The notes under the pieces: model-generated
What the model was told of the DNA's origin: nothing
The model's input: the letters and a program-made list of their open reading frames with translations, nothing else
Database searches by the model: none
Program-made: the position numbers and the translations under genes
Shown here: in pieces, positions 1-64,000 of the stretch
Layout of the letters: the number at the start of each line of letters is the position of its first letter
How positions within the stretch are numbered: position 1 is the first letter of the stretch
From: Carpediemonas membranifera BICM
Lineage: Eukaryota; Protista; Fornicata
DNA: 64,000 nucleotides
Direction: 5' to 3'
Assembly: GCA_019828565.1 (NCBI GenBank)
Contig: JAHDYR010000012.1
Location: 1,054,001 to 1,118,000, forward strand

Positions 1-1131
1 ATACCAGAGTTAGAGGAATCCGAGTCGGAGCCCGAGGACGACGAGAACAGCGATTCCGAATCCGATAGCTCCGAGGATGAGGGCGTTGAGGACGAGATCG
101 ACAAGGAGGACCAGATAGTATCCGACATGGACAGCCAGTGCGACAGCGAGGATGCGGAAGACGAGGTCGCGTCCGAGGAGGATGCTGATACCGCCAACCC
201 GCTCGTCGAGGACGACCGCGAGGCAATCTCCGCCATGGAGAGCGCACTAGTGTCCGAAAAGCCCTGGCAGATGCGGGGCGAGATCAACGCGGCGATGCGG
301 CCGAAGGACAGTCTGCTGGACCAAGTGGTCGACTTCGACGTCGCGCTGAAGAGGGCACCTGAGCCCAGCGAGAACCTGGACGACCGCATCGAGGCGATGA
401 TCCGGCATCGGATCATAGAGCGGGAGTTTGACGACGTCGTGGCAAGGAAGGCACCCGAGACGGTCGGCGACGGCGACGAGCTTGCGACCAAGCCGAAGAC
501 GAAGGAGCTGCGCGGCCTTGCGGATGAGTATGCCGACGAGTTCATCAGGCAGGCTGGGCTCGAGGCGAAGGAGGTTCCCGCGGACGTACAGGCGCTGCGC
601 AAGGAGGTCCTGGGTCTCGCGGATAACTGCTTCAACCTCCTGGACTCCCTCGTGTCGACGCACCACCACCACCAGATCCGGGCGGACCTCACCGTCACAG
701 GCAAGCAGGGCGAGGACGTCCGTCTCGCCGCAGTCGCCTCAGGCACAATCGAGGCCGCCCTCGCTGCTGAGGCCAACGCCATCGATGAGCGCGACCGCCG
801 TGCCCGCGTTGACGCCGGCCGCACCGAGTTGACTCAGGAAGAGCGGCGTGCGCGTCGGTCTGCCAAGAAGGACCGTCAGAAGAAGCGGAACGCGGGGCAG
901 GAGGAGGCCCGGCAGGCAAAGGTCCGGCTTGTTCGTCAAAAGGAAGCTGGCGGGCTCGAGAAGACCACCCGTCGCGAGGACGCTATCATGCGGCGTAACG
1001 CGGAGATCGAGATGGCGCGGATGTCCAACGTCGAGAGCGGGAAGGGCGCTGACGGGAGCAACTACCAGATGGGCAAGTCCGTGTTCGGCATGCTGCAGGC
1101 GTCCCAGGAGAAGAAGGGCAAGAAGAAGTAG
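1..1131 (+). CDS. MPP10: U3 snoRNP protein MPP10 (5'-partial, runs off the window)
   Basis: Acidic N-terminal region, then EKPWQMRGEINAAMRPKDSLL and IEAMIRHRIIEREFDDVV, characteristic Mpp10 motifs; ELTQEERRARRSAKK basic tail. Confidence 0.9.
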   Translation: MPELEESESEPEDDENSDSESDSSEDEGVEDEIDKEDQIVSDMDSQCDSEDAEDEVASEEDADTANPLVEDDREAISAMESALVSEKPWQMRGEINAAMRPKDSLLDQVVDFDVALKRAPEPSENLDDRIEAMIRHRIIEREFDDVVARKAPETVGDGDELATKPKTKELRGLADEYADEFIRQAGLEAKEVPADVQALRKEVLGLADNCFNLLDSLVSTHHHHQIRADLTVTGKQGEDVRLAAVASGTIEAALAAEANAIDERDRRARVDAGRTELTQEERRARRSAKKDRQKKRNAGQEEARQAKVRLVRQKEAGGLEKTTRREDAIMRRNAEIEMARMSNVESGKGADGSNYQMGKSVFGMLQASQEKKGKKK

Positions 1132-1155
1132 ACTAAACGCGGTTCAATCCGATTT

Positions 1156-2672
1156 TTACATGACAACGGCGTCGAGCAGGCCCCGCAGCTGCCGCATGGA
1201 CCGCGCCAGCTCGAGCTCGATGCGGACCCTGGTCGCCAGGGTCTCGAGGGCCTCGTCGACGGCGGCCGTCTCCCCTGCGCCGGGACCGTGGATGTCGACG
1301 ATCGTCTCTGCAACGACCAGCAGCGTCTCGGCAAACGCCGCCGTCGCCAGCCGCCTGGAGACGAACTGAACCACGGCGACGAGCAGCGCCTCGTTGAAGT
1401 GCCTCACCGCCGACGCCAGTGTGTTCCTCTGGATCAGCTCGCCGAAGACGGCGACAATCTCCTCGGGCTTGCCGCGGGTCATGGCGACGTCGACGGCGCG
1501 TCTGAAGTCAAATGCCTTCAACATGGAGTCGAATGCCTTGAGCTTCTCCCGGCGCACATGCTCCACCGTCACGGCGTTCGTGGCGGCCGAGCCGAGAGAG
1601 CGTTCCCAATACTTCTTCGACCCTGCCCGCGGGCCTGTCTTGCGGCTGACGGGCATGAAGAACATGCTCTCCTTCTCCGTGCGGGCGGGCATTTGAGGCT
1701 CATCCCCCGCTCTATGGTAGAAGTGGACGGCCGACGCAGTGCCCACCGCGACGCGGCGCATGTCCGGTGAGACGTCCACGCCCGTGACGGGGGAGCCAAC
1801 GCTGATGGAGCGGACCGTTTCAAAGGACGCCGTATCGATGACCTTGGCGAAACCGTCGAGTCCGCCAGACACAACAAAGCTGTCGCGGTGGCTGAGGCAC
1901 ATCACCTGGCGCGAATGGACGTCCACGGAGGCCACAGGCGTGCTGCTGTCGAGTGTGAAGAAGTGCACCGTGCGGCCCGAGGCCACGGCGAAGAGGGACT
2001 CCGTCACCGCCTCGACGGCGTAGACAGAGTCGGGCAGCGTCGCCGTCCACGCCTCCTGGTTCGTCCGGGGGTCCCACAGCTTCACGGAGCCCGCCATGTC
2101 GCCCGTGATGGGGCCCACATGGCCGAACGACCCCGTCCCGGCCCGGACCAGGTCGCTGTGGCCGGTGAACTGGACGGCCTCGGAGCCCTTCACGATGTCC
2201 CACAGCCTCACAGTCGAGTCGTCCGAGCCCGAGACGGCCTGAGACGGCGTGAGTCCGAAGTCGGTAAAGTGCACGGGCGCCGTGTGGCCCGTCATCTTCC
2301 TCAACAGGTCCCGGTCCTCCACAGTGAAGATAGAGACATTACCGGAGGCATCTCCGGACACTAGCATGCGGCCATCTGGTCTGAACCGACACCCGAGAGA
2401 AACGGCTGTGAATCGAGAAAGGGAACGGCCGACAGAGGTAGCGCCGTACGAATACATGTCAATACGTGTGCCACATGATACCGCACAGTCATATGGTGCG
2501 GATGGACGGAACTGAAGGCCTGTACATGCTCCACTGATCGGCAACGAGCTAGGATTCTACGTTAGACGTTGTTGAAGAGGATAAAAACCTTAAAACTTCT
2601 CCAAAGCTCAACAGCAGGTGTAATCTTTTGCCTAGTTGGCAGAAGAACGGGCTGCAACGCTTGGTACTCCAT
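1156..2672 (-). CDS. UTP15: UTP15, SSU processome WD40 protein; 2 exons (2672-2589, 2556-1156)
   Basis: WD40 repeats (FRPDGRMLVSGD, SGSDDSTVRLWD, GHSDLVR) plus a UTP15_C-like helical C-terminus. A 32-nt GTTTTT...CTAACGTAG intron (2557-2588) joins MEYQALQP...LWRSFK in frame. Confidence 0.85.
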
Positions 2673-2850
2673 ATTCAGCACAGTCGGCTCGTTGCGTCCG
2701 GAAGTGGAACGAGATGACTGACTCAAAATGAGGATCCTCCCGCTTGTGCGAACCTACGCTTGCCCAAGCGCTGAAACAGGGCTAGACTGGCGGCACTACG
2801 TCAGTTTTAGCCTTGATCAGCTCGAGCAGTTTAAGGCTCACACGCTCAAA

Positions 2851-4224
2851 ATGTCCGTGGAAAAGCTCCGCACAGACCTATCTTCACTGGGATATACCAG
2901 TCCTATCACTCACAATACTTTCTCGGGGCCAAATTTTGCAGAAGTTGTCCGTATTCTTCTCTTTCTCTGCGACAAATTTGACTTGAACGTTCCTCTGCGA
3001 ACTGTGGATGAGGTTGTCGACGAAACTTTGACCAATGTGCCTTTCTTTTTGAACAGCATTGCTCTGGTCTTCTTCCAGAACGTTGGCATCCAGCTTGATC
3101 GCCAGAAATTGCTGAAGGCAAATTCCGAGGCCATCCCCGAGTTGCTGAAGGGCACCAATGTGCTCACGGCCGCATACCAGCTCGTCGAGGACTCTGTAGC
3201 ACCGCCCCCGGCTCCCACCGAGGCTCTGCAGACCGAGGCGCTCTCCCAGTCCGGCGACCTGCCCGCCAAGGCGGCCGTGTTGTACGACCTGCTCGAGAAG
3301 ACCGAGCGCATCATCAAGGCCCAGGCCGAAGCCCTCGACCGTGCGAACAAGTCAGATGCGGTGCAGCTTAAGCCGGCCCTGGACGGGCGAGCGTCCGAAC
3401 TCGGGGACCTGACGGCGCAGCAGGAGGCCATCCTCCGCGAGGCCGAGAGCGACAAGGTGGGTGCCGAGAGGAAGCTGCGGGAGCGCGAGGAGGAGCTGAA
3501 GCTTTCCGAGGAGCGTCTGTCAACCCTAGACAACGTCCGGCCCGTTTTCACCGAGGAGTTGTCCGCCCTCGAGGAGAAGCTGCAGGCCCTGCATGCCGAG
3601 TACGTCGACAAGTTCATGACGCTCGACTACCTCCGCGACGTGGTCGGTGGGCAGGAGACGGCGATGGCGTCCCAGCGGAAGGTGGCTGACGACCAGCTCC
3701 ACAGGCTCCGGGACCGCGCCAGACAAGACCGTGTCGCCAACTACCTCGACGACGGGGCCGGGGAGGACTCGATGGAGCTCCCGCCGGACCTTGGTGCGGC
3801 CGGGGACGACAGTTTGAACCTGTACGATGGCTCGATGGACGGGGGCGACCTCGACGCGTCGTTCGAACAGCCCAACGGCATGCAAGCCGGCAACGGAGAC
3901 CTCTTCGAGGAGCCCGAGCGGGCTAGGCCCAGGCCAGGCGGCGACAGGGCGCAGAGCAGGCTCGGGCACAGACCCTCGAGGATGCCCGCCCCTCTCCCCG
4001 ATGACGACTTGACACTCGACGGGCTCGATCTCGACGACGAGGAGGACCCCCTCGATGCCCTGCCCGATAGCGCGGACGAGGTGAGCGCGCCGTCCGGCTA
4101 CGGTGCGGCTGGCGTGGCGGGGGGGTCGTTCGGGTCGGACCTGGGCGGCGGGCTCGGGAGTGAGGGCGATCTCTTCGGTGAGGACGAGGACGACATCCAG
4201 AGCCTGTCAGACGATGACTTCTGA
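2851..4224 (+). CDS. CLUAP1: Clusterin-associated protein 1 / IFT38
   Basis: MSVEKLRTDLSSLGYTSPITHNTFSGPNFAEVVRILLFL resembles the CLUAP1 N-terminus; RLSTLDNVRPVFTEEL..LEEKLQALHAEYVDKF coiled coil; acidic tail ending DDDF. Confidence 0.85.
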   Translation: MSVEKLRTDLSSLGYTSPITHNTFSGPNFAEVVRILLFLCDKFDLNVPLRTVDEVVDETLTNVPFFLNSIALVFFQNVGIQLDRQKLLKANSEAIPELLKGTNVLTAAYQLVEDSVAPPPAPTEALQTEALSQSGDLPAKAAVLYDLLEKTERIIKAQAEALDRANKSDAVQLKPALDGRASELGDLTAQQEAILREAESDKVGAERKLREREEELKLSEERLSTLDNVRPVFTEELSALEEKLQALHAEYVDKFMTLDYLRDVVGGQETAMASQRKVADDQLHRLRDRARQDRVANYLDDGAGEDSMELPPDLGAAGDDSLNLYDGSMDGGDLDASFEQPNGMQAGNGDLFEEPERARPRPGGDRAQSRLGHRPSRMPAPLPDDDLTLDGLDLDDEEDPLDALPDSADEVSAPSGYGAAGVAGGSFGSDLGGGLGSEGDLFGEDEDDIQSLSDDDF

Positions 4225-4296
4225 GCAACGGGCGGTGTAAATGAGCTTGCTGTAGCCCCATAGTTGTGATCCGCCGACTGGGTGTCGGGTCAGAGG

Positions 4297-6698
4297 ATGT
4301 CTTTCAAACAGTATGGCCCCAACGCCACGGCTAACACAGACTGGTGGATGGACTGTCCCAATCCATCCGAGAGCTCCGTAAGATGGCCTTGATGGAGGAT
4401 TACAAGGGCACATACCCACTGATCGGCGATGAGATCGAGTACAAGACAGGGGACTTCCAGCTGGAGCTCCATAGGGCCGAATTTGAGGCCCAGCACATCG
4501 TGTTCGACCAGTTCAGCCTCGAGGAATTCCTCTTACTGGCCCCGTCGACGACCGTCACCATTCGGCCCCCCGCTCCATGGGCTACGGCCCTGCCAACCAT
4601 GCAGAGCGCTCTCAACGTCGCCTGTAGGAACACAGCATGCGACATACCGGCCTTTGTTCTGGGCAGGACGTCCGACGGCGTGCTGTCAACCGCGGATGCA
4701 TTCACCGGCCGCACCTTGGGTGAGCGGAAGTTCTTCCTCGAGCACTTCCAGGAGACCACAGAAGGTCCGACGCGTCTGTCCAACGGCATGAGGCTGGCAA
4801 CGCCCCTTTCCCCGACCCAGTTGTGGAGGAGTGTCGCTCAGTTCTGCTCGGTCGCACCCAACGCCGTTGTCGGCCGCGAGACCCTAACCGTTACATGCCG
4901 CAAGTCTGGCTGGTCTGGTTCATGGCGCCAGGGTATGCCGCAGTGGTCGGGCGGCCCTGTGGCGGACCCCGTAGAGGCCCTGTCCGTCGACCTCGTCTGG
5001 CCCAGAGCCCGCGCGGGATCCTTTGATTCGTTCACAGTGAGCCCCGTAGAGGCGCCCGTGTGGACCGCCAGCCTTGTCCCGCGTGTGGGTGAGCCTCTGA
5101 CCCTCCATGGGCGGCTTGTGAGCATGGCCCGCATCCTAGCGGCGTCCCTGCGGTCAACGGGCACAGACATCTTCCCGGAGGAGTTCGAGGTCACCAGCCC
5201 TGGCTGTGTCGACCCTCTTCGCGCCTCTTCCTCGTTTGGCCTGAAGGCAGACCCGCGCGGCAGTCTACTCCAGAGGGTCGCCCTGAAGGCCGCGGACGAC
5301 GGCTCCCTCAAGCACGCGGCAGGTCTGTGGCGCGGCATGGTGCAGTGGATGTCGGCCCACTGGGCGGAGCGGGAGCTCATGCCGCTGGTGGGTGCCGACC
5401 CGCCCAACATGGCGCACGGCCTCGTGTTCCAGCGGTTGGCGATGGTCAATGTCGCGATCGCCGAGTACAACCGGAACCCCGCCCGTTACGAGGGCGTCGA
5501 CCGGGCCCCGGCCGAGGAGGACCTGCCTCCGGTCCCGGAGCAGAATGCCGAGGGTGACAGCAAGGGCCTCGACAACTGGGGCGACGACGACCTCGACCTC
5601 TCTGATTCCGACTCGGATGCCGAGTTCGAGGCCTTCGACAACGAGCCGACCGAGCTCCCACCCCCCCGAGGCGTGCTGGCCCCCATGCCGGGGACGTTCC
5701 TGCTCGCCTTCCCTGCCCTTCCGCTGAACGTGCCGCTGACCCAGCCTACACCGCCGATGAGCGAGGAGAAGCTGCGGGTCCACGAAGAGGTGCTCATCGG
5801 TCTGGCCGGCAGCGACAGCGAGGTCCGGGACCGCTACCACTCCGCCCAGCTGCTCAGCGACATGCGCGCGTTCAAGGCCGCCAACCCCGCGGCGGCGCTC
5901 GAGGACTTCATCCGTTGGTACTCGCCCAACGACTGGGTGCCCGCTCAACCCGAGCACAACGTTGACATCGCCCTTGACGTCGAGCTGCCGCCCGAGCTGA
6001 AGGCCGCGGGTGTGACAGAGGCGACTGTGAAGAATGCCCGCCGCGTCATCGGCTACCAGCTATCTCCCCGCATGGCCGCGCCCACTGGCCTGTGGCGCGT
6101 GTTGTGGAGCAGCGCAGACCCCGTTGCTGCCGACGAGCAGGCGCCGCTGTTCGACGCCATCGGAGAGGCCGAGACGACGCTAGTGGCGCTGGAGACGATG
6201 CCGTTCTGCTCGGTCTGCTTCGAGTTGTTCTGGACGCTGCTGGAGTACAGCCTCACCGTGCTGGACGCCGCCCATAAGGTCATCCCGCCGGTGGTCACGC
6301 GGTTCGATGAACTCAAGGCGTTTGTACGCCAGAAGGCGCGTGGCATCGCGGACGGCCCGGAATACAACAAGGACATGGCCCTGGTCGACGAGATCCTGCC
6401 CGTTGTCGCGGAGGTCGAGTTGAAAACTTCGCTTGTCGCGTCACTATACACGAAGCTCGACGCGTCCGAGGAGTCGACCCGCGACCTCATCCACTCGCTG
6501 GTGTCTACGGGGTCGGCGTTCGTCGAGGAGGAGTCCCGCGGAAACGTCGCCCAGGCGCTGGGGAAAGCGATCGAGCGGCCCCAGTTGTTCCAGCTGATGG
6601 GGGAGGCCGAGAAGCCCGCGTTGACGTTTGGATACAGCCTGGCGACGGCGCGGAGGTCGCACCGGCTATCAATGGTGATCGACGGGGAGTTTGAGTAA
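4297..6698 (+). CDS. RAB3GAP1: Rab3 GTPase-activating protein catalytic subunit; 2 exons (4297-4310, 4340-6698)
   Basis: LLSDMRAFKAANPAAALEDFIRWYSPNDW and LSPRM..PTGLW..LW..A.PV.A.EQ.PLFD motifs. A 29-nt GTATGG...CTAACACAG intron (4311-4339) supplies an in-frame ATG. Confidence 0.9.
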
Positions 6699-7268
6699 AT
6701 GTATGTTCGCGCTGTAATCGCAGGGAGTCCAGTCGGCCAACTGATGGAGGCCTCGTGTAGCCCCGTGATAATGAACGCGATTCATCCCCATGTGAAGGTC
6801 AAACAATGTCCCCTATACATGCAAGCTCTATAAAACCGCCGGGCTGGAGAAAGGTCCCGGGGTGTCGAGTCACGAAGTCACCATGCCGCATTTTAAAAGA
6901 AAAGTAAGCAGACCACACTACAATGGCACACCAGTCAGCCCTCACCAACATTGCACACGTCTTTCACTGAGATGCAGTAAAGTCCATGTGCTTGCTTTAG
7001 ATGCGTGGGTGCCATTGTTGTAAAGCTTCCATGGTGCCACCAGCATTTGCTCCCCGTTCATGTTGGACGTGGGCGCCGCACCTATTGATACTGGGTCGAT
7101 GCCTCTGGAAACCTGGCAGTTTTATGGGACTGGATGGAGAAATGGACCCCGTCCATGGCATTGTACTCGCTGTCTGGTTGAAAAGCGAGCCAAGGTCGTG
7201 CTGACACATGATCAGATCCGAGTTACAGCAGTCTCATGTAAAGCCATTTATATACCCGCCCTCACGCC

Positions 7269-8436
7269 TCACGTCTTCATCTGGTCCCTCATGCACTGCT
7301 GGCAGGCTACAATGACCCCGGGCGAGGACATGGCCTCGATGCACCTCGAGCAGGAGACGCACTTGACGCGGGTCAGGTCGTGGTTCTGCATCATAAGCTT
7401 CACAATGTGGGGCTCGGCGATAAAAGGTCGGCACATCGCCACTGCGTCGCAGACGCCGCTGTCGATGAGACGGTCGGCACCGCTGGGTGTTCTGATGCCG
7501 CCAACTGCGATGACCGTGACGCCCAGGGGAGCGAGGGCGTCTCTGATGGCCTTGGTCTCATTCCTATGGTAGCCCTGTTTGTCTAGTGGGAAGAAGTTGC
7601 CCTTCCGGATCGCCTGGTACGCGCCGTACTTCACCCCGCCCGAGACCTCGACCGCGTCCAGCCCGGGGATGCTGCTGAGTGCATCAATGGTAGTCTGCAC
7701 AGTCGACCCGACCGGACGGCCGTCGATGTCGAAGTAGTCGGAGCCGTTGATCTTGACGGCGAGCGGGAAGTCAGGGCCCACGAGTGCCCGGGCCTTGGCG
7801 ACAATGTTGCGGAGGAATAGCGCCCTGTCCTTGCCGTACTGTGTAAGATGGGGGCGGGCGGTGACGAACTCGGTCGGGCCTCCGGTTGACAGCGGGGGAA
7901 AGCGTCGTCGATATGAGGTAGCCATGCCCGGCGTGGAACTGCACGCCGTCGTAGCCGGCAATGCGCTTGCATCTAGCTGCGGCTGCGGCAAATGCGTCTT
8001 CGAGCGCCTCGAGCTCCTCTATGGTATACTCCTCAGCCTCGATGGGCATCTTCACGGTCGCACGAAGCGTCAAGTCGTCCGGTAACGAGCAGATGGTCTT
8101 CGGGCTGTCCGTAATGGAGGCATATCCACCGTGCGTGAGCTGTGCCATGATCGCGCTGCCGTGAATGTGGCTGGCGTCGACGATCTTCTTGTGCTCGGCA
8201 GCGATCTTGTCGTTGGCAAGGCTAAGCTGAACATCTTTCACTCTTCCATTCTCAGTGACGAATGCATGAGAGGCGATGATGAGTCCAAGGCCTCCTTGGG
8301 CCAGTGTGTCGTACCAGGCGACGAGTTCCCTCGTAGCACCGCCCTTTGGCGTCGCCATCGCCTCCCACGTGGCAGAACGAATCCACCTGTTATGGAGAGT
8401 GAGCTTGTTGATTTCGATAGACTTCCACACCGACAT
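7269..8436 (-). CDS. NADH:flavin oxidoreductase / old yellow enzyme family; 2 exons (8436-7870, 7838-7269)
   Basis: NRWIRSATWE, AQLTHGG, GYDGVQFHAGHGYLIS..LSP..NRRPD, VIAVGGIR, AMCRPFIAEP and a C-terminal CVSCSRC. A 31-nt GTTCGT...CTTACACAG intron (7839-7869) joins the two ORF-track frames. Confidence 0.9.
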
Positions 8437-8757
8437 ACGATGGATTGAGTGTCAGTGATGATTGGCCGTATCCTGCCGCATGATTTGATAGTGATCTGAT
8501 GAAGCAGTAGACATCGTGATTCAACAACCCTCAATCCGTATCTGTAGAGCCTCTCACTGTGGCCCCGAGACCAACCTCAGCAAAATGTGCTCAGCAGACC
8601 AGCCTGTGCCCTGTTTGCCACAGGACCGAGCTGGTCTCCACAAAAAGGCCATACCTGAGCCCTCTAGGTGAAAGATGGCATGCACACTCAGGTCAATGTG
8701 AAAGTCAGGCGCTACAGTTGTCAAGGGTTTACACGTGACACACGGCGCTCGACGGTC

Positions 8758-10941
8758 CTAGCAGTTCCCCAGCATCTCGTGCATCACGAACCCGCAATCG
8801 CACACGTTGCCCGAGGAACCACAGACGGACTTGGTCGGCACTGTTCGCACGATCATGAAGGTCAGCAGCATGGCAGTCAGAATGACGAACGACGTTAGTA
8901 TCGCGTGCTTCACCCGGCCGAACGGCGTGCGACGGTGCCGGCACGTCCAAGCCTTGCGGTAGGGCGTGCCAACGAATGTCTGAACGAGGAAGAGGACGGC
9001 GTAGTCGGCCAGGAGCTGGATGGCGAACTGCACGAGGGTCTGCTCGATGAGCTCAACGCCGTCAACCTTGCCGCCCTGGAAGCGTTCATAGTTGAAGTTG
9101 AACAGCAGACTGTCGTCACGGAACGCCCAGGTCAGGAAGGCAGAGAGGAAGATCGCAACAGATTCGAAAATAATCGAGTAATTGCCATCCATCGCCCGGA
9201 ACGTGCCAAGGTTGCGCCGGAATGCAGCGACCTTGTCATCGGGGATAACACGGTCGATGTCATCGTAGTATCCCAGCTTTCGAGAGAAGAATATCGTGAC
9301 TGACTCACCCGTGACCCGATCCCGCCATGGCCGTACGTCCGGCAGACGGCATGTAACCGCGCCGTCTCCTTCAAAGTCTGACCCCGAGGGCCTCAGCCCG
9401 TCCGTCGAAGCCCCCTCCTCACTGGGGAGCAGGGCAAACGCACTCAGGCCAGAGCTCGACATCTCCGACGGCTCGACGGCATCGAGGAAGCGGGAGTTGT
9501 TGAGGTTGAGCTGCTGCGGCGGGCGGACCGCGACGGCGTGGACGGGCGGGGCATCCTCGTCGTTGTCGGACGAGGAGCAGTCTTCTATCGCACGGTCCGC
9601 GGCCACCGCTGCGGCAATGGACTCCTTCATGAGGTTCCGCTCCGTGGACGGGGACAAGACCGGCTTGAACAGCGGCATGATGGGCGTCGTGGCCCCGGAC
9701 CCGTGCCGAGCCGAGTCGAGGATGACGGACTCGCTAACATCGTCGCCGCGTGTGGAGACGGGGTAGCTCGCCTGCTGGATCCCTGCCAGCTGCTGGTGCC
9801 TGCGTCGGCGCAGCTCCTTGGCGTGGGTGGCGTTGTAAACCTTGCGGTAGATGGTCACGGCGAGGTCGTCCCAGATGAAAGTTGTCAGGCGCATCGACAT
9901 GCTCGTCAAGAAGTTCAGCATGGACGCCACAGTCAACCACAGCACCGAGTCGACGTTGATGATGAGGAAACGTCCCATGAGCGCCATGGTCATGGGGAAG
10001 GTTTGGATGAAGGCGTGCGTCGCGTCATCGAATGTATTGCGAAGGAGCAGTGATGCGCTGATCCTGACGCATACGAGGAATGCCTGCTCGAAGAGGGGGT
10101 GGATTATAACGCGGAAAATGATGCGGACGGCGAGGGGGTACACAGGAAGGAACTTGAAGACGATGTTGCCGTAGACGAAGTAGAGGGCGCTGACCAGGGT
10201 GTTGGTGATCCCGACGACGAACAGTGTGGGCATGTGTCGCGTGTTCCGCCAGATGATCCAGCCGCCCAGCCAGGCATTGAACATGCCGATGAGAAAGTAG
10301 ACAACGTTGAGCGAGTGCATCGACCAGTTCGTCCAGAGGTACGAGAAGGAGAAGAAGGCCGTATACGCGACCGTGATGAGCATCGAGAGGTTCATGGTCC
10401 CCTTGGTCGTCTGCTTCGGCCACATCAGGAGGCAGAGCGGCGCTACAGGACTGATGTCGGCGAGGAAGGCGCCAGCTGCGGCCACCTGGGTCGTCCAGCC
10501 CCAGTTGACGTAGCTCTCGGGATTGGAGGGGTCAGCGCCATTAGTCAGAGGGGCCAGAGACAGGCTGACGGCGACCAGGAGCGGCATCGCCGCCACGCCG
10601 AGACCGAAGGCATAGAGACGGAGGAGGTGGGTGAGTGAGAAGAATAGATTCTTGCGGACCTTGAAGCGCAGCATGCTCCTTTCCTTCATGAGCTGGATCT
10701 TAGAGGGCGTACCGGACATTGGTTGGGAGCTGCTTGCAGATAAGCCGCCTATCACCACCTGCCGTATTTCAGGAGCTCCATTGGCCTGAATTTTCCCAGT
10801 GTGCAGTTCTGATCTGGCGGCAAAGTTCTCATGGCGCAGCATTCCGTGCGGGAATGATGATTCCAACGATGTTGAAGTGCACACATTATCCCCAATTGTT
10901 TCAATCTGCGCTTGTTCGGCAGATCCTGGGATTGTCGACAT
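8758..10941 (-). CDS. Multi-pass membrane protein of unknown function
   Basis: 727-aa ORF with about 10-12 hydrophobic segments split by a low-complexity loop. Confidence 0.7.
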   Translation of the reverse strand: MSTIPGSAEQAQIETIGDNVCTSTSLESSFPHGMLRHENFAARSELHTGKIQANGAPEIRQVVIGGLSASSSQPMSGTPSKIQLMKERSMLRFKVRKNLFFSLTHLLRLYAFGLGVAAMPLLVAVSLSLAPLTNGADPSNPESYVNWGWTTQVAAAGAFLADISPVAPLCLLMWPKQTTKGTMNLSMLITVAYTAFFSFSYLWTNWSMHSLNVVYFLIGMFNAWLGGWIIWRNTRHMPTLFVVGITNTLVSALYFVYGNIVFKFLPVYPLAVRIIFRVIIHPLFEQAFLVCVRISASLLLRNTFDDATHAFIQTFPMTMALMGRFLIINVDSVLWLTVASMLNFLTSMSMRLTTFIWDDLAVTIYRKVYNATHAKELRRRRHQQLAGIQQASYPVSTRGDDVSESVILDSARHGSGATTPIMPLFKPVLSPSTERNLMKESIAAAVAADRAIEDCSSSDNDEDAPPVHAVAVRPPQQLNLNNSRFLDAVEPSEMSSSGLSAFALLPSEEGASTDGLRPSGSDFEGDGAVTCRLPDVRPWRDRVTGESVTIFFSRKLGYYDDIDRVIPDDKVAAFRRNLGTFRAMDGNYSIIFESVAIFLSAFLTWAFRDDSLLFNFNYERFQGGKVDGVELIEQTLVQFAIQLLADYAVLFLVQTFVGTPYRKAWTCRHRRTPFGRVKHAILTSFVILTAMLLTFMIVRTVPTKSVCGSSGNVCDCGFVMHEMLGNC

Positions 10942-11173
10942 TCACGGTCGCGTCTGTCAGTTGGAGATGTGGGCCAGAGCTTAAATTCCGCGTCTTAAAT
11001 TTCAAAACTGGAATTCGACTGACACGTCCATGGATGATCTGCAGCATCTTGCCCGCTAGAAGGAATACCACCTGGAGTCTCTCCGTCATGAGAATGCCTC
11101 GTCACCAAATCATTGACCGTCGTTGACCATGGTAGTTTACGGTAACAATGTAACAACTGCGCGAGGATCAACG

Positions 11174-12364
11174 CTACGACCCGCTCTGCCGGGGTTTCGC
11201 TGCGTCCCCATACGTTGGGTGGCCTTCGGCCCGGAGCTTGCGGAGGTTGGCGAGGTCGGCCATGACCTGGTCGAAGTTGGAAGCGGGCACCTCATCGACG
11301 TTCATAGCCACAAAGTGCGCCATGCGGTGAAGTAGGAAGTGGCAGACGTAGCTCCGGGGCCACTTGCTCTGTGCCGGGCGGTCCCTGCTCTCAGTGTAGC
11401 GCCAGGTCACCTCGGTGCTGAAACCCCGGCCCACGGCGATGACCACGTCGATCTGCTTGCCCCATCCCTTCTCATACATAAGCGGCGTGTCGACGGCATT
11501 CTCACACGGGTCGACATGGACGAATGTCCGCCGCTGCCGGTCGTAGTACTCGACCCAAACATGGTCCGCCAGGTCAAACACCATGCGGGCCTCCAGTCCC
11601 ACAGCAAGACACAGCGTCGTGAAGGCGAGTGCGAACTCGCCACACCTGCCCCGGCGCCAGTGTGTCAGGAGATAGGCAACGTCCCGGTAGCGGGGGACCC
11701 TGGTCGTCCGGTGGCACGTCGGGCATGTGTACAGCTCGACTGTCATGGCGTCGTGTGAGATCTCCGCGATCCCCGGCATGTCGCGGCCGGAGGGGCGGCA
11801 GGTGGGGTGGCCGCACGCCTCGCACGGGACGTCCTTGATGAACGTGAACTCACGGTGGAACCACGACGCTAGCGCCTTCACCAGAGCAATGTCGTCAGGC
11901 CCGGCGGCCTTGAGAACATTGAGGTGCGTCGGGATTACGTTTTTGGCGACCTCGAGGGCGTCGTGCCTGTGTGTCTGCAGATACTCCTGGCCGCACCGGA
12001 AGAGCTTCTTATCGAACGCAATGACATTCGGGGCTGGCGGGACAGTGCGCTGGAACCTGTATCTACGGAGGATGGAGAGGAATCGAGCTGCAAACTGGTC
12101 AGGCATGAATTGCAACACCAACGCATACGTGTCCGACTCCGTGGTCACGATATATAACACATCCCCATCATCAATAAGGGTTTCTAGGTCTTTCTCGTTC
12201 GACAGGACGATCCGCTGTCCCGATTTCACAAAATAGTATGCTCCATGGCGAGGAACAATCGCTACACTTTCCAGCTGCATCTGGAAGACATCCATGCCGA
12301 ATTCGGGCTCTATCTCAAGTGTTCTCGTCATATCACCATTCCTCAGGGTTACTTTCTTGGCCAT
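11174..12364 (-). CDS. PNG1: Peptide:N-glycanase (transglutaminase-like core)
   Basis: CEAC/CPTC Zn pairs, RVPRY, RRGRCGEFA, DHVWVEYY, HVDPCE, PLMYEKGWGK, PRQSGS. Confidence 0.92.
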   Translation of the reverse strand: MAKKVTLRNGDMTRTLEIEPEFGMDVFQMQLESVAIVPRHGAYYFVKSGQRIVLSNEKDLETLIDDGDVLYIVTTESDTYALVLQFMPDQFAARFLSILRRYRFQRTVPPAPNVIAFDKKLFRCGQEYLQTHRHDALEVAKNVIPTHLNVLKAAGPDDIALVKALASWFHREFTFIKDVPCEACGHPTCRPSGRDMPGIAEISHDAMTVELYTCPTCHRTTRVPRYRDVAYLLTHWRRGRCGEFALAFTTLCLAVGLEARMVFDLADHVWVEYYDRQRRTFVHVDPCENAVDTPLMYEKGWGKQIDVVIAVGRGFSTEVTWRYTESRDRPAQSKWPRSYVCHFLLHRMAHFVAMNVDEVPASNFDQVMADLANLRKLRAEGHPTYGDAAKPRQSGS

Positions 12365-12572
12365 GACACCGATTCTGTGATTGGCCACCGATTGATTCGC
12401 AGATCGACGCAATGCAGCTCTAATCTCAGCGGTGCGACGCTACTGGTCGTCTATCAGCGGGCCCGCCCTGGCCCATTGACGCCAATCTCGCGCCCTCCGC
12501 CCCAGACATGTTCCTCATCCGTTTACGATGATCTAAGCCCGGAAATTTGTCCTCATGGCCACGATAAGCAGT

Positions 12573-12773
12573 CTATTTCTCTTCTGTTGCAGAGATAGTG
12601 TCGTATATGTGTTTCCCGAGGAGGTGAATGTCGTTTGAGCGTGAAAGTGTCCGTTCCTCCGACAAAATCGGTTCCCCATCAACAACCACGCTGATTTTGG
12701 TAGCTATAAGCCCATTCAATACCTTCGTGGCTTTCTCTGGGCCCAAGGGAACGATAACCCGGTCTTCACTCAT
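12573..12773 (-). CDS. Small hypothetical protein (66 aa)
   Basis: ATG-initiated ORF filling the gap between PNGase and RICTOR; no recognised motif. Confidence 0.3.
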   Translation of the reverse strand: MSEDRVIVPLGPEKATKVLNGLIATKISVVVDGEPILSEERTLSRSNDIHLLGKHIYDTISATEEK

Positions 12774-12913
12774 TGTACTTTGTTTCGGCCAAAATTGTCT
12801 GTCTGCGACTAAATTCCCGTCCCCGATGTCTCCCCTAGGCTGTTCAAGCCCCGCCGAGTGTCTCAAATTACCTCTGGAAATCCCGCAGTCTAACCGATCA
12901 GCTGACGTCGAAG

Positions 12914-15900
12914 ATGGAGGAGAATTCTGCACTGGTTTCCAGGCGGATTACTGCTTGCATCTCAAGCGTTGCGCGCATATCCGACGAAACCAGCACACAC
13001 GACAAGATTGCACTGTTCAACGCCTTTGTTTCATCACTGAAGTCGCCGTACTACGACTACGACCAGCATATACTGCCAATAGAGGAAGAATTCGTCAATA
13101 CACTCCGCATATTTGCTGCAGATCACTCTCGTTCGATCTGCGCCGGCGTGTATCGAGTCTTCAGGTACGCGTCTCGGCCCAATTGCTCTCTCGTGACGGC
13201 GCTGAGGAATACTGGAGTAACATTCATGATCCTCCGGGCCCTAGAACGCGATAAGAACGCCGACCTGGAGCGTGTGGAGGCCGTGAAGCTCATCCGGACA
13301 CTGATTGAGCACAGTCCCCAGCTCGTCCCAACCCACCTCGTGACGTCCATCGCGTCGATGGCTATGGGCCGCAGCAACGACAGCATGCGGGTCCTGTTCC
13401 TGGAGGAGCTCAACAAGCTGCTCCTCGTGAACCCACGTGTGGTGACCCGCGGCGGCGGTGTGGCGGCGCTGCTGTCTCCGGCAGATGACCCCGTCCAGCA
13501 CGTCATGCACGTCATGCAGCAGATCGTGGTCAACCTGCTCATACTCGTGGCGGATGACCGCACCCGCGTCTACCTCCGACCCGACACCGCGCTCCAGTCG
13601 CTACTGGGACCACTGAACGACCACCCCCCGCCCCGCACACGCCAGGTCGACGAGACACGCAAGCTCTCGCAGACACACCGCCAGCGTCTGCAGCTGGCCA
13701 AGCTCGCCCTGGTGACGATGGCGTCGACCTGGTCTGGTCTCATCCTGCTTGGGTCGACCACCACGGGGCTCAGGGCTGTCGTCCGGGCCCTTCTCGTCAG
13801 CACTGACGCCGACGCGAGGGAGACCGTGTTCGCGTCACTCTTCGACATCTTCGGGCTGACCCCCGCAGAGTGCAGCGCGCTGACGGGCATCCTCAAGAAC
13901 CACTCCTCGCGCCCCCAGGACCTGCCCGCCCCGACGATCCCCCAGGGCGTCGCGGCGGCCTTCATGGCGTTCACGGTGACGACGTTCATGCACGCGGGTC
14001 TGTTGGACGTGCTCATCGAGATCGGGTGCTCCGACGACCCCGCCATCTCCATCCCCGCCGTCGTCCTGCTCGGCCATATCATGTTCCTCGCAGATGTCCT
14101 GCTGCCCGACAGACAGCGTGTGAGCATTGCCACGCTCTCTTCGCTGATCACGTCGGCCAGCGGCACCGCCGGTCCCCGGTCCGTTGCCCTCCTGTCCCAG
14201 CTCAACACGCTGTCCGCCGCCCGCCGCTCAACGGACCCGCATCTCGGCCATCTGGCCGTCATCCGGGGCCGCGTGGGGCTGATTATGCAGCACGAGTCGT
14301 TTGTCGACTCCCTCAAGGGCACGCTCGTCGGCTCCCACAGACCTTCCCAGTGGCTCTGGCACCAGGTGCACGAGCTGCTGATGTGCCAGCTGCAGAACTC
14401 GACCAAGTTGTCCGTGGCGATCCAGGAGGGCTGGGTCAAGCGGCTCTTCTCGTTCTTCGACTTCAGCAAGGGCGCGTTTGCCCCCCACCCCCAGGATCTG
14501 CTCGGCCGGACCATGTCGACGTGCGGCGTGCTCCTACTGGAGCTAATGGTGTCGGATGACACGGCCCGAGCGTATCTGTTCGACCAATGCGGGTTCTTCC
14601 TGCAGTCCATCCAGCAGGCCCTCGCGTCGGTCATCGCCAACCCCACTGACAGTACCAACATCCTCAGCACGCACCGCATGTCCCACACCCTGGCTGGCGA
14701 CATATTCACGTTCGTCGGCGTCCTCTCCCGCTTCCACGGCGGGTCCGCCCTGCAGGAAGCCCGCATCATGAGCGAGTTGTACGGCATCGCTAGCCTCGAC
14801 GAGCGGGAGGACCTCATCCGGGCGATGATCCAAGCGCTGGACTACAGCTCGGACGGACACACCCGCATCCTGCTTGGAACCGTCATGACGTCGTTCGAGC
14901 TGCGGTCTGTCCGCTTCTGGGCCACGGCGCACCTGTCCACGGTCCTCAAGCAGGAGGGGCCCGCCTCCTTCTCCTGGGCCATCGACCTGCTCGTGACCCA
15001 GCTCTTCGACCCATCCGCAGAGGTCGTCGCGGCCTCATTGCAGGTTCTGGTGCGGGCGTGCAAGGACCCCTACCTCCTCGATGAACTCGTCAAACGCCGG
15101 CCGAACATCGTCAACGTCTGCTCTGGCTCCCAGGGCGATGGCTTGACCATGCGGCTGCTGGGGACCGACGCCGGCCTGCAGTACCTGGTCGACGTCGGCT
15201 GGATCGAGCCCGAGCTGCACCGCTGGGTGACCAAGGCTGTCTACGAGTACCCTATCCTTGTTGACCGCGCCCTCAAGGCCGCCGTTCATTCGACCCCCGG
15301 CACCAAGGGTCAGGCAGGTCTGCCGCCGCACCTCATCGCCGAGCTGTGTGCCACGGCAGCGGGCGTTGAAATGGTCCGCAAGTCTGAGATCGTGCAGACG
15401 ATGGTTCCCCTGCTGGAGATAGGGTCGGAGCACCTCAGGGCCGCACTGTGGATGCTGGCACTCATAGGGGGGACGGAGAGGGGATGCGACGCGTTCATCC
15501 TGGACGAGGAGGCAGACGGGCCGCCGACGTCCAGGATCATCGAGCGTATCGTCAACATAGCGGAGACTGCGCCCAACTTTGATGACAGGGGGGCCGCGTT
15601 CCTCGCCGTCGGGCAGCTGCACTCACCCAAGGCCGTAGCCGTTGTCGAGTCGCTCGGCTGGGACGTCCACCGCACCCTCTCACTCGCGGTGCCGCGGGAG
15701 ACGACGCGCGTCATCCACATGGCGCCGTACCGCTTCATCGGCTCCCCCCTTGGGCCGGACTTCGGCGTGGGAGCTTGTTCGGACCCCACCGCAGACGGCG
15801 AGGCCGGGTCTGGACCAGACCCGAGCCGCGGTGCCGAGTGGGGTGTCCAGGAGGCGGCCGATCTCACCCGCACCGCCGTGGAGGTCTGCTACTCGGGGCC

Positions 15901-16189
15901 GCGGTTCGAGTCAGAGGCGGAGCAGGCGGCATACGAGGCCATCCAGCTGGCCCAGAACCCCGTCTCGCAGGACGAGAGCCTGGGCCGACTCCGGGCGATC
16001 AGGGCCCGGTACCCGCAGCTCTTCCTCAGCGGGAGACTGCTCATCGCCGCCACGAACCTGTTCGGGCTGTACCGGTGCCGGGACACGGTCCGGCGCAGTG
16101 TGTTGGCTCAGTTTGACCACGTTCCCCCCGAGGAGTGCTTCGAGGTGTTCGACGACATGAGGGCGTGCGGGGAGCTCTTTCTGGATTAG
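12914..16189 (+). CDS. RICTOR: TORC2 subunit RICTOR/Avo3
   Basis: ALERDKNADLERVEAVKLIR, LDYSSDGHTRILL, VRFWATAHL, WAIDLLVTQLFDP, LPPHLIAEL and LRAALWMLALIG match Rictor N/M/V domain motifs. Confidence 0.9.
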   Translation: MEENSALVSRRITACISSVARISDETSTHDKIALFNAFVSSLKSPYYDYDQHILPIEEEFVNTLRIFAADHSRSICAGVYRVFRYASRPNCSLVTALRNTGVTFMILRALERDKNADLERVEAVKLIRTLIEHSPQLVPTHLVTSIASMAMGRSNDSMRVLFLEELNKLLLVNPRVVTRGGGVAALLSPADDPVQHVMHVMQQIVVNLLILVADDRTRVYLRPDTALQSLLGPLNDHPPPRTRQVDETRKLSQTHRQRLQLAKLALVTMASTWSGLILLGSTTTGLRAVVRALLVSTDADARETVFASLFDIFGLTPAECSALTGILKNHSSRPQDLPAPTIPQGVAAAFMAFTVTTFMHAGLLDVLIEIGCSDDPAISIPAVVLLGHIMFLADVLLPDRQRVSIATLSSLITSASGTAGPRSVALLSQLNTLSAARRSTDPHLGHLAVIRGRVGLIMQHESFVDSLKGTLVGSHRPSQWLWHQVHELLMCQLQNSTKLSVAIQEGWVKRLFSFFDFSKGAFAPHPQDLLGRTMSTCGVLLLELMVSDDTARAYLFDQCGFFLQSIQQALASVIANPTDSTNILSTHRMSHTLAGDIFTFVGVLSRFHGGSALQEARIMSELYGIASLDEREDLIRAMIQALDYSSDGHTRILLGTVMTSFELRSVRFWATAHLSTVLKQEGPASFSWAIDLLVTQLFDPSAEVVAASLQVLVRACKDPYLLDELVKRRPNIVNVCSGSQGDGLTMRLLGTDAGLQYLVDVGWIEPELHRWVTKAVYEYPILVDRALKAAVHSTPGTKGQAGLPPHLIAELCATAAGVEMVRKSEIVQTMVPLLEIGSEHLRAALWMLALIGGTERGCDAFILDEEADGPPTSRIIERIVNIAETAPNFDDRGAAFLAVGQLHSPKAVAVVESLGWDVHRTLSLAVPRETTRVIHMAPYRFIGSPLGPDFGVGACSDPTADGEAGSGPDPSRGAEWGVQEAADLTRTAVEVCYSGPRFESEAEQAAYEAIQLAQNPVSQDESLGRLRAIRARYPQLFLSGRLLIAATNLFGLYRCRDTVRRSVLAQFDHVPPEECFEVFDDMRACGELFLD

Positions 16190-16580
16190 GGCCCCGCCGT
16201 GTTACATAGCCAATAGAGGCCATCTGTCTCATCTAAAATTTATTTTTTCCACAGGCCTGATCCAGATCCGATTCTGTTACAGACGGATATGAAAGTGTCA
16301 TTCGTCTTCAAAAGTCTATTCTGGAAAATTGCATCGGATTCTCTCCCACGGCCGGAGTTGCACGATTTGATTTTCCTGCGATCAATGTCGGCCGGTGAAA
16401 GGATTGATGTGATCATTCGCTGGACAGTGTGTTTAGCTCAGCCCGACGGAAACGGGAAACCCTGATCACATTATCCACGTTATCGGGATTGCCATCAACG
16501 CTAGGCCGAGCAGGATCTTCGCATCGACGTGAGATTCTGACGTTCGGGCAGCGACTCAATTCTCGGGTCACGAGTGAGAG

Positions 16581-17747
16581 ATGAGCGACGAAGAAGTGAG
16601 AGTGAAGCCTACGCCTGTTCAATCAAAGCCTACAGATCCATATGGAGCTCCTTATTCGCCCTCAACGAAATTTAACGCACTTCCGAAGAGGAATACGTCG
16701 ATTAGAACGCAAAGCCTGGATAGAAGACGTTCAATGGACGAAAGCTACCCCAGGCTATCTAATTTTAACACTGGTGGGACGGTTAAACGCGCCAAATCGC
16801 GTCCAGCGTCGGAAGCCAGCTTTTCTTTGGGCGACGAAGAAGATGATGCCCTGTCCTCGATTCACAGCCTCCCCTTCGACCCAGAACTATCCCCCATGCC
16901 CCTCGACGATGTAGGGAATAGCAAGTTGATGTTGACGAGGAAATGGGCGTTAACGCCGAAGAACCTCGCCATCGTCATTGCCGCCCACCTGTTTTGCTGG
17001 ACGATAGCGTCCGCTGTGACTATCAGCATCCTCGGCATCGGCTTCGGCGTGGTAGCGCATTTTAGCGAGGCAGTCTCCTTCGCGATTTGCGTGGCCATCG
17101 TCATTGTCGTCGCCCCCGCTCTCACGGCGCTGTCGGTCGCCGTCCAGGCCATCAAGTACACCTGGGGCTGGCCTTGGTTCATCAAGCTTACAATCCTATT
17201 CGCCATGTTCGGCTGGGTCTTCAGCGCCTTACTCGGCGCGGCCGTCTTCGTGGCGATCGGTGTGATCACACAGACGTGGCCCACGTGGGTCATCTTCGCT
17301 CTCGCAGTCCCCACATATATCATCTCTACGCTCGCCGTGTTTGTCGCGGCGCTCTCCCACTGGGTCCTGATGAGGTATCTCGAGGCCCGCAACGACAAGG
17401 ATGCCACGGAGCGCATCAACGCCACGCTGACATACATCTGGATGGTCAGCTGCAACGGCGCCATCCTGCTGGCCTGCTTCGTTGGCATGACCACCGCCAT
17501 CGCCATCGTCGGCGAGCTCATCAACGTCCTGATCTTCAACTCGCAGTACCCCGTCGTCGTCGGTGTTGTCTCGTGCACACTGGGCGTCCTTGCCGCAGCC
17601 CTGTTCATCGCGTACAAGGGCTACCGTTTCTTCCTTGGCCGCAAGGGCGAGGCTGACGGCGAGGAGGAGGACGACGACGACATTGACGAGGAGGCGCCTG
17701 CCGAGGCTGATGCCGTGGGCGAGGAGACCGTTGTGCTCGCTGAATGA
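16581..17747 (+). CDS. Multi-pass membrane protein (about 6 TM), unknown function
   Basis: Disordered N-terminus, six hydrophobic segments, acidic tail. Confidence 0.7.
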   Translation: MSDEEVRVKPTPVQSKPTDPYGAPYSPSTKFNALPKRNTSIRTQSLDRRRSMDESYPRLSNFNTGGTVKRAKSRPASEASFSLGDEEDDALSSIHSLPFDPELSPMPLDDVGNSKLMLTRKWALTPKNLAIVIAAHLFCWTIASAVTISILGIGFGVVAHFSEAVSFAICVAIVIVVAPALTALSVAVQAIKYTWGWPWFIKLTILFAMFGWVFSALLGAAVFVAIGVITQTWPTWVIFALAVPTYIISTLAVFVAALSHWVLMRYLEARNDKDATERINATLTYIWMVSCNGAILLACFVGMTTAIAIVGELINVLIFNSQYPVVVGVVSCTLGVLAAALFIAYKGYRFFLGRKGEADGEEEDDDDIDEEAPAEADAVGEETVVLAE

Positions 17748-17925
17748 GGCTGTAAATCGCACATTTGACGTGTGTTCATCAGGCAAGTGCGGGCGTCATC
17801 AACCGGCGTGCGAAGGAAGGCGCTGAATCTGGGCCCTGGATCAGGCGCGCATGGTCGCTGGTCAACCCGGTCCATGAGAGCCTGCATTTATGGTCGGGAT
17901 ATGTTAACGGGTTCCAGCCACGCCG

Positions 17926-19617
17926 ATGCCAGTTCATCGGCCATCAACATCAACCAAGGGTTCTACAGTGCATAGAAAGCGTAGGGGATCTGTATCAACA
18001 GCATCCAGCGGCTCATCTACACACCGCGGTCCCGCAACACCAAGGAATGCGCCTGCCCGCGTAAAATCAGCCATGCCACGGCTATCGCCATCAAAGAAAG
18101 CTATCGTCGACTTAGAAGACAGCGAATCGGCGATCCACATGGCCGCACGGCTCATCAAGGACGCGGACTTCCTGCTGATCTCTGCTGGCGCCGGGTTCAG
18201 CGCTGATTCTGGCCTTCCGACCTACGATGAGATCGCTAACGTGGAGGCATACCACCGCATGGGCATCACATACGGTGACCTCTGCGACCCGTCCTGGCTG
18301 CGCCGGGATCCCGAAATATTTTACGGCTTTTGGGGCGGTTGCTACAACGCCTACCTGGACACCGAGCCCCACGCAGGGTACGCCATCGCACGCATGTTTC
18401 ACGACTACATCACCAACCACCGGGCGCCGGGCGTGCTGCCCGTGGCGTCGCACGTGTACACGTCCAATGTCGACGAGCACTTCATTCGTGCGGGGTGGAA
18501 GCCGTCGCAGGTCACCGAGATACACGGGAACTGCCTCACCTGGCAGTGCGCCAAGCCGTGCTGCAGCAAGACGTTCCACCTCCCATCCGGCTTCAAGTTC
18601 TCAATCGACAAGCTCACCCAGCGTGCCCGTCTGCCGCTGCCCACGCCCGCCCTACCACCGCCCACAGTGCCGGTATCGCCCAGGAACACGGCCAGGGTTA
18701 CGTACGGTGACCTGCAGTACAGACTCGACCCCCGCGCCGTCCGGCAGCGAGCGTCCAACGTCGACCCCGTCGTCAGCGGGATAGTCTGGGAGAACTCCCG
18801 CAGGCCCCTGTCCCGGGCACCGCCGGGTCCCAACAGCATCACGACGCGCCGTCCCAAGGGCCCTGACGCGAGTGCCCGGTCAGTGGTGACACCGCCCGCC
18901 GGGTTGTACTCGTCACGTGTCTCGGTCGGGTCGGACGCCCTCACGGCATGCCCCTCCATCCCCGCATTCAGACAGCCCAGCGCCGCGCCGGACCGCCTGA
19001 GGGCTGTGGAGGCGAGGATCGCGGATATGGAGGCCGCCAGTGCCTTCGTCAAGACATCGCCCGTCTTCCCCAAGAAGGTCTCTGCCTGCTCGACCACCCG
19101 CCCCCTCCCCCCGCCGTCCCCGGGCCCAACGTTCGTCGGTGCCCCCGCGGGTCGGCGGGGCAGCGTCGGTACGAGGCCGGCGCCACAGCCGCTCAAGTCG
19201 GCGCCGGTGACGCCCAGGGGCGATTCCACGAAGGGGTCGAACCACCCGAGATGCCCCTTCTGCTTCGGTCCGGCCCGGCCGAACGTGCTGATGTTCGACG
19301 ACGGCGAGTGGGTCGACGTGCCCGAGACCAAGTACGAGGGTTGGCTCAGGTCCGTATGGGCCGCGATGAAGGAGGACAAGGGCAGGACGTTGGTCGTGCT
19401 GGAACTGGGCTGCGGCATCCGGGTGCCGACGATCCGTCAGAACTCCCACAAGCTCGTTGCCCGCGGTCTGAAGGGCTTCGACGGCCGGGTGGTGCTCATA
19501 CGCGTGAACCCAGTCCACTTCGCCAACAAGATGGCGAAGCAGAAGAAGTCTACCGTCTCGATCAAGGAGGGCGCACTTCAGGCTCTCCGGGACATCGCCC
19601 AGGCCATGCTCGACTGA
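17926..19617 (+). CDS. Sirtuin-family NAD-dependent deacylase with a large insertion in the Zn domain
   Basis: LISAGAGFSADSGLPTY, YTSNVD, EIHGN, CAKPC...CPFC, ARPNVLMFDD, LELGCG..VPTIR, LIRVNP. Confidence 0.85.
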   Translation: MPVHRPSTSTKGSTVHRKRRGSVSTASSGSSTHRGPATPRNAPARVKSAMPRLSPSKKAIVDLEDSESAIHMAARLIKDADFLLISAGAGFSADSGLPTYDEIANVEAYHRMGITYGDLCDPSWLRRDPEIFYGFWGGCYNAYLDTEPHAGYAIARMFHDYITNHRAPGVLPVASHVYTSNVDEHFIRAGWKPSQVTEIHGNCLTWQCAKPCCSKTFHLPSGFKFSIDKLTQRARLPLPTPALPPPTVPVSPRNTARVTYGDLQYRLDPRAVRQRASNVDPVVSGIVWENSRRPLSRAPPGPNSITTRRPKGPDASARSVVTPPAGLYSSRVSVGSDALTACPSIPAFRQPSAAPDRLRAVEARIADMEAASAFVKTSPVFPKKVSACSTTRPLPPPSPGPTFVGAPAGRRGSVGTRPAPQPLKSAPVTPRGDSTKGSNHPRCPFCFGPARPNVLMFDDGEWVDVPETKYEGWLRSVWAAMKEDKGRTLVVLELGCGIRVPTIRQNSHKLVARGLKGFDGRVVLIRVNPVHFANKMAKQKKSTVSIKEGALQALRDIAQAMLD

Positions 19618-19736
19618 GCCTTTTAAACTTTCCGTCAGCAAGTGTCTATTGGGGTCATTCCGTGGTGTTCGGCGTCAGATTGCGCGGACTTGGTCAACTC
19701 GGGGAGGGTGCGCAATTCGGCGGCTTGCCGCCAGAG

Positions 19737-22599
19737 ATGAATAATCTGGATGTTACGAGCTGGTCTGAGTACGATAAGCTCACAAGAACATTGCTAGATG
19801 AATCCCCGTCGAAGGCCGGCGACCTCGTCCTCGCGTTTGTTTCGGTATTTGCTTTTATCCAGTTTCCTCAACGAGCATGCCTCTCCAACCATTCCTGCGC
19901 CTGAAAAGAAGAAATCATCGTCCTCGAAGAAGCAGCGCAAGCAGGCGTCGGTTCCTACGAAGCCTATCACGAGATCGCCTTCGCCGCCAGTTACCACGAG
20001 AGCCATAGCCAAAGCGACGCCTCCTCCGACACAGGAGCGCGCACGGTCGGCCCCACCGGAGCTTCTAGGCTCCAGATTGTCCTCATTGGCCACTGTCCCG
20101 ACGCCAGACCAGTCCTCGCGCCGTGTGAAGTTCCAGCTGCACGGGTTCGGGTCACCACAGGGCCTCGGGCCCCGCACTCCGCCGGGGACGGGCAAGAAGA
20201 AGCGCGACTCTCGGCTGACAGCGTCGCCGCACGTGATGAGCATGCCGTCCCCGCCCAAGCACTCGCCCAACGACCCCGTCATCGTCCGGCCACACGCCTG
20301 GACCCCGCCGGCCCAGCCGAAGCCGCAGCCAGCGGAGAAGAAACCGTCGCCATTATTGAGGAGCCCACCGAAACGTCGATCACCGCCTGCCGCGGTCCCG
20401 GTGCAACAGCCTGCCCTGTCGATCCGGCCGACGACGTCCTCGATGGTCACGGATCCCGCTGGTATGGCGCGGGGCTACAGCTACACGATGTCGCCGGAGT
20501 ACCGGCAGGCCCTCGAGGGCCGCGTGGCCCAGCAGCGGGCCGACCGGGTCAGCTCGCCCGGGAGCCCGGCCGTGCGGGGGATGCCGAGCCCCAGCCCTGC
20601 ACAGCAGCAGAGGGAGGCGCCGCCCACCCCCACCGCCATCCCCATGCCCCGCAGCCCCCCGTGCGTCCGCGTCACCCCGCGCACTGAGCCGAGGACACCG
20701 CCGAGCCCGTCGCCCAAGCAACCCAGCTCGGCCATGGAGGTCCCGCTGCAGGCTGTGACCGACTTCGACCGCATGAAAGCCGCCCTGCACTGGTGGAACC
20801 TGCAGACCAGGTGTCGCGTGTTCGAGCGGTTCTGGGCCCAGGATCGGATCCAGCCGTGGTTCGCCTCCGTGCGGGCCCGAAACAAGGCCATCAGGACCAT
20901 AGCTGCTCGGCGGGATCGGGTGCGGTTCCAGGCGGCCTTGCGGGCATGGCAGACGCACGTCGCGGCGTCGCGGAGACAGAGGGCGGCCGTCCAGTCATTC
21001 GAGGCGAGGGCTACCCATCGTCTGCAGGCCCTGGCCCTTGCCCGCTGGGCCCAGACCGTCGCCCTCATCCAGCTGCGGCACAGGTCGGTGTCGCGTGTCC
21101 GGAGTCGACGGGTGAGCCTGGCCTTCGCGGTCTGGGTCGACTCCGCCCGAGGCCGCCAGCTGTCCCGGGCCGTGGCGGTTGCTGTCCTGGACAGAGCCAT
21201 CGCCAACGTTCCCAGGGCGCCCGTGGGCGGCTGGTGGCGTCACACACTATCAGCCGGTATCGGCCGCCGTCACCTGCAAGCGTGGCACGCGGTCGTGGTC
21301 GCCAATGCTGCCGATGAGGCCTCCACCGGCGCCAAGGCCGCGAGAATGTTCAGGTCTTGGCGGATGGTGACCGCGGAGGGGCGACGGAAGGCCGTGCTGG
21401 CCAGGATCGGTCGGAGATACGCCTCGACCGCTGGAATGAGACCTGCCTTTGCACATTGGCGAGAGGCCTGGGCTATTGCGGCGGTCCGGAGGCGACGAGA
21501 CCGGCATTTGCTGGCTGCTGGATTCCAGCAGTGGTCGCAGGAGGTGCAGAATCAAGATGCGGTCGATATCCTCGACCCCGCGGCGTTCGAGCCCCGCCCC
21601 GCCACCCCGACCTCCGGCATCTCGGACTCAGCCATCGCCCAGGCCGTCACCCCGCAGCCCGCCCAGCCCGCGCGAGCACCCGCACCGGCTGTGTTCGTTA
21701 CCCACCCCGTCATTCAACCCGCGCCTGCTGACACCGATGACGAGATCACGGTGAGGCGGGGCCCTGCCGAGCAGCCGGTGCCCAGGCCCGAGCCGAGCGC
21801 TGTGACGGTCGGGCCAGAGTCCGACATCTCGTTCTCCAGCGCCAGCTCCAGCGATGATACGTTCCTGCTGTCGATGCTCGCCGACATGGGCACCCCGAGC
21901 CCTACCCTGCCTACCAGCCCCCCCGTCCGGGAGACCGCGCCCGAGCTCCCCAAGCCCCCGGGCTACGCCAAGTCTACCGAGCACCCGCCCCGCGACGTGG
22001 TTCAACCGACTGGCCGGGCGGTGGAGGTGCCCCTGCCTAAACCTACGGTGATCAAGGTCGACCCAGCACCCGCACCGAGGCCGGCAAGGCCGCCACTGTT
22101 GTCCGAGACGACCGACTTCACCAGCAAGCCAGCGAGACCAGCAGGCCAGCCCAAAGTCGAGACAATCGAGGGCTTCGTGCAAGTGAAGCCGAGGGAGATG
22201 CCCAGGATTGCCCCCGAGCCCCAGGGCGTCGCCCACTTCACTCCGACCAGATCCCACGCCCCAGCGCCCAAGGAGGAGGTCATCGTGCCAGAGCCCAGGC
22301 GGATCGACCGGGTGGTGGCCCAGACTACGGCGGGCACCCAGACGGAGTCGAGCCTGTGCGCAGACCCGGCCCCGCCCGTGAGCCAGCCGATGGTGTGCCC
22401 GACGACTATGCCCAGCCCGTGGACGGCGGTGACCCTGCCCACGCTCAGCCTCAGGCACGTCAACCGGCGGGAGGACTTCCCCATCACTCAAGGTGTGCTC
22501 GCGGCGTACCGTCAGGCGCGGCAGAGCAGGAGCGTGACCTCGGTGGCCAGCACGGCCGAGCAGCTTGGGCTGACCATCACTCGGCGACTGTGCAGCTGA
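19737..22599 (+). CDS. Pro/Ser-rich protein with Sfi1-like (centrin-binding type) W repeats; probable 2 exons
   Basis: Central region with periodic A[LF]xxW motifs (ALRAWQ, ALARWA, AFAVWV, HLQAWH, MFRSWR, AFAHWR, GFQQWS). Putative 28-nt GTTTGT...TATCCAG intron 19835-19862 keeps the frame. Confidence 0.6.
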
Positions 22600-22629
22600 G
22601 GCAGCAAGGAGCTGTTATTTAGAGTTACA

Positions 22630-23697
22630 TTAGTGTATAAATCTCACTCGAGAGCCCCAATCACCTCGCCCCGCCCGTCCAGTCCGCCAGTGACAGAAGA
22701 CAGCGGCCAGGTGGGCCACGACGATCGCGGTGACCTGGAGCCCGGCGATAACACGGGCCGAGGCGAGGGTGACCCAGACGGCGTCGTCGAGGTAGAAGAA
22801 GCAGACGGCCTCGTCGGCGTCTGCAGGGGAGTAAAAGCACTGCAGAAGCTGCAGCATAGTGGCTGAGGCGAGGCAGACTGCCATGGCGGGCAGGGGGGCG
22901 ACCAGGCCCAGGACTAGGGCCAGGGCGGCCGCACGGCGGGGCCAGTGGCGGAAGCGGGCGGCGACCATGGTGTATGCGAGAAACATGAAGCACGCGGTGA
23001 GGACGATGGCGCAGACGGCGTAGAAAACCAGTGTGGCAGTGTGAGAGAGGGTTGAGCCCAGACCGCCGCTGTCCTTGAGCACCGGGCTGACGGTGACGCC
23101 CATGTTGGCGATGAAGCTGAACAGCTGATATATGGACTCCAGTCCGAGGAGCAGCAGCGCCATGCAGACGCCCGTGCCCGCCACCAAGCACCACTCCCAG
23201 GCGGACAGCACGAAGCGGGCCGCTTTGGCAGGGACATCTTGCCTTGCTGCTATACACAGGAAGACAGCTGTGGTCATGCCGACCGTCGTGGCGGTGTGGC
23301 GGCATGCCGACGACAACACAGCCAGTACATACGTGCGGAATGCGGTTGGGACAGTCACCCACACCGAGGTAGCGAACGCATCACACACAGAGCTATCGCC
23401 ACCGGCCCGCTCAGCGCCGCAGCCGAAGTAGACGTTGTGAACGCCGACGACTATGCGCACGGGGTCCACTGCAAGGATGCTTGAGATGCCCATTAACGCT
23501 ATAAAGACAGCTATACGGCCCATGTAGGAGCTACAGCGCACTTCCTGCGGCGCTAGGGCATAGCATATCAGAAATATTAACGCAACAAGGAATACGGCGA
23601 CGTCTGTGGCCTGCTCGGCCACACCATGTGCCACTCGAAACGCCCACGTGATGGACATCCCGTTACCGCCGTTCAAAGGGCAAATGAGGGCGCCCAT
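22630..23697 (-). CDS. Multi-pass membrane protein, unknown function
   Basis: 355-aa hydrophobic, Cys-rich ORF. Confidence 0.6.
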   Translation of the reverse strand: MGALICPLNGGNGMSITWAFRVAHGVAEQATDVAVFLVALIFLICYALAPQEVRCSSYMGRIAVFIALMGISSILAVDPVRIVVGVHNVYFGCGAERAGGDSSVCDAFATSVWVTVPTAFRTYVLAVLSSACRHTATTVGMTTAVFLCIAARQDVPAKAARFVLSAWEWCLVAGTGVCMALLLLGLESIYQLFSFIANMGVTVSPVLKDSGGLGSTLSHTATLVFYAVCAIVLTACFMFLAYTMVAARFRHWPRRAAALALVLGLVAPLPAMAVCLASATMLQLLQCFYSPADADEAVCFFYLDDAVWVTLASARVIAGLQVTAIVVAHLAAVFCHWRTGRAGRGDWGSRVRFIH

Positions 23698-23901
23698 TTG
23701 AGGCTTACGGTGGGATGCTCAGGACGTCACGCATATCTCGATCGAGACGATTTGGGAAAGATCCGCCAAAACCATGAACAGATTCTCAAGGAAGCGGGTT
23801 AGACCGATCTGAATGACCTGGCCAGCAGACCCCGCGTCGGCTTCAACTCCACCTGCCACTGGAAACGGGATTCTTTACGCAATCTATGAAATAAAATATA
23901 C

Positions 23902-26900
23902 TCAAAGCTGGACGACGGTGGCCCGGCCTGACGCGGCGACCTCCTCGAGCTCCGCGATCATCTGGTCATACATGGACTTTCTGACCCGGACGGTCTTGAA
24001 CGCGACGTGCGTCAGGTAGGCGGGGGATAGGGTGTAGTGGATGTCCTCCAGGATGTCGTCGGACAGCTTCTCCGGGATGGTCTTGATGGCGTCGATGCTC
24101 TCTGCCGTGTTGTTGTCATCCAGCGGGATCTGCACGGCATCCTCCATGTGACATTCGGGGCAGTGGCTGATGCCAGCGACGGCCATGAACGGGAAGGCAC
24201 AGAACGAGCAGACGGACCAGAAGAGCTGCTCCGCCTTCAAAGCCGCCAGCGCGTGGCGGCGGTTAACGATGATAGCGTTCAACATGAAGGCTTCGATGTC
24301 ATCGATGGAGTCCTCGGCGACGGCAAAGATCATGGGAACGAAGTCGGCGCCGGACTTGATGACGAGCGCCTTGATGAAGAAACCTGCGTGTTCCTGGATG
24401 TGGATGAAGTGTGCGATGCCGCTGACGTGCGTCTCGAGGACGAGGTCGACGCCGTGCTGCAGCCTGAGCACGCCGGTGTGGTCGGCCGAGAGCTCCAGGT
24501 CGACGAGTTTCAGCGGCCTCGTAGCCTCCTTCAGCTCCTCGACAGTGAGGTCCTGCAGCCCGAACACCTGACACTGCCATGGCCGGTGGGCGAAGACGAC
24601 TGCGTCCTCGATGCGGGCGACCAGGTCGTCCAGACCATCCCTAACGTCCAGCTCGAGGCTGTCCCGGGGCTCTGGGTCGGGCACGATCAGCACGGGCCTC
24701 GGGCGGGGGGCGGGGGGAGCCGCACTGGCCTGGCCCTCGAGGAGAGCAGCCAGCTTGCTCCGAGTACCGTTGAAGTCGTAGTCACGCAGCTCGGACGGGC
24801 GCTTGTCCTCGGGCTCGGGGCTGAGACCAGACTTGTCCCCTGCTTCCTCTGCGGCAGCTTGGACTGTGGGCTCGGCAAGGGCCTCTTGCTCGGGGGACAC
24901 AGGGGCGGCCGGCTGGTCCGGCTCGGCGAACTGCTCGAACATGGGCTCAACCTCAGATTCGTCAGACTCGTCAAACTCGTCAGGCCCGAAGACAGGCTCG
25001 CTACCCCGGATGACGGCGGTCTGCTCCTCGTCGACGTCGAGGGGCACAGTCCCAACGACGTGTGACTCGGCCATCGGTGTGGGTTCGAGCGACGTCAGCG
25101 AGGGGATGGTCGAGACCTGCACGGAGTCGACAGCGGCGCTGGTCTCGAGCACCCCGCCGGAGAACGACGCATCGGCTGCCGCCATGAGGCCCGAGTCCGC
25201 GGATCCCGTCATGGTTGGCGCATCGACTTCGTGTGTGGCGGTCTGCTCGGCCTCATCCTCTAACAGGTCCTGCAGCGTGACAAAGGTCTCGACGGCGACC
25301 TCCTCGGCGGCCCGGATCATGGTACTAGGGTCGATGCCCTGGGCCCACGCCAACTTGTTCACGATAAACGCGTCGACGGCGTTTGTGGCGCCCAGCTTGG
25401 TCGGGGCGGTGAGCTTGACCTTCGGGACCTTGTGGGCGACAATGGGCTTCGGGGTGACAGTCTGCGGGAACTTGGCGAAGTAGCCGGTGACGTGGTCGAA
25501 CAACACCGCACCCACGGCGTCCTCGCCCATGTGCTTCACAGACATGTATTGCGTGATTACGGACTTCGCAAAGGCGAACCCCTGCTGCACCAGGGCGGGC
25601 GTGTGCGCTGGGATCGTCATGCTGGTCGATCCGACCTCGGTTGACCCGTCGTACGTCTCCTGGACGTCGTAGCTGCCCTCGCACTCGATCTGAATGTCCG
25701 GCAGCCCCCTGAAGAGAAACGCGTCCGGGTGCACGGCCGGGGCGCTGGTCGGTGGGCCCGGAACCGATGCTGCGGCGTCCTTGGCCTTCTTCCCCTTGGC
25801 GGGCCTGTCGAGCGTCGGCACGGGTCCCATGGGAATGCCCGTCAGGTCCGCCGTGAAGCAGGGCTGCATGGATCGGGCCACGGGCGCCAGCGAGGGCACA
25901 TCGAGCATCACCACGCCGTCGATCTCGATCTCCTGCTCGTCGGCGTCCCCCGTGGCGAGGGTGGGCTGCGGGACTGGCCCCTCGTCGTCGGAGTCGGACA
26001 GCACGGACTCATCCTCCTCCTCCTCGGGCAGAGGGATGCCGTGCTCGACCAGGAAGGCCTCATCCCACTGGATGGCCATGGAGTCGACACTGATCTCACC
26101 GGAGACGCGCTTGGTGGCCAGAGCCCTGACGATCTCGAGGTCGAGGTCCTCCAGGTTGATCACGGGATTCATGTCGAGGTTGAGGACCTGAAGCGTGGAC
26201 GAAGCAATGGCCGCGATGTCGTCCAGCCGGGCGATCTTGTTGTCGGTGAAGTCCAGGAAGCGCAGCGCCGGGAAGTAACTAGCACTGAAGTCTGTCAGCG
26301 ACGGCAGTTGGTTGTGGGACAGATCGAGCTCGGAGATCGACCGCGGCGGCTTCTGGGACACCCACAGGGGGGCTAAGCTCTTGATGGCGCAGTGGGTAAC
26401 AGTCAGCTTCTTGAGCGAGGACAGTGTCGAGAGGTCGGGCAACTCAGTCAGGTTGGGGCAGTGGTCGACGACCAGGGTCCGGAGGTGGGCAGCGAGGGTC
26501 AGGGTGCTGTCCAGCTCGGTGAGGTGCGTCGAGTCCGATAGCGTCAGGCTGGTCAGCTTCATCCAGGAGTCGGAGGGCGTCAGGAATCGCATCGTGTTCG
26601 ACAGCGTCATGCCCGGCTCGAATGCAGCGGCCACGGGGGCCAGGAGGAGGTCTGAGAGCTGAACCACGTTTTTAGCCACGATGACCTGGACCTTTCGGAA
26701 CACGGCGGACCCGACAGAGTCGAGTCGCAGCCGTTTGGTCGTCTCCAGCGTCAGCACGCGGAGGGAGACGAAGGGGGACATCTGGAAAATGTCTACGTCC
26801 CTGCTGTTGTCCGTCTCGGCGTCCAGGACGGTGAGGTGCATGACCCCGTTCACCATCATCTCAAACGGCATGGGCGTGAAGTACTCCTCGAGCGGCAGAC

Positions 26901-27385
26901 TGTTGCACACGCGGGCGTACCGTATGCGGCTGACCATCACGTCCCTGGGCTGCTCCACGTGGCCGTGTGCCCGAAGTGTGTCGGCGAGGTCGGTCATCAT
27001 CGTGTGCGTCAGACCCACGGGAAACGTCTTGCCGCCAGCCGCCTGGGTGGGATCCTTGGAGGTGGCATCGGCGATGAGCATTGAGTTATCGTCGTCCCCG
27101 TGGAGTTCCGGGTTCGCGTTGACGAAGGCAGCGTGGGCGTCTTCAAAGAACTTGATACTGCGGATATACTGAGTGATATCATCTAAAATGTCGATGGGAA
27201 GTTCAAGAGAGGGCGTTGACCCGTCTGTGTGAGGTTGCGTGAGGAGACTGACCTGTTGAGTATGCTATGGACTCCTGATGCTCGTTCAGCGTCGCTGCAA
27301 GATTGGATATGCGAAGTTCATATCTATACAGCTCCCTGGGATTGCATACCGTATCCCTGCCGCTTCCACTCGGCGTCGGAGCCAT
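23902..27385 (-). CDS. Leucine-rich-repeat protein (STK11IP/nischarin-like architecture); 2 exons
   Basis: LRRs (ELDLSHNQL, FLDFTDNKI, VLNLDMNPV), acidic middle, C-terminal CSFC...CPEC. A 28-nt GTCAGT...CTCACACAG intron (27225-27252) extends the frame to an ATG at 27385. Confidence 0.7.
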
Positions 27386-27659
27386 CGCTCGTGAGTTGTG
27401 TGCAGGATAAGGTTCGATCCGATGGCGGTAGTATGGCTGCAATACTGATATCTGTGAATAGAACTAGGCCATGATAGCCCCCATTCCGTCAGAAATATCT
27501 CCCTACGCTGATTCAAAGAGCAAGGATGATGCGCCTCTCTCTGCCGTGAAAAGGACCGACTGCCGGAACTGCAGAGAATGGTCAGCTCAGGTCCCGCACG
27601 GGCTGACTCGGTGATTTATGCGCGGTACATGGCATATGTATAGCCCTTCCGACGAGAGA

Positions 27660-29312
27660 ATGAATGTAGGCAACTTTGTTCTTCTCGCAATCCTAGCTTG
27701 TGTGCTCGCAGATCAATCTTCAGATACTAGTGCGACTGGATCGCACATCATGCAGTTCGTTGAGTTCTCGGTCGTTGACAACATCATCGACCCGCTGAAA
27801 CCCATCGTGGACCACGAGATCAGGACCATATTCTCCAAGCAGGAGGTCGGGCACATCTTTGGCTACTTCCTGACGGACATCAACGGCGACTTCCTCCCTG
27901 TGAACTCCCAGCTCCGCTACTCGTACAACTCGAGCGGCATCATACTACTGTGGGACCTCATGGCCAATAGCGCGGCCGTATGGCAGGCCAACGACTACTT
28001 CTTCGAGACATTTCACCGTGAATACATGCAGAAGCCATCCGGTGTGCTGGCGCCGCCCGAGATCACCATCAACGACCTTAGGGCCCGACTGGGGCAGGAC
28101 TCGGCCGGGTATTATAGCTCGTACCTATGCAGGATGCCCATGGTCAACGTCACGTCAGACCAGCTGCCCGAGACGTTGCATGCTTTCGACACATTCAAGG
28201 CGATGGCCAATCAGACGATGACGACGCTGCTGGAGATCGAGGCCCACTGGAAGGCCAGCCGCATTCTCTACCGGTACGTTGAGAGCATCGCCGCGGACCT
28301 GCAGACGCTGTTGGCGCAGTACCCGGTGGCGCTGACCACGTGGCGCAGTGATCCCCAGCAGTTCCAGTTCTCGGCCAACCGGACAGCTCACCCCATGGTG
28401 GTCTGCGACGACTCGTGGCCGGTGATCACAGACATCGCGGGGCATCTGGCAGACCCCCCGACGTCCGCGTCGACTGAGCACGATGTGCAGGAGTGGATCT
28501 CGCAGATGTGGGCACTGATCCAGATGCTGCGGCGGTCGCTCGCCCAGGACCCTCTGACCTTCCCCACACCCTCAGCATCGCTCGTGACGGCCGTGAATGT
28601 TTCCAAGACGCATGTCGATACGATATTCGGTGACCGCAGCGAGCACGTGGGGCAGACCGCCATCGTCTCGACGGCGCTGACGGTCAACCCCGCCACACTG
28701 CCCAAGATCTTCAAGTCAGCGGAATCTCTCACGGACATCTCGGTCTCGTCCGAGCTTCTCGTGCTGTTCTCGGGTACGGCCATCCCAGGCTGGCTCAATT
28801 CGGCGTCGCCCGCACCCTTTCTGCTCGACGGACACGAGTTCCACAACCCCTCGTTCGAGTCGTACGAGCTGCAGCCCGGCCCCGGGTTCACGGCGCTGAC
28901 GGACGCCGGCCCCCTCGACATACCGCCCACTGAGTATATTTCCGTGCACCTTAAGGACTACAGCATGTGGCTGGACTCCATCGCCCGCATGGAGCAGGCT
29001 GGGTACAAGCAGGAGGAGATGTACGCAGACGTATCGGCGTCGATCAACACCGGCCTGCTCACACTGACCGCAAACGCCTCGTTCACCGTCCGTAACAACT
29101 CAGACCCCCTCGTCCTGCGGGCCCCGGAAGTCCTGATCGTGCTCTCCGACTCCACGAGGCCGGGCTTCATGTCCTGGGTGATCCCCACCGCCTGGGCCGC
29201 CACCGTGCTAGGGACGGTGGTGTTCGTCGTCGGGGTCGGACACACGGCCGCCCGGGCTGGATGGGGCGGGTACAAGCGGTTTATTAGGAAGGAGCGCGCG
29301 CCGGTGGCATAG
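27660..29312 (+). CDS. Type I membrane/surface protein, unknown function
   Basis: Signal-peptide-like MNVGNFVLLAILACVLA, a C-terminal TM segment and a short basic tail. Confidence 0.65.
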   Translation: MNVGNFVLLAILACVLADQSSDTSATGSHIMQFVEFSVVDNIIDPLKPIVDHEIRTIFSKQEVGHIFGYFLTDINGDFLPVNSQLRYSYNSSGIILLWDLMANSAAVWQANDYFFETFHREYMQKPSGVLAPPEITINDLRARLGQDSAGYYSSYLCRMPMVNVTSDQLPETLHAFDTFKAMANQTMTTLLEIEAHWKASRILYRYVESIAADLQTLLAQYPVALTTWRSDPQQFQFSANRTAHPMVVCDDSWPVITDIAGHLADPPTSASTEHDVQEWISQMWALIQMLRRSLAQDPLTFPTPSASLVTAVNVSKTHVDTIFGDRSEHVGQTAIVSTALTVNPATLPKIFKSAESLTDISVSSELLVLFSGTAIPGWLNSASPAPFLLDGHEFHNPSFESYELQPGPGFTALTDAGPLDIPPTEYISVHLKDYSMWLDSIARMEQAGYKQEEMYADVSASINTGLLTLTANASFTVRNNSDPLVLRAPEVLIVLSDSTRPGFMSWVIPTAWAATVLGTVVFVVGVGHTAARAGWGGYKRFIRKERAPVA

Positions 29313-29405
29313 TAAAGCTGTTCACCCAGTGTGGCATGCCGGTGCCTGTGGTCGACCAGCCGGTTCCTCGGCCAGTGTGTCCATGCCGCGCAACGCTAGG
29401 TAAAG

Positions 29406-30020
29406 CTACGTCGCCCCGTCTGATGGCACAGCGTCCGGCTGGGGCCCGGGATCCACGGAGGGCTGGGTCGTGCCTCGGGTCCGTTCGGCCGCAGACACCC
29501 TGGCGATGAGGGGGAGGAGCGCGCCAACGTTCTTCCCCGAGACCGCGTTGCACGGGATAACCGTCCACATCCTGTCGGTGAGCTCGAACAGGCCGAGCTC
29601 GTCCGCCAGGCGGTCGGGGGTCATGACATCGGGGCAGTCGGCCCAATCGTCGGTGTGGTAGTTGGCCACGACAATCAGGGGCCGCTTGTTGGTGTCGTGG
29701 TCGAGGATTCGGTGGAGGTATTCTCGTTGCTCGTCGAGACACCACGAATCTTTCTCGTGGGGGTTGGTGATGAGACACATGACGGCCATCTTCTCGTTCA
29801 TATACATGTAGTGCAGCTCGCGGAGCTTGCATGCGCCGCCACAGTCCCATATCGTGATCTTAGAGCGTGGCAACCCCGAACTTCGTCCGCCAAACTTGAT
29901 CGTCTCCACATTGAACCCAACAGTGGGAATAAGAGTCAATTCATCAATAATGCCAACCAATCTGTACAGTAGCGTGGTCTTTCCAGCAGCATCGATGCCG
30001 AAGAATGGTGCTTGTATCAT
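29406..30020 (-). CDS. Divergent ARF/ARL-family small GTPase
   Basis: GIDAAGKTT P-loop, IPTVGFNVETI, IWDCGG, LIVVAN, CNAVSGKNV. Confidence 0.8.
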   Translation of the reverse strand: MIQAPFFGIDAAGKTTLLYRLVGIIDELTLIPTVGFNVETIKFGGRSSGLPRSKITIWDCGGACKLRELHYMYMNEKMAVMCLITNPHEKDSWCLDEQREYLHRILDHDTNKRPLIVVANYHTDDWADCPDVMTPDRLADELGLFELTDRMWTVIPCNAVSGKNVGALLPLIARVSAAERTRGTTQPSVDPGPQPDAVPSDGAT

Positions 30021-30059
30021 CTTGTTGAAGTCGTCCAGAAACCCGACTCCAACCGTCCT

Positions 30060-31817
30060 TTACTCCTGCTGTGGCTCCCGTATCCTGGCGCCCCACTGTA
30101 TTTTGCGGCGTCTCGGCTTGAGCTGGCGTCGGAGCATTCGCCTCATTTTGTCGTTGTTGACATCCACGAGTTGGTTGACAGTCGAGCTCTGTCGGTTTGA
30201 CGTAACCAGCACCCTGTTGACGTCGAGCTCCACTACAACGCGAGGCTGCCCCAGCGCCATGATGAATGTACGGGGCTGATCCACCGTCATGGAGCTCAGC
30301 ACCCGGATCAGGTCGAGCACGTCATATGGGGGGTCGGCGCGTGCTGGGATTAGTCTGACAGCTGTCTTGTCGTTGGCGTCCAGGACAGCTGCCAGCTCAG
30401 TCTGTGGCAGGCCCGGGGTACGGAGCGTCACGCGGTTGGCGCGGTTGACCAGAGAAAGCAGCGTTGGACTTGCACTGGGCTCGATGATAAAGACGCCGCT
30501 ACCAGTCAGACTGAAGCAAACGAGGCACGGGTCAAACACCGTGACAGCGAATTCCCCGGGAATGGAGCCTCTGAGCTCGAATAGGGCCACATACGTCTCC
30601 AACAGGCTGATGTCGGGGCGGAGGAAGTGCGTGCCAGGGGACACCCGCACCTGTGTGAGGTCGTCGGCCAACCGAGCCCGTTTGATGCTCTGCCGCACTG
30701 AGTTGACGTCGTAGAGCATAGCCCTGACCTCTGTGTCCGGTCTGGTGCTCTCGAACACCCAGCCGACAGTCAGCTGCACAGTCGTCATTGGTCTGGACAG
30801 AGTCATCGTAAATGAGCGGGGCAGGCAGGGCTTCGTGGCGACGTGCTTCAGCACAGCCCTCAGATGAGAGCAGTCGTACCCCTGTGAGTGCGCTGGCAGG
30901 ATAAGGTCAAGCGGACGGCCTGGGGTCCGTCAGGAAGAGGCGCACGGCTGTCCATAACGTCTCAAAACGATCGAGCATCGCCTGCACCAGGGGCCGCGGG
31001 GGCTCAACTTGGGTATTACTAGCGCCGTCGACCGTAACCACGCATTCCGGGTGGGTCAGACACACTTTAAGGGAGCTGGGGCAGCATCCGCGGCAGAGTA
31101 GGGTGACAAGGACAGTCTCGAGAGACTCAACCGTGATGGCGATGCAGGCATGGCCCGAGACACCCTCTCTCACTGCGACGAGAGGACCCAGCTCGAGCTC
31201 GGCGGACCGGAGGTCATTGCACTGGATCGAACGAACAACGCGCCGCAGCTGGAAGAACAGGCGCAGATCGTGCAGGAGTGCGTCTGTTCGGACCGGTGTC
31301 GCCGATGTGACCACCGCCACTGCGCCCCGGACGACAATCCGGGCCCTGGGGAGCGTGGCGTCGATCACGAGCTCCTTGGGCAGCTTCCGGTCAATAAATA
31401 TGCTCAGTATCTCGAAGTGCCGGCAGTCCGGAATAGTGACATGGCCCTTCATGTCGAAGTGTCTCAGAAGCCCGCCGATGGGGCGTCGTAGCCGGCTGTA
31501 TGCCCGCAATCAAGGTCGGATCGTGTCACAGTAGCGTCACAAGTTGGGGTGATCTCGATGTCACACCGCTTCGGGACTCTGGCCGAGCTGTAGAACGCGA
31601 TGAGGGCGTCAATTCGTTCTTGATCCTCGCTGTGTAAGTGGGGCTGCAAAAAGACAAACTTAATGGCTCCATGCTGCTGACTATTACGATAGTGATTTGA
31701 GAATGGCAGAATAGACCGGCTAGGTGAGAGAATACAGATTAGACTGACATTCTGCGAAGCACGTCTGAAAAAGACGCCCTTTCTTGGAAAGTGGAAAGAT
31801 ATTCCCGGTAGCTTCAT
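30060..31817 (-). CDS. Hypothetical gene(s), probably intron-containing; structure unresolved
   Basis: Consecutive minus-strand ORFs (31464-31817, 30907-31509, 30060-30854) with consensus-like short introns, e.g. GTTTGT...CTTACACAG near 31630-31660. Confidence 0.35.
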
Positions 31818-31850
31818 ATTTCATGCAATGAATTCACACCTGATTAAGGC

Positions 31851-32181
31851 TGAGTTTCCCGGTTCTGTGACGAAGTGTCACAGCAGCGACATTTCGTCGT
31901 TCCTTATCCTGCACCAAATCACCGCGAGTCAGCGCTTATCTCGGGTGCCGGGACAGCCTCGTGCCGGGGCCGGGCACTAGGGGAGGAGTGCCCGGTAGCC
32001 CTTAAAAAAGGTGCAGGATAAGTTGTTGTCCAGCAGACTCTCCAAAAACCCACCCCTCAGCCCGCTCCCCCCGTTCTAAGCGCACATACCCCCCCCCCCG
32101 CCTTGGTTGCCGTTGTGTGGACGCGCGTTTTGCTTGAATAAAATGGGCTGAGTGAAAAAGAACAACATCAACCGGGGCTCG
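31851..32181. ncRNA. Candidate structured non-coding RNA (identity unresolved)
   Basis: Several perfect inverted repeats in one ORF-free gap (13, 9, 8 and 7 bp stems) plus an end-to-end closing helix. Confidence 0.4.
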
Positions 32182-32290
32182 CTAAATGCTGACGACTCCG
32201 CTTGACTCCACTCGATCGTGTGATTGGGCCAAATATTTTGGCCGCCGCATGGACTGGACTCAACTACAGCACTGTAACGGTACATTTACC

Positions 32291-35200
32291 CTACTCCTCC
32301 ACGGGAATGACGCGGTGTCTGAACTGCTCCACACCTGCCATGGCCTCGTTGAGCTTCTTGTGTGCCTCAGGCCAGTCGGCCCAACGAAGTACCGCCTCGG
32401 CTAGGGCCACGTGCCCCGCGGCACCTGTCTTCTGGGCAACCTCGACAAGCATGCCGCATGCCTGGGCCGACGCTGACTTCTTGACGGTGAGCCCAATGGC
32501 CCTGGCGAGTGCGATGGTGTGGCCGGCCCAGCGGGTCGTCATGGCGCGCAGCACGGGGACGGCGGCCGAGATGACGTCGGGGTTGCCCTCCAGCGCGATG
32601 TTGTGGATGACGAAGGGGACGATGGTCGCCTCGAGCCGGTCCAGCACGGCGTTGAAGTCGGGCCCGGCCGTGGCGAGGATGTAGCCCAGCGTCGACCAGC
32701 CCAACACGCGCACGGCGTTGGAAGCGTCGATCTGCTGCTCAATGCCAAGCGTCTTGACCTCCAGGGAGAAAACATGGTCGTCGAACGGGCGTGTCAGCGT
32801 CGCCGCGATCAGGAGCACCAGCTGCCACAGGCCGACGGGGTCCTGGAACGCTGCCCCGGCCCGTGCCATGTCAGTGAGGGCTCCAAGGGCCTGGTGGATG
32901 AAGAGGAACTCCGTATCTCGGGGGATCTGGATGGAGTCGAGCCCGGCGGAGACGTTGAGGGTCTTCGCGATGTGGTGGACGGCCTGCACGACCGTGTCAA
33001 CGTGCTGCTGGTCAGGAACCCGCCGGAACAGGGCGAGCGTCACTGCGATGCGCTGTCTGTCGGTGAAGCAGGCTGCGGGCGTCGCCAGGCCGCGGACGGC
33101 GAAGGCAGTGAAAATGGCGACGACGGCGCCCTCGAAGCTGGTCTTGTTGCTGTCGCTGGCAATCTTCCACAGCTCGAGCGCCTTCTTGGCGTACTCCTCG
33201 ATCTGCGGTGGGAAGGGCGCATCCCGGTCGAGCAGGGCGCTGACGGCGGCCTTGGCAGCGTGCAGATGGATGGCGTGGCGAAGGAACTCATCCTCCTTGT
33301 CGAACGCGTGCGGGTCAGGCGGCTTGCTGAGACCCTGAGCCATGCAGTCGATCGAGGACATCTTCTTCGTAACGTGCATGACCTTGCACGTCTCGGGGAT
33401 GCGACCGACCAGGTCAGGCTTGAACGACACCAGCAGCCCGGCGGCGTTGGCGATGTGGGTGACGACCTCGAAGCTGCTGACCCGCTTGGACAGTAGCGCG
33501 TCGAGCGTCTTGGCCGTGGCGTAGCGGGAGTCTCTCTCCATCAGGAACCGCATAGTGATGGCCGCGTGGCCGGGCTCGAGCGCCATGGCGTTCATCGTCG
33601 CACGGTAGAGGGCCTCGGGGTCGGTGATCATGACCCGGATCTTGGCAAAGGCCGCGAGCACCGTGATGGTCGCGCAGCGCTTCACCGCGGTGTCGATGGC
33701 GTTCGTCAGGGCGGGGACGACGGCTGTACAGGAGGCCAACCGGGACACGACGTCCATGACGGCGGGGCAGTCCCGCTCGGCCTCGATGAGCTTCACCAGG
33801 AGCCCCACGACGGCAGAGACCTCGGCCCCGGTCATCGTCGTGTGCGGCGCCATCGACGTCGCCAGGGAGGGCAGGATTCGCGGGTCAGCATGGGGCAGTT
33901 GGGCGTACGCCAGGAGGGCGCCCGTCACCCCCGCCACGGGGATAGCGGCGCCGAACGACACGAACGCGTCCACCGCGCCCGACCGCATCGTCGAGTCCGC
34001 GCCGGTGAGGTGGGTCGCGAGGGGCCCGGCGAGGTCAGAGGCGACGTCCGGCACGCGCTGGATGAGGCGGCCGGCGGCGGCGAGGAGATCGGGCGTCGGG
34101 GCGGCCAGGGCGGCGATGGCGTGGGGCAGCACGTCGTCGAGCAGGCCCCGGAGCGGCATGGCGTCCATCACGCCGGCAATGGCGGTGCTGGCCGCGTTGG
34201 TCCCCTTGTTCCCGGCGATTGCGGCGAGCAGGATGCCAATGAGAGCGACACGGTCATCCTCTGCGCCGAACGAGAGCAGCTCTGTTGCAGCGATCATGCC
34301 GCGTGCCGTGGCGCTCTTCTCCGCGATGGCGGCCCACGTTTGGGTGTCGTGTGTGCCGATTGAGCCCCACAGAAGCACCAGGGACGCCTCGACGTCGGGC
34401 TCGACCATGGCTCGGGCCACGAGGCGGGAAGGGTCGACGGGGATGGGGGCGCCGCGACGGATCGCGGCGGCGATGATCTTAGACGCGAGAGGGTCGGTGC
34501 TAGAGGCGATGGCGACGAGGTCGAGGTGTGCGAGGGCGTGGGCCGGGATCGACGGCAGGGCGGTCAGCATGGCGGAGGCGGCGGGCTCAGAGACGTTGGT
34601 GTTGGCGTCCTGGACACCGGTGGCGAGGGCGTCGAGGAGCAGGCCGTTGGTGACGACGGCAACTGCCGCAGCGGCGTTGACCGCGGCAAGCCTGACTCTC
34701 CAGGAGTCGGTATCGGCGTCCATGTCGCCGGCGTCGGACGCTTCTGACATGCTCGCCGCTGAGTAGTCGCTCTCGTCGTCGCTGGTCTCCGAGAACTCAC
34801 CGAACTCGGCCGCCAGCGGGTCGAACGACACGCCCTCGCGGATGGCGGCGCTGATCGCATCCAGCACGGGCTCGAGTGTGTACCGTGGGACAGCCCCGGC
34901 GACTGCGGCGATGCATTCGAGGGCAGCGGCCCGTGCGATGCACTCCTCGGCGAGGTCGAGCCCCATGTCGGCCACAGTGGCCAGGACGCCGAGGCTGTGC
35001 TTCACGGCGTCGGTGACGACCTTGCTGTCCGTAGTCGCTATTGCCGCGGCCACACGGCCCACCGCTGCCGTGGCGAATGGGAGTGTGGCGGCCTCGGTCA
35101 TCGACGTCAGGGCGGGCAACACTGACTGGGCGGCGAACGTGGGGTCGAGCAAGGGCGCGATGTTGCCCAGGGCGACCAGGGCGGGGCGGGTATGGATTGG

Positions 35201-35782
35201 GTGAGTGCCGACGACCGTGATGAGGCTGTTGGCGGCGTCCCGGGCGAAGGGGAGAAGCGTCTCGGCCTCCATGGCGCACACGGCGTTGAGGGCGGTGATG
35301 GCGGCCCCGATGACCTCGATCATGGGGGAGTGGAGCCCGTGCGCCAGGGCCGGGATGACCTGCTCGCGGACTGACTTGGTCCGCTCGCACAGGACCGGGT
35401 GGATGTAGGTCAGGACGTGCGCCATGACGATAGCCTTGCTGCTCCTCTGGGAGTCTGTCTTAGAGCTCTCAGGGAGCTGGTAGTCGCGCAGGATGAGGCC
35501 GAGGAGCTCGGCGACATCCTCATCCGGCTGCGTCGCAATGAAGGCACGAACGGTGCGCAGAGACTGCGAAGCAACGCCAGTATGATCATCATAGAGGGAT
35601 TCGAATATGTTGGGCGTCACCGTTGGGAACTCGGCCCGAAGAGAAGACACTTGGCCGTTTCCCTCGAAGAATTGCTGGAGATGGGAAAGCCCCATCTGCC
35701 GAATGTCTCTATCCTGATTGTTGTTCTCATTGGTGACGAATATCTGGCGAATGACGGCCAGGTAGTCGGGCTTTGGCGCCAT
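32291..35782 (-). CDS. CAND1: CAND1/TIP120-like HEAT-repeat protein
   Basis: DRDIRQMGLSHL at the N-terminus; acidic loop ending DTDSWRVRLAA (cf. DDDMSWKVRRAA); C-terminal LGIEQQIDASNAVR. Confidence 0.7.
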   Translation of the reverse strand: MAPKPDYLAVIRQIFVTNENNNQDRDIRQMGLSHLQQFFEGNGQVSSLRAEFPTVTPNIFESLYDDHTGVASQSLRTVRAFIATQPDEDVAELLGLILRDYQLPESSKTDSQRSSKAIVMAHVLTYIHPVLCERTKSVREQVIPALAHGLHSPMIEVIGAAITALNAVCAMEAETLLPFARDAANSLITVVGTHPIHTRPALVALGNIAPLLDPTFAAQSVLPALTSMTEAATLPFATAAVGRVAAAIATTDSKVVTDAVKHSLGVLATVADMGLDLAEECIARAAALECIAAVAGAVPRYTLEPVLDAISAAIREGVSFDPLAAEFGEFSETSDDESDYSAASMSEASDAGDMDADTDSWRVRLAAVNAAAAVAVVTNGLLLDALATGVQDANTNVSEPAASAMLTALPSIPAHALAHLDLVAIASSTDPLASKIIAAAIRRGAPIPVDPSRLVARAMVEPDVEASLVLLWGSIGTHDTQTWAAIAEKSATARGMIAATELLSFGAEDDRVALIGILLAAIAGNKGTNAASTAIAGVMDAMPLRGLLDDVLPHAIAALAAPTPDLLAAAGRLIQRVPDVASDLAGPLATHLTGADSTMRSGAVDAFVSFGAAIPVAGVTGALLAYAQLPHADPRILPSLATSMAPHTTMTGAEVSAVVGLLVKLIEAERDCPAVMDVVSRLASCTAVVPALTNAIDTAVKRCATITVLAAFAKIRVMITDPEALYRATMNAMALEPGHAAITMRFLMERDSRYATAKTLDALLSKRVSSFEVVTHIANAAGLLVSFKPDLVGRIPETCKVMHVTKKMSSIDCMAQGLSKPPDPHAFDKEDEFLRHAIHLHAAKAAVSALLDRDAPFPPQIEEYAKKALELWKIASDSNKTSFEGAVVAIFTAFAVRGLATPAACFTDRQRIAVTLALFRRVPDQQHVDTVVQAVHHIAKTLNVSAGLDSIQIPRDTEFLFIHQALGALTDMARAGAAFQDPVGLWQLVLLIAATLTRPFDDHVFSLEVKTLGIEQQIDASNAVRVLGWSTLGYILATAGPDFNAVLDRLEATIVPFVIHNIALEGNPDVISAAVPVLRAMTTRWAGHTIALARAIGLTVKKSASAQACGMLVEVAQKTGAAGHVALAEAVLRWADWPEAHKKLNEAMAGVEQFRHRVIPVEE

Positions 35783-35920
35783 CTCTGTTGTGACTCAGCC
35801 GCGACTCCCTCTGCCGGGCTTGTGCACCGCAGCGGCTGACATCTCCACATGGCAAGTCATGGCCGCCCCGCGCGGCTTGGGCGACGCCCGAGCCGTGTAA
35901 AGTGCAACTACTACTATCCT

Positions 35921-36283
35921 TTACTCTGCCGTCTCCTGCCCCTCACCGAACGAGAACCCAGGCAGCTGCTGCACGAAAGCCTGGATTATGTTAGAGATCC
36001 GGGCCTTTTCAGACTGAAGCTGCTGATGCTCCTCGGCGGAAGCGTTGAACTGCTCTTCGACCTTGGCGAGGATCTGGTTGGCCTGTTCGTCGATATTCAT
36101 GTGTAATAAGCATAGAATGGAACGTACTGAAGCTCATTGTTAAGATTCTGCAGCAGGTCATTGATTTTCATCCCAAAGTCTGAGTTATCTGGGAGGATGA
36201 AGGGACGAACCTGTCAAAATCGCAGTTATCGACTGAGTATCCTGTGTTTCGTTGTTTGTGCCTGTTTCGTTCTGCTCACTCAT
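35921..36283 (-). CDS. Small coiled-coil protein (~100 aa), 3 exons, not in the ORF track as one gene
   Basis: Exons 36283-36211, 36179-36128 and 36098-35921 join in frame via a GTTCGT...TAACTCAG intron and a GTACGT...TTACACAT intron. Confidence 0.5.
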
Positions 36284-36766
36284 CCAATTAGCCAGGTGAC
36301 CTCTCCGGCGCTTACGAAATCCCTTAAAGTGCGTCAGAATCTGAATTATCGCACTTAAGGCTTGTTCGGCGCCGTTATCAGTAGCCAGTAGATATGATAG
36401 GAAAGGCGAGGAGACGCTGACCTGGAAGCCTCGAAAGTTTAGCATGGAAAGAAATGAGTCATCAGTGCATCGCCTTGAGGCAGACCGGCCATGGCAGGAG
36501 CACATGTTGCCGGAGAATGCAGTGCATATATGGTGGTTAGTGCATGTGTGTGATCATTCGGGTGGCTGTAATCATCGCACTTAGCATCGACTTGTGTCAA
36601 CCGGGCTCACACTCATTTTCTCGAAGCCTAACCGGGAATCCGTTGAGAAGCTGGACAGGAACGATGTCAGGACTCGTCGCTGAGTCAGCCCCTGGCAGGC
36701 CAGCGACAGTCAGCCGTCCCCCGCACTTTAATCACGCAAGACATTCGTCGAACACAGCACTGAGTG

Positions 36767-39427
36767 ATGGATTTCGCACGAATGCTGCTGGCAATGCCTA
36801 CATACGGCAGTTCCTGTCGAACTGTTGCAGTTGTCGGTCCCTACGGCAGCGGAAAGACGGAGCTCTGCGAGTTCCTCTTCGATGGGCCCTCCTGTCTGCA
36901 GGAGGAGGAGGATAGACACATGACGATGTTCACCAAGCCAATTATGTCCCAGTGCTCCGATTCAAACGGCCGCACTCTGCTGGTTACCGCGTTGGACACA
37001 CCAGGCTTCGGTGAGTTTGTTGGCTCGGCCCTCCAGGCCCTTACAATGGCAAATTCCGCCCTTGTTGTCGTGGATGCGATTCATGGCATCAGCGGCATTG
37101 CCCGAGACGTCCTGAGGACCGTTGCCGAGCAGCACAAGCCCATGACCCTCGTAGTGAACCAAGCGGACCGCCTCGTCACGGAGCTGCAGCTGCCGCCGGA
37201 GACCGCGTACCAGAAGCTCGACTTCGTAATCAGCGAGGCCAACGCGGTGCTGCATACCGTGGACCCGACGTACCCCGCCCTGTCGCCCCTAGAACACACC
37301 GCCCTCGTCGCCTCGGCCCGGGACAGATGGGTGCTGGACCCCGTGGAGCTCGGGGCCGAGCTGTACGGTGACGCCATCAACCCGGCCAGGCTGTGGGGTG
37401 ACTGGTTCCGTCAGCCGGACGGGCGACTCTCGCGGAGGCCCGGACCAGATGGGCCTGTGAATAGAATCGCCACGGTCGTCCTGCTCGAGCCCATTTATAA
37501 GCTGTACGCCCTCATGGCGGGCGGGAAGCCAGGTGAGCTGGATGCTGCACTGAAGACACAAGGCCTGACCCTCAAGGCGAAGGAGTACGCCCTCAACCCC
37601 GCCGACCTCATCAAGCTTGTCTTCGGACAGCGCTGGCCCCGGTCTAGGGCTGGCGGCGGCAGCAAGTGGATGCTGGTTGACCGTCTGTCGGACCACCCAG
37701 ACATGACAGCCGCGCCCACCGTCACCCTGCCCGCTGCAGTCGAGACACAGGCCCGACCCGACTCCGTGGTGGCCATGGTCAGCCACATCATCCCAGTGCA
37801 GGGCTCTTCGCACCACTACGCCATGGTGACCGTCCTCCGGGGCCAGCTGGTCCCCGGGGCGCGGCTGTACGTCCTCGGGGGAGACATGGCCACGGGGGAC
37901 ATCAGGCAGAGTGTCTCTGTGGACTCGGTTCGAGTCCCAATGGGAGCAGACTTTATTGATCTGGATGTGGCGCCCGCCAACACAATCGTCGTCATCCCCA
38001 GCATCGCCAACCGCATCCCCTACCCCGCCCTGCTTGTGTCCGGGGAGATCTTTGACGGCATCAAGGACGCGCCCCAGCTTTCAGCCACCGCCGCGTCAGC
38101 CCTGGTCCCGGCCCTGCCGCCCCACATGCCCCCAGCCCTCACAGTCGCCGTCGAGCCGCTGATACCGACCATGGAGTTCGACCGGCTCGACACAGACTCC
38201 GACACCCCCCCGCTGGAGGTCGTGCGGCGCCGATTCCCCGCGGTCAAGATCGGACACGTCGGCGGGGGGCTGTGCGACGGCCGCTTCCTCCGGGCCCCGG
38301 GGGAAGTGACGCTTGATGCCGCCCTCAAGGCGTTGAGGGAGGTCAGCGGCATCGAGGTGCGCGTCAGCCTGCCGCACGGGGTCTTCTACGAAACGCCCAC
38401 CGCCCAAGGGGGAGGCGAGGCTGTCGTCGAGGCCCCGCTCGGCACCCTGGTCAAGAGCACACGCACCCCCGAGGCCGTCTTCCGGGTCCGTGCAACTGCC
38501 GTCCCCGTGCGAGACCGGTCCGTCGAACTTCCGGCCGACCGGATCGCTGAGATGCGTGATGCCGCCACCGAGGAGCTACAGACCAGGACCCTCCGATCCG
38601 ACTTCTACCCCCTCTCGCACTTCGAGGCCGCCAGCCTCGTCGCCGCGGACCAGACCACTGGCAGCTTCTTGCTGTGCGGGACGACCGAGCGGCTTCACAC
38701 GGCGGACCTGCAGCTCGAGCTGCTGCCCCCGGCCCATGCGGACGAACAGCTTGACCTGGAGAGACGCACCGAGACACTCAGGGACACTGCAAACAGGCTC
38801 GGCCTCACCCCACACCCGTCTGCGGCACCGCGAAGCAGCCTGCAGGTTCGCCAGGCGGTGATACGTGGCTTCCAGGCCGCCGTGGAGGCCGGCCCGTTGT
38901 GCATGGAGCCGGTCGCCGGCTGCGTCTTCACCATCGACTTCCCCGGGTGGGTGGGAGACTTCTCCCAGTTGTCGCTGCCGGGCCTCGTCACCATGGTCAC
39001 CAAGGCCCTCCACGCCGCTCTCGTCCACGCCGAGCCGAGACTCATTGAGACAGTCGTTGACTGCGAGCTGGTCCACCAGAACTCCTCTGCCGTGCGGGGG
39101 GCGGTCGACGCCATCGTACGACACCGCAGGGGGCGTGTCGTCGCCTCCGAGGCCATCCCTGCCACCCGGCTGCAGCTCACGGGAGCCGAGATCCCCGCCC
39201 TCGAGGCCCCCGGCCTGGGTGTCGACGCCGGCCTCCACACGGGGTTCGCGGTCCTCCAGCCCCTCGGGTCCGGGCTTAAACTGCTTGACTCCGACCCGTT
39301 CTCGGGGATCGAGACGGCCGTGCTGACCCCTGCGACGGAGGAGGGTCTAGCGGCCGACATAATGACCAAGCTGCGTCGCCGCCGGGGCGAGGATGACTTC
39401 GATCCATCCCGGTGGACGGATGTGTGA
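36767..39427 (+). CDS. SNU114: U5 snRNP GTPase Snu114/EFTUD2, divergent
   Basis: GPYGSGKT, LDTPG, VVVDAIHG, NQADRLVTELQLPPETAYQKL, RLWGDWF, LLEPIYKLY, GPLCMEP, PRLIE, RRGRV, KLRRRRG. Confidence 0.85.
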   Translation: MDFARMLLAMPTYGSSCRTVAVVGPYGSGKTELCEFLFDGPSCLQEEEDRHMTMFTKPIMSQCSDSNGRTLLVTALDTPGFGEFVGSALQALTMANSALVVVDAIHGISGIARDVLRTVAEQHKPMTLVVNQADRLVTELQLPPETAYQKLDFVISEANAVLHTVDPTYPALSPLEHTALVASARDRWVLDPVELGAELYGDAINPARLWGDWFRQPDGRLSRRPGPDGPVNRIATVVLLEPIYKLYALMAGGKPGELDAALKTQGLTLKAKEYALNPADLIKLVFGQRWPRSRAGGGSKWMLVDRLSDHPDMTAAPTVTLPAAVETQARPDSVVAMVSHIIPVQGSSHHYAMVTVLRGQLVPGARLYVLGGDMATGDIRQSVSVDSVRVPMGADFIDLDVAPANTIVVIPSIANRIPYPALLVSGEIFDGIKDAPQLSATAASALVPALPPHMPPALTVAVEPLIPTMEFDRLDTDSDTPPLEVVRRRFPAVKIGHVGGGLCDGRFLRAPGEVTLDAALKALREVSGIEVRVSLPHGVFYETPTAQGGGEAVVEAPLGTLVKSTRTPEAVFRVRATAVPVRDRSVELPADRIAEMRDAATEELQTRTLRSDFYPLSHFEAASLVAADQTTGSFLLCGTTERLHTADLQLELLPPAHADEQLDLERRTETLRDTANRLGLTPHPSAAPRSSLQVRQAVIRGFQAAVEAGPLCMEPVAGCVFTIDFPGWVGDFSQLSLPGLVTMVTKALHAALVHAEPRLIETVVDCELVHQNSSAVRGAVDAIVRHRRGRVVASEAIPATRLQLTGAEIPALEAPGLGVDAGLHTGFAVLQPLGSGLKLLDSDPFSGIETAVLTPATEEGLAADIMTKLRRRRGEDDFDPSRWTDV

Positions 39428-39486
39428 GCGTACGCAGGGCATACAGCGTCCACATGCATAAATAGAACTCGGCAACAGCATTTACC

Positions 39487-40750
39487 TTAAAGGGAGTTAG
39501 CGGCGGCGATGATGTGCTCGGCGGAGGTGTGGACGGAGCAGAGGTTGGCGACCAGGCGGAAGTGCTGCAGGCCGTAGTCGGAGGTCTTGCCCCAGACGGC
39601 CTCGATACCGGCGATGGCGGTGCGGTAGCAGTCGAAGTCCTCGACGGGGGCGGCGATCTTCATCAGGTGGACGGCGTTGAACTTCTCGGCGAGGGCCGTG
39701 AAGCGGTCATTCTCGGTCTCACGGACGACGATGGTGGCGGTGAGGTCGTCGGCGGCGCCGGTCTCGTTGGCGGCGACACGGCGGGCGTGGATGTGAAGAT
39801 CGACGTCGCGGGAAGAGATGGCGTCAGAGACGTTGGCGACGAAGGTAGGCATGAGGGCGGCGTTGCCGTAGGCGAGGTAGGTGGAAAGCTTGTTGCTGGT
39901 GAGGGCCTTGTCGCCGAACTGGCAGACCTGGGAACCAGTGGTCTTCTGGGTGACGTAGGCCATCTGCTCGGCGAGGGTGACATCAGAGAGGGTGTGGGCA
40001 TCGGCGTACTCGAGCCAGTTGACGGAGTAGACGTCGCCGAGGTAGGTGCTGAGGTGGGAGTCCCAGTAGCAGGCGTAGGACGACTGGGATGGGTTGGCAG
40101 CAGTGGAGGTGAACATGTTCGGGGGCAGCGTCTTGCCCTCGAACATGGAGCCGGACTCGCAGGCCTCCATGTAGAAGACAAGCTGCTTGTACATGCGGTG
40201 CTCGTGCATGTAGTTGAGGGTCTCCATGAGGGAGTCAGCGTACATGTACTCGCTGGGGAAGGCAACGAGGCCAGCAGCGCCGTGATCAGCGAAGTAGATG
40301 ACGACGTTGTCATTGGCGGTGGACTTAAGGGTCTTGGCGTGGCCACGGACGGTCTCGCCGCGGAGGACTGCAAGGAAGTTATCGGGAGTCACAGACTCGC
40401 CGGTGAAGTCCTTGGGGACGCCAGTGTAGACGTTAGGGCCGTTAATGTGGTTGATCACGACACCCTGGTCGGGGTTACGCTCATTGTGAGCACTGTGTAA
40501 GAGCATTCGGGCTGGATCGGAGAGGAACAAACATCTATGTAAGCTGAAATGGAGAAATACATGCATCGTCATAGTGGAAGACAATGATACGGGAATCGGG
40601 GTAGCCGTTCTTACGGAGAAGCTGGTAGGCGTGATAAACATCAGACTGGTGGCGGTAGTTGTTGTAGGTGTTGGAACCGGCAACGAGAACAGCCCAATCG
40701 TCGGCAACAACGAGGGCCAGAAGAGCGAGGATCAGCAGGAACGAGCGCAT
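39487..40750 (-). CDS. Legumain / asparaginyl endopeptidase (peptidase C13); exons 40750-40565, 40534-40533, 40492-39487
   Basis: Signal peptide, [50 protein letters not shown]. The two-intron model restores YDDIAHNERNP. Confidence 0.92.
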
Positions 40751-41172
40751 CTTGTTTCTGGCTGGATATAAACCCTTAGTGTTTGTGGCTGACTCCGATC
40801 GACTCATGATGAGATGGATCAAATCTCACACTGACCACTGGCATGAGGGGTCTGCCAAGATCCTCGCGGATGGCACGGGCTCATTTTAGCCACAGATTGA
40901 GGTGTGGGAGCATGGCTGTCCAGCCTGGAGGCAGTCATCTCAGCAAGTCTGCCGCCTGAAGGCGAATGGCGACCAACGAATGCAAGCTTGACACAATCAG
41001 TCTCGTGACAACATCAGTGAGCGCCAAGTGCGACCATTCCAAGCCGTCAAAAGTCAAACCATGTCTCCCGGTCAACCCAAGTCTGGATTTGTGATGGTTT
41101 CAGTAGTTTACCCGGTGAACGACTGCAGGCTAATGAGGAGCGGGCACGCCTCCAGGGACCCAGCCTACGGTT

Positions 41173-42309
41173 TCAGTCGGCATGCTCGTCCACGAAACCA
41201 AGGGGTGCCCCGGCGACGAGCTCGTCGTCCTCGGCAAAACGCGCCACCATACGGCGACCATCGGCGTCTGTCAACGTCGCTACATCGTCCTCAACGGTGA
41301 GCAACTCTGGAATGAACCCAGTCGGGAGTTTGACTGGGTTGAAGGCATTGCGGTCGATGTCCATAGCCCCAGCGGCCCAGTGCGAGTAGAAGCCGGCCAC
41401 AGCTACCCCGACAGGCGTCACCAGGAACGCCTCGGTGGATGTCAGCAGGAACTGGCGCACGAGCCGGTCTTTGTGCCAGGGGGGCAGGCCTTGCTCGTAC
41501 GCGGCCACCACAGGGCAGAAGGGGAAGGTGAGGCGGGTCGGGGCATGAAGGACCATGGCCGGCATCCCAAGCAGCTGCCTGGCGTTGCACCCCACGCCGT
41601 ACAGGCCTCGAGCAGTCACCAAGACGGTGCATACCGCTCCGGTCTCCGGGAAGCACTGCCAGTGCACCGTAAGCACCGTCGGACACGGCAGCCGGGCGTA
41701 CTTCACAGCGGGTGTCGACGAGCCGCGGGGCCGTGCGAACAGTCTGCCCTGATAGAGGCGGCGGCAGGCGAGAGCATGCACGACAGTCTCGCCGTCCTTG
41801 GAGGCGACGCAGTGGGCAAAGAAGAGCTTCTTACAGAGGAACCAGAGGCACTTGTCGGTGCTGCTGTATGCATTGTCGTCGTCCTGCGCACCATCCAGGT
41901 CCGGGTTGGCCTCACCCCCCATCATGCAAGCCCACAGCGTGCCCTGGAGCAGCGTGTGCAGGGCGACCGGGAGCTCCTCGCCATCAGCGAGCTCGACATT
42001 CATGCTGAGCGGAGGGCCGCTGGTGAGGATGGAGTGGGCGCGGTCGAGGAGCAGCTGTGCGTTTGGCTCGAGAGGCGGGAGTTCTGCGAGCCTCGCGAGG
42101 AGCTTATCGGCCGTAGCCCCAGTTGTGGCTTCATATGCTTCAGTATGATCGTGTAGCGAGGGCATCTCCTCGCGGAACTGCCTGTGGAAGGCGCCAGCGA
42201 TCAACGACGGCACGTCTCCGGGGACATCCGCCGTGGCGATCGTCGCAAGACGATGGAGACCTGCTAGAGCGTCTTTGAGCTCGGTTGCACCAGTGCTGGT
42301 CGCTGCCAT
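41173..42309 (-). CDS. RCC1-like repeat family protein, paralog A
   Basis: N-terminal ~125 aa identical to paralog B; LWFLCKKLFF, LVTARGLYGVGCNARQLLG. Confidence 0.65.
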   Translation of the reverse strand: MAATSTGATELKDALAGLHRLATIATADVPGDVPSLIAGAFHRQFREEMPSLHDHTEAYEATTGATADKLLARLAELPPLEPNAQLLLDRAHSILTSGPPLSMNVELADGEELPVALHTLLQGTLWACMMGGEANPDLDGAQDDDNAYSSTDKCLWFLCKKLFFAHCVASKDGETVVHALACRRLYQGRLFARPRGSSTPAVKYARLPCPTVLTVHWQCFPETGAVCTVLVTARGLYGVGCNARQLLGMPAMVLHAPTRLTFPFCPVVAAYEQGLPPWHKDRLVRQFLLTSTEAFLVTPVGVAVAGFYSHWAAGAMDIDRNAFNPVKLPTGFIPELLTVEDDVATLTDADGRRMVARFAEDDELVAGAPLGFVDEHAD

Positions 42310-42492
42310 TTCGCTTGGCACCACTGCAATCAGCTTGTGTTGTTGGTGCCATCGCGAGAGTCGACCCCAAGTCACAGCGAGGGTGTGGCGTGCAGCACAT
42401 GCATGTAGCCCCAGCACCACGACACTTCATTCGCGGTCCTCATTTCCCCGCAAGAGCTGAGTCTGCTGGGTCTGGTAAGGGGCGAGCTGCGG
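41930..42492 (-). repeat. 563-bp inverted duplication, arm 1
   Basis: Reverse complement of 46298-46860; I saw only one mismatch, near the gene-internal end. Confidence 0.9.
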
Positions 42493-42590
42493 AGGAGTCA
42501 TCCTGGTGATGTACCATGGTATGTGTATGCGTACACCTTCACTTCGATGGCTGTTGGAACCACCGGAAAAAACGCAGGATACCCCCGAAA

Positions 42591-43920
42591 ATGCAAATTC
42601 CAACATCCCCCTGGAGATTGGCGACGGGGGAAAGTGAGCATGAGGTGACGAAGAAGACTGAGCGTTATATTCACGAGAAGGATCGTCTCTGGGACAGCAA
42701 GGAACTCATTAGCAAGAACCGGCAGATCTACTCCTCCTGGGGCCGAAAGGACCTGGAGGCAAAGCGTATCAAGCACGAGAACAAGTGTAGGCAGCTAGAT
42801 ATGCTTGATGCGAAGAAGGAGGAGGCCCGCGTGCAGGAGCGACGCCAGCGAGCTCTTGAGAAGTTCCGTGCCAAAACGGCCGACCGGAAGAATCTAGAGG
42901 AGAGCATTGGCGCACCCTACCGCACTAAGCAGATCATCGACAAGCAGAAGACCATATTTTCTAACGGGCGTCGCTTCAACCGGCTGGGCACGCCCAACCG
43001 TGAACAGGAGATGACGTTCGACCAGGCGTATGGCTCCATGCCTGTCACAGCGCCAGCAGACCCACCCCGCCTGACGAGAACCGGCCGCACCGCAGCGGGA
43101 GACCAGTCCGCGCTGAACATGACCTCCCAGGCCCGGGGTCTGCTGATGTCCCGGGGCGGGGGGTACCATGGGCGGGATGACACTCACCGCGGGCAACCGC
43201 ACGCCGCCCCGGATCCAGACTGCGGAGGTCGAGGTGAAGGACTGGAACTACTACAAGGTGAGGAACATCCCGGTGTGGGACCGGAAGGACTACCTGCCCG
43301 ACAAGACTCGCCGCATGCTCGACAGGACCACGGCTAAGGGGTCCGCCTTTGCTGAGCGGATGGCCCGGACGGCCGATGCCGAGGCGTTGCAGCGGCAACA
43401 GTCGAGGCAGCAGTTCCTCCGCATGCGGCGGGAGGACATCCGGACCCACATGGCCAAGCGGCGGCTCGATAGGATCGAGATGGCCGCCGTCTCCGCCCAG
43501 CCTATCAGCGCCAACGACCTTCAGGCTGTCGAGAACATCATCGCGGCGTTCCAGCAGGACGAGTACACGGACTACCCCGAGCCCGTCGCCCTGCCCGACA
43601 TCAGCCAGACCCGGCGACTCGACTCCGACGGGCTGTCAGGGGCTGCGGTGCGGCGGGTCAGCCACGCCCTCCACACGGGCCAGACCGGGCGGGCCCGGAA
43701 GCCCGAGGACGTGTTCGCCACACAGAACGCGTTCATACGGGCGCCGGTTGTCAGGCCCGGGACAAGCTTCATCAGACAGCCCAAGCGGATGACAACGACG
43801 GTCGACGCCCTCAGCGTGGACCCGTCTGTGACGATGGACGCCATCACCCGGTTCGAGAAGGCGCTGAAGTACATGCCTAGCGTGGCCCGGGACGATGAGG
43901 AGCCGCAGCCCGTGGTGTGA
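42591..43920 (+). CDS. Hypothetical protein with an apparent 1-bp frameshift in a G-run near 43158-43163
   Basis: ORFs 42516-43337 and 43168-43920 fuse if GGGGGG loses one G (..MSRGGGTMGGMTL..). Confidence 0.55.
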
Positions 43921-44120
43921 ATGTACCATAGTCCATTTCAACAATAAAGCGTGCACCGGAGACCGTCTGTGCCGACCCGGACGTTATCTCCTGCCCGCGA
44001 CCATACAGATATGCCATAGGACGATGCGTGCGGCGTTGTATCCCGTGGTATACCCGCCATTCAGCCCTTAGTTGCGTTGAATTCGCAGGATAGCCCCTGA
44101 GAAAATACTGCTGCACAGCC

Positions 44121-46229
44121 ATGTCGCAGCTGTCAGCGATCAGTTATAATACCCCTGTCCGAAGTTCTGCTTTTACATCGGGTGAACTGGCTATTGAGCG
44201 GCTATCGCTGCTGAGGTCGCAGTACCACTCTCATGGCCAGTTCAAGCGTGCCAGGGAGGTTGCAGAGAAAATACGGCAACTGAGGGAAGTTATTCGGAAG
44301 AATAAGCTCGATCTCCTTGGCGTAGAGGGTGATGAACGCGAGCAGATCATCTCGACGCAGTTTGGGGCTGAGCGGGCGCAGCTGGAGGGCCAATGGAACA
44401 ACCGAATCCAGGCCAAGCGCACTTCCCTCGCCATCATGCGCGAGGACATGACCGCCAAGTACATCCGTACCCGCGACCAGCTGGACGACCGGCTCCGACG
44501 GGCCACGGATGAGGTTCGGCTTGGGGTGCCCGACAGAGAGGCCCAGAAGAAAGTCGACGCCGTTAGGGCCGAGTATGAGGTCGTGTTAGAGACGCTGCTG
44601 GTCCGACAAGAGGCGGAGCAGGCGGCGCTCGAGGAGATGACGCACAAGCAGCTGCGGCACATGGAGGCCGCCCGCGATAGCGCGCTGCTCGAGTTTGACA
44701 AGGCCCACAGCCACACGGCCACACATCTCGCCCAGACCCGGCATGTTGCGGAGGACCTGGCGACGACATTCTCGTCCCGCCGCACGATGTCCGGCAGACC
44801 GCTGTCATCCCGGTCGAAGCGGCGCCTGCAGAGCATGTCCGCCGCACTCACCCCCCAGATCAACCGGAGCTCGCAACAACAGCACCTGGCCGCCACCGTC
44901 AAGCCGCGCCACCAGCCCAGTCGGGCCGGGCCCGGCACGCCAAACCCCAACCCGCCCGCTACGCTCGTCCGCACACAGTCCTCGACGGCGTCGAGCAGGG
45001 GCGTCTCACCGAGGCCCCAGAGCCGGCTGGCCGAGAGACCGCGGCCACTGGCCGAGAGCGGTGTCCGGGGGGAGAGGCCGATGTCGGTCATCCGGTCGAC
45101 GGCGGGCCACATCATGGAGATGCCCCTCAGCCGGCTCAACTCGCCCCCGCCCCCGCCGATTGCCGTGCACGCGACACGTACGCCCGCCCAGCCGGTTCAG
45201 CTGCAGACGTCCATCAAGGCGCCGCCCGGCCAGTACTCCGCCGGCTCGCCGGTGACGTCCTCCATCCCCGACCGGGTCTACCGCGAGGCCATCAAGCGGG
45301 CGTCCCTCGCCGCCTCGTCGGCCTCGCTTTCCCGGGTCCGCGCCTCGGGCCTCGAGGTCGCGCAGGACAAGGCGCGCGCCTCGGCCCCGCCGGTACCACG
45401 CCGACTGTCGGGCGACTCCAGGCCCTCCTCCGTCGCCCAGCAGACCGCGGCCAGACCGCCCAGCAGGGGCCGTGGCGTTACGTTCAGCCGGCTTGGGCGG
45501 GCCCGCATCCCGTCATCCCGGCCCTCGTCGTCGATGTCGGCGCGGCCGTTCACACCAATGTCCCCGAGGCCCGGTTCCGGAGTACCGGAGGAGCGACACC
45601 AGGTGCCGCCCGCCGCCATCCACCCGCGGGCCATCCCGCCGTCGCCCGGCATGGAGCTGGATGCCTTAGTGGACGATCTGATCGTGGAAGTGAACCGTGA
45701 CACCATCATGGAGGACACGGGCATCGGTGACGTCTGGGACGACATCCTCGACAGAGTCATCGCCTCTCACCACGTCCGGCTGCGGTCGGTGTCCAAGCAG
45801 TTCTCGAACCTGCAGTCGATAGGGCTGATCACGGCCAGAGCGACGATCGCCCAGACACTGTCGCCGCTCATCAACAAGCCCCCGAGCCACAAGGACGCCA
45901 GCCCCAGCAAGTCGCCCATCAAATCCGCGATCAGGCAGGCGGTGTCAATGGAGCATGGGGAGTGGAGCCCCGCCCCAGTGACGGTCTCCCCCAGTCGGAC
46001 GGCGGATGAGATGGACTACGGAATCACCTGGAACCGGGGCAAGACGCCCGAGAGCATCCGCCGCATGGGCCAGATCAAGCGCGCCGAGCAGTGTGAGAAG
46101 CGCTGGGTGGAGAGCGAGACGAAGCGCTTCTTCCCCAAGCACACGACACCTAGCACGAACTCCAGGCTTGCTTTCCACCCCGCCAGTGCGGCCAAGCCGC
46201 TGGTCAACGAGTTGGACCTGTCCGTCTGA
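44121..46229 (+). CDS. Hypothetical coiled-coil / low-complexity protein
   Basis: 702-aa ORF with N-terminal heptads and an S/P/R-rich middle. Confidence 0.65.
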   Translation: MSQLSAISYNTPVRSSAFTSGELAIERLSLLRSQYHSHGQFKRAREVAEKIRQLREVIRKNKLDLLGVEGDEREQIISTQFGAERAQLEGQWNNRIQAKRTSLAIMREDMTAKYIRTRDQLDDRLRRATDEVRLGVPDREAQKKVDAVRAEYEVVLETLLVRQEAEQAALEEMTHKQLRHMEAARDSALLEFDKAHSHTATHLAQTRHVAEDLATTFSSRRTMSGRPLSSRSKRRLQSMSAALTPQINRSSQQQHLAATVKPRHQPSRAGPGTPNPNPPATLVRTQSSTASSRGVSPRPQSRLAERPRPLAESGVRGERPMSVIRSTAGHIMEMPLSRLNSPPPPPIAVHATRTPAQPVQLQTSIKAPPGQYSAGSPVTSSIPDRVYREAIKRASLAASSASLSRVRASGLEVAQDKARASAPPVPRRLSGDSRPSSVAQQTAARPPSRGRGVTFSRLGRARIPSSRPSSSMSARPFTPMSPRPGSGVPEERHQVPPAAIHPRAIPPSPGMELDALVDDLIVEVNRDTIMEDTGIGDVWDDILDRVIASHHVRLRSVSKQFSNLQSIGLITARATIAQTLSPLINKPPSHKDASPSKSPIKSAIRQAVSMEHGEWSPAPVTVSPSRTADEMDYGITWNRGKTPESIRRMGQIKRAEQCEKRWVESETKRFFPKHTTPSTNSRLAFHPASAAKPLVNELDLSV

Positions 46230-46297
46230 CGATGATATTATATGTACCCTAGAACAATAAACAACGATGTGTTGAATCCCCCGTGCCTGCCACGACC

Positions 46298-46860
46298 CCG
46301 CAGCTCGCCCCTTACCAGACCCAGCAGACTCAGCTCTTGCGGGGAAATGAGGACCGCGAATGAAGTGTCGTGGTGCTGGGGCTACATGCATGTGCTGCAC
46401 GCCACACCCTCGCTGTGACTTGGGGTCGACTCTCGCGATGGCACCAACAACACAAGCTGATTGCAGTGGTGCCAAGCGAAATGGCAGCGACCAGCACTGG
46501 TGCAACCGAGCTCAAAGACGCTCTAGCAGGTCTCCATCGTCTTGCGACGATCGCCACGGCGGATGTCCCCGGAGACGTGCCGTCGTTGATCGCTGGCGCC
46601 TTCCACAGGCAGTTCCGCGAGGAGATGCCCTCGCTACACGATCATACTGAAGCATATGAAGCCACAACTGGGGCTACGGCCGATAAGCTCCTCGCGAGGC
46701 TCGCAGAACTCCCGCCTCTCGAGCCAAACGCACAGCTGCTCCTCGACCGCGCCCACTCCATCCTCACCAGCGGCCCTCCGCTCAGCATGAATGTCGAGCT
46801 CGCTGATGGCGAGGAGCTCCCGGTCGCCCTGCACACGCTGCTCCAGGGCACGCTCTGGGC
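46298..46860 (+). repeat. 563-bp inverted duplication, arm 2
   Basis: Reverse complement of 41930-42492. Confidence 0.9.
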
Positions 46861-48088
46861 GATTGTTGGGCAGCAGACAGCGCCGGACACCCCCAGCCCG
46901 CTTTGGTTCCTGTGCAAGAAGACGTTGTTCACCCACAGTGTTGCCACAAGGGATGCAGAGCACGTGACGATGACCCACTCCTTCGCACCGCCCACGTTCT
47001 TCATGACATACGCGGGCCGACTCCTGGCATGCGGCGGTAACGGGGCGGGATACACTGGCCTGGTCGACCGTCGCTCTGCTGTCCCAGAGTTCGGTCGTGT
47101 CTCCGTCCCCCCCGTCATTGCGCTCCACACATCCCACACAAGTTGCCTCGCACTCACGGCAAGGGGTCTGTTCGGCTGGGGTGAGAACACGGACGGCGAG
47201 CTCGGCCTGGGTGATCGCCGGAATACACCCCCGACCAGGGTGGCATTCCCCCATGCGCCTGCAGTCTGCAGGGTTGAACGGGCCCTCCCGGTCTGGCACG
47301 GGGACAGGCTCTCGACCCGCGTGCTGATGGGTACGCAGTTCTGGGGCTGGGCGATTATCTCTACTCCGGGCGGGGTGGTCGCTGCCGGCATTCTCCCAGA
47401 GAAACTCCGGAGGCCAGGGGCCCCAAGGTCCGTCTTCACGCCTGTCATCGGGATGCCGTCCGGGGTGCGACCCAGCTCATTTGTCGAGACCAGAGACTTC
47501 CTCCTCCTCATGGACTCGGAGGCAGGTCGTGCTCTGTGGTGCGGTGCCGATACCGCGGGGCGACTGGGCGGTGATGGGGGTCAGATGGGGCTGACAGACG
47601 CGCCCGTGGTCCCAGATCATGTCTGGGTGTCCAACAACTCTATAGTCCTAGCCCAGGGCCGGCAGCTGGTGTGGACGGGGGAACCCGGCCCCCTCCCCCG
47701 CGTGCTCTCAGACCCAGCCGACCCGCCCCATATAACTCTCCCTGCTGACGTAACCGCAGTTTACCTCTCAACCTCGATGTGGTGCTTTGTCCGCAGTCGT
47801 GGAGTCGACCTGTGGAGTCATGAAGTCGGGACGGACAATGTCCAGCAGTGGTCCAGTCCAGCCGCCCTCGTAGAGATCAGGTCTGACGTCGACTCGCACT
47901 GGATATGTTTGAACGGGGTGTGGCATGGTGTCGGGTCCAACTTCCGGGGCCGGCTGGGGGTCCGGGTCGACGCAGACTTCGTCTATTCGCCCACTCCTGT
48001 TATTAAGATCCCACCGGTGCTAGATATGTTACTAGGTGCAGCTGTTGATCGACAGCGCTTCTCGGGACACTGGTACATGCTCACGTAA
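46481..48088 (+). CDS. RCC1-like repeat family protein, paralog B
   Basis: GRLLACGGNGAGYTG, ALTARGLFGWGENTDGELGLG and GVWHGVGSNFRGRLG are RCC1-type repeats. Confidence 0.75.
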   Translation: MAATSTGATELKDALAGLHRLATIATADVPGDVPSLIAGAFHRQFREEMPSLHDHTEAYEATTGATADKLLARLAELPPLEPNAQLLLDRAHSILTSGPPLSMNVELADGEELPVALHTLLQGTLWAIVGQQTAPDTPSPLWFLCKKTLFTHSVATRDAEHVTMTHSFAPPTFFMTYAGRLLACGGNGAGYTGLVDRRSAVPEFGRVSVPPVIALHTSHTSCLALTARGLFGWGENTDGELGLGDRRNTPPTRVAFPHAPAVCRVERALPVWHGDRLSTRVLMGTQFWGWAIISTPGGVVAAGILPEKLRRPGAPRSVFTPVIGMPSGVRPSSFVETRDFLLLMDSEAGRALWCGADTAGRLGGDGGQMGLTDAPVVPDHVWVSNNSIVLAQGRQLVWTGEPGPLPRVLSDPADPPHITLPADVTAVYLSTSMWCFVRSRGVDLWSHEVGTDNVQQWSSPAALVEIRSDVDSHWICLNGVWHGVGSNFRGRLGVRVDADFVYSPTPVIKIPPVLDMLLGAAVDRQRFSGHWYMLT

Positions 48089-48123
48089 CACACAAAGTTT
48101 TTGCCAGATTTGACATATTGTCG

Positions 48124-48702
48124 ATGTCATTGCGACAGCGGGCTCCACGGGTCTCTCTCGAACCTGAAGAATCAGATCCCGAGTTTTTGAATGAAGAAGA
48201 GCAGCAACAAATAGTTTCCAAGTTTGAGCATTCCACCGAGCGCTCAGACTTCTTCTTCAAACTTGCGTTTGCGAGTATCTTCGCTGTTTTGTCTATTATT
48301 TTCATTGTGGGGCTTGTATTTACCGCTTATGATCCAACCCATCCACTATCGCACGACCTCCTCTTCAATAGAGTCCCACGGCCATTGATCCTTATCGCCG
48401 ACGCCGCCAGTGCCTCCGGTCTCGTCATCTCAGCGCTTTTCATCACGACACAGCCCGGCAGACGGACCCAGTTCCACAACACCATCGCGCCTGCTCTTGT
48501 GATGGGCGTCCAGGGCAGTGCACTGTGGACCCTGACGATTGTGGGCAACCTGGGGAAGCATAACGTTCCCTTCTTCATGTATTCATTCCCATTGGTTGCC
48601 GTGGCACCCACAGCAGCTTGGTACATCGATCACCAAATGCGTGAGGCAGCGGAGAAGATCGCGCAGCTCAGAGGGAAGATGTATGGCCTGAAGACGGCCT
48701 AA
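48124..48702 (+). CDS. Small 4-TM membrane protein
   Basis: FLNEEEQQQIV N-terminal motif, four hydrophobic segments, LRGKMYGLKTA tail. Confidence 0.65.
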   Translation: MSLRQRAPRVSLEPEESDPEFLNEEEQQQIVSKFEHSTERSDFFFKLAFASIFAVLSIIFIVGLVFTAYDPTHPLSHDLLFNRVPRPLILIADAASASGLVISALFITTQPGRRTQFHNTIAPALVMGVQGSALWTLTIVGNLGKHNVPFFMYSFPLVAVAPTAAWYIDHQMREAAEKIAQLRGKMYGLKTA

Positions 48703-49492
48703 GCAGTAAACAACGCGCAGCAGGGGCAAGAGGAGATCGTTTATGTATTGATCCTTTGGCGCAATTGCGGCGAAAAATCGAGGAAACTATGCTCATTCAG
48801 CATGCTCATTCCATCCTAATGTAAACAAGTACAGATTCTGTCTGTGTTTCAATCTGCCTGAGTGGTTCTTGACGAAATCTCTCTCTTGTGCAGTAATTTG
48901 CCCGCAAATGATCGCAAGCTGCGTATTCAGCTGCTGAAGCTTCTGCTGCTCATCTGCTACAACCTCTGCTGGTCCAGCCATCAACGATACGACAGCAATG
49001 GCTTCGCTTCGCGGCAATGACAGGCTGCTTAACCTGCAGGAAATGAAGATGGGGCGAACAGAGGTGCGGTAGATGTTGTGTGAGTTTTATGTCCATTCGG
49101 CTTATCTAATCTTCCTTGACCCTTGTCCATCGTGTCCATGTCTTGGGGATTCGTAAATTCACGGTCCTAGTACATCATAAGTCATACCTCTCCACACTCC
49201 TTAGCCCGGCCGAGCAAGCCGTCAGATTGGTTGTTTGAGAAGGAAGGTCTTCTCACCTTCCTTCTCACTCGCCATTAAACATCTCCCCAGTTGCTACTGC
49301 TCCCAAACCACGATCACCTGCTCGACCTCGGCCCTCGGCCTCAGGATCTTGCATTGTTTCGTGATTGTCGGAAGAAGAACAGAGGTGCGGTAGATGTAGT
49401 AGCGGTAGGGGGGAGACACTATCCTTGCACAGCCATCGCCTCCTCCTTGTCACCGTGCCCGTGCAGTATCAAAAACCGTGCTACACTTGCAT

Positions 49493-50242
49493 TTATTCAG
49501 CATCGTCAACGTCCTCGACACCCTCGTTGCCGTCAGTAGTGGAGGTCCAGAGGGTGAGGTTGTCGCGGAGGAGCTGCATGATGAGGGTAGAGTCCTTGTA
49601 GGAGTCCTCGGTCAGCTCATCGAGCTCGGCAATAGCGTCGTCGAACGCCTGCTTGGCAAGGTGGCAAGCCTTCTCGGGAGAGGAGAGGATCTCGTAGTAG
49701 AAGACGGAGAAGTTGAGGGCAAGGCCGAGGCGGAGGGGGTGGGTCGGGGGCAGGTCGACCTGAGCAATGTCGGAGGCGTTGCGGTAGGCGAGCAGAGAGG
49801 CCTCAGCGGTATCCTTGCGGGAATCGGCGACGGCGATCTCGGCGAGGTAGCGGTGGTAGTCACCCTTCATCTTGTAGTAGAAGACCTTGGCCTCACCAGT
49901 GGTGGAAGAGGGGAGGAGGTTCTTGTCAAGAAGAGTCAGGAGATCGTTGCAGATGTCAGCAAGCTCAGCCTCGATCTTCTTGCGGTACTCACGGATAATC
50001 TCGACGTGGCCCTCGTGGCCGCGGGTCTCCTCCTTGGACTCAATAGAGGAAACAATACGCCAGGAAGCACGGCGGGCACCAATGACATTCTTGTAGGCAA
50101 CGGAAAGAAGGTTGCGCTCCTCGACGGAAAGCTCAACGTTAAGGGCAGCAACGTCCTTCATAACGCTCACCATCTCTTCATACCGCTCAGCGGATTCGTT
50201 AAGCTTGGCCAAATAGATCTTAGAATCACGGTTCTCGCTCAT
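49493..50242 (-). CDS. 14-3-3 protein
   Basis: [73 protein letters not shown]. Confidence 0.98.
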
Positions 50243-50904
50243 GCCTTGTGTTTCTTGGGTTTCGTAAGAAAAAATGCGTGACAGAATTTTTTCCCGCATT
50301 GCATTTCCCAATCTTTCACCGAGATCTGGCTGGCAGGGAAGTGTTGGGCTCAACCATGAGCCACTCTCTCGGTATACATCTCATACCCATTTTCAAACCC
50401 GAGTGTGCTGACTGCACGCCAAGTTGGGGCCCTCGCCGCGGCATCCCCTTGACCTCGGCCCTGGTGACGATGCCATGCTGTTGGCTGTTACTGTCAACTG
50501 TGTTGAGTTACAGCGAGAAATTTGTCTCCCTCGAACAGTTTGAGAATTGTATCTCAATATCAATATTTGACGGTCATACGACCTATTCAGGCTGCGCCAT
50601 ACGCAAGACCGCAGTAAGTAACAGGCCAGAAGGCGAACACAAACCAGCAATCATTCCATCGGTCATAATCTAATTATGGATCCACCGCTTTGCCCAGTGA
50701 TTCGACCAAATCAACACTGACCACCCATCAATCTGAATAATTCCTGGGTCTCGTGCGGTGCTAGTGGTACAGTTCCGTCGGGCTGGTGGTCAACATCCGC
50801 GGTCGGCCCTGTTTGCTGCCGCAGAATATCGACATCGAAACTGCAAATCGCCCGTGATCCGCCTTCGCAGACCTACGAACTGAAGGATGAAGTAATATTT
50901 CGAA

Positions 50905-51444
50905 ATGGAAACTGCGACTAAGCAAAGACATAGCGTTCTGATCGGCTATGGCTCCTCTACGGGACAAGCTGCGGATTGTGCCGATATTGTGGCTGATTCG
51001 ATCGCTGCCGACGGCTACAAGGCCGTGGTGCGTGAGCTCAACGATATTCCGCGGCACGAGCCATTCATTCGCCAGTTCAGTCTCTTTGTGATCATCATCT
51101 CATCCTCCGACGACACCGACGATCATGTTCCGTTCAACGCAGAGGTGTTCTGCCACTGGCTGCAGACCAGGCCCGATCTAGCCGGCGTGGACGTTGCGCT
51201 CTTCGGACTGGGCGACTCCAGCTACACCACGTTCAACGCTGCGGGCAACCTCCTCGAGGAACTCCTCCTGAACGCCGGGTGCCTCTTCGTCTGCCCGGTG
51301 GGCGTCGCCGACGATGAAGAGGGCTCTGTCTTCGAGCAGCTCGAACCATGGGTGGCAACTCTGACCCGCGCGGTGCGGATCATCGTCCCAGGGTCGCCCC
51401 CGGTCATCGCCCAGCTTCCCGGGTCCACCATGGACGTCGCATAA
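50905..51444 (+). CDS. Stand-alone flavodoxin domain (FMN-binding, diflavin-reductase type)
   Basis: IGYGSSTGQA, LFGLGDSSYTTFNAAG, GVADDEEG, LEPWV. Confidence 0.85.
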   Translation: METATKQRHSVLIGYGSSTGQAADCADIVADSIAADGYKAVVRELNDIPRHEPFIRQFSLFVIIISSSDDTDDHVPFNAEVFCHWLQTRPDLAGVDVALFGLGDSSYTTFNAAGNLLEELLLNAGCLFVCPVGVADDEEGSVFEQLEPWVATLTRAVRIIVPGSPPVIAQLPGSTMDVA

Positions 51445-51496
51445 TAAACGTATGGAAGGTGTTCAGTGTCTAACAACCATGGACAAAAAATAAACT

Positions 51497-52453
51497 TTAC
51501 TCAGGCTTGGCGGTGGCGCGGGCCTTCAGCTCGTCCCACTCGGCCTTGCTGATCCGCTTCCGCTTGGGCAGGTCCGCGGTCTCGATCATCTTGAGGTACG
51601 TCTCGTTGAACTGGAACTGGGGGCTCCGGTCGGCGTCGGCATAACGCATCTTAATGGCACCCTTGGGGCACGAGTGGTAGCAGGCGTAGCATCCCACGCA
51701 GCCGGGTCCACGCTCGGCGATGTGGGTGTCACCCATGCGCATGGCGCCCGTTGTGCAGGTTCTGACACACTTTCCGCACCCGATACAGCGAGAAGGGTCG
51801 ACAGTGACCTTGCTGAAGCCAAACTTCCCGCCCTTCTTGTCGTCAAAACCGACGGCAAGCATGAGCTTCGACGAAAGTGCGATCGATGGCGGCTTGACTG
51901 TCTCGCCAGCCGCCAGGCGCCGGACGAGCTCATCGGCATGTTGCTTGGGCGTTTCCAGGTCCTCCTTCGCTAATACCAGACCGCGGGTGCGAATGAGAGG
52001 CGGATAGTTGTGAGTTGACGCCCAAAAGCCATGATAAACAAACTTCCCACCGCGCTTGACCATGTGCTTGCCAGTGAGGCCGGCGCCCTCGGACGAGCTG
52101 GTCGCGGTGCAGAAGGTGAAGCAGAGATTGTCCTTGAAGTACTCGTCGAAGCGGGGCTGCTCAACGAACTCCCGGAGGCCGTGGATGAAGACGCCCATGG
52201 CGATGGCGGATCCGACGCCGACAACATCATACGAGTCGGCGGGGGCGATCTTCTTCAGACATTCTGCACGGGTGGCGGGTGTGCTGACGTTGAACTTGTC
52301 GACAACGTAGCCGGCAGCTTCTAGGGCAAGCTTGAAGCACTCGGCGTAGAATCTGCATGTCCCGGTGTAGCTGGCGTACAGAATGAGCGCGCGCTTGGAA
52401 CGCTGGTCCTGTTCGGTGCTCACGTGCTGCTGTTGCTCTTCCTCGCTGCTCAT
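51497..52453 (-). CDS. Flavodoxin-like + 2x[4Fe-4S] ferredoxin fusion (EFR1-like)
   Basis: ILYASYTGTC at the N-terminus; CIGCGKCVRTC and CVGCYACYHSCP cluster motifs. Confidence 0.85.
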   Translation of the reverse strand: MSSEEEQQQHVSTEQDQRSKRALILYASYTGTCRFYAECFKLALEAAGYVVDKFNVSTPATRAECLKKIAPADSYDVVGVGSAIAMGVFIHGLREFVEQPRFDEYFKDNLCFTFCTATSSSEGAGLTGKHMVKRGGKFVYHGFWASTHNYPPLIRTRGLVLAKEDLETPKQHADELVRRLAAGETVKPPSIALSSKLMLAVGFDDKKGGKFGFSKVTVDPSRCIGCGKCVRTCTTGAMRMGDTHIAERGPGCVGCYACYHSCPKGAIKMRYADADRSPQFQFNETYLKMIETADLPKRKRISKAEWDELKARATAKPE

Positions 52454-52530
52454 TGGAGGGCACAGGTGGTGTTTCACAAAAGTGCACATTGATTCAGAGA
52501 AGTCTGCTGTATACGATTGAGAGTTACTTT

Positions 52531-52562
52531 ACTGCTTGCACTGTGCACTCTATGATACTTCA
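52531..52562 (+). repeat. 32-bp direct repeat, left end of copy 1 (ACTGCTTGCACTGTGCACTCTATGATACTTCA)
   Basis: Identical to 54743-54774, 60416-60447 and 62630-62661. Confidence 0.95.
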
Positions 52563-53085
52563 TTACCCCTTCCCGCTCTCCCTTCCTTCTTCTTGAGAGT
52601 GATATTTCGATAGTCAGTCATCATCGTCGGGGGTCATCAATCAGTGCTTCTCCAGTCCTCTCGCCAAGCAACTAGCTTCCCACCTATCGTCTACCCCATC
52701 TTACTTCCATCCGCTCTCTTCTGCTTGTCGGATTTCGGGGTCTTGATCATGACGTCTTTGCAATCATCACCATGGCCTTCCATCGCACAGCTGGCTCTTC
52801 TATGCCGCTGCCTGAAGATAAAACACTTCAGTTCTTCTAATTCTCGCCATTATCACTGCATAGTCTCGTTCATTAAACGTCTGTCGTCTTTGATGTGTGT
52901 TGTTAACAAGTGATCGGTTCATTCACCGCAAAACGCAGAGCTTCGCATGACCAGCATCTATACGGTCAAGTTCTCCATATCCTCTCCGCATAACCGTAGA
53001 AACGTGATTCCTTTCATCGCGGACTTCTACGCCGGATTGGAGAAAATACGCCGCAGTTCGGCAGGCTGTCACCTCAATAGCCGAG

Positions 53086-54699
53086 ATGCCACTGTGGCAT
53101 GGCGAGTTCATCATCCGCCTCTGCACCGCCCTCATGGCAGCTCGTCAACAGTGCCCTCGCGAGTTCGACGTGTGGCTGGGCGAATATGCCACGAGCACCA
53201 AGCTGTGGCTCGTCAATGCCCTTGAAGGTTACTGCTGGCGCCTGGCGAAGATCATCACTCGGGTCGACACTGCCCTGACTCAGCGTGATCCAGACGTGCC
53301 CCGGGACGACATCACCCGGTTGCGCACCGAACAACGCGCTGTCAAGGCGATCGTTGATGAGCACCTTGCAAAGATCTCAACTCCGGGACGAGTCGACGAG
53401 GGCGTTCTACTCACGCTGCCCTGCGTCTGGCGGATCTCCGCGGCTCTGGGAGAGCTCACGGATATGGTTGCGGCATTCAACACCGCCCATCCACCTCTTC
53501 CGGGTGACAAGCCGCTGGCTGGCCCCAAGCTTGTTCCGCTTGTCCCGATGGCTCCGATCCGCCCCGGGTTCATGCACGTTCCCTGTTCTCTCAACGTGCT
53601 GAACCCGGCTTGGCTTGCCCCACTTGGGGTCGACCCGGAGCATCACACCACTGAGCGCATGACCCGAGAGCAGCTGGAGGCTCTTCCTCCGAACATCCGT
53701 CGGGTGCTGTCTGTCAAGACAGATGGGGTCGCCGTGGACCTCACGGTCCAAGTTGGTGCTCTGCCATACGTCAGCAGACGTGCCAGTGGCAACCCGACGA
53801 TGAAGCGAAAGGCTCGGGAGCGTCTGGGTGTGGATGACGCAGATGCTCGCCCCGCGCCAGACCCCGATGCCCACCTCATGGGTTTCGACCCGGGTGCTCG
53901 GGCTCTGGGTGGATTCTTCATCCGCCACCAAGATGGCACCACCAGCTCCGGTGTGGTCCCGAAGTGTGGGTACACCAAGACCCCCAGCTTCGCGTTCGAT
54001 ATGACTCCTGCGTCATTCAAAAGTACAAATCTAAATAGTCTACAAAACTCGATTAGGTTTGTGCTCCTCCACGAGCAGGAAATATTCGACGCTGGGATGG
54101 TCAAGAGCTTCCGCAGAGTGCGCCTGACGAACCACATCTTGCGTCAAAAGCACTTCCACAGAGCTGGGGAGCAGCTTGCTCGCACCCTAGGATGGACTCC
54201 TCGGCGACTCCCTCGCGGTATTGCTCCTCCCCGGGCAGCCCCCACCAGGCTGGTTGTCTTCTACGGAAGCGCTAGATTCAAGACGCCCCGTCGGGTGCAT
54301 CCATGCGCGCCGTATGGTCGCTTTGCAAAATCACTAGCACACATCATGAGAACTTTCAACATCACTGCTGAAGTGCGGATGACTAACGAGTTCCGAACCT
54401 CACTCGTCTGACCCTTCTGCCGCGCGAGGTTCCGTAGAACTCGCTACACGAGGCGCACGATGCGATGCCACAACCCGAATTGTCAAGGTGCTCCATGGTA
54501 CAGACAGCAACGCCTCAATTCCGATCCTACTACATCCACTTGGCTCAATCTCTCCCACAGAGACAAGACTGCTGCACAGAACATCTTGGATTGCGGCCTC
54601 ATGACGGATGCACAGTATAACAAGCCAGTGCTTTCAGAAATCCAGCCCGTCTTCCCAACTATAACCCCAATACACCAATTACGGCTAACCAGCCGCTAG
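53086..54699 (+). pseudogene. Fanzor-like nuclease with a nonsense mutation
   Basis: TGA at 54409-54411 replaces the TGC (first Zn-finger Cys) of copy 2 and removes the Zn finger and RuvC-III; the downstream frame is still intact. Confidence 0.85.
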
Positions 54700-54794
54700 T
54701 CTTCGCCTCCGGGCAAGCTAATTAATTGAAGTGGAGAGACGCACTGCTTGCACTGTGCACTCTATGATACTTCATTCAGAGAGAGATTCGACGT
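54682..54794 (+). ncRNA. Putative omegaRNA 3' scaffold plus flank-derived guide, copy 1
   Basis: Hairpins at the element right end, which is the position expected for TnpB/Fanzor omegaRNA; boundaries are inferred. Confidence 0.45.
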
Positions 54795-54919
54795 CCACAC
54801 ATAGTGCCCTACTCCCCAAGGCCCCCAGTAGCTATAAGGTGCGTCGCTGTGTCGGCCTTCATCAGTCCAATCGTCGGTAAAATCAAACTGTGCGACTCAT
54901 TTTAATACAGTGCAGCCGT

Positions 54920-55549
54920 TCACGTGTTGGTGGGGGGCGACCGCATGAATGGGTTCCGCCGAGTGCCCTCCAGCCCCGTCGCAGACAGTGGGATGCTCCT
55001 CGTGCTCACACCCGACTTGGCCGGCGGGCCCACAGTCGGCCTTGGGGGGGGATTCGGCGAGTCCTCCGCTTCCGGCACGTGTGCGTCGGGCCGGCCTGGC
55101 TGGCCCTCTGTCACGTCCCTGGGCTCGGTGTCATCCCCCTGCTGTATCTCGATGACCTCCTCCGTGGCATACTCATCCGACACTGTCGCGGGGGCGGTCC
55201 TCGACTGATACATCGTCATCGACGGCGGAGCATGGCGGGCCTGGGGCATAGGGGAAGCGGCGCTGAGGGCCAGAGAGCTCCGTGGGCCGGTGCTATGATG
55301 AGTTCCGGGAACAGGGAGCTGGAGGTGCGACGCATCCTGCCACCGCGACGGCGTGGAGACAGGATCAGGTACTGGAATGTTCATTGCCCTGCACGCATGT
55401 TCTATGGCCGCTGCTGAGCGCTGAAGAAGCATGGTGATGTCTGTTGGGCGACTCTCCCGGAAACCAGACATAGGGGATTGGGAATACGCAGAAGACGCAC
55501 CATATGGGTTTGAGGTCTGTGAAGGTGATCCGTAAAACGAATTAGCCAT
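54920..55549 (-). CDS. Hypothetical low-complexity protein
   Basis: S/P/T-rich ORF; start uncertain. Confidence 0.45.
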   Translation of the reverse strand: MANSFYGSPSQTSNPYGASSAYSQSPMSGFRESRPTDITMLLQRSAAAIEHACRAMNIPVPDPVSTPSRWQDASHLQLPVPGTHHSTGPRSSLALSAASPMPQARHAPPSMTMYQSRTAPATVSDEYATEEVIEIQQGDDTEPRDVTEGQPGRPDAHVPEAEDSPNPPPRPTVGPPAKSGVSTRSIPLSATGLEGTRRNPFMRSPPTNT

Positions 55550-55615
55550 CGAATGCTGCCCGTTTAGCATGGCTAGCAATTCTCGATTTTTCGCAGGATA
55601 ACGCCGGGCGCGGCA

Positions 55616-56296
55616 TTGAATCTCCTCCGGTGCTCTCACCGCATACTCATCCTTACTGGAGCCGGGATCAGCGTCTCGTGCGGAATCCCGGACTTCAGGA
55701 GCTCGGGTGGGCTATACGACACCGTGCGCCGAGAGTACCCACACCTCGAAGACCCGACCCAGCTCTTCGACCTCGACTACTTCCGAAAGGACCCCAGTCT
55801 GTTCTACTCGTTCGCCCACCGCATCCTCCCCGACACCCGCACCCGCCCGTCTCTGGCCCACTGGTTCATCGCAAAGCTGGAGCGGCGGGGCCAGCTGTTG
55901 CGGAACTACACGCAGAACATCGACTGCCTCGAGCGGCAGGCCGGCATCAGACGGTGCGTGCAGTGCCACGGCAACTTCGACCGCAACATCTGCGTCGGCT
56001 GTGGCCGGACGTGTCCAGATGACGACTACGTCGCCGACTGCATCGAGAACCGCAAGGTACCGTTCTGCCAGTTCTGCAACAACCCTGTCAAGCCCGACGT
56101 GACGTTCTTCGGGGGCGGCCTCAACCAGCAGTTCGACGACAACATCGACCTGGACCTCTCCCAGGCCGACCTCCTCATCGTCATGGGGTCGTCACTCCAA
56201 GTACAGCCCGTCTGCAACATCATTCGGGAGATCCCCTTACAGTCTCGTGTTTACTACATGGTTTGTGCAAACACGATCGCCCACACAAACCGGTGA
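55616..56296 (+). CDS. Class I sirtuin (Sir2/SIRT1-like) core; start codon unresolved
   Basis: ILILTGAGISVSCGIPDFRS, LRNYTQNIDCLE, QCHGNF, CVGC..CQFC, KPDVTFFG, GSSLQVQPV. Confidence 0.85.
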   Translation: MNLLRCSHRILILTGAGISVSCGIPDFRSSGGLYDTVRREYPHLEDPTQLFDLDYFRKDPSLFYSFAHRILPDTRTRPSLAHWFIAKLERRGQLLRNYTQNIDCLERQAGIRRCVQCHGNFDRNICVGCGRTCPDDDYVADCIENRKVPFCQFCNNPVKPDVTFFGGGLNQQFDDNIDLDLSQADLLIVMGSSLQVQPVCNIIREIPLQSRVYYMVCANTIAHTNR

Positions 56297-56343
56297 TTCA
56301 TCCAATCTTACTGTCTGCCTCGTGAAGTGAGCGACCGCGAAAA

Positions 56344-57000
56344 TCAACCGGGAAACAGCGCGGGCAGCGCCAGCTCAGTGTCAATCATGCGACTGGCGCA
56401 CGCGGTGAGGTCTTTGCTGAGGAGTCCGATGATGTTGTGCTTGATGAGGCCATCGATCTCCACCATCTGGGTGATGTCCGACTGGGACGGCACCGGGAGT
56501 CCGTTCACAGACACCACCATCCGCTGGTACACGCACTTTAGGACGTCCAGCAAACTTGGAAGCACCTGCCAGTAGTCGGGGCAGACTAGCGGGGTGTCGA
56601 TCGTCACCAGCGTGCCCCGGTTTCCTTCGGTGGGCGCCGGTTTCGTGTTCGAGAATGTACTCTTGATGAGTTGGACGCCCTGTAGCGCCGTATTGCGGCC
56701 CCTGAAGTCGAACCTCTCGAGCATGGCGAGCAACGCATGGCGAAAGTCTGCAGGGTTCGAGAAATGGAGAATTGAACCAAGTGAGTGGCCTAGTTTGAAC
56801 CACTGAAGTGCTCTCACCTGAAGTTGGCTCTCGCTATAGAAGTGCTTCAGTGTTTCGCGGTTAATCACCACTAATCCAAGCCACGTGATGCTCTTATTGG
56901 ACTTTGGCGCATGAATCTCCATTAAATATTGAATCTCGCTTGATCGCTCTACGAATAACTGCTCGATCTGCCCTACTCGGCTTGCTGGCGAGGGTTGCAT
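56344..57000 (-). CDS. Hypothetical globular protein
   Basis: 218-aa ATG-initiated ORF with normal composition. Confidence 0.6.
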   Translation of the reverse strand: MQPSPASRVGQIEQLFVERSSEIQYLMEIHAPKSNKSITWLGLVVINRETLKHFYSESQLQVRALQWFKLGHSLGSILHFSNPADFRHALLAMLERFDFRGRNTALQGVQLIKSTFSNTKPAPTEGNRGTLVTIDTPLVCPDYWQVLPSLLDVLKCVYQRMVVSVNGLPVPSQSDITQMVEIDGLIKHNIIGLLSKDLTACASRMIDTELALPALFPG

Positions 57001-57168
57001 ATCTCTGCCGAATGTGCAGTTTATGACCAGGGCAACTGGCGCTTCCCGAGGGAGGTATCAGGCAACGCCGCTAAGGATACCAGTCGCTATTGTACTCTCT
57101 GGCCATCTCATCGGGGAGCTGCCTGCACTGATCGATAACCATCATCCGTAGTATGTTTATATGTGCAG

Positions 57169-59118
57169 TTAGTCGAGCTCCTCGACGGTGGGGCCCGCGC
57201 CTGAGGGAGCCGCGCCGGGCATACCGCCAGGCATGCCACCGGGCATACCGCCCATGCCACCCATGTCGGGCATGCCGCCCTGGGCCTCGGAGTAGAGCTT
57301 GGTCATGATGGGGGTCGAGACTTCCTCGAGCTCCTTCTTCTTGGCATCGAACTCCTCCTTCTCGGAGTCGACGTGAGTGTCGAGCCAGCTCATGACGTTC
57401 TTGATCTCGGACTCAAGCTTCTCCTTGTCCTCAGCGGAGATCTTGTCCTTGAACTTCTCGTCCTCGATGGTGTTGCGGAGGGAGTAGGCGAAGTTCTCGA
57501 GGCCATTGCGGGCCTCGATCTTCTCACGCACCTTCTCGTCGTCAGCCTTGAACCGCTCGGCGTCCGAAACCATGCGCTCGATATCCTCCTTGGAGAGGCG
57601 ACCGGAGTCGTTGGTGATCGTGATCTGCTGGCGGTTGCCCGAGCTCTTGTCCTCGGCGGTGACCTGGAGGATGCCGTTGGCGTCGATGTCGAACGACACC
57701 TCGATCTTCGGGACGCCGCGGGGGGCGGGCGGAATGCCGTTCAGGTCGAAGGTGCCGAGCTTGTTGCAGTCGCGTGTGCGGGCGCGCTCGCCCTCGAAGA
57801 CCTGGATGGTCACGGCGGGCTGGTTGTCGGCGAAGGTGGAGAAGGTCTCCTTGGCGTGCGCGGGGATAGTGGTGTTGCGCTTGATGAGGGTGGTCATCAC
57901 GCCGCCGGCGGTCTCAATGCCGAGTGAGAGGGGCGTGACGTCGAGCAGGAGGAGGTCGGAGACCTTCTCGGACTTGTCCCCGGAGAGGATGGCGGCCTGG
58001 ACGGCGGCACCGTAGGCGACGGCCTCATCGGGGTTGATGTTCTTGCAGGGCTCCTTGCCGTTGAAGAAGTCCTTGAGCAGCTGCTGCACCTTGGGGATGC
58101 GGGTTGAGCCACCAACGAGCACGATCTCGTGGATCTTGGTCTTGTCGAGCTTGGCATCGGTGAGCACGCGCTGGACGGGGTCGATGCAGGCACGGAAGAG
58201 GTCACCGCAGAGGTCCTCGAAGCGGGCACGGGTGATGTTAGTGAAGAAGTCGACGCCCTCGTAGAGAGAGTCGATCTCGATGGCGGCCTGGGTGGAGGAG
58301 GACAGGGTGCGTTTGGCGCGCTCGCAGGCGGTGCGGAGACGGTGCATTGAGCGGGCGTTGCCAGTGATGTCCATCTTGTGCTTGCGCTTGAACTCAGTCA
58401 CGAAGTGGTTGACCATGCGGCTGTCGAAATCCTCGCCGCCGAGGTGAGTGTCACCAGCTGTGGCCTTGACCTCGAAGATGCCCTCGTCGATGGTGAGCAG
58501 AGAGACATCGAAGGTGCCACCGCCAAGATCGAAGATCAGGATGTTCTTCTCACTCTCGGACTTGTTGTCGAGGCCGTAGGCGATAGCGGCGGCGGTGGGC
58601 TCGTTGATGATGCGGAGGACCTCGAGGCCGGCGATCTGGCCGGCGTCCTTGGTAGCCTGGCGCTGCGAGTCGTTGAAGTAAGCGGGGACGGTGATGACAG
58701 CCTTCTTAACGTCCTTGCCGAGGTAGGACTCGGCGGTCTCCTTCATCTTCTGGAGGACCATGCCGGAGATCTCCTCGACTTGGAAGGTGCGGGCCTCACC
58801 CTTGTGCTGAACCTGGATGACGGGCTTGTCCCCGGCGCCAGAAACGACCTTGAAGCTGTAGTGGAGCATATCCTGCTGTACCTCGCGGTCGTTAAATCTG
58901 CGGCCGATGAGACGCTTGGCGTCGAAGACTGTGTTGGCAGGGTTCATGGCGGTCTGGTTCTTAGCAGCCTCGCCAATGAGACGCTCATCCTCGTTGAAGG
59001 CGACGTAGGAGGGGGTTGTGCGGTTACCCTGATCGTTAGCGATGATCTCAACGCGGTCGTTCATGAAGACACCAACGCAAGAATATGTAGTACCAAGATC
59101 AATACCAACTGCGGCCAT
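57169..59118 (-). CDS. HSP70: Cytosolic Hsp70
   Basis: [40 protein letters not shown] repeats, terminal GPTVEELD. Confidence 0.98.
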
Positions 59119-59586
59119 TATGCGGTCTATGTAAGGAGTAAAGGGCCCTCGTGGCTTTTAAAACCGCTCTCAGCGAGAAGAGGGCAATAACGAACATCGA
59201 AGTGACAATGCCAGGCCGGAATCGATTCGACTCGGCGACTCGGCCGATTGATTCGCATGCCGTGAGAGGTTGCAGATTATGGAGATTCAAAACTGACGCA
59301 TACATTCAGTGAGAGACCATGAATGCCAATCTTGTTGAGGACTCGTTGGACTTTTGGACAAAATTGCGGCCGAGTTATTCATTTGATTTGAGGAGGGCAC
59401 ATCATAATCGGCTGACCTCGCTCATCTCAACTCAGCTAAAATCAAACCCTTTATGACCATCACCCTGACCCTTGGTCTCGTCTCGATGAATCAGCCTCGC
59501 CAAAGTCGAGCCAATCCGCGCACCGGGGTCCGATGCTCAGCTGGATACTCAGCTAATGCCGCAGTTTAAAGTTATCCGGATCAAGT

Positions 59587-60339
59587 TCACTCGACGAGCT
59601 CCATAATGTATATCTTGACTGTCCTGCGGATCTCGATGTCGCCGGGGTCCTCCTCGAACATGACGGGCATCCTCACCGGGTCCAGCTCGGTCACGGCAAA
59701 GCAGCACTCTCCGTTGGACACCACAGTACGGTCCACAGCAAGGTCGAAGAAAGCAAGGTCCTTGTGCTGAAGCCAGGGCCGATGGGACGAGAATGCCACC
59801 CGGACAACACCGCCAGGGGCAAGGCACTCGCGGCAGGTCCGCAGGAGAGCGCCGTGCTGCGAGTGGTTGAACAGCAGGTCAGAGAGGATTATGACGTCGA
59901 ACAGGCCATCCGCCAGCAGAGGCGCTGTGTCTGAGCCCCACGCAAAGCCGGCCACGTGAACGTCACAGGCAGTGTCCTTCGTGTTCCGGTTAATGTTGGT
60001 CTGCAGGCGCTCGATCAGCTCCTCGTCGGGGTAGTCTGTGGCGTACACCGCGGCAGCTCCGTTCAAGCAGGAGGCAATCGAGGCCAAGCCGGCGCCAGAA
60101 CCGAGTTCAAGGACGCGCTTGCCCCGGACGTCGATTATTCCCTCGTCCATCTGATTCAAGATGACGCGGGAGGCGTTCCACAGCACGTGGCCCCACAGAG
60201 AGTGCTCTGGGGCAAGATCCAACACAATTTTCTCCCCATTGCCCCTCTCAACCATAGTTTGGGACGCCGCTTTGCGTTCCTTAAAGTATCCGTCTGGTTC
60301 TTGGAATAAGTCCACGGCAATTTCCTCGGAATCGCTCAT
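59587..60339 (-). CDS. EFM7/NNT1-like protein methyltransferase (family 16)
   Basis: DLFQEPDGYF, HSLWGHVLWNA, VLELGSGAGL, TDYPD, SDLLFNHSQH, FSSHRPWL, MFEEDPGD. Confidence 0.9.
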   Translation of the reverse strand: MSDSEEIAVDLFQEPDGYFKERKAASQTMVERGNGEKIVLDLAPEHSLWGHVLWNASRVILNQMDEGIIDVRGKRVLELGSGAGLASIASCLNGAAAVYATDYPDEELIERLQTNINRNTKDTACDVHVAGFAWGSDTAPLLADGLFDVIILSDLLFNHSQHGALLRTCRECLAPGGVVRVAFSSHRPWLQHKDLAFFDLAVDRTVVSNGECCFAVTELDPVRMPVMFEEDPGDIEIRRTVKIYIMELVE

Positions 60340-60383
60340 TCGTTCGACGGAGACCGGTGTACTATTCTGCTCGCCGTCGCATT

Positions 60384-62661
60384 GAAGTCTGCTGTATGCG
60401 ATTGAGAGTTACTTTACTGCTTGCACTGTGCACTCTATGATACTTCATTACCCCTTCCCGCTCTCCCTTCCTTCTTCTTGAGAGTGATATTTCGATAGTC
60501 AGTCATCATCGTCGGGGGTCATCAATCAGTGCTTCTCCAGTCCTCTCGCCAAGCAACTAGCTTCCCACCTATCGTCTACCCCATCTTACTTCCATCCGCT
60601 CTCTTCTGCTTGTCGGATTTCGGGGTCTTGATCATGACGTCTTTGCAATCATCACCATGGCACCTTCCATCGCACAGCGGGCTCTTCTATGCCGCTGCCT
60701 GAAGATAAAACATTTCAGTTCTTCTAATTCTCGCCATTATCACTGCATAGTCTCGTTCATTAAACGTCTGTCGTCTTTGATGTGTGTTGTTAACAAGTGA
60801 ACGGTTCATTCACCGCAAAACGCAGAGCTTCGCATGACCAGCATCTATACGGTCAAGTTCTCCATATCCTCTCCGCATAACCGTAGAAACGTGATTCCTT
60901 TCATCGCGGACTTCTACGCCGGATTGGAGAAAATACGCCGCAGTTCGGCAGGCTGTCACCTCAATAGCCGAGATGCCACTGTGGCATGGCGAGTTCATCA
61001 TCCGCCTCTGCACCGCCCTCATGGCAGCTCGTCAACAGTGCCCTCGCGAGTTCGACGTGTGGCTGGGCGAATATGCCACGAGCACCAAGCTGTGGCTCGT
61101 CAATGCCCTTGAAGGTTACTGCTGGCGCCTGGCGAAGATCATCACTCGGGTCGACACTGCCCTGACTCAGCGTGATCCAGACGTGCCCCGGGACGACATC
61201 ACCCGGTTGCGCACCGAACAACGCGCTGTCAAGGCGATCGTTGATGAGCACCTTGCAAAGATCTCAACTCCGGGACGAGTCGACGAGGGCGTTCTACTCA
61301 CGCTGCCCTGCGTCTGGCGGATCTCCGCGGCTCTGGGAGAGCTCACGGATATGGTTGCGGCATTCAACACCGCCCATCCACCTCTTCCGGGTGACAAGCC
61401 GCTGGCTGGCCCCAAGCTTGTTCCGCTTGTCCCGATGGCTCCGATCCGCCCCGGGTTCATGCACGTTCCCTGTTCTCTCAACGTGCTGAACCCGGCTTGG
61501 CTTGCCCCACTTGGGGTCGACCCGGAGCATCACACCACTGAGCGCATGACCCGAGAGCAGCTGGAGGCTCTTCCTCCGAACATCCGTCGGGTGCTGTCTG
61601 TCAAGACAGATGGGGTCGCCGTGGACCTCACGGTCCAAGTTGGTGCTCTGCCATACGTCAGCAGACGTGCCAGTGGCAACCCGACGATGAAGCGAAAGGC
61701 TCGGGAGCGTCTGGGTGTGGATGACGCAGATGCTCGCCCCGCGCCAGACCCCGATGCCCACCTCATGGGTTTCGACCCGGGTGCTCGGGCTCTGGGTGGA
61801 TTCTTCATCCGCCACCCAGATGGCACCACCAGCTCCGGTGTGGTCCCGAAGTGTGGGTACACCAAGACCCCCAGCTTCGCGTTCGATATGACTCCTGCGT
61901 CATTCAAAAGTACAAATCTAAATAGTCTACAAAACTCGATTAGGTTTGTGCTCCTCCACGAGCAGGAAATATTCGACGCTGGGATGGTCAAGAGCTTCCG
62001 CAGAGTGCGCCTGACGAACCACATCTTGCGTCAAAAGCACTTCCACAGAGCTGGGGAGCAGCTTGCTCGCACCCTAGGATGGACTCCTCGGCGACTCCCT
62101 CGCGGTATTGCTCCTCCCCGGGCAGCCCCCACCAGGCTGGTTGTCTTCTACAGAAGCGCTAGATTCAAGACGCCCCGTCGGGTGCATCCATGCGCGCCGT
62201 ATGGTCGCTTTGCAAAATCACTAGCACACATCATGAGAACTTTCAACATCACTGCTGAAGTGCGGATGACTAACGAGTTCCGAACCTCACTCGTCTGCCC
62301 CTTCTGCCGCGCGAGGTTCCGTAGAACTCGCTACACGAGGCGCACGATGCGATGCCACAACCCGAATTGTCAAGGTGCTCCATGGTACAGACAGCAACGC
62401 CTCAATTCCGATCCTACTACATCCACTTGGCTCAATCTCTCCCATAGAGACAAGACTGCTGCACAGAACATCTTGGATTGCAGCCTCATGACGGATGCAC
62501 AGTATAACAAGCCAGTGCTTTCAGAAATCCAGCCCGTCTTCCCAACTATAACCCCAATACACCAATTACGGCTAACCAGCCGCTAGTCTTCGCCTCCGGG
62601 CAAGCTAATTAATTGAAGTGGAGAGACGCACTGCTTGCACTGTGCACTCTATGATACTTCA
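60384..62661 (+). mobile_element. Non-autonomous Fanzor/TnpB-carrying element, copy 2
   Basis: TSD CGCATT at 60378-60383 and 62662-62667; same termini and 32-bp end repeats as copy 1. Confidence 0.92.
60973..62586 (+). CDS. Fanzor (eukaryotic TnpB-family) RuvC nuclease, open frame
   Basis: SVKTDGVAV; RuvC-I HLMGFDPG (D268); RuvC-II TNEFRTS (E435); Zn finger CPFC...CHNPNC; RuvC-III HRDKTAAQNI (D493). Confidence 0.9.
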   Translation: MPLWHGEFIIRLCTALMAARQQCPREFDVWLGEYATSTKLWLVNALEGYCWRLAKIITRVDTALTQRDPDVPRDDITRLRTEQRAVKAIVDEHLAKISTPGRVDEGVLLTLPCVWRISAALGELTDMVAAFNTAHPPLPGDKPLAGPKLVPLVPMAPIRPGFMHVPCSLNVLNPAWLAPLGVDPEHHTTERMTREQLEALPPNIRRVLSVKTDGVAVDLTVQVGALPYVSRRASGNPTMKRKARERLGVDDADARPAPDPDAHLMGFDPGARALGGFFIRHPDGTTSSGVVPKCGYTKTPSFAFDMTPASFKSTNLNSLQNSIRFVLLHEQEIFDAGMVKSFRRVRLTNHILRQKHFHRAGEQLARTLGWTPRRLPRGIAPPRAAPTRLVVFYRSARFKTPRRVHPCAPYGRFAKSLAHIMRTFNITAEVRMTNEFRTSLVCPFCRARFRRTRYTRRTMRCHNPNCQGAPWYRQQRLNSDPTTSTWLNLSHRDKTAAQNILDCSLMTDAQYNKPVLSEIQPVFPTITPIHQLRLTSR

Positions 62662-62681
62662 CGCATTCGATCCGTTTATCC
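62569..62681 (+). ncRNA. Putative omegaRNA 3' scaffold plus flank-derived guide, copy 2
   Basis: CGGCT-AACC-AGCCG, TAG..GCC-TCCG-GGC..CTA and TGAAGT...ACTTCA stems are conserved between copies, followed by a variable flank. Confidence 0.45.
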
Positions 62682-62705
62682 GTCTAAGAGCGAGCTACTG
62701 TACAA

Positions 62706-63479
62706 TCATTGCCGCATAGCTGCGACGCTGTCCTCCAGCAGCCTGAACAGCGTCTCTTCCGTGCTCTTCCGGTCGCGCCGCTCCTGGGCAATTTCCGTCT
62801 GTGTGCGGGTCGCCACGTCCTCCAGCATATTGAACATGGTCTGCTCGGTCTCCTCCCGCACTTTCCTCTCCGTCGCCAGGGTTTCATTCAGCGCGGCGAC
62901 CTCGTCCTCGAGCTTCTTTGCCATGCGGGTATACCGCTCCGACCGATCGTGGTGCTCCATCTCCAGCAGCTCATTCAGCCGCGCGATCTCAGCTGCCACC
63001 TTCTCGTCAACCTCAGCACCCTCCTGCTCCCGAGCCTTCCTGTCGTTGGCAAACTCAAGGCGAAGGGCGAAGCATCGATCATCAATGGTTTTGACGAGCT
63101 TCGCCTCGGCGTCTTTGCGTGTCGACTTCTCGGTCCCGAGGTCGTAGACGACGGTGGACTCGACTTGGCGCAGATTCTTCCCCATGCGCTCGTCCTGCGC
63201 CTCTCGCTCCGATCGAGCAGTGGCAATGGACTGCTGCAACCGAGTGAGGCTGTCTTTCATGTCGTTCATCTTGGTCTCTTCAGCAGCGGCGGACTTGGCG
63301 AGCTTCTCCTCCAGGACACGCAGCTTCACCTCGATGAGCTGGGATCGCGCCTGCTTCTCGTCCTCTAGGCCAGCTTGGAGCGAGCCAAGCTTGTCAGCAA
63401 TCTGTCTCATGCGCATACGGCTGTTCTCAGTGAGTGCTTGCGGTTCTCCCACCGGCATTTGGTGACGAGACTCGTCCAT
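62706..63479 (-). CDS. SF-assemblin / beta-giardin family striated-fibre protein
   Basis: Short Pro-containing head plus a long coiled coil with repeated ERKVREETE/ERRDRKSTEE segments. Confidence 0.8.
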   Translation of the reverse strand: MDESRHQMPVGEPQALTENSRMRMRQIADKLGSLQAGLEDEKQARSQLIEVKLRVLEEKLAKSAAAEETKMNDMKDSLTRLQQSIATARSEREAQDERMGKNLRQVESTVVYDLGTEKSTRKDAEAKLVKTIDDRCFALRLEFANDRKAREQEGAEVDEKVAAEIARLNELLEMEHHDRSERYTRMAKKLEDEVAALNETLATERKVREETEQTMFNMLEDVATRTQTEIAQERRDRKSTEETLFRLLEDSVAAMRQ

Positions 63480-64000
63480 TGTTCTGTCACCAAGGTCAGG
63501 GTCAACCCCAGGTGGGAATGGCGGGACTGCTACGGCCCGGTATGTACTGTGGATGTTGGCCAACAGTGGCATTGCAGCGTGGTCGCCTTGCCTCACTGTC
63601 AAAGAGAATACGATCTCACTGCCGACTTAAAAGATGGGTTATAAACGAGGGGAGGAGGCAGACAGCGCAGTATCAAGTGATTAACTGGCCCTTCCTACAA
63701 CTACGTGGCACAAATGCCGCCTGGCGTTATTCTGCGAATTTTCGGGGCAGGCTTCCACACATGGGCTCTGGCCGGGGATCCGCTCCAACATCACCAAAGA
63801 AGATTGGAAGTGCGCATGGAACTCCTAGAAAGGGAGTTGGCAGTGCGCACAATACGCCTAAGACATCTGTGTTCTCATCTGCAGATATGAAGTATAGGCC
63901 GCACGAGATCGACACACTGTTCAACGCGAAATGCCGAGACCTTGGCATTAAGAGCCTTGGTCCTCAGCTTGAGCGTTTTAGATACTATATGTTTGCTCAC

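Follow-up and report, generated by a model that had tools for sequence, protein, structure and literature searches.

TRIM and non-autonomous LTR elements have direct terminal repeats, a TG that follows a purine tract, a CA terminus, a 4-6-bp target duplication and no mobility genes. In canonical LTR reverse transcription both repeats are made identical. According to the available part of a 2026 review, no retrotransposon is known to encode a Fanzor, and Fanzors are thought to be useful only to elements that excise (PMC13565253).

Spu-1 (PMC10432273) and the unclassified Mucor elements MCi-2 and MCi-5 (PMC3627910) are about 2 kb long and have one Fanzor1 ORF, no transposase in cis and many copies, as does the element reported here. 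MCi-5 also shares with it 6-bp duplications and the lack of clear inverted repeats (PMC3627910). In contrast, Spu-1 ends in 30-nt inverted repeats with a fixed upstream CA (PMC10432273), the duplications of MCi-2 and MCi-5 follow fixed AT-rich patterns (PMC3627910), and the available portions of these papers give neither a terminal direct repeat nor a purine tract for any of the three.

In KolobokP (Kojima and Bao 2022), as described in the available part of that paper, an internal region with a His-Me nuclease lies between direct repeats, the element has its own transposase, and nuclease-driven recombination between the repeats is proposed (PMC9587614). The likeness is a nuclease-gene-bearing internal region between direct repeats. 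However, KolobokP has complete repeats of 450 or 660 bp, inverted repeats of 11-18 bp and RR...YY termini, its duplications are of the 3-5-bp TTAA/TATA type, and both transposase and His-Me nuclease are encoded by the element itself; repeats, inverted repeats, termini and duplications of these kinds are not found in our element. Replitrons, in the available portion of their description (PMC10288648), likewise have terminal direct repeats and a right-end hairpin, but their repeats are short (6 bp in Replitron-1), their duplications are variable or absent, their right ends are fuzzy and their transposase is of the HUH type. The absent or variable duplications and fuzzy ends of Replitrons and Helitrons are not seen here.

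The window, that is, the whole 64,000-nt stretch of DNA from the free-living protist Carpediemonas membranifera that was analysed, contains a 2.3-kb non-autonomous element with a damaged Fanzor1-like gene. Like a TRIM, it repeats sequence directly at its two ends, has a TG beside a purine tract and a CA terminus, shows a duplication within the 4-6-bp range and lacks mobility genes of its own. It differs in that only 32 bp are common to units of 48-64 bp, a primer-binding site is missing, one end is without CA, and the 2.3-kb element carries an antisense Fanzor gene. It is LTR-like on the purine strand, yet it is not a member of the LTR/TRIM class in the standard sense.

The Fanzor family is already matched by profile search, and no description of its carrier was found. 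One subfamily-2 protein, KAG9392881.1 (P0040), is listed as a Fanzor HMM match in Table S2 of PMC10711439, the main text of which mentions neither Carpediemonas nor direct repeats. Term searches found no mention of transposons in the text and 10 supplements of the genome paper (PMC8516963), and no Carpediemonas in the supplements of PMC10530073 or PMC10432273. A full-text search, with Repbase and subscription journals outside its scope, gave no paper on a Carpediemonas Fanzor or a Metamonada Fanzor transposon. Pattern scans found nothing in viral or metagenome contigs; a protein-based locus search gave 126 pattern matches in metagenome contigs and 41 in viral contigs, with 0 confirmed in either.

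Element copies and their ends

Two copies, A and B, are present.

52499..54774 (2,276 bp), plus strand: element copy A, ends GAAGT...ACTTCA, delimited by alignment with copy B and by the duplications
60384..62661 (2,278 bp), plus strand: element copy B, end layout as in copy A, with block X at 60416-60447 and 62630-62661 and the tract at 60451-60479
52493..52498 (left) and 54775..54780 (right): TTCAGA, the target-site duplication flanking copy A
60378..60383 (left) and 62662..62667 (right): CGCATT, the target-site duplication flanking copy B

The aligned copies are 99.5% identical and differ by 9 substitutions and one 2-bp indel. Boundaries were determined by shifting every start and end within one base and comparing the two copies. 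GAAGT...ACTTCA is the sole boundary pair that gives identical ends in both, and the duplications are then 6 bp in 2/2 copies. An earlier note on this locus had named TG...CA ends and duplications of 4-6 bp as hallmarks of elements with retroviral-type integrases. The duplications agree, at 6 bp in both copies with no obvious common motif; of the ends, CA is present on the right, whereas the left end is GAAGT and not TG. The ends are thus asymmetric (GAAGT left, ACTTCA right), and the terminal inverted repeat is only 5 bp (GAAGT/ACTTC). No longer terminal inverted pair occurs among the 25 longest of the 35 inverted pairs of at least 12 nt in the window.

Other boundaries were rejected. A 5-bp duplication with TG...CA ends fits copy B alone, and the first base would differ between copies; if the duplication is 6 bp, copy B owes its TG...CA appearance to the T at the last position of its duplication. 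Symmetric ends with a 7-bp duplication do not work in copy B. A 34-bp repeat is also rejected, as its additional TT is flanking sequence present in copy A only.

In contigs from four public runs, at least three more flanks start at the terminal CA or one base past it; of the two contigs at 60447, one probably comes from the same locus as the 62661 contig. Together with TTCAGA and CGCATT, two further readable flanks show no obvious common motif usable as a TAM. The middle of the element is uncovered by contigs in two of the public runs, which carries no evidential weight. In runs X3 and X4, contigs depart from the element sequence at 60868 and join it at 62286, the parts outside it being 45-50 unrelated letters; a further contig connects 62257 with 62582. 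These breaks and this join are signs of internally rearranged derivatives with the ends kept.

Terminal units and purine tract

Both copies begin with Z (32 left-only bases) and X, followed by TTA and a 29-nt tract; the internal region comes next, and 16 right-only bases and a second X close the element.

52499..52530, plus strand: left-only 32-bp terminal segment Z, which would be U5-like in an LTR reading
52531..52562, plus strand: inner copy of the 32-bp block X, exact match to 54743-54774
54727..54774, plus strand: right unit, 16 right-only bases and terminal X (54743-54774), ending in CA
52563..52594, minus strand: TTA spacer (52563-52565) and 29-nt tract, with 28 purines and ending GGTAA before TG; candidate plus-strand primer

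The left unit (52499-52562, 64 bp) and the right unit (54727-54774, 48 bp) have the extents first described for them. They share a perfect 32-bp block (52531-52562 and 54743-54774), exact in copy B as well, and are otherwise only partly identical: 32 of their 64 and 48 bp are common, and this is the same in both copies. Z differs between the copies by one A/G difference, at 52513. The X 32-mer has four matches in the window and 0 in 100 shuffles; the extra two belong to copy B. All four (4/4) sit in full copies, and there is no solo Z-X unit in the window. X begins at a TG exactly 3 nt past the purine tract and recurs at the extreme end of the element. TACTTT comes before the left X but not before the right one. 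Each unit had been described as bounded by GAAGT/ACTTC. The motif is there, but it is weak evidence for the inner boundary of the right unit because TGAAGT occurs 46 times over both strands of the window.

The second base of the right X, at 62631, is G in contigs of other copies and C in both window copies; C matches the left X. The C is a possible trace of template switching or conversion.

A 29-nt pyrimidine run had been reported at 52566-52594, inside the left unit. Its position and its distance of three bases from the unit are correct; it lies inward of the unit rather than inside it, and it is not pure (28/29, with G at 52575), the longest pure pyrimidine run being 19 nt. Read on the minus strand, it is a polypurine tract adjoining the 3' repeat, as had been proposed, with 28/29 purines placed 3 nt before TG; a similar junction is suggested for subfamilies 2 and 3 (below). 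Outside copies A and B, no 29-nt window on either strand of the 64-kb window has more than 25 pyrimidines. The tract was also considered as a generic host promoter feature. This was rejected, since 34 host 5' regions peak at 16/20 pyrimidines against 19 in the element tract. It could alternatively be a pyrimidine-rich leader for Fanzor transcription. The remark that no primer-binding site is visible holds: there is no TGG adjoining the right unit, and the first TGG is 36 nt inside. The window has 0 tRNA genes, and thus none for comparison with a primer-binding site.

The Fanzor1-like gene

52947..53045, plus strand: first 33 codons of the Fanzor gene in copy A, from tblastn of P0004, P0016, P0017 and P0018 against copy B
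53086..54699, plus strand: remaining part of the copy A Fanzor1-like gene, interrupted in frame by TGA at 54409-54411
60973..62586, plus strand: 537-aa Fanzor1-like ORF of copy B

The element carries a damaged Fanzor1-like gene, which belongs to a family with multiple copies in Carpediemonas membranifera. Compared with P0004, P0016, P0017 and P0018, both copies lack about 69 N-terminal codons after the first 33, with a change of frame. The in-frame TGA of copy A falls at the first zinc-finger cysteine. The copy B ORF has D268, E435, C442-C445/C461-C466 and D493, with E435 six residues ahead of the zinc finger; it also has a Gly-to-Arg change at a conserved YG. A RuvC D-E-D triad with the Glu six residues before a zinc finger is the Fanzor hallmark given in the available part of PMC13565253, and the copy B protein has both the triad and the zinc finger of Fanzor1.

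A profile (A3) made from 10 family members and 4 distant matches finds GtFz1 (5e-15), PpFz1 (2e-13) and SpuFz1 (4e-12), followed by Cas12f at 0.012. The three solved Fanzor1 proteins are thus its top matches, which makes Fanzor1 proteins the closest solved relatives. The window protein alone gives weak matches only, to Cas12f (E 0.14) and TNB. The fold model is poor (pLDDT 41); its top four structure matches are Fanzor1 (E 0.014-0.023), and both models are of low confidence.

All 13 other matches (13/13) in the first protein search are named Carpediemonas membranifera, as are 72 family gene models, many of which are fragments and so give no copy number. The count of 72 covers name-checked models; eight additional family models stand outside it. 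The family splits into three subfamilies with about 40-50% protein identity. No transposase is visible in the reading frames of the element, and no longer fused homolog (helper, transposase or RT) was found among 7,990 candidates, which is weak evidence. Among 15 candidates, no gene model other than P0059 itself has the P0059 N-terminus. At 54727-54729, the Fanzor frame of other copies ends ...ASGQAN (P0003, P0005, P0027, P0076, P0087); a 4-base gap in contigs of other copies moves the Fanzor stop onto the TGA that opens the right unit. P0053, a fragment of archaeal ribosomal protein L19 filed in the Fanzor cluster, looks like a database clustering error.

Layout in the sister subfamilies

The ends of the sister subfamilies were obtained not from DNA but by back-translating gene models that had been mis-called into the element ends. 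In subfamily 2, MCL[H/Y]CAT stands ahead of the Fanzor coding sequence in two models, P0059 and P0042, and trails it in P0011 and P0083; P0067 and P0082 have this DNA translated in a different frame. Both frames can be solved together over 12 codons; 100 shuffles gave 6 at most. Of 17 positions, the resulting block agrees with the start of X at 11, a level reached by 32/2472 control windows. Four right-end models part directly past ...GCAAC(A), so subfamily 2 likely has a CA terminus. The left block is followed by L-P-F-L-P-P, the sole all-pyrimidine-led 6-mer among 5634 distinct family 6-mers. A TGG just inside the right unit depends on one codon position that back-translation leaves ambiguous.

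In subfamily 3 the left junction was solved over 15 codons (maximum 9 in 40 shuffles). It reads ...ACA-YTACC followed by a C-rich tract and matches CA-TTACC of copies A and B. The right-hand block of this subfamily is represented by one 9-residue peptide common to P0069 and P0075, which diverge earlier than expected.

The protein models of the two sister subfamilies imply the same layout: each subfamily has its own block at both ends and a CA terminus, with YTACC and a pyrimidine-rich tract coming next; this is well shown for one of them. Within each subfamily, both copies of the repeat appear to change together, and the tract junction appears to be old and conserved across the three. The earlier note had named a non-conserved tract and copies without the left repeat as signs against its reading; neither is observed in what these protein models allow to be inferred. 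Its other idea, two miniature TIR units, loses support from subfamily 2, where the right unit has TGGAGG as its inner hexamer and this is not an inverted repeat of that subfamily's end. Translations of the end units of the window's own subfamily were sought among the family proteins, with 0 found at 17/18 or better.

Candidate 3'-end signal and predicted RNA folds

52528..52533, minus strand: AGTAAA over the Z/X border, candidate poly(A) signal
54606..54774, plus strand: candidate omega-RNA scaffold from a predicted fold, overlapping the gene end

The minus strand of the element has a single TAAA, which is also its single GTAAA, and this lies in the left unit (the 3' unit of the purine strand). 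The background of AGTAAA is 0.5% per 60 nt. Host 3' regions were taken as the 60 nt past the stop codons of 34 host genes, which were long ORFs picked by the author. TAAA occurs in 22/34 and GTAAA in 8/34 of these regions, against shuffle means of 6.4 and 1.7 (0/1000 shuffles); on the antisense strand the counts are 14 and 5 of 34. The Giardia poly(A) signal is AGURAA/WGURAA in the available part of PMC11529991. WGURAA is found in 4/34 host 3' regions, which is not significant (84/1000 shuffles as good). TAAA/GTAAA is a candidate poly(A) signal of Carpediemonas membranifera, an organism not named in the available part of PMC11529991. The purine-strand 3' unit thus has a candidate host-type 3'-end signal, judged by motif alone, and the solved block of subfamily 2 has TAAAC on the purine strand.

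On the Fanzor strand, the last 175 nt have a fold z of -2.58, with 1/200 shuffles as good. The predicted fold pairs 54606-54631 with 54741-54763, mostly the start of X (first 21 nt). Pairing of X with upstream sequence was rejected as proof of an omega-RNA stem: 837/2364 control windows pair as well. The z falls to -1.49 when the differences of other copies are inserted, and three ORF windows reach -2.8 to -4.3. The G at 62631 in other copies breaks a predicted pair, at the second base of X, and does not extend the stem. Subfamilies 1 and 2 have similar-looking 3' tails read in different frames. On the minus strand, the right unit forms a predicted hairpin (z -2.89, 0/200 shuffles) in a region picked after the fact; a hairpin in the left unit was rejected (z +1.3 and +1.1). 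The only Rfam match is a chance match at E 4.8.

Mobilisation of the element

The earlier note had considered a tiny-LTR (TRIM-like) retroelement. Membership in the standard sense does not stand, as both young copies keep an identical set of non-identical units. The element is not a standard TRIM because the units differ alike in two young copies, there is no primer-binding site and one end is without CA. Our preferred reading, a tentative one, is an LTR-like element without a primer-binding site that is copied through a minus-strand RNA, with reverse transcriptase and integrase supplied in trans by a helper.

In this mechanism the RNA would start in the right X, run antisense to Fanzor and end just past AGTAAA in the left unit. 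Plus-strand DNA would be primed at the purine tract, start at TG and copy X. A template switch in X would then rebuild the opposite end; such a switch would explain why X starts at the tract-adjacent TG, why it is exact, why it appears to change in step and why the remainders of the units differ. Lacking a primer-binding site, the element would obtain its left-only 32 bp from strong-stop DNA of the helper or from priming at the RNA 3' end. Integrase would make the 6-bp duplication. Fanzor and the predicted omega-RNA would be read from the other strand, via X into the flank. The literature consulted describes no element with a template switch and a helper-derived left segment; these two steps are the author's construction.

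Among the readings considered, RNA copying alone accounts for the start of X, the concerted change, the tract and the 3'-end signal, and as a whole it is judged to fall a little below an even chance. RNA copying is favoured, and copying at the DNA level is almost as likely. More guardedly, we suggest a retro-mobilised family with half-LTR ends, in which a polypurine-primed 20-32-bp block would be rebuilt in each cycle with no primer-binding site, and an antisense Fanzor1 would have been carried through the split into three subfamilies. It would be the first retroelement to carry a Fanzor and a new form of parasitism on the LTR-type machine. If the element is RNA-copied with no obvious target motif, the nuclease would need another job, for example allele homing or cutting of solo units with a fixed guide. 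Even under a DNA reading, the combination of a partial direct repeat at the termini with hardly any inverted repeat is undescribed for a Fanzor transposon in the literature searched.

The DNA-level alternative is a composite-like cut-and-paste transposon with KolobokP-type logic, in which a DDE transposase acting in trans would recognise GAAGT and ACTTCA as the outer ends and produce the 6-bp duplications. Unequal crossing-over or re-integration of circles would keep the inner X identical, and the tract would be a Fanzor leader or promoter. We give this somewhat less weight than RNA copying. It has precedent: every Fanzor carrier with evidence is a DNA transposon in the available portions of PMC13565253 and PMC3627910, and the available part of the KolobokP paper combines terminal direct repeats with a nuclease (PMC9587614). 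DNA-level copying also explains the same non-identical units in both copies and the missing primer-binding site, and excision gives Fanzor a role in restorative homing. However, a 5-bp, asymmetric terminal inverted repeat is below the ~10 bp usual for DDE ends, and the KolobokP repeats are complete, at 450-660 bp (PMC9587614). Neither a purine tract with a GGTAR-TG junction in three subfamilies nor a 3'-end signal on the purine strand is required by the model, and the two duplications and two further flanks have no obvious TAM motif.

The missing TAM motif in the flanks is explained if Fanzor homed into a solo unit. Here a 64-bp Z+X unit would have made the 6-bp duplication, X would be the fixed guide and the T-rich end of Z the TAM; the Fanzor module would cut solo units and be copied in by recombination, giving Z-X-module-X. 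This also explains the Z-X...X layout, the exactness of X and the lack of a primer-binding site. It agrees with the TACTTT that precedes the left X and not the right one, and with the finding that 1/9 of the inter-copy substitutions lies in Z (about 12% by chance, by the author's estimate). It is nevertheless improbable: the element's own left unit would still be targeted, the first 21 nt of X pair upstream in the predicted fold (though not beyond chance), the window holds no solo unit (4/4 X matches in full copies), and conservation of the tract is unexplained. Less probable still is HUH (Replitron/Helitron-like) or target-primed copying, with the direct repeat or a 3' hairpin marking the ends. 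Replitrons have terminal direct repeats and sometimes target duplications, in the available portion of PMC10288648, Helitron-borne Fanzors of Chlamydomonas have duplications according to that of PMC3627910, and the right unit has the minus-strand hairpin noted above (z -2.89, 0/200), a post hoc choice. Replitron and Helitron duplications vary in length, though, and the ends are fuzzy or truncated, whereas here the duplication is 6 bp twice and the right ends coincide at the junctions shown; the Replitron-1 repeat, moreover, is 6 bp and terminal at both ends.

Genomic surroundings

Copies A and B have the same orientation and lie about 40 bp upstream of a likely minus-strand host start codon (52453-52498 and 60339-60383); the flank of copy A has an alternative host ATG at 52489. 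Host intergenic spaces are short, and two insertions prove little. Beside copy A, a flavodoxin gene (50905-51444) faces 51497-52489, the product of which has a weak flavodoxin-like match fused to 4Fe-4S ferredoxin domains. Elsewhere in the window there is a 563-bp inverted duplication (41930-42492 and 46298-46860; 99.8% identical), which spans the 5' parts of host ORFs 41173-42420 (minus strand) and 46370-48088 (plus strand; RCC1-like Pfam matches).

Follow-up and report, generated by a model that had tools for sequence, protein, structure and literature searches.

A predicted Fanzor1 nuclease on an apparently LTR-derived carrier in the protist Carpediemonas membranifera

The main finding of this study is that the genome of Carpediemonas membranifera harbors three families of mobile elements in which a Fanzor1-like gene with conserved catalytic residues lies between ends that carry a polypurine tract (PPT), appear to be derived from an LTR and follow the target rule of a resident Ty3/gypsy element. 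As far as the sequences allow us to judge, what is new here is a Fanzor1 on an LTR-derived carrier, with a replication route that we infer and a nuclease activity that is predicted. To the full explanation, in which a non-autonomous element with Fanzor1 as its sole gene, placed antisense in a shell derived from a Ty3/gypsy chromovirus, is moved by a Ty3 helper in trans and spreads by allelic homing, we give slightly better than an even chance. The analysis started from one stretch of 64,000 nucleotides (contig JAHDYR010000012.1, positions 1,054,001 to 1,118,000), referred to as the window, for which a sequence-only reading had already proposed two copies of a Fanzor-bearing element in a metamonad-like host. 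The host assignment is borne out by protein matches that name C. membranifera. The derivation of the carrier from an LTR and the insertion rule common to the resident Ty3 element go beyond that reading.

Results

Two broken copies of a family-1 element lie in the window

The element copies and their target duplications are located as follows, in window coordinates.

52498..54774, plus strand: element copy A, family 1
52493-52497 and 54775-54779: target duplication of copy A, TTCAG
60383..62661, plus strand: element copy B, family 1, TG...CA, 2279 bp
60378..60382, plus strand: left 5-bp target duplication of copy B, CGCAT
62662..62666, plus strand: right 5-bp target duplication of copy B, CGCAT
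60834..60929, plus strand: remnant of the true N-terminal coding region, ending at a 206-bp deletion

Copies A and B occupy different insertion sites; apart from their first base, they are distinguished by 9 internal substitutions and one 2-nt indel, so that the earlier description of two near-identical copies with their own sites stands. Their interpretation as recent independent insertions holds for the sites; local gene conversion or local hopping may account for part of their near identity, as sister copies cluster on the same contig. The 6-bp target duplication assigned to each copy, however, has to be corrected. Family-1 elements begin with TG, one base before the start noted earlier, and their duplication is 5 bp long, perfect in 18 of 20 genuine sites. 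A 6-bp duplication as the rule of the family is ruled out, since the sixth base matches at only 8 of these 20 sites, and its match in copy B is a matter of chance. The first base of copy A is A and not T, the terminal T having been replaced by a target base, and hence its duplication reads 6 bp. At the three listed family-1 sites without the TG start, copy A among them, the first base is identical to the sixth base of the right flank; these sites therefore look like rare 6-bp events in which one terminal base was lost.

Both window copies are broken derivatives. A TGA stop (54409-54411) replaces the first zinc-finger Cys in copy A, and copy B has Arg at 62152, where the other copies and the other families have Gly. 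Both copies lack 206 bp after 60929 when referred to copy L006, and as a result of this deletion the N-terminus of the family, MTSIYTVKF (60834), is out of frame. Only three copies share the deletion junction, and all of them lie on this contig within 73 kb. All these comparisons concern natural copies rather than a consensus or repaired element. The only long ORF inside the element is the Fanzor-like one and no transposase gene was found in it, which supports the previous suggestion of a non-autonomous element moved in trans.

The protein has the hallmarks of Fanzor1

The single long ORF with TDG, GFDPG, NEFRTS, HRDK and CxxC..CxxxxC motifs that had been described before was confirmed at 60973-62586, with the following layout.

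60973..62586, plus strand: Fanzor1-like ORF, N-terminally truncated, 537 aa
61606, plus strand: TDG, residues T212-G214
61774, plus strand: D268 (FDPG)
62275, plus strand: E435 (NEFRTS)
62296-62370: zinc finger CxxC..CxxxxC, C442-C466
62449, plus strand: D493 (HRDK)

The RuvC-I DPG and the D-E-D triad are present and conserved across the three families, which share 44-48% identity; the triad D268/E435/D493 and the zinc finger are intact in all three, and the TDG (T212-G214) is invariant. The RuvC-II glutamate is rearranged, as E435 stands just before C442, where the zinc finger starts. A TDG in the WED domain has been used as a Fanzor1 criterion (PMC10711439), and so has a rearranged RuvC-II glutamate that precedes the zinc finger by about six residues (PMC13565253). 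The window copies themselves lack the complete start of WED. In the ESM Atlas, both the window protein and a family-3 protein reach a feature score of 0.98 against giant-virus clusters with Cas12f1-like TNB and DUF8286, and the Atlas model of the full-length family-3 protein aligns with giant-virus TNB/DUF8286 clusters at TM 0.59-0.64 over residues 9-635. With the motifs invariant in three families and these Atlas matches, the Fanzor1-like assignment of the sequence-only reading is strengthened, and we consider the protein almost certainly a Fanzor1. Our own two AlphaFold2 models, built on shallow alignments, had pLDDT of 35-38, too poor for a structure search. Searches of Pfam, NCBIfam and PDB sequences yielded sub-threshold matches in the zinc-finger region only (Cas12f1-like TNB, E 0.11; Cas12f, E 0.14-0.5), and protein sequence searches returned only Carpediemonas proteins or unnamed fragments from the same three families, with no homolog outside this genome. 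By its family membership the protein is probably an RNA-guided nuclease, in guidance as in cleavage.

The protein is not as compact as its 537 aa had suggested: the ORF is a fragment left by the 206-bp deletion, and copy L006 has 116 more in-frame codons from MTSIYTVKF and thus a protein of about 653 aa. In family 3, one copy retains an uninterrupted ORF of 642 aa, in agreement with the mean Fanzor size of 620 aa (PMC10530073). A spliced N-terminal exon is ruled out, as the gap is a deletion without GT-AG ends and the longer copies read through this interval in frame. Comparison between families gives a pN of about 0.3 and a pS of about 0.7, with synonymous sites saturated, and the Fanzor gene was therefore under purifying selection.

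The element ends resemble those of an LTR retrotransposon

The ends of copy B, with a 32-bp direct repeat and a purine tract that had not been part of the earlier reading, are organized as follows.

60383..60447, minus strand: left unit, 65 bp, read as a miniature 3' LTR, TG...CA, 6-bp inverted tips
60416..60447, plus strand: 32-bp core, directly repeated at the right end
60448..60479, minus strand: polypurine tract abutting the left unit, 90% purine over its first 20 nt
62569..62661, plus strand: candidate omegaRNA scaffold (predicted)
62630..62661, plus strand: right 32-bp core, equal to the start of U3 on the minus strand, with no PBS behind it

Read on the minus strand, the left end consists of a polypurine tract, TG, a short LTR and CA, that is, a PPT with a miniature 3' LTR, while of U3 the right end retains just the first ~32 nt, to which the candidate omegaRNA is joined. 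One and the same end plan, in family-specific sequence, is found in all three families: the tips are TG...CA throughout, the PPT lies directly before the 3'-LTR-like unit, and the terminal 22-32 nt of the right end are found again, in direct orientation, at the inner side of the left unit, followed by a pyrimidine run. The inverted tips measure 6 bp in family 1 and 3-4 bp in families 2 and 3; extended TIRs are absent, and the carrier is not a TIR transposon. The left unit also occurs solo with clean 5-bp duplications. Its outer part is variable in family 1, where two main tips occur besides several junction variants; in family 3 the left units range from 73 to 325 bp with a fixed core-side junction. 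Some mismatches between the left and right cores recur in several insertions, such as L033, L040 and L045 in family 3. Two identical LTRs are lacking, only 22-32 nt being common to both ends, and a search behind the 5' end for a PBS revealed neither TGG nor a copy of the post-LTR sequence of the resident Ty3. The element is therefore not a standard LTR element or TRIM.

For the right end, RNA folding in the Fanzor sense predicts in all three families two hairpins, the first with GCUAA, and a long stem that closes on the terminal bases; compared with shuffles, the fold energy gives a z of -6 to -7 in family 2 and about -1 in family 1. The guide of this candidate omegaRNA would derive from the right flank. 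Contigs of a probable RNA run, from one sample that is not recorded as RNA, end at the edges of neighboring genes, extend over the full length of the element and reach a much greater depth over 62320-62601 than in the middle of the ORF, a difference that is only suggestive because such contigs sum all copies and carry no strand or ends.

Insertion sites keep a constant spacing to a promoter-proximal motif

The following host features surround the two copies.

60363..60370, plus strand: host target motif TATTCTGC (pattern in the family, WAWNCTGC), separated by 7 nt from the duplication that follows
59587..60339, minus strand: host lysine-methyltransferase-like gene, its promoter region hit by copy B, head to head, 44 nt from tip to ATG
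51497..52453, minus strand: host flavodoxin/4Fe-4S gene, its promoter region hit by copy A, head to head, 45 nt
62706-63572, minus strand: SF-assemblin/beta-giardin gene, ending 45 nt from the right end of the element

At family-1 sites TGC stands at -10 to -8 from the duplication in 19 of 20 cases (background of TGC 0.02) and A at -14 in all 20, so that at 19 of 20 sites the spacing between the insertion and the promoter-proximal motif is 7 nt. A host ORF reading away from the left tip starts within 68 nt at 15 of 18 family-1 sites. The same motif is used from its other side by families 2 and 3, at spacings of 8 and 7 nt, respectively. The motif is over-represented upstream of genes in the window, with 11 occurrences seen against 3.2 in shuffles. 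No base bias was detected at -6 to -1, in the duplication or in the right flank, the sole signal lying at -15 to -8. With no bias adjoining the insertion site, no ordinary TAM can be read from the target, in a comparison that tests the insertion site and not the enzyme.

The right ends of families 1-3 contain the target motif 6-10 nt from the tip, in mirror orientation to the host motif of the left flank, and this right-end motif may replace the promoter element for the gene beyond. Insertion of one element into another is explained by the presence of the target motif in their own ends: nested elements at the expected spacing were seen at L011, L015, L023 and L035, with family 3 in a family-1 right end, and family 1 and Ty3 in a family-3 right end. 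At L034:~7200-7310 one host motif has a family-1 solo unit 7 nt away on one side and a family-2 element 8 nt away on the other. The family-2 elements L031, L039, L043 and L046 lie between the motif and a host ATG that follows a few bases past the right end; from this placement their guides would match host 5' ends.

The U5 tip and the target rule are shared with a resident Ty3/gypsy chromovirus

The genome contains at least 150 reverse transcriptase (RT) and 150 integrase matches in Ty3/gypsy order. Locus L023 represents the 3' end of one such element, with the end of a chromodomain ORF (Pfam Chromo, E 0.002), an adjoining rve match, a PPT and a 96-bp LTR, and this LTR occurs in pairs about 4.2 kb apart. 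The last 9 nt of its U5 tip are common to the family-1 tip, in an alignment that beats 998 of 1000 shuffles, and the Ty3 PPT-TG junction resembles the junctions of the Fanzor families. TGC is found 12 nt from the tip at 5 of 8 Ty3 3' LTRs, as compared with 19 of 20 family-1 sites (background 0.02). A single unit joining the 14-nt tip of Ty3 to the family-1 core was found, at C1:1024710-1024780. All 8 Ty3 5' LTRs are followed by one fixed sequence, which was never found behind a family-1 unit. Since the two ends of the Fanzor element differ and this Ty3 PBS-region sequence never follows the family-1 unit, standard LTR replication is excluded. As to the autonomous partner that the earlier reading suggested looking for, no helper with the exact family-1 LTR was found in the sequences read, nor one combining a family-1 LTR with the Ty3 post-LTR sequence. 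At L007:700-1150 we observed the 5' LTR and gag start of the 96-bp-LTR Ty3, where the post-LTR sequence does not begin with TGG; priming may therefore not use a tRNA 3' end. Among the rve matches are several groups of identical integrase ORFs of 630-655 aa, which are either pol tails or integrase-only genes.

Copies are numerous, decayed and locally clustered

The genome-wide search for copy number proposed in the sequence-only reading recovered, at the DNA level, at least 75 pieces, which come from roughly 40 family-1 loci. The terminal core is present at least 122 times, and our reading of core sites covered all but about 45 of these 122. The C-terminal half of the protein has at least 135 matches, which fall into the three families at about 95%, 58% and 54% identity. 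Frameshifts are present in 25 of 29 family-1 copies, although some frameshifts or indels may be long-read assembly errors in repeats. Among the changes between family-1 copies 49 of 159 are synonymous, compared with 44 expected; no selection was detected among these copies and the changes are neutral. The nearest relative lies on the same contig for 9 of 29 copies, against 1.0 expected (p 5e-5). Sister bodies nevertheless bear different tips (L001/L002 vs L003, L016 vs L018, L004 vs L007). Shared deletion derivatives occur on different contigs, and short derivatives without the ORF have moved to unlinked sites.

Four unlinked derivatives (C7:157091, C13:1009543, C39:733204 and C63:302396) consist of the last 375 bp plus a short left part and are ghost-like, ORF-less candidate omegaRNA carriers. 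In three pairs of loci (L030 vs L002, L029 vs L030, L046 vs L047), copies that lie on different contigs or are inverted relative to each other have short flanks of 246-270 bp in common or exchanged, which suggests ectopic recombination or mixing in the assembly.

Discussion

Insertion was very probably carried out by a Ty3-type integrase. A Ty3 helper would supply this integrase and reverse transcriptase in trans. The PBS-less element RNA would take minus-strand strong-stop DNA, the U5 tip, from the helper RNA, the plus strand would be primed at the element's own PPT, and the 32-nt repeat would stand in for a PBS in the second strand transfer. Such an RNA step in the movement of the element, to which the retained PPT and the swapped tips point indirectly, appears fairly probable to us, and borrowed strong-stop DNA would explain the variable tips on near-identical bodies. 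Guided by an RNA that runs from the right end into the flank, Fanzor would cut the empty allele, and repair would copy the insertion. Allelic homing of this kind would explain why an element that does not excise keeps its nuclease, and we regard present-day homing by the nuclease as evenly balanced between yes and no. Several observations weigh against the explanation. The persistent core mismatches do so because perfect end-copying would erase them, and the clustering of relatives on the same contig is more like local hopping or gene conversion than retrotransposition; either gene conversion after insertion or a DNA-level route could explain both. The missing TAM bias next to the insertion site counts against homing, which would need a TAM. 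The non-identical ends, the negative search for a helper with the exact family-1 LTR and the neutral decay of the copies are further points on this side. That the element is a PBS-free Fanzor retro-chassis, in which the same 32 nt form the 3' strand of the omegaRNA, recognition is TAM-less or depends on a distal motif, and insertion into empty alleles proceeds without excision, we propose only as a tentative and rather doubtful extension.

An unlikely alternative, to which we nevertheless give some weight, is that the ends are derived from a Ty3 LTR while movement is now cut-and-paste at the DNA level, by an integrase-like DDE transposase of the Ginger/IS3 kind acting in trans, with Fanzor restoring the element by homing at the excision site. 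This would agree with the role known for Fanzors (PMC13565253), with the local clustering of sister copies, and with ends that lack a PBS and are not homogenized; the several identical rve ORFs of 630-655 aa could be integrase-only genes serving it. Against it, the PPT has been kept next to TG in all three families despite saturated synonymous sites, tips are swapped between sister bodies, the inverted tips are just 3-6 bp long and the target rule matches that of a true paired-LTR element. Moreover, excision is not known for retroviral-type integrases.

Two further alternatives touch on the role of Fanzor and on the origin of the copies. It is improbable, in our view, that the element spreads as in the explanation we favor while Fanzor no longer homes, being either a passenger that was captured once, acted under selection in the past and is now decaying, or an RNA-guided promoter binder, the latter conceivable because each guide matches a promoter or 5' UTR. 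Neutral decay with frameshifts in 25 of 29 family-1 copies, the lack of TAM-like bias, the movement of ORF-less derivatives and guides that are promoter-proximal by construction would all fit, but the catalytic triad and zinc finger are intact in three families, one family-3 copy retains an unbroken 642-aa ORF, and some of the frameshifts may be long-read assembly errors in repeats. More improbable still, and to be taken as very unlikely, is that copies were made or homogenized mostly by recombination, with Ty3 integrase inserting solo units only and Fanzor cassettes being break-repaired into existing solo LTRs through the 32-bp core. Solo units with the same target rule are indeed common, tips are discordant with bodies, and the flank sharing of L030/L002 (246 bp) and L029/L030 shows ectopic exchange; yet PPT retention would go unexplained, 32 bp is little homology, and full elements with clean duplications sit at unrelated sites on many contigs.

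The element can be compared with several known systems. With SpuFz1 and SfAV Fanzor1 (Saito 2023, PMC10432273; Yoon 2023, PMC10711439) it shares the TDG in WED, the DPG of RuvC-I, the glutamate before the zinc finger, a size of about 640-650 aa, a non-autonomous carrier and ORF-less 'ghost' derivatives. The Fanzor1 RNA has three stems that include the element terminus (PMC10711439), a layout that is only predicted here. Fanzor1 carriers have TIRs, in contrast to the direct-repeat, LTR-like ends and PPT seen here; the 5-bp duplication here is variable and without an adjacent consensus, so no TAM is readable, and the protein differs from known Fanzor1 in having no sequence-level homolog outside this genome. 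A 2026 review describes LTR-type carriers as unseen for Fanzors, and earlier associations of Fanzor with Gypsy elements were of proximity only or were interpreted as later insertions. Our literature search found no paper with both Carpediemonas and Fanzor, and the name is absent from the searchable Fanzor supplements, in line with the sequence-only reading, which knew of no characterized Fanzor from this lineage.

The resident Ty3 chromovirus (96-bp LTR, L023/L007) has in common with the Fanzor element the PPT-TG junction, the U5 tip, the 5-bp duplication, a promoter-like motif near LTR nt 27-28 and insertion at a distance of 7 nt from the motif, towards which U5 points; it differs by its two identical LTRs, the fixed sequence behind the 5' LTR and gag-pol, none of which the Fanzor element has. 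TRIM and LARD elements are small, helper-dependent, non-autonomous LTR elements with solo repeats, and both Tf1 and Ty3 target promoters. The Fanzor element resembles TRIMs and LARDs in size, helper dependence and solo repeats, with promoter-adjacent insertion as in Tf1 and Ty3. TRIMs, however, have retained identical terminal repeats along with a PBS and are without a nuclease. Ginger and IS3-like transposons (PMC2836005) likewise have TG...CA tips, and a gypsy-like integrase generates their duplications of 4-6 bp, but their long TIRs and the lack of a PPT or solo direct repeats set them apart from our element.

If the RNA step is confirmed, restorative homing cannot be the sole reason why Fanzors persist. 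Since no consensus adjoins the target, these enzymes are also candidates for a relaxed or unusual use of the TAM, a property of relevance to editing tools.

A minor observation concerns a 563-bp perfect inverted repeat elsewhere in the window (41930-42492 and 46298-46860). It was ruled out as a helper transposon or TIR element, as it corresponds to a promoter and 5' coding part common to two RCC1-like paralogs, which are divergently oriented and flank three other ORFs. The repeat looks like a recent inverted duplication or conversion.
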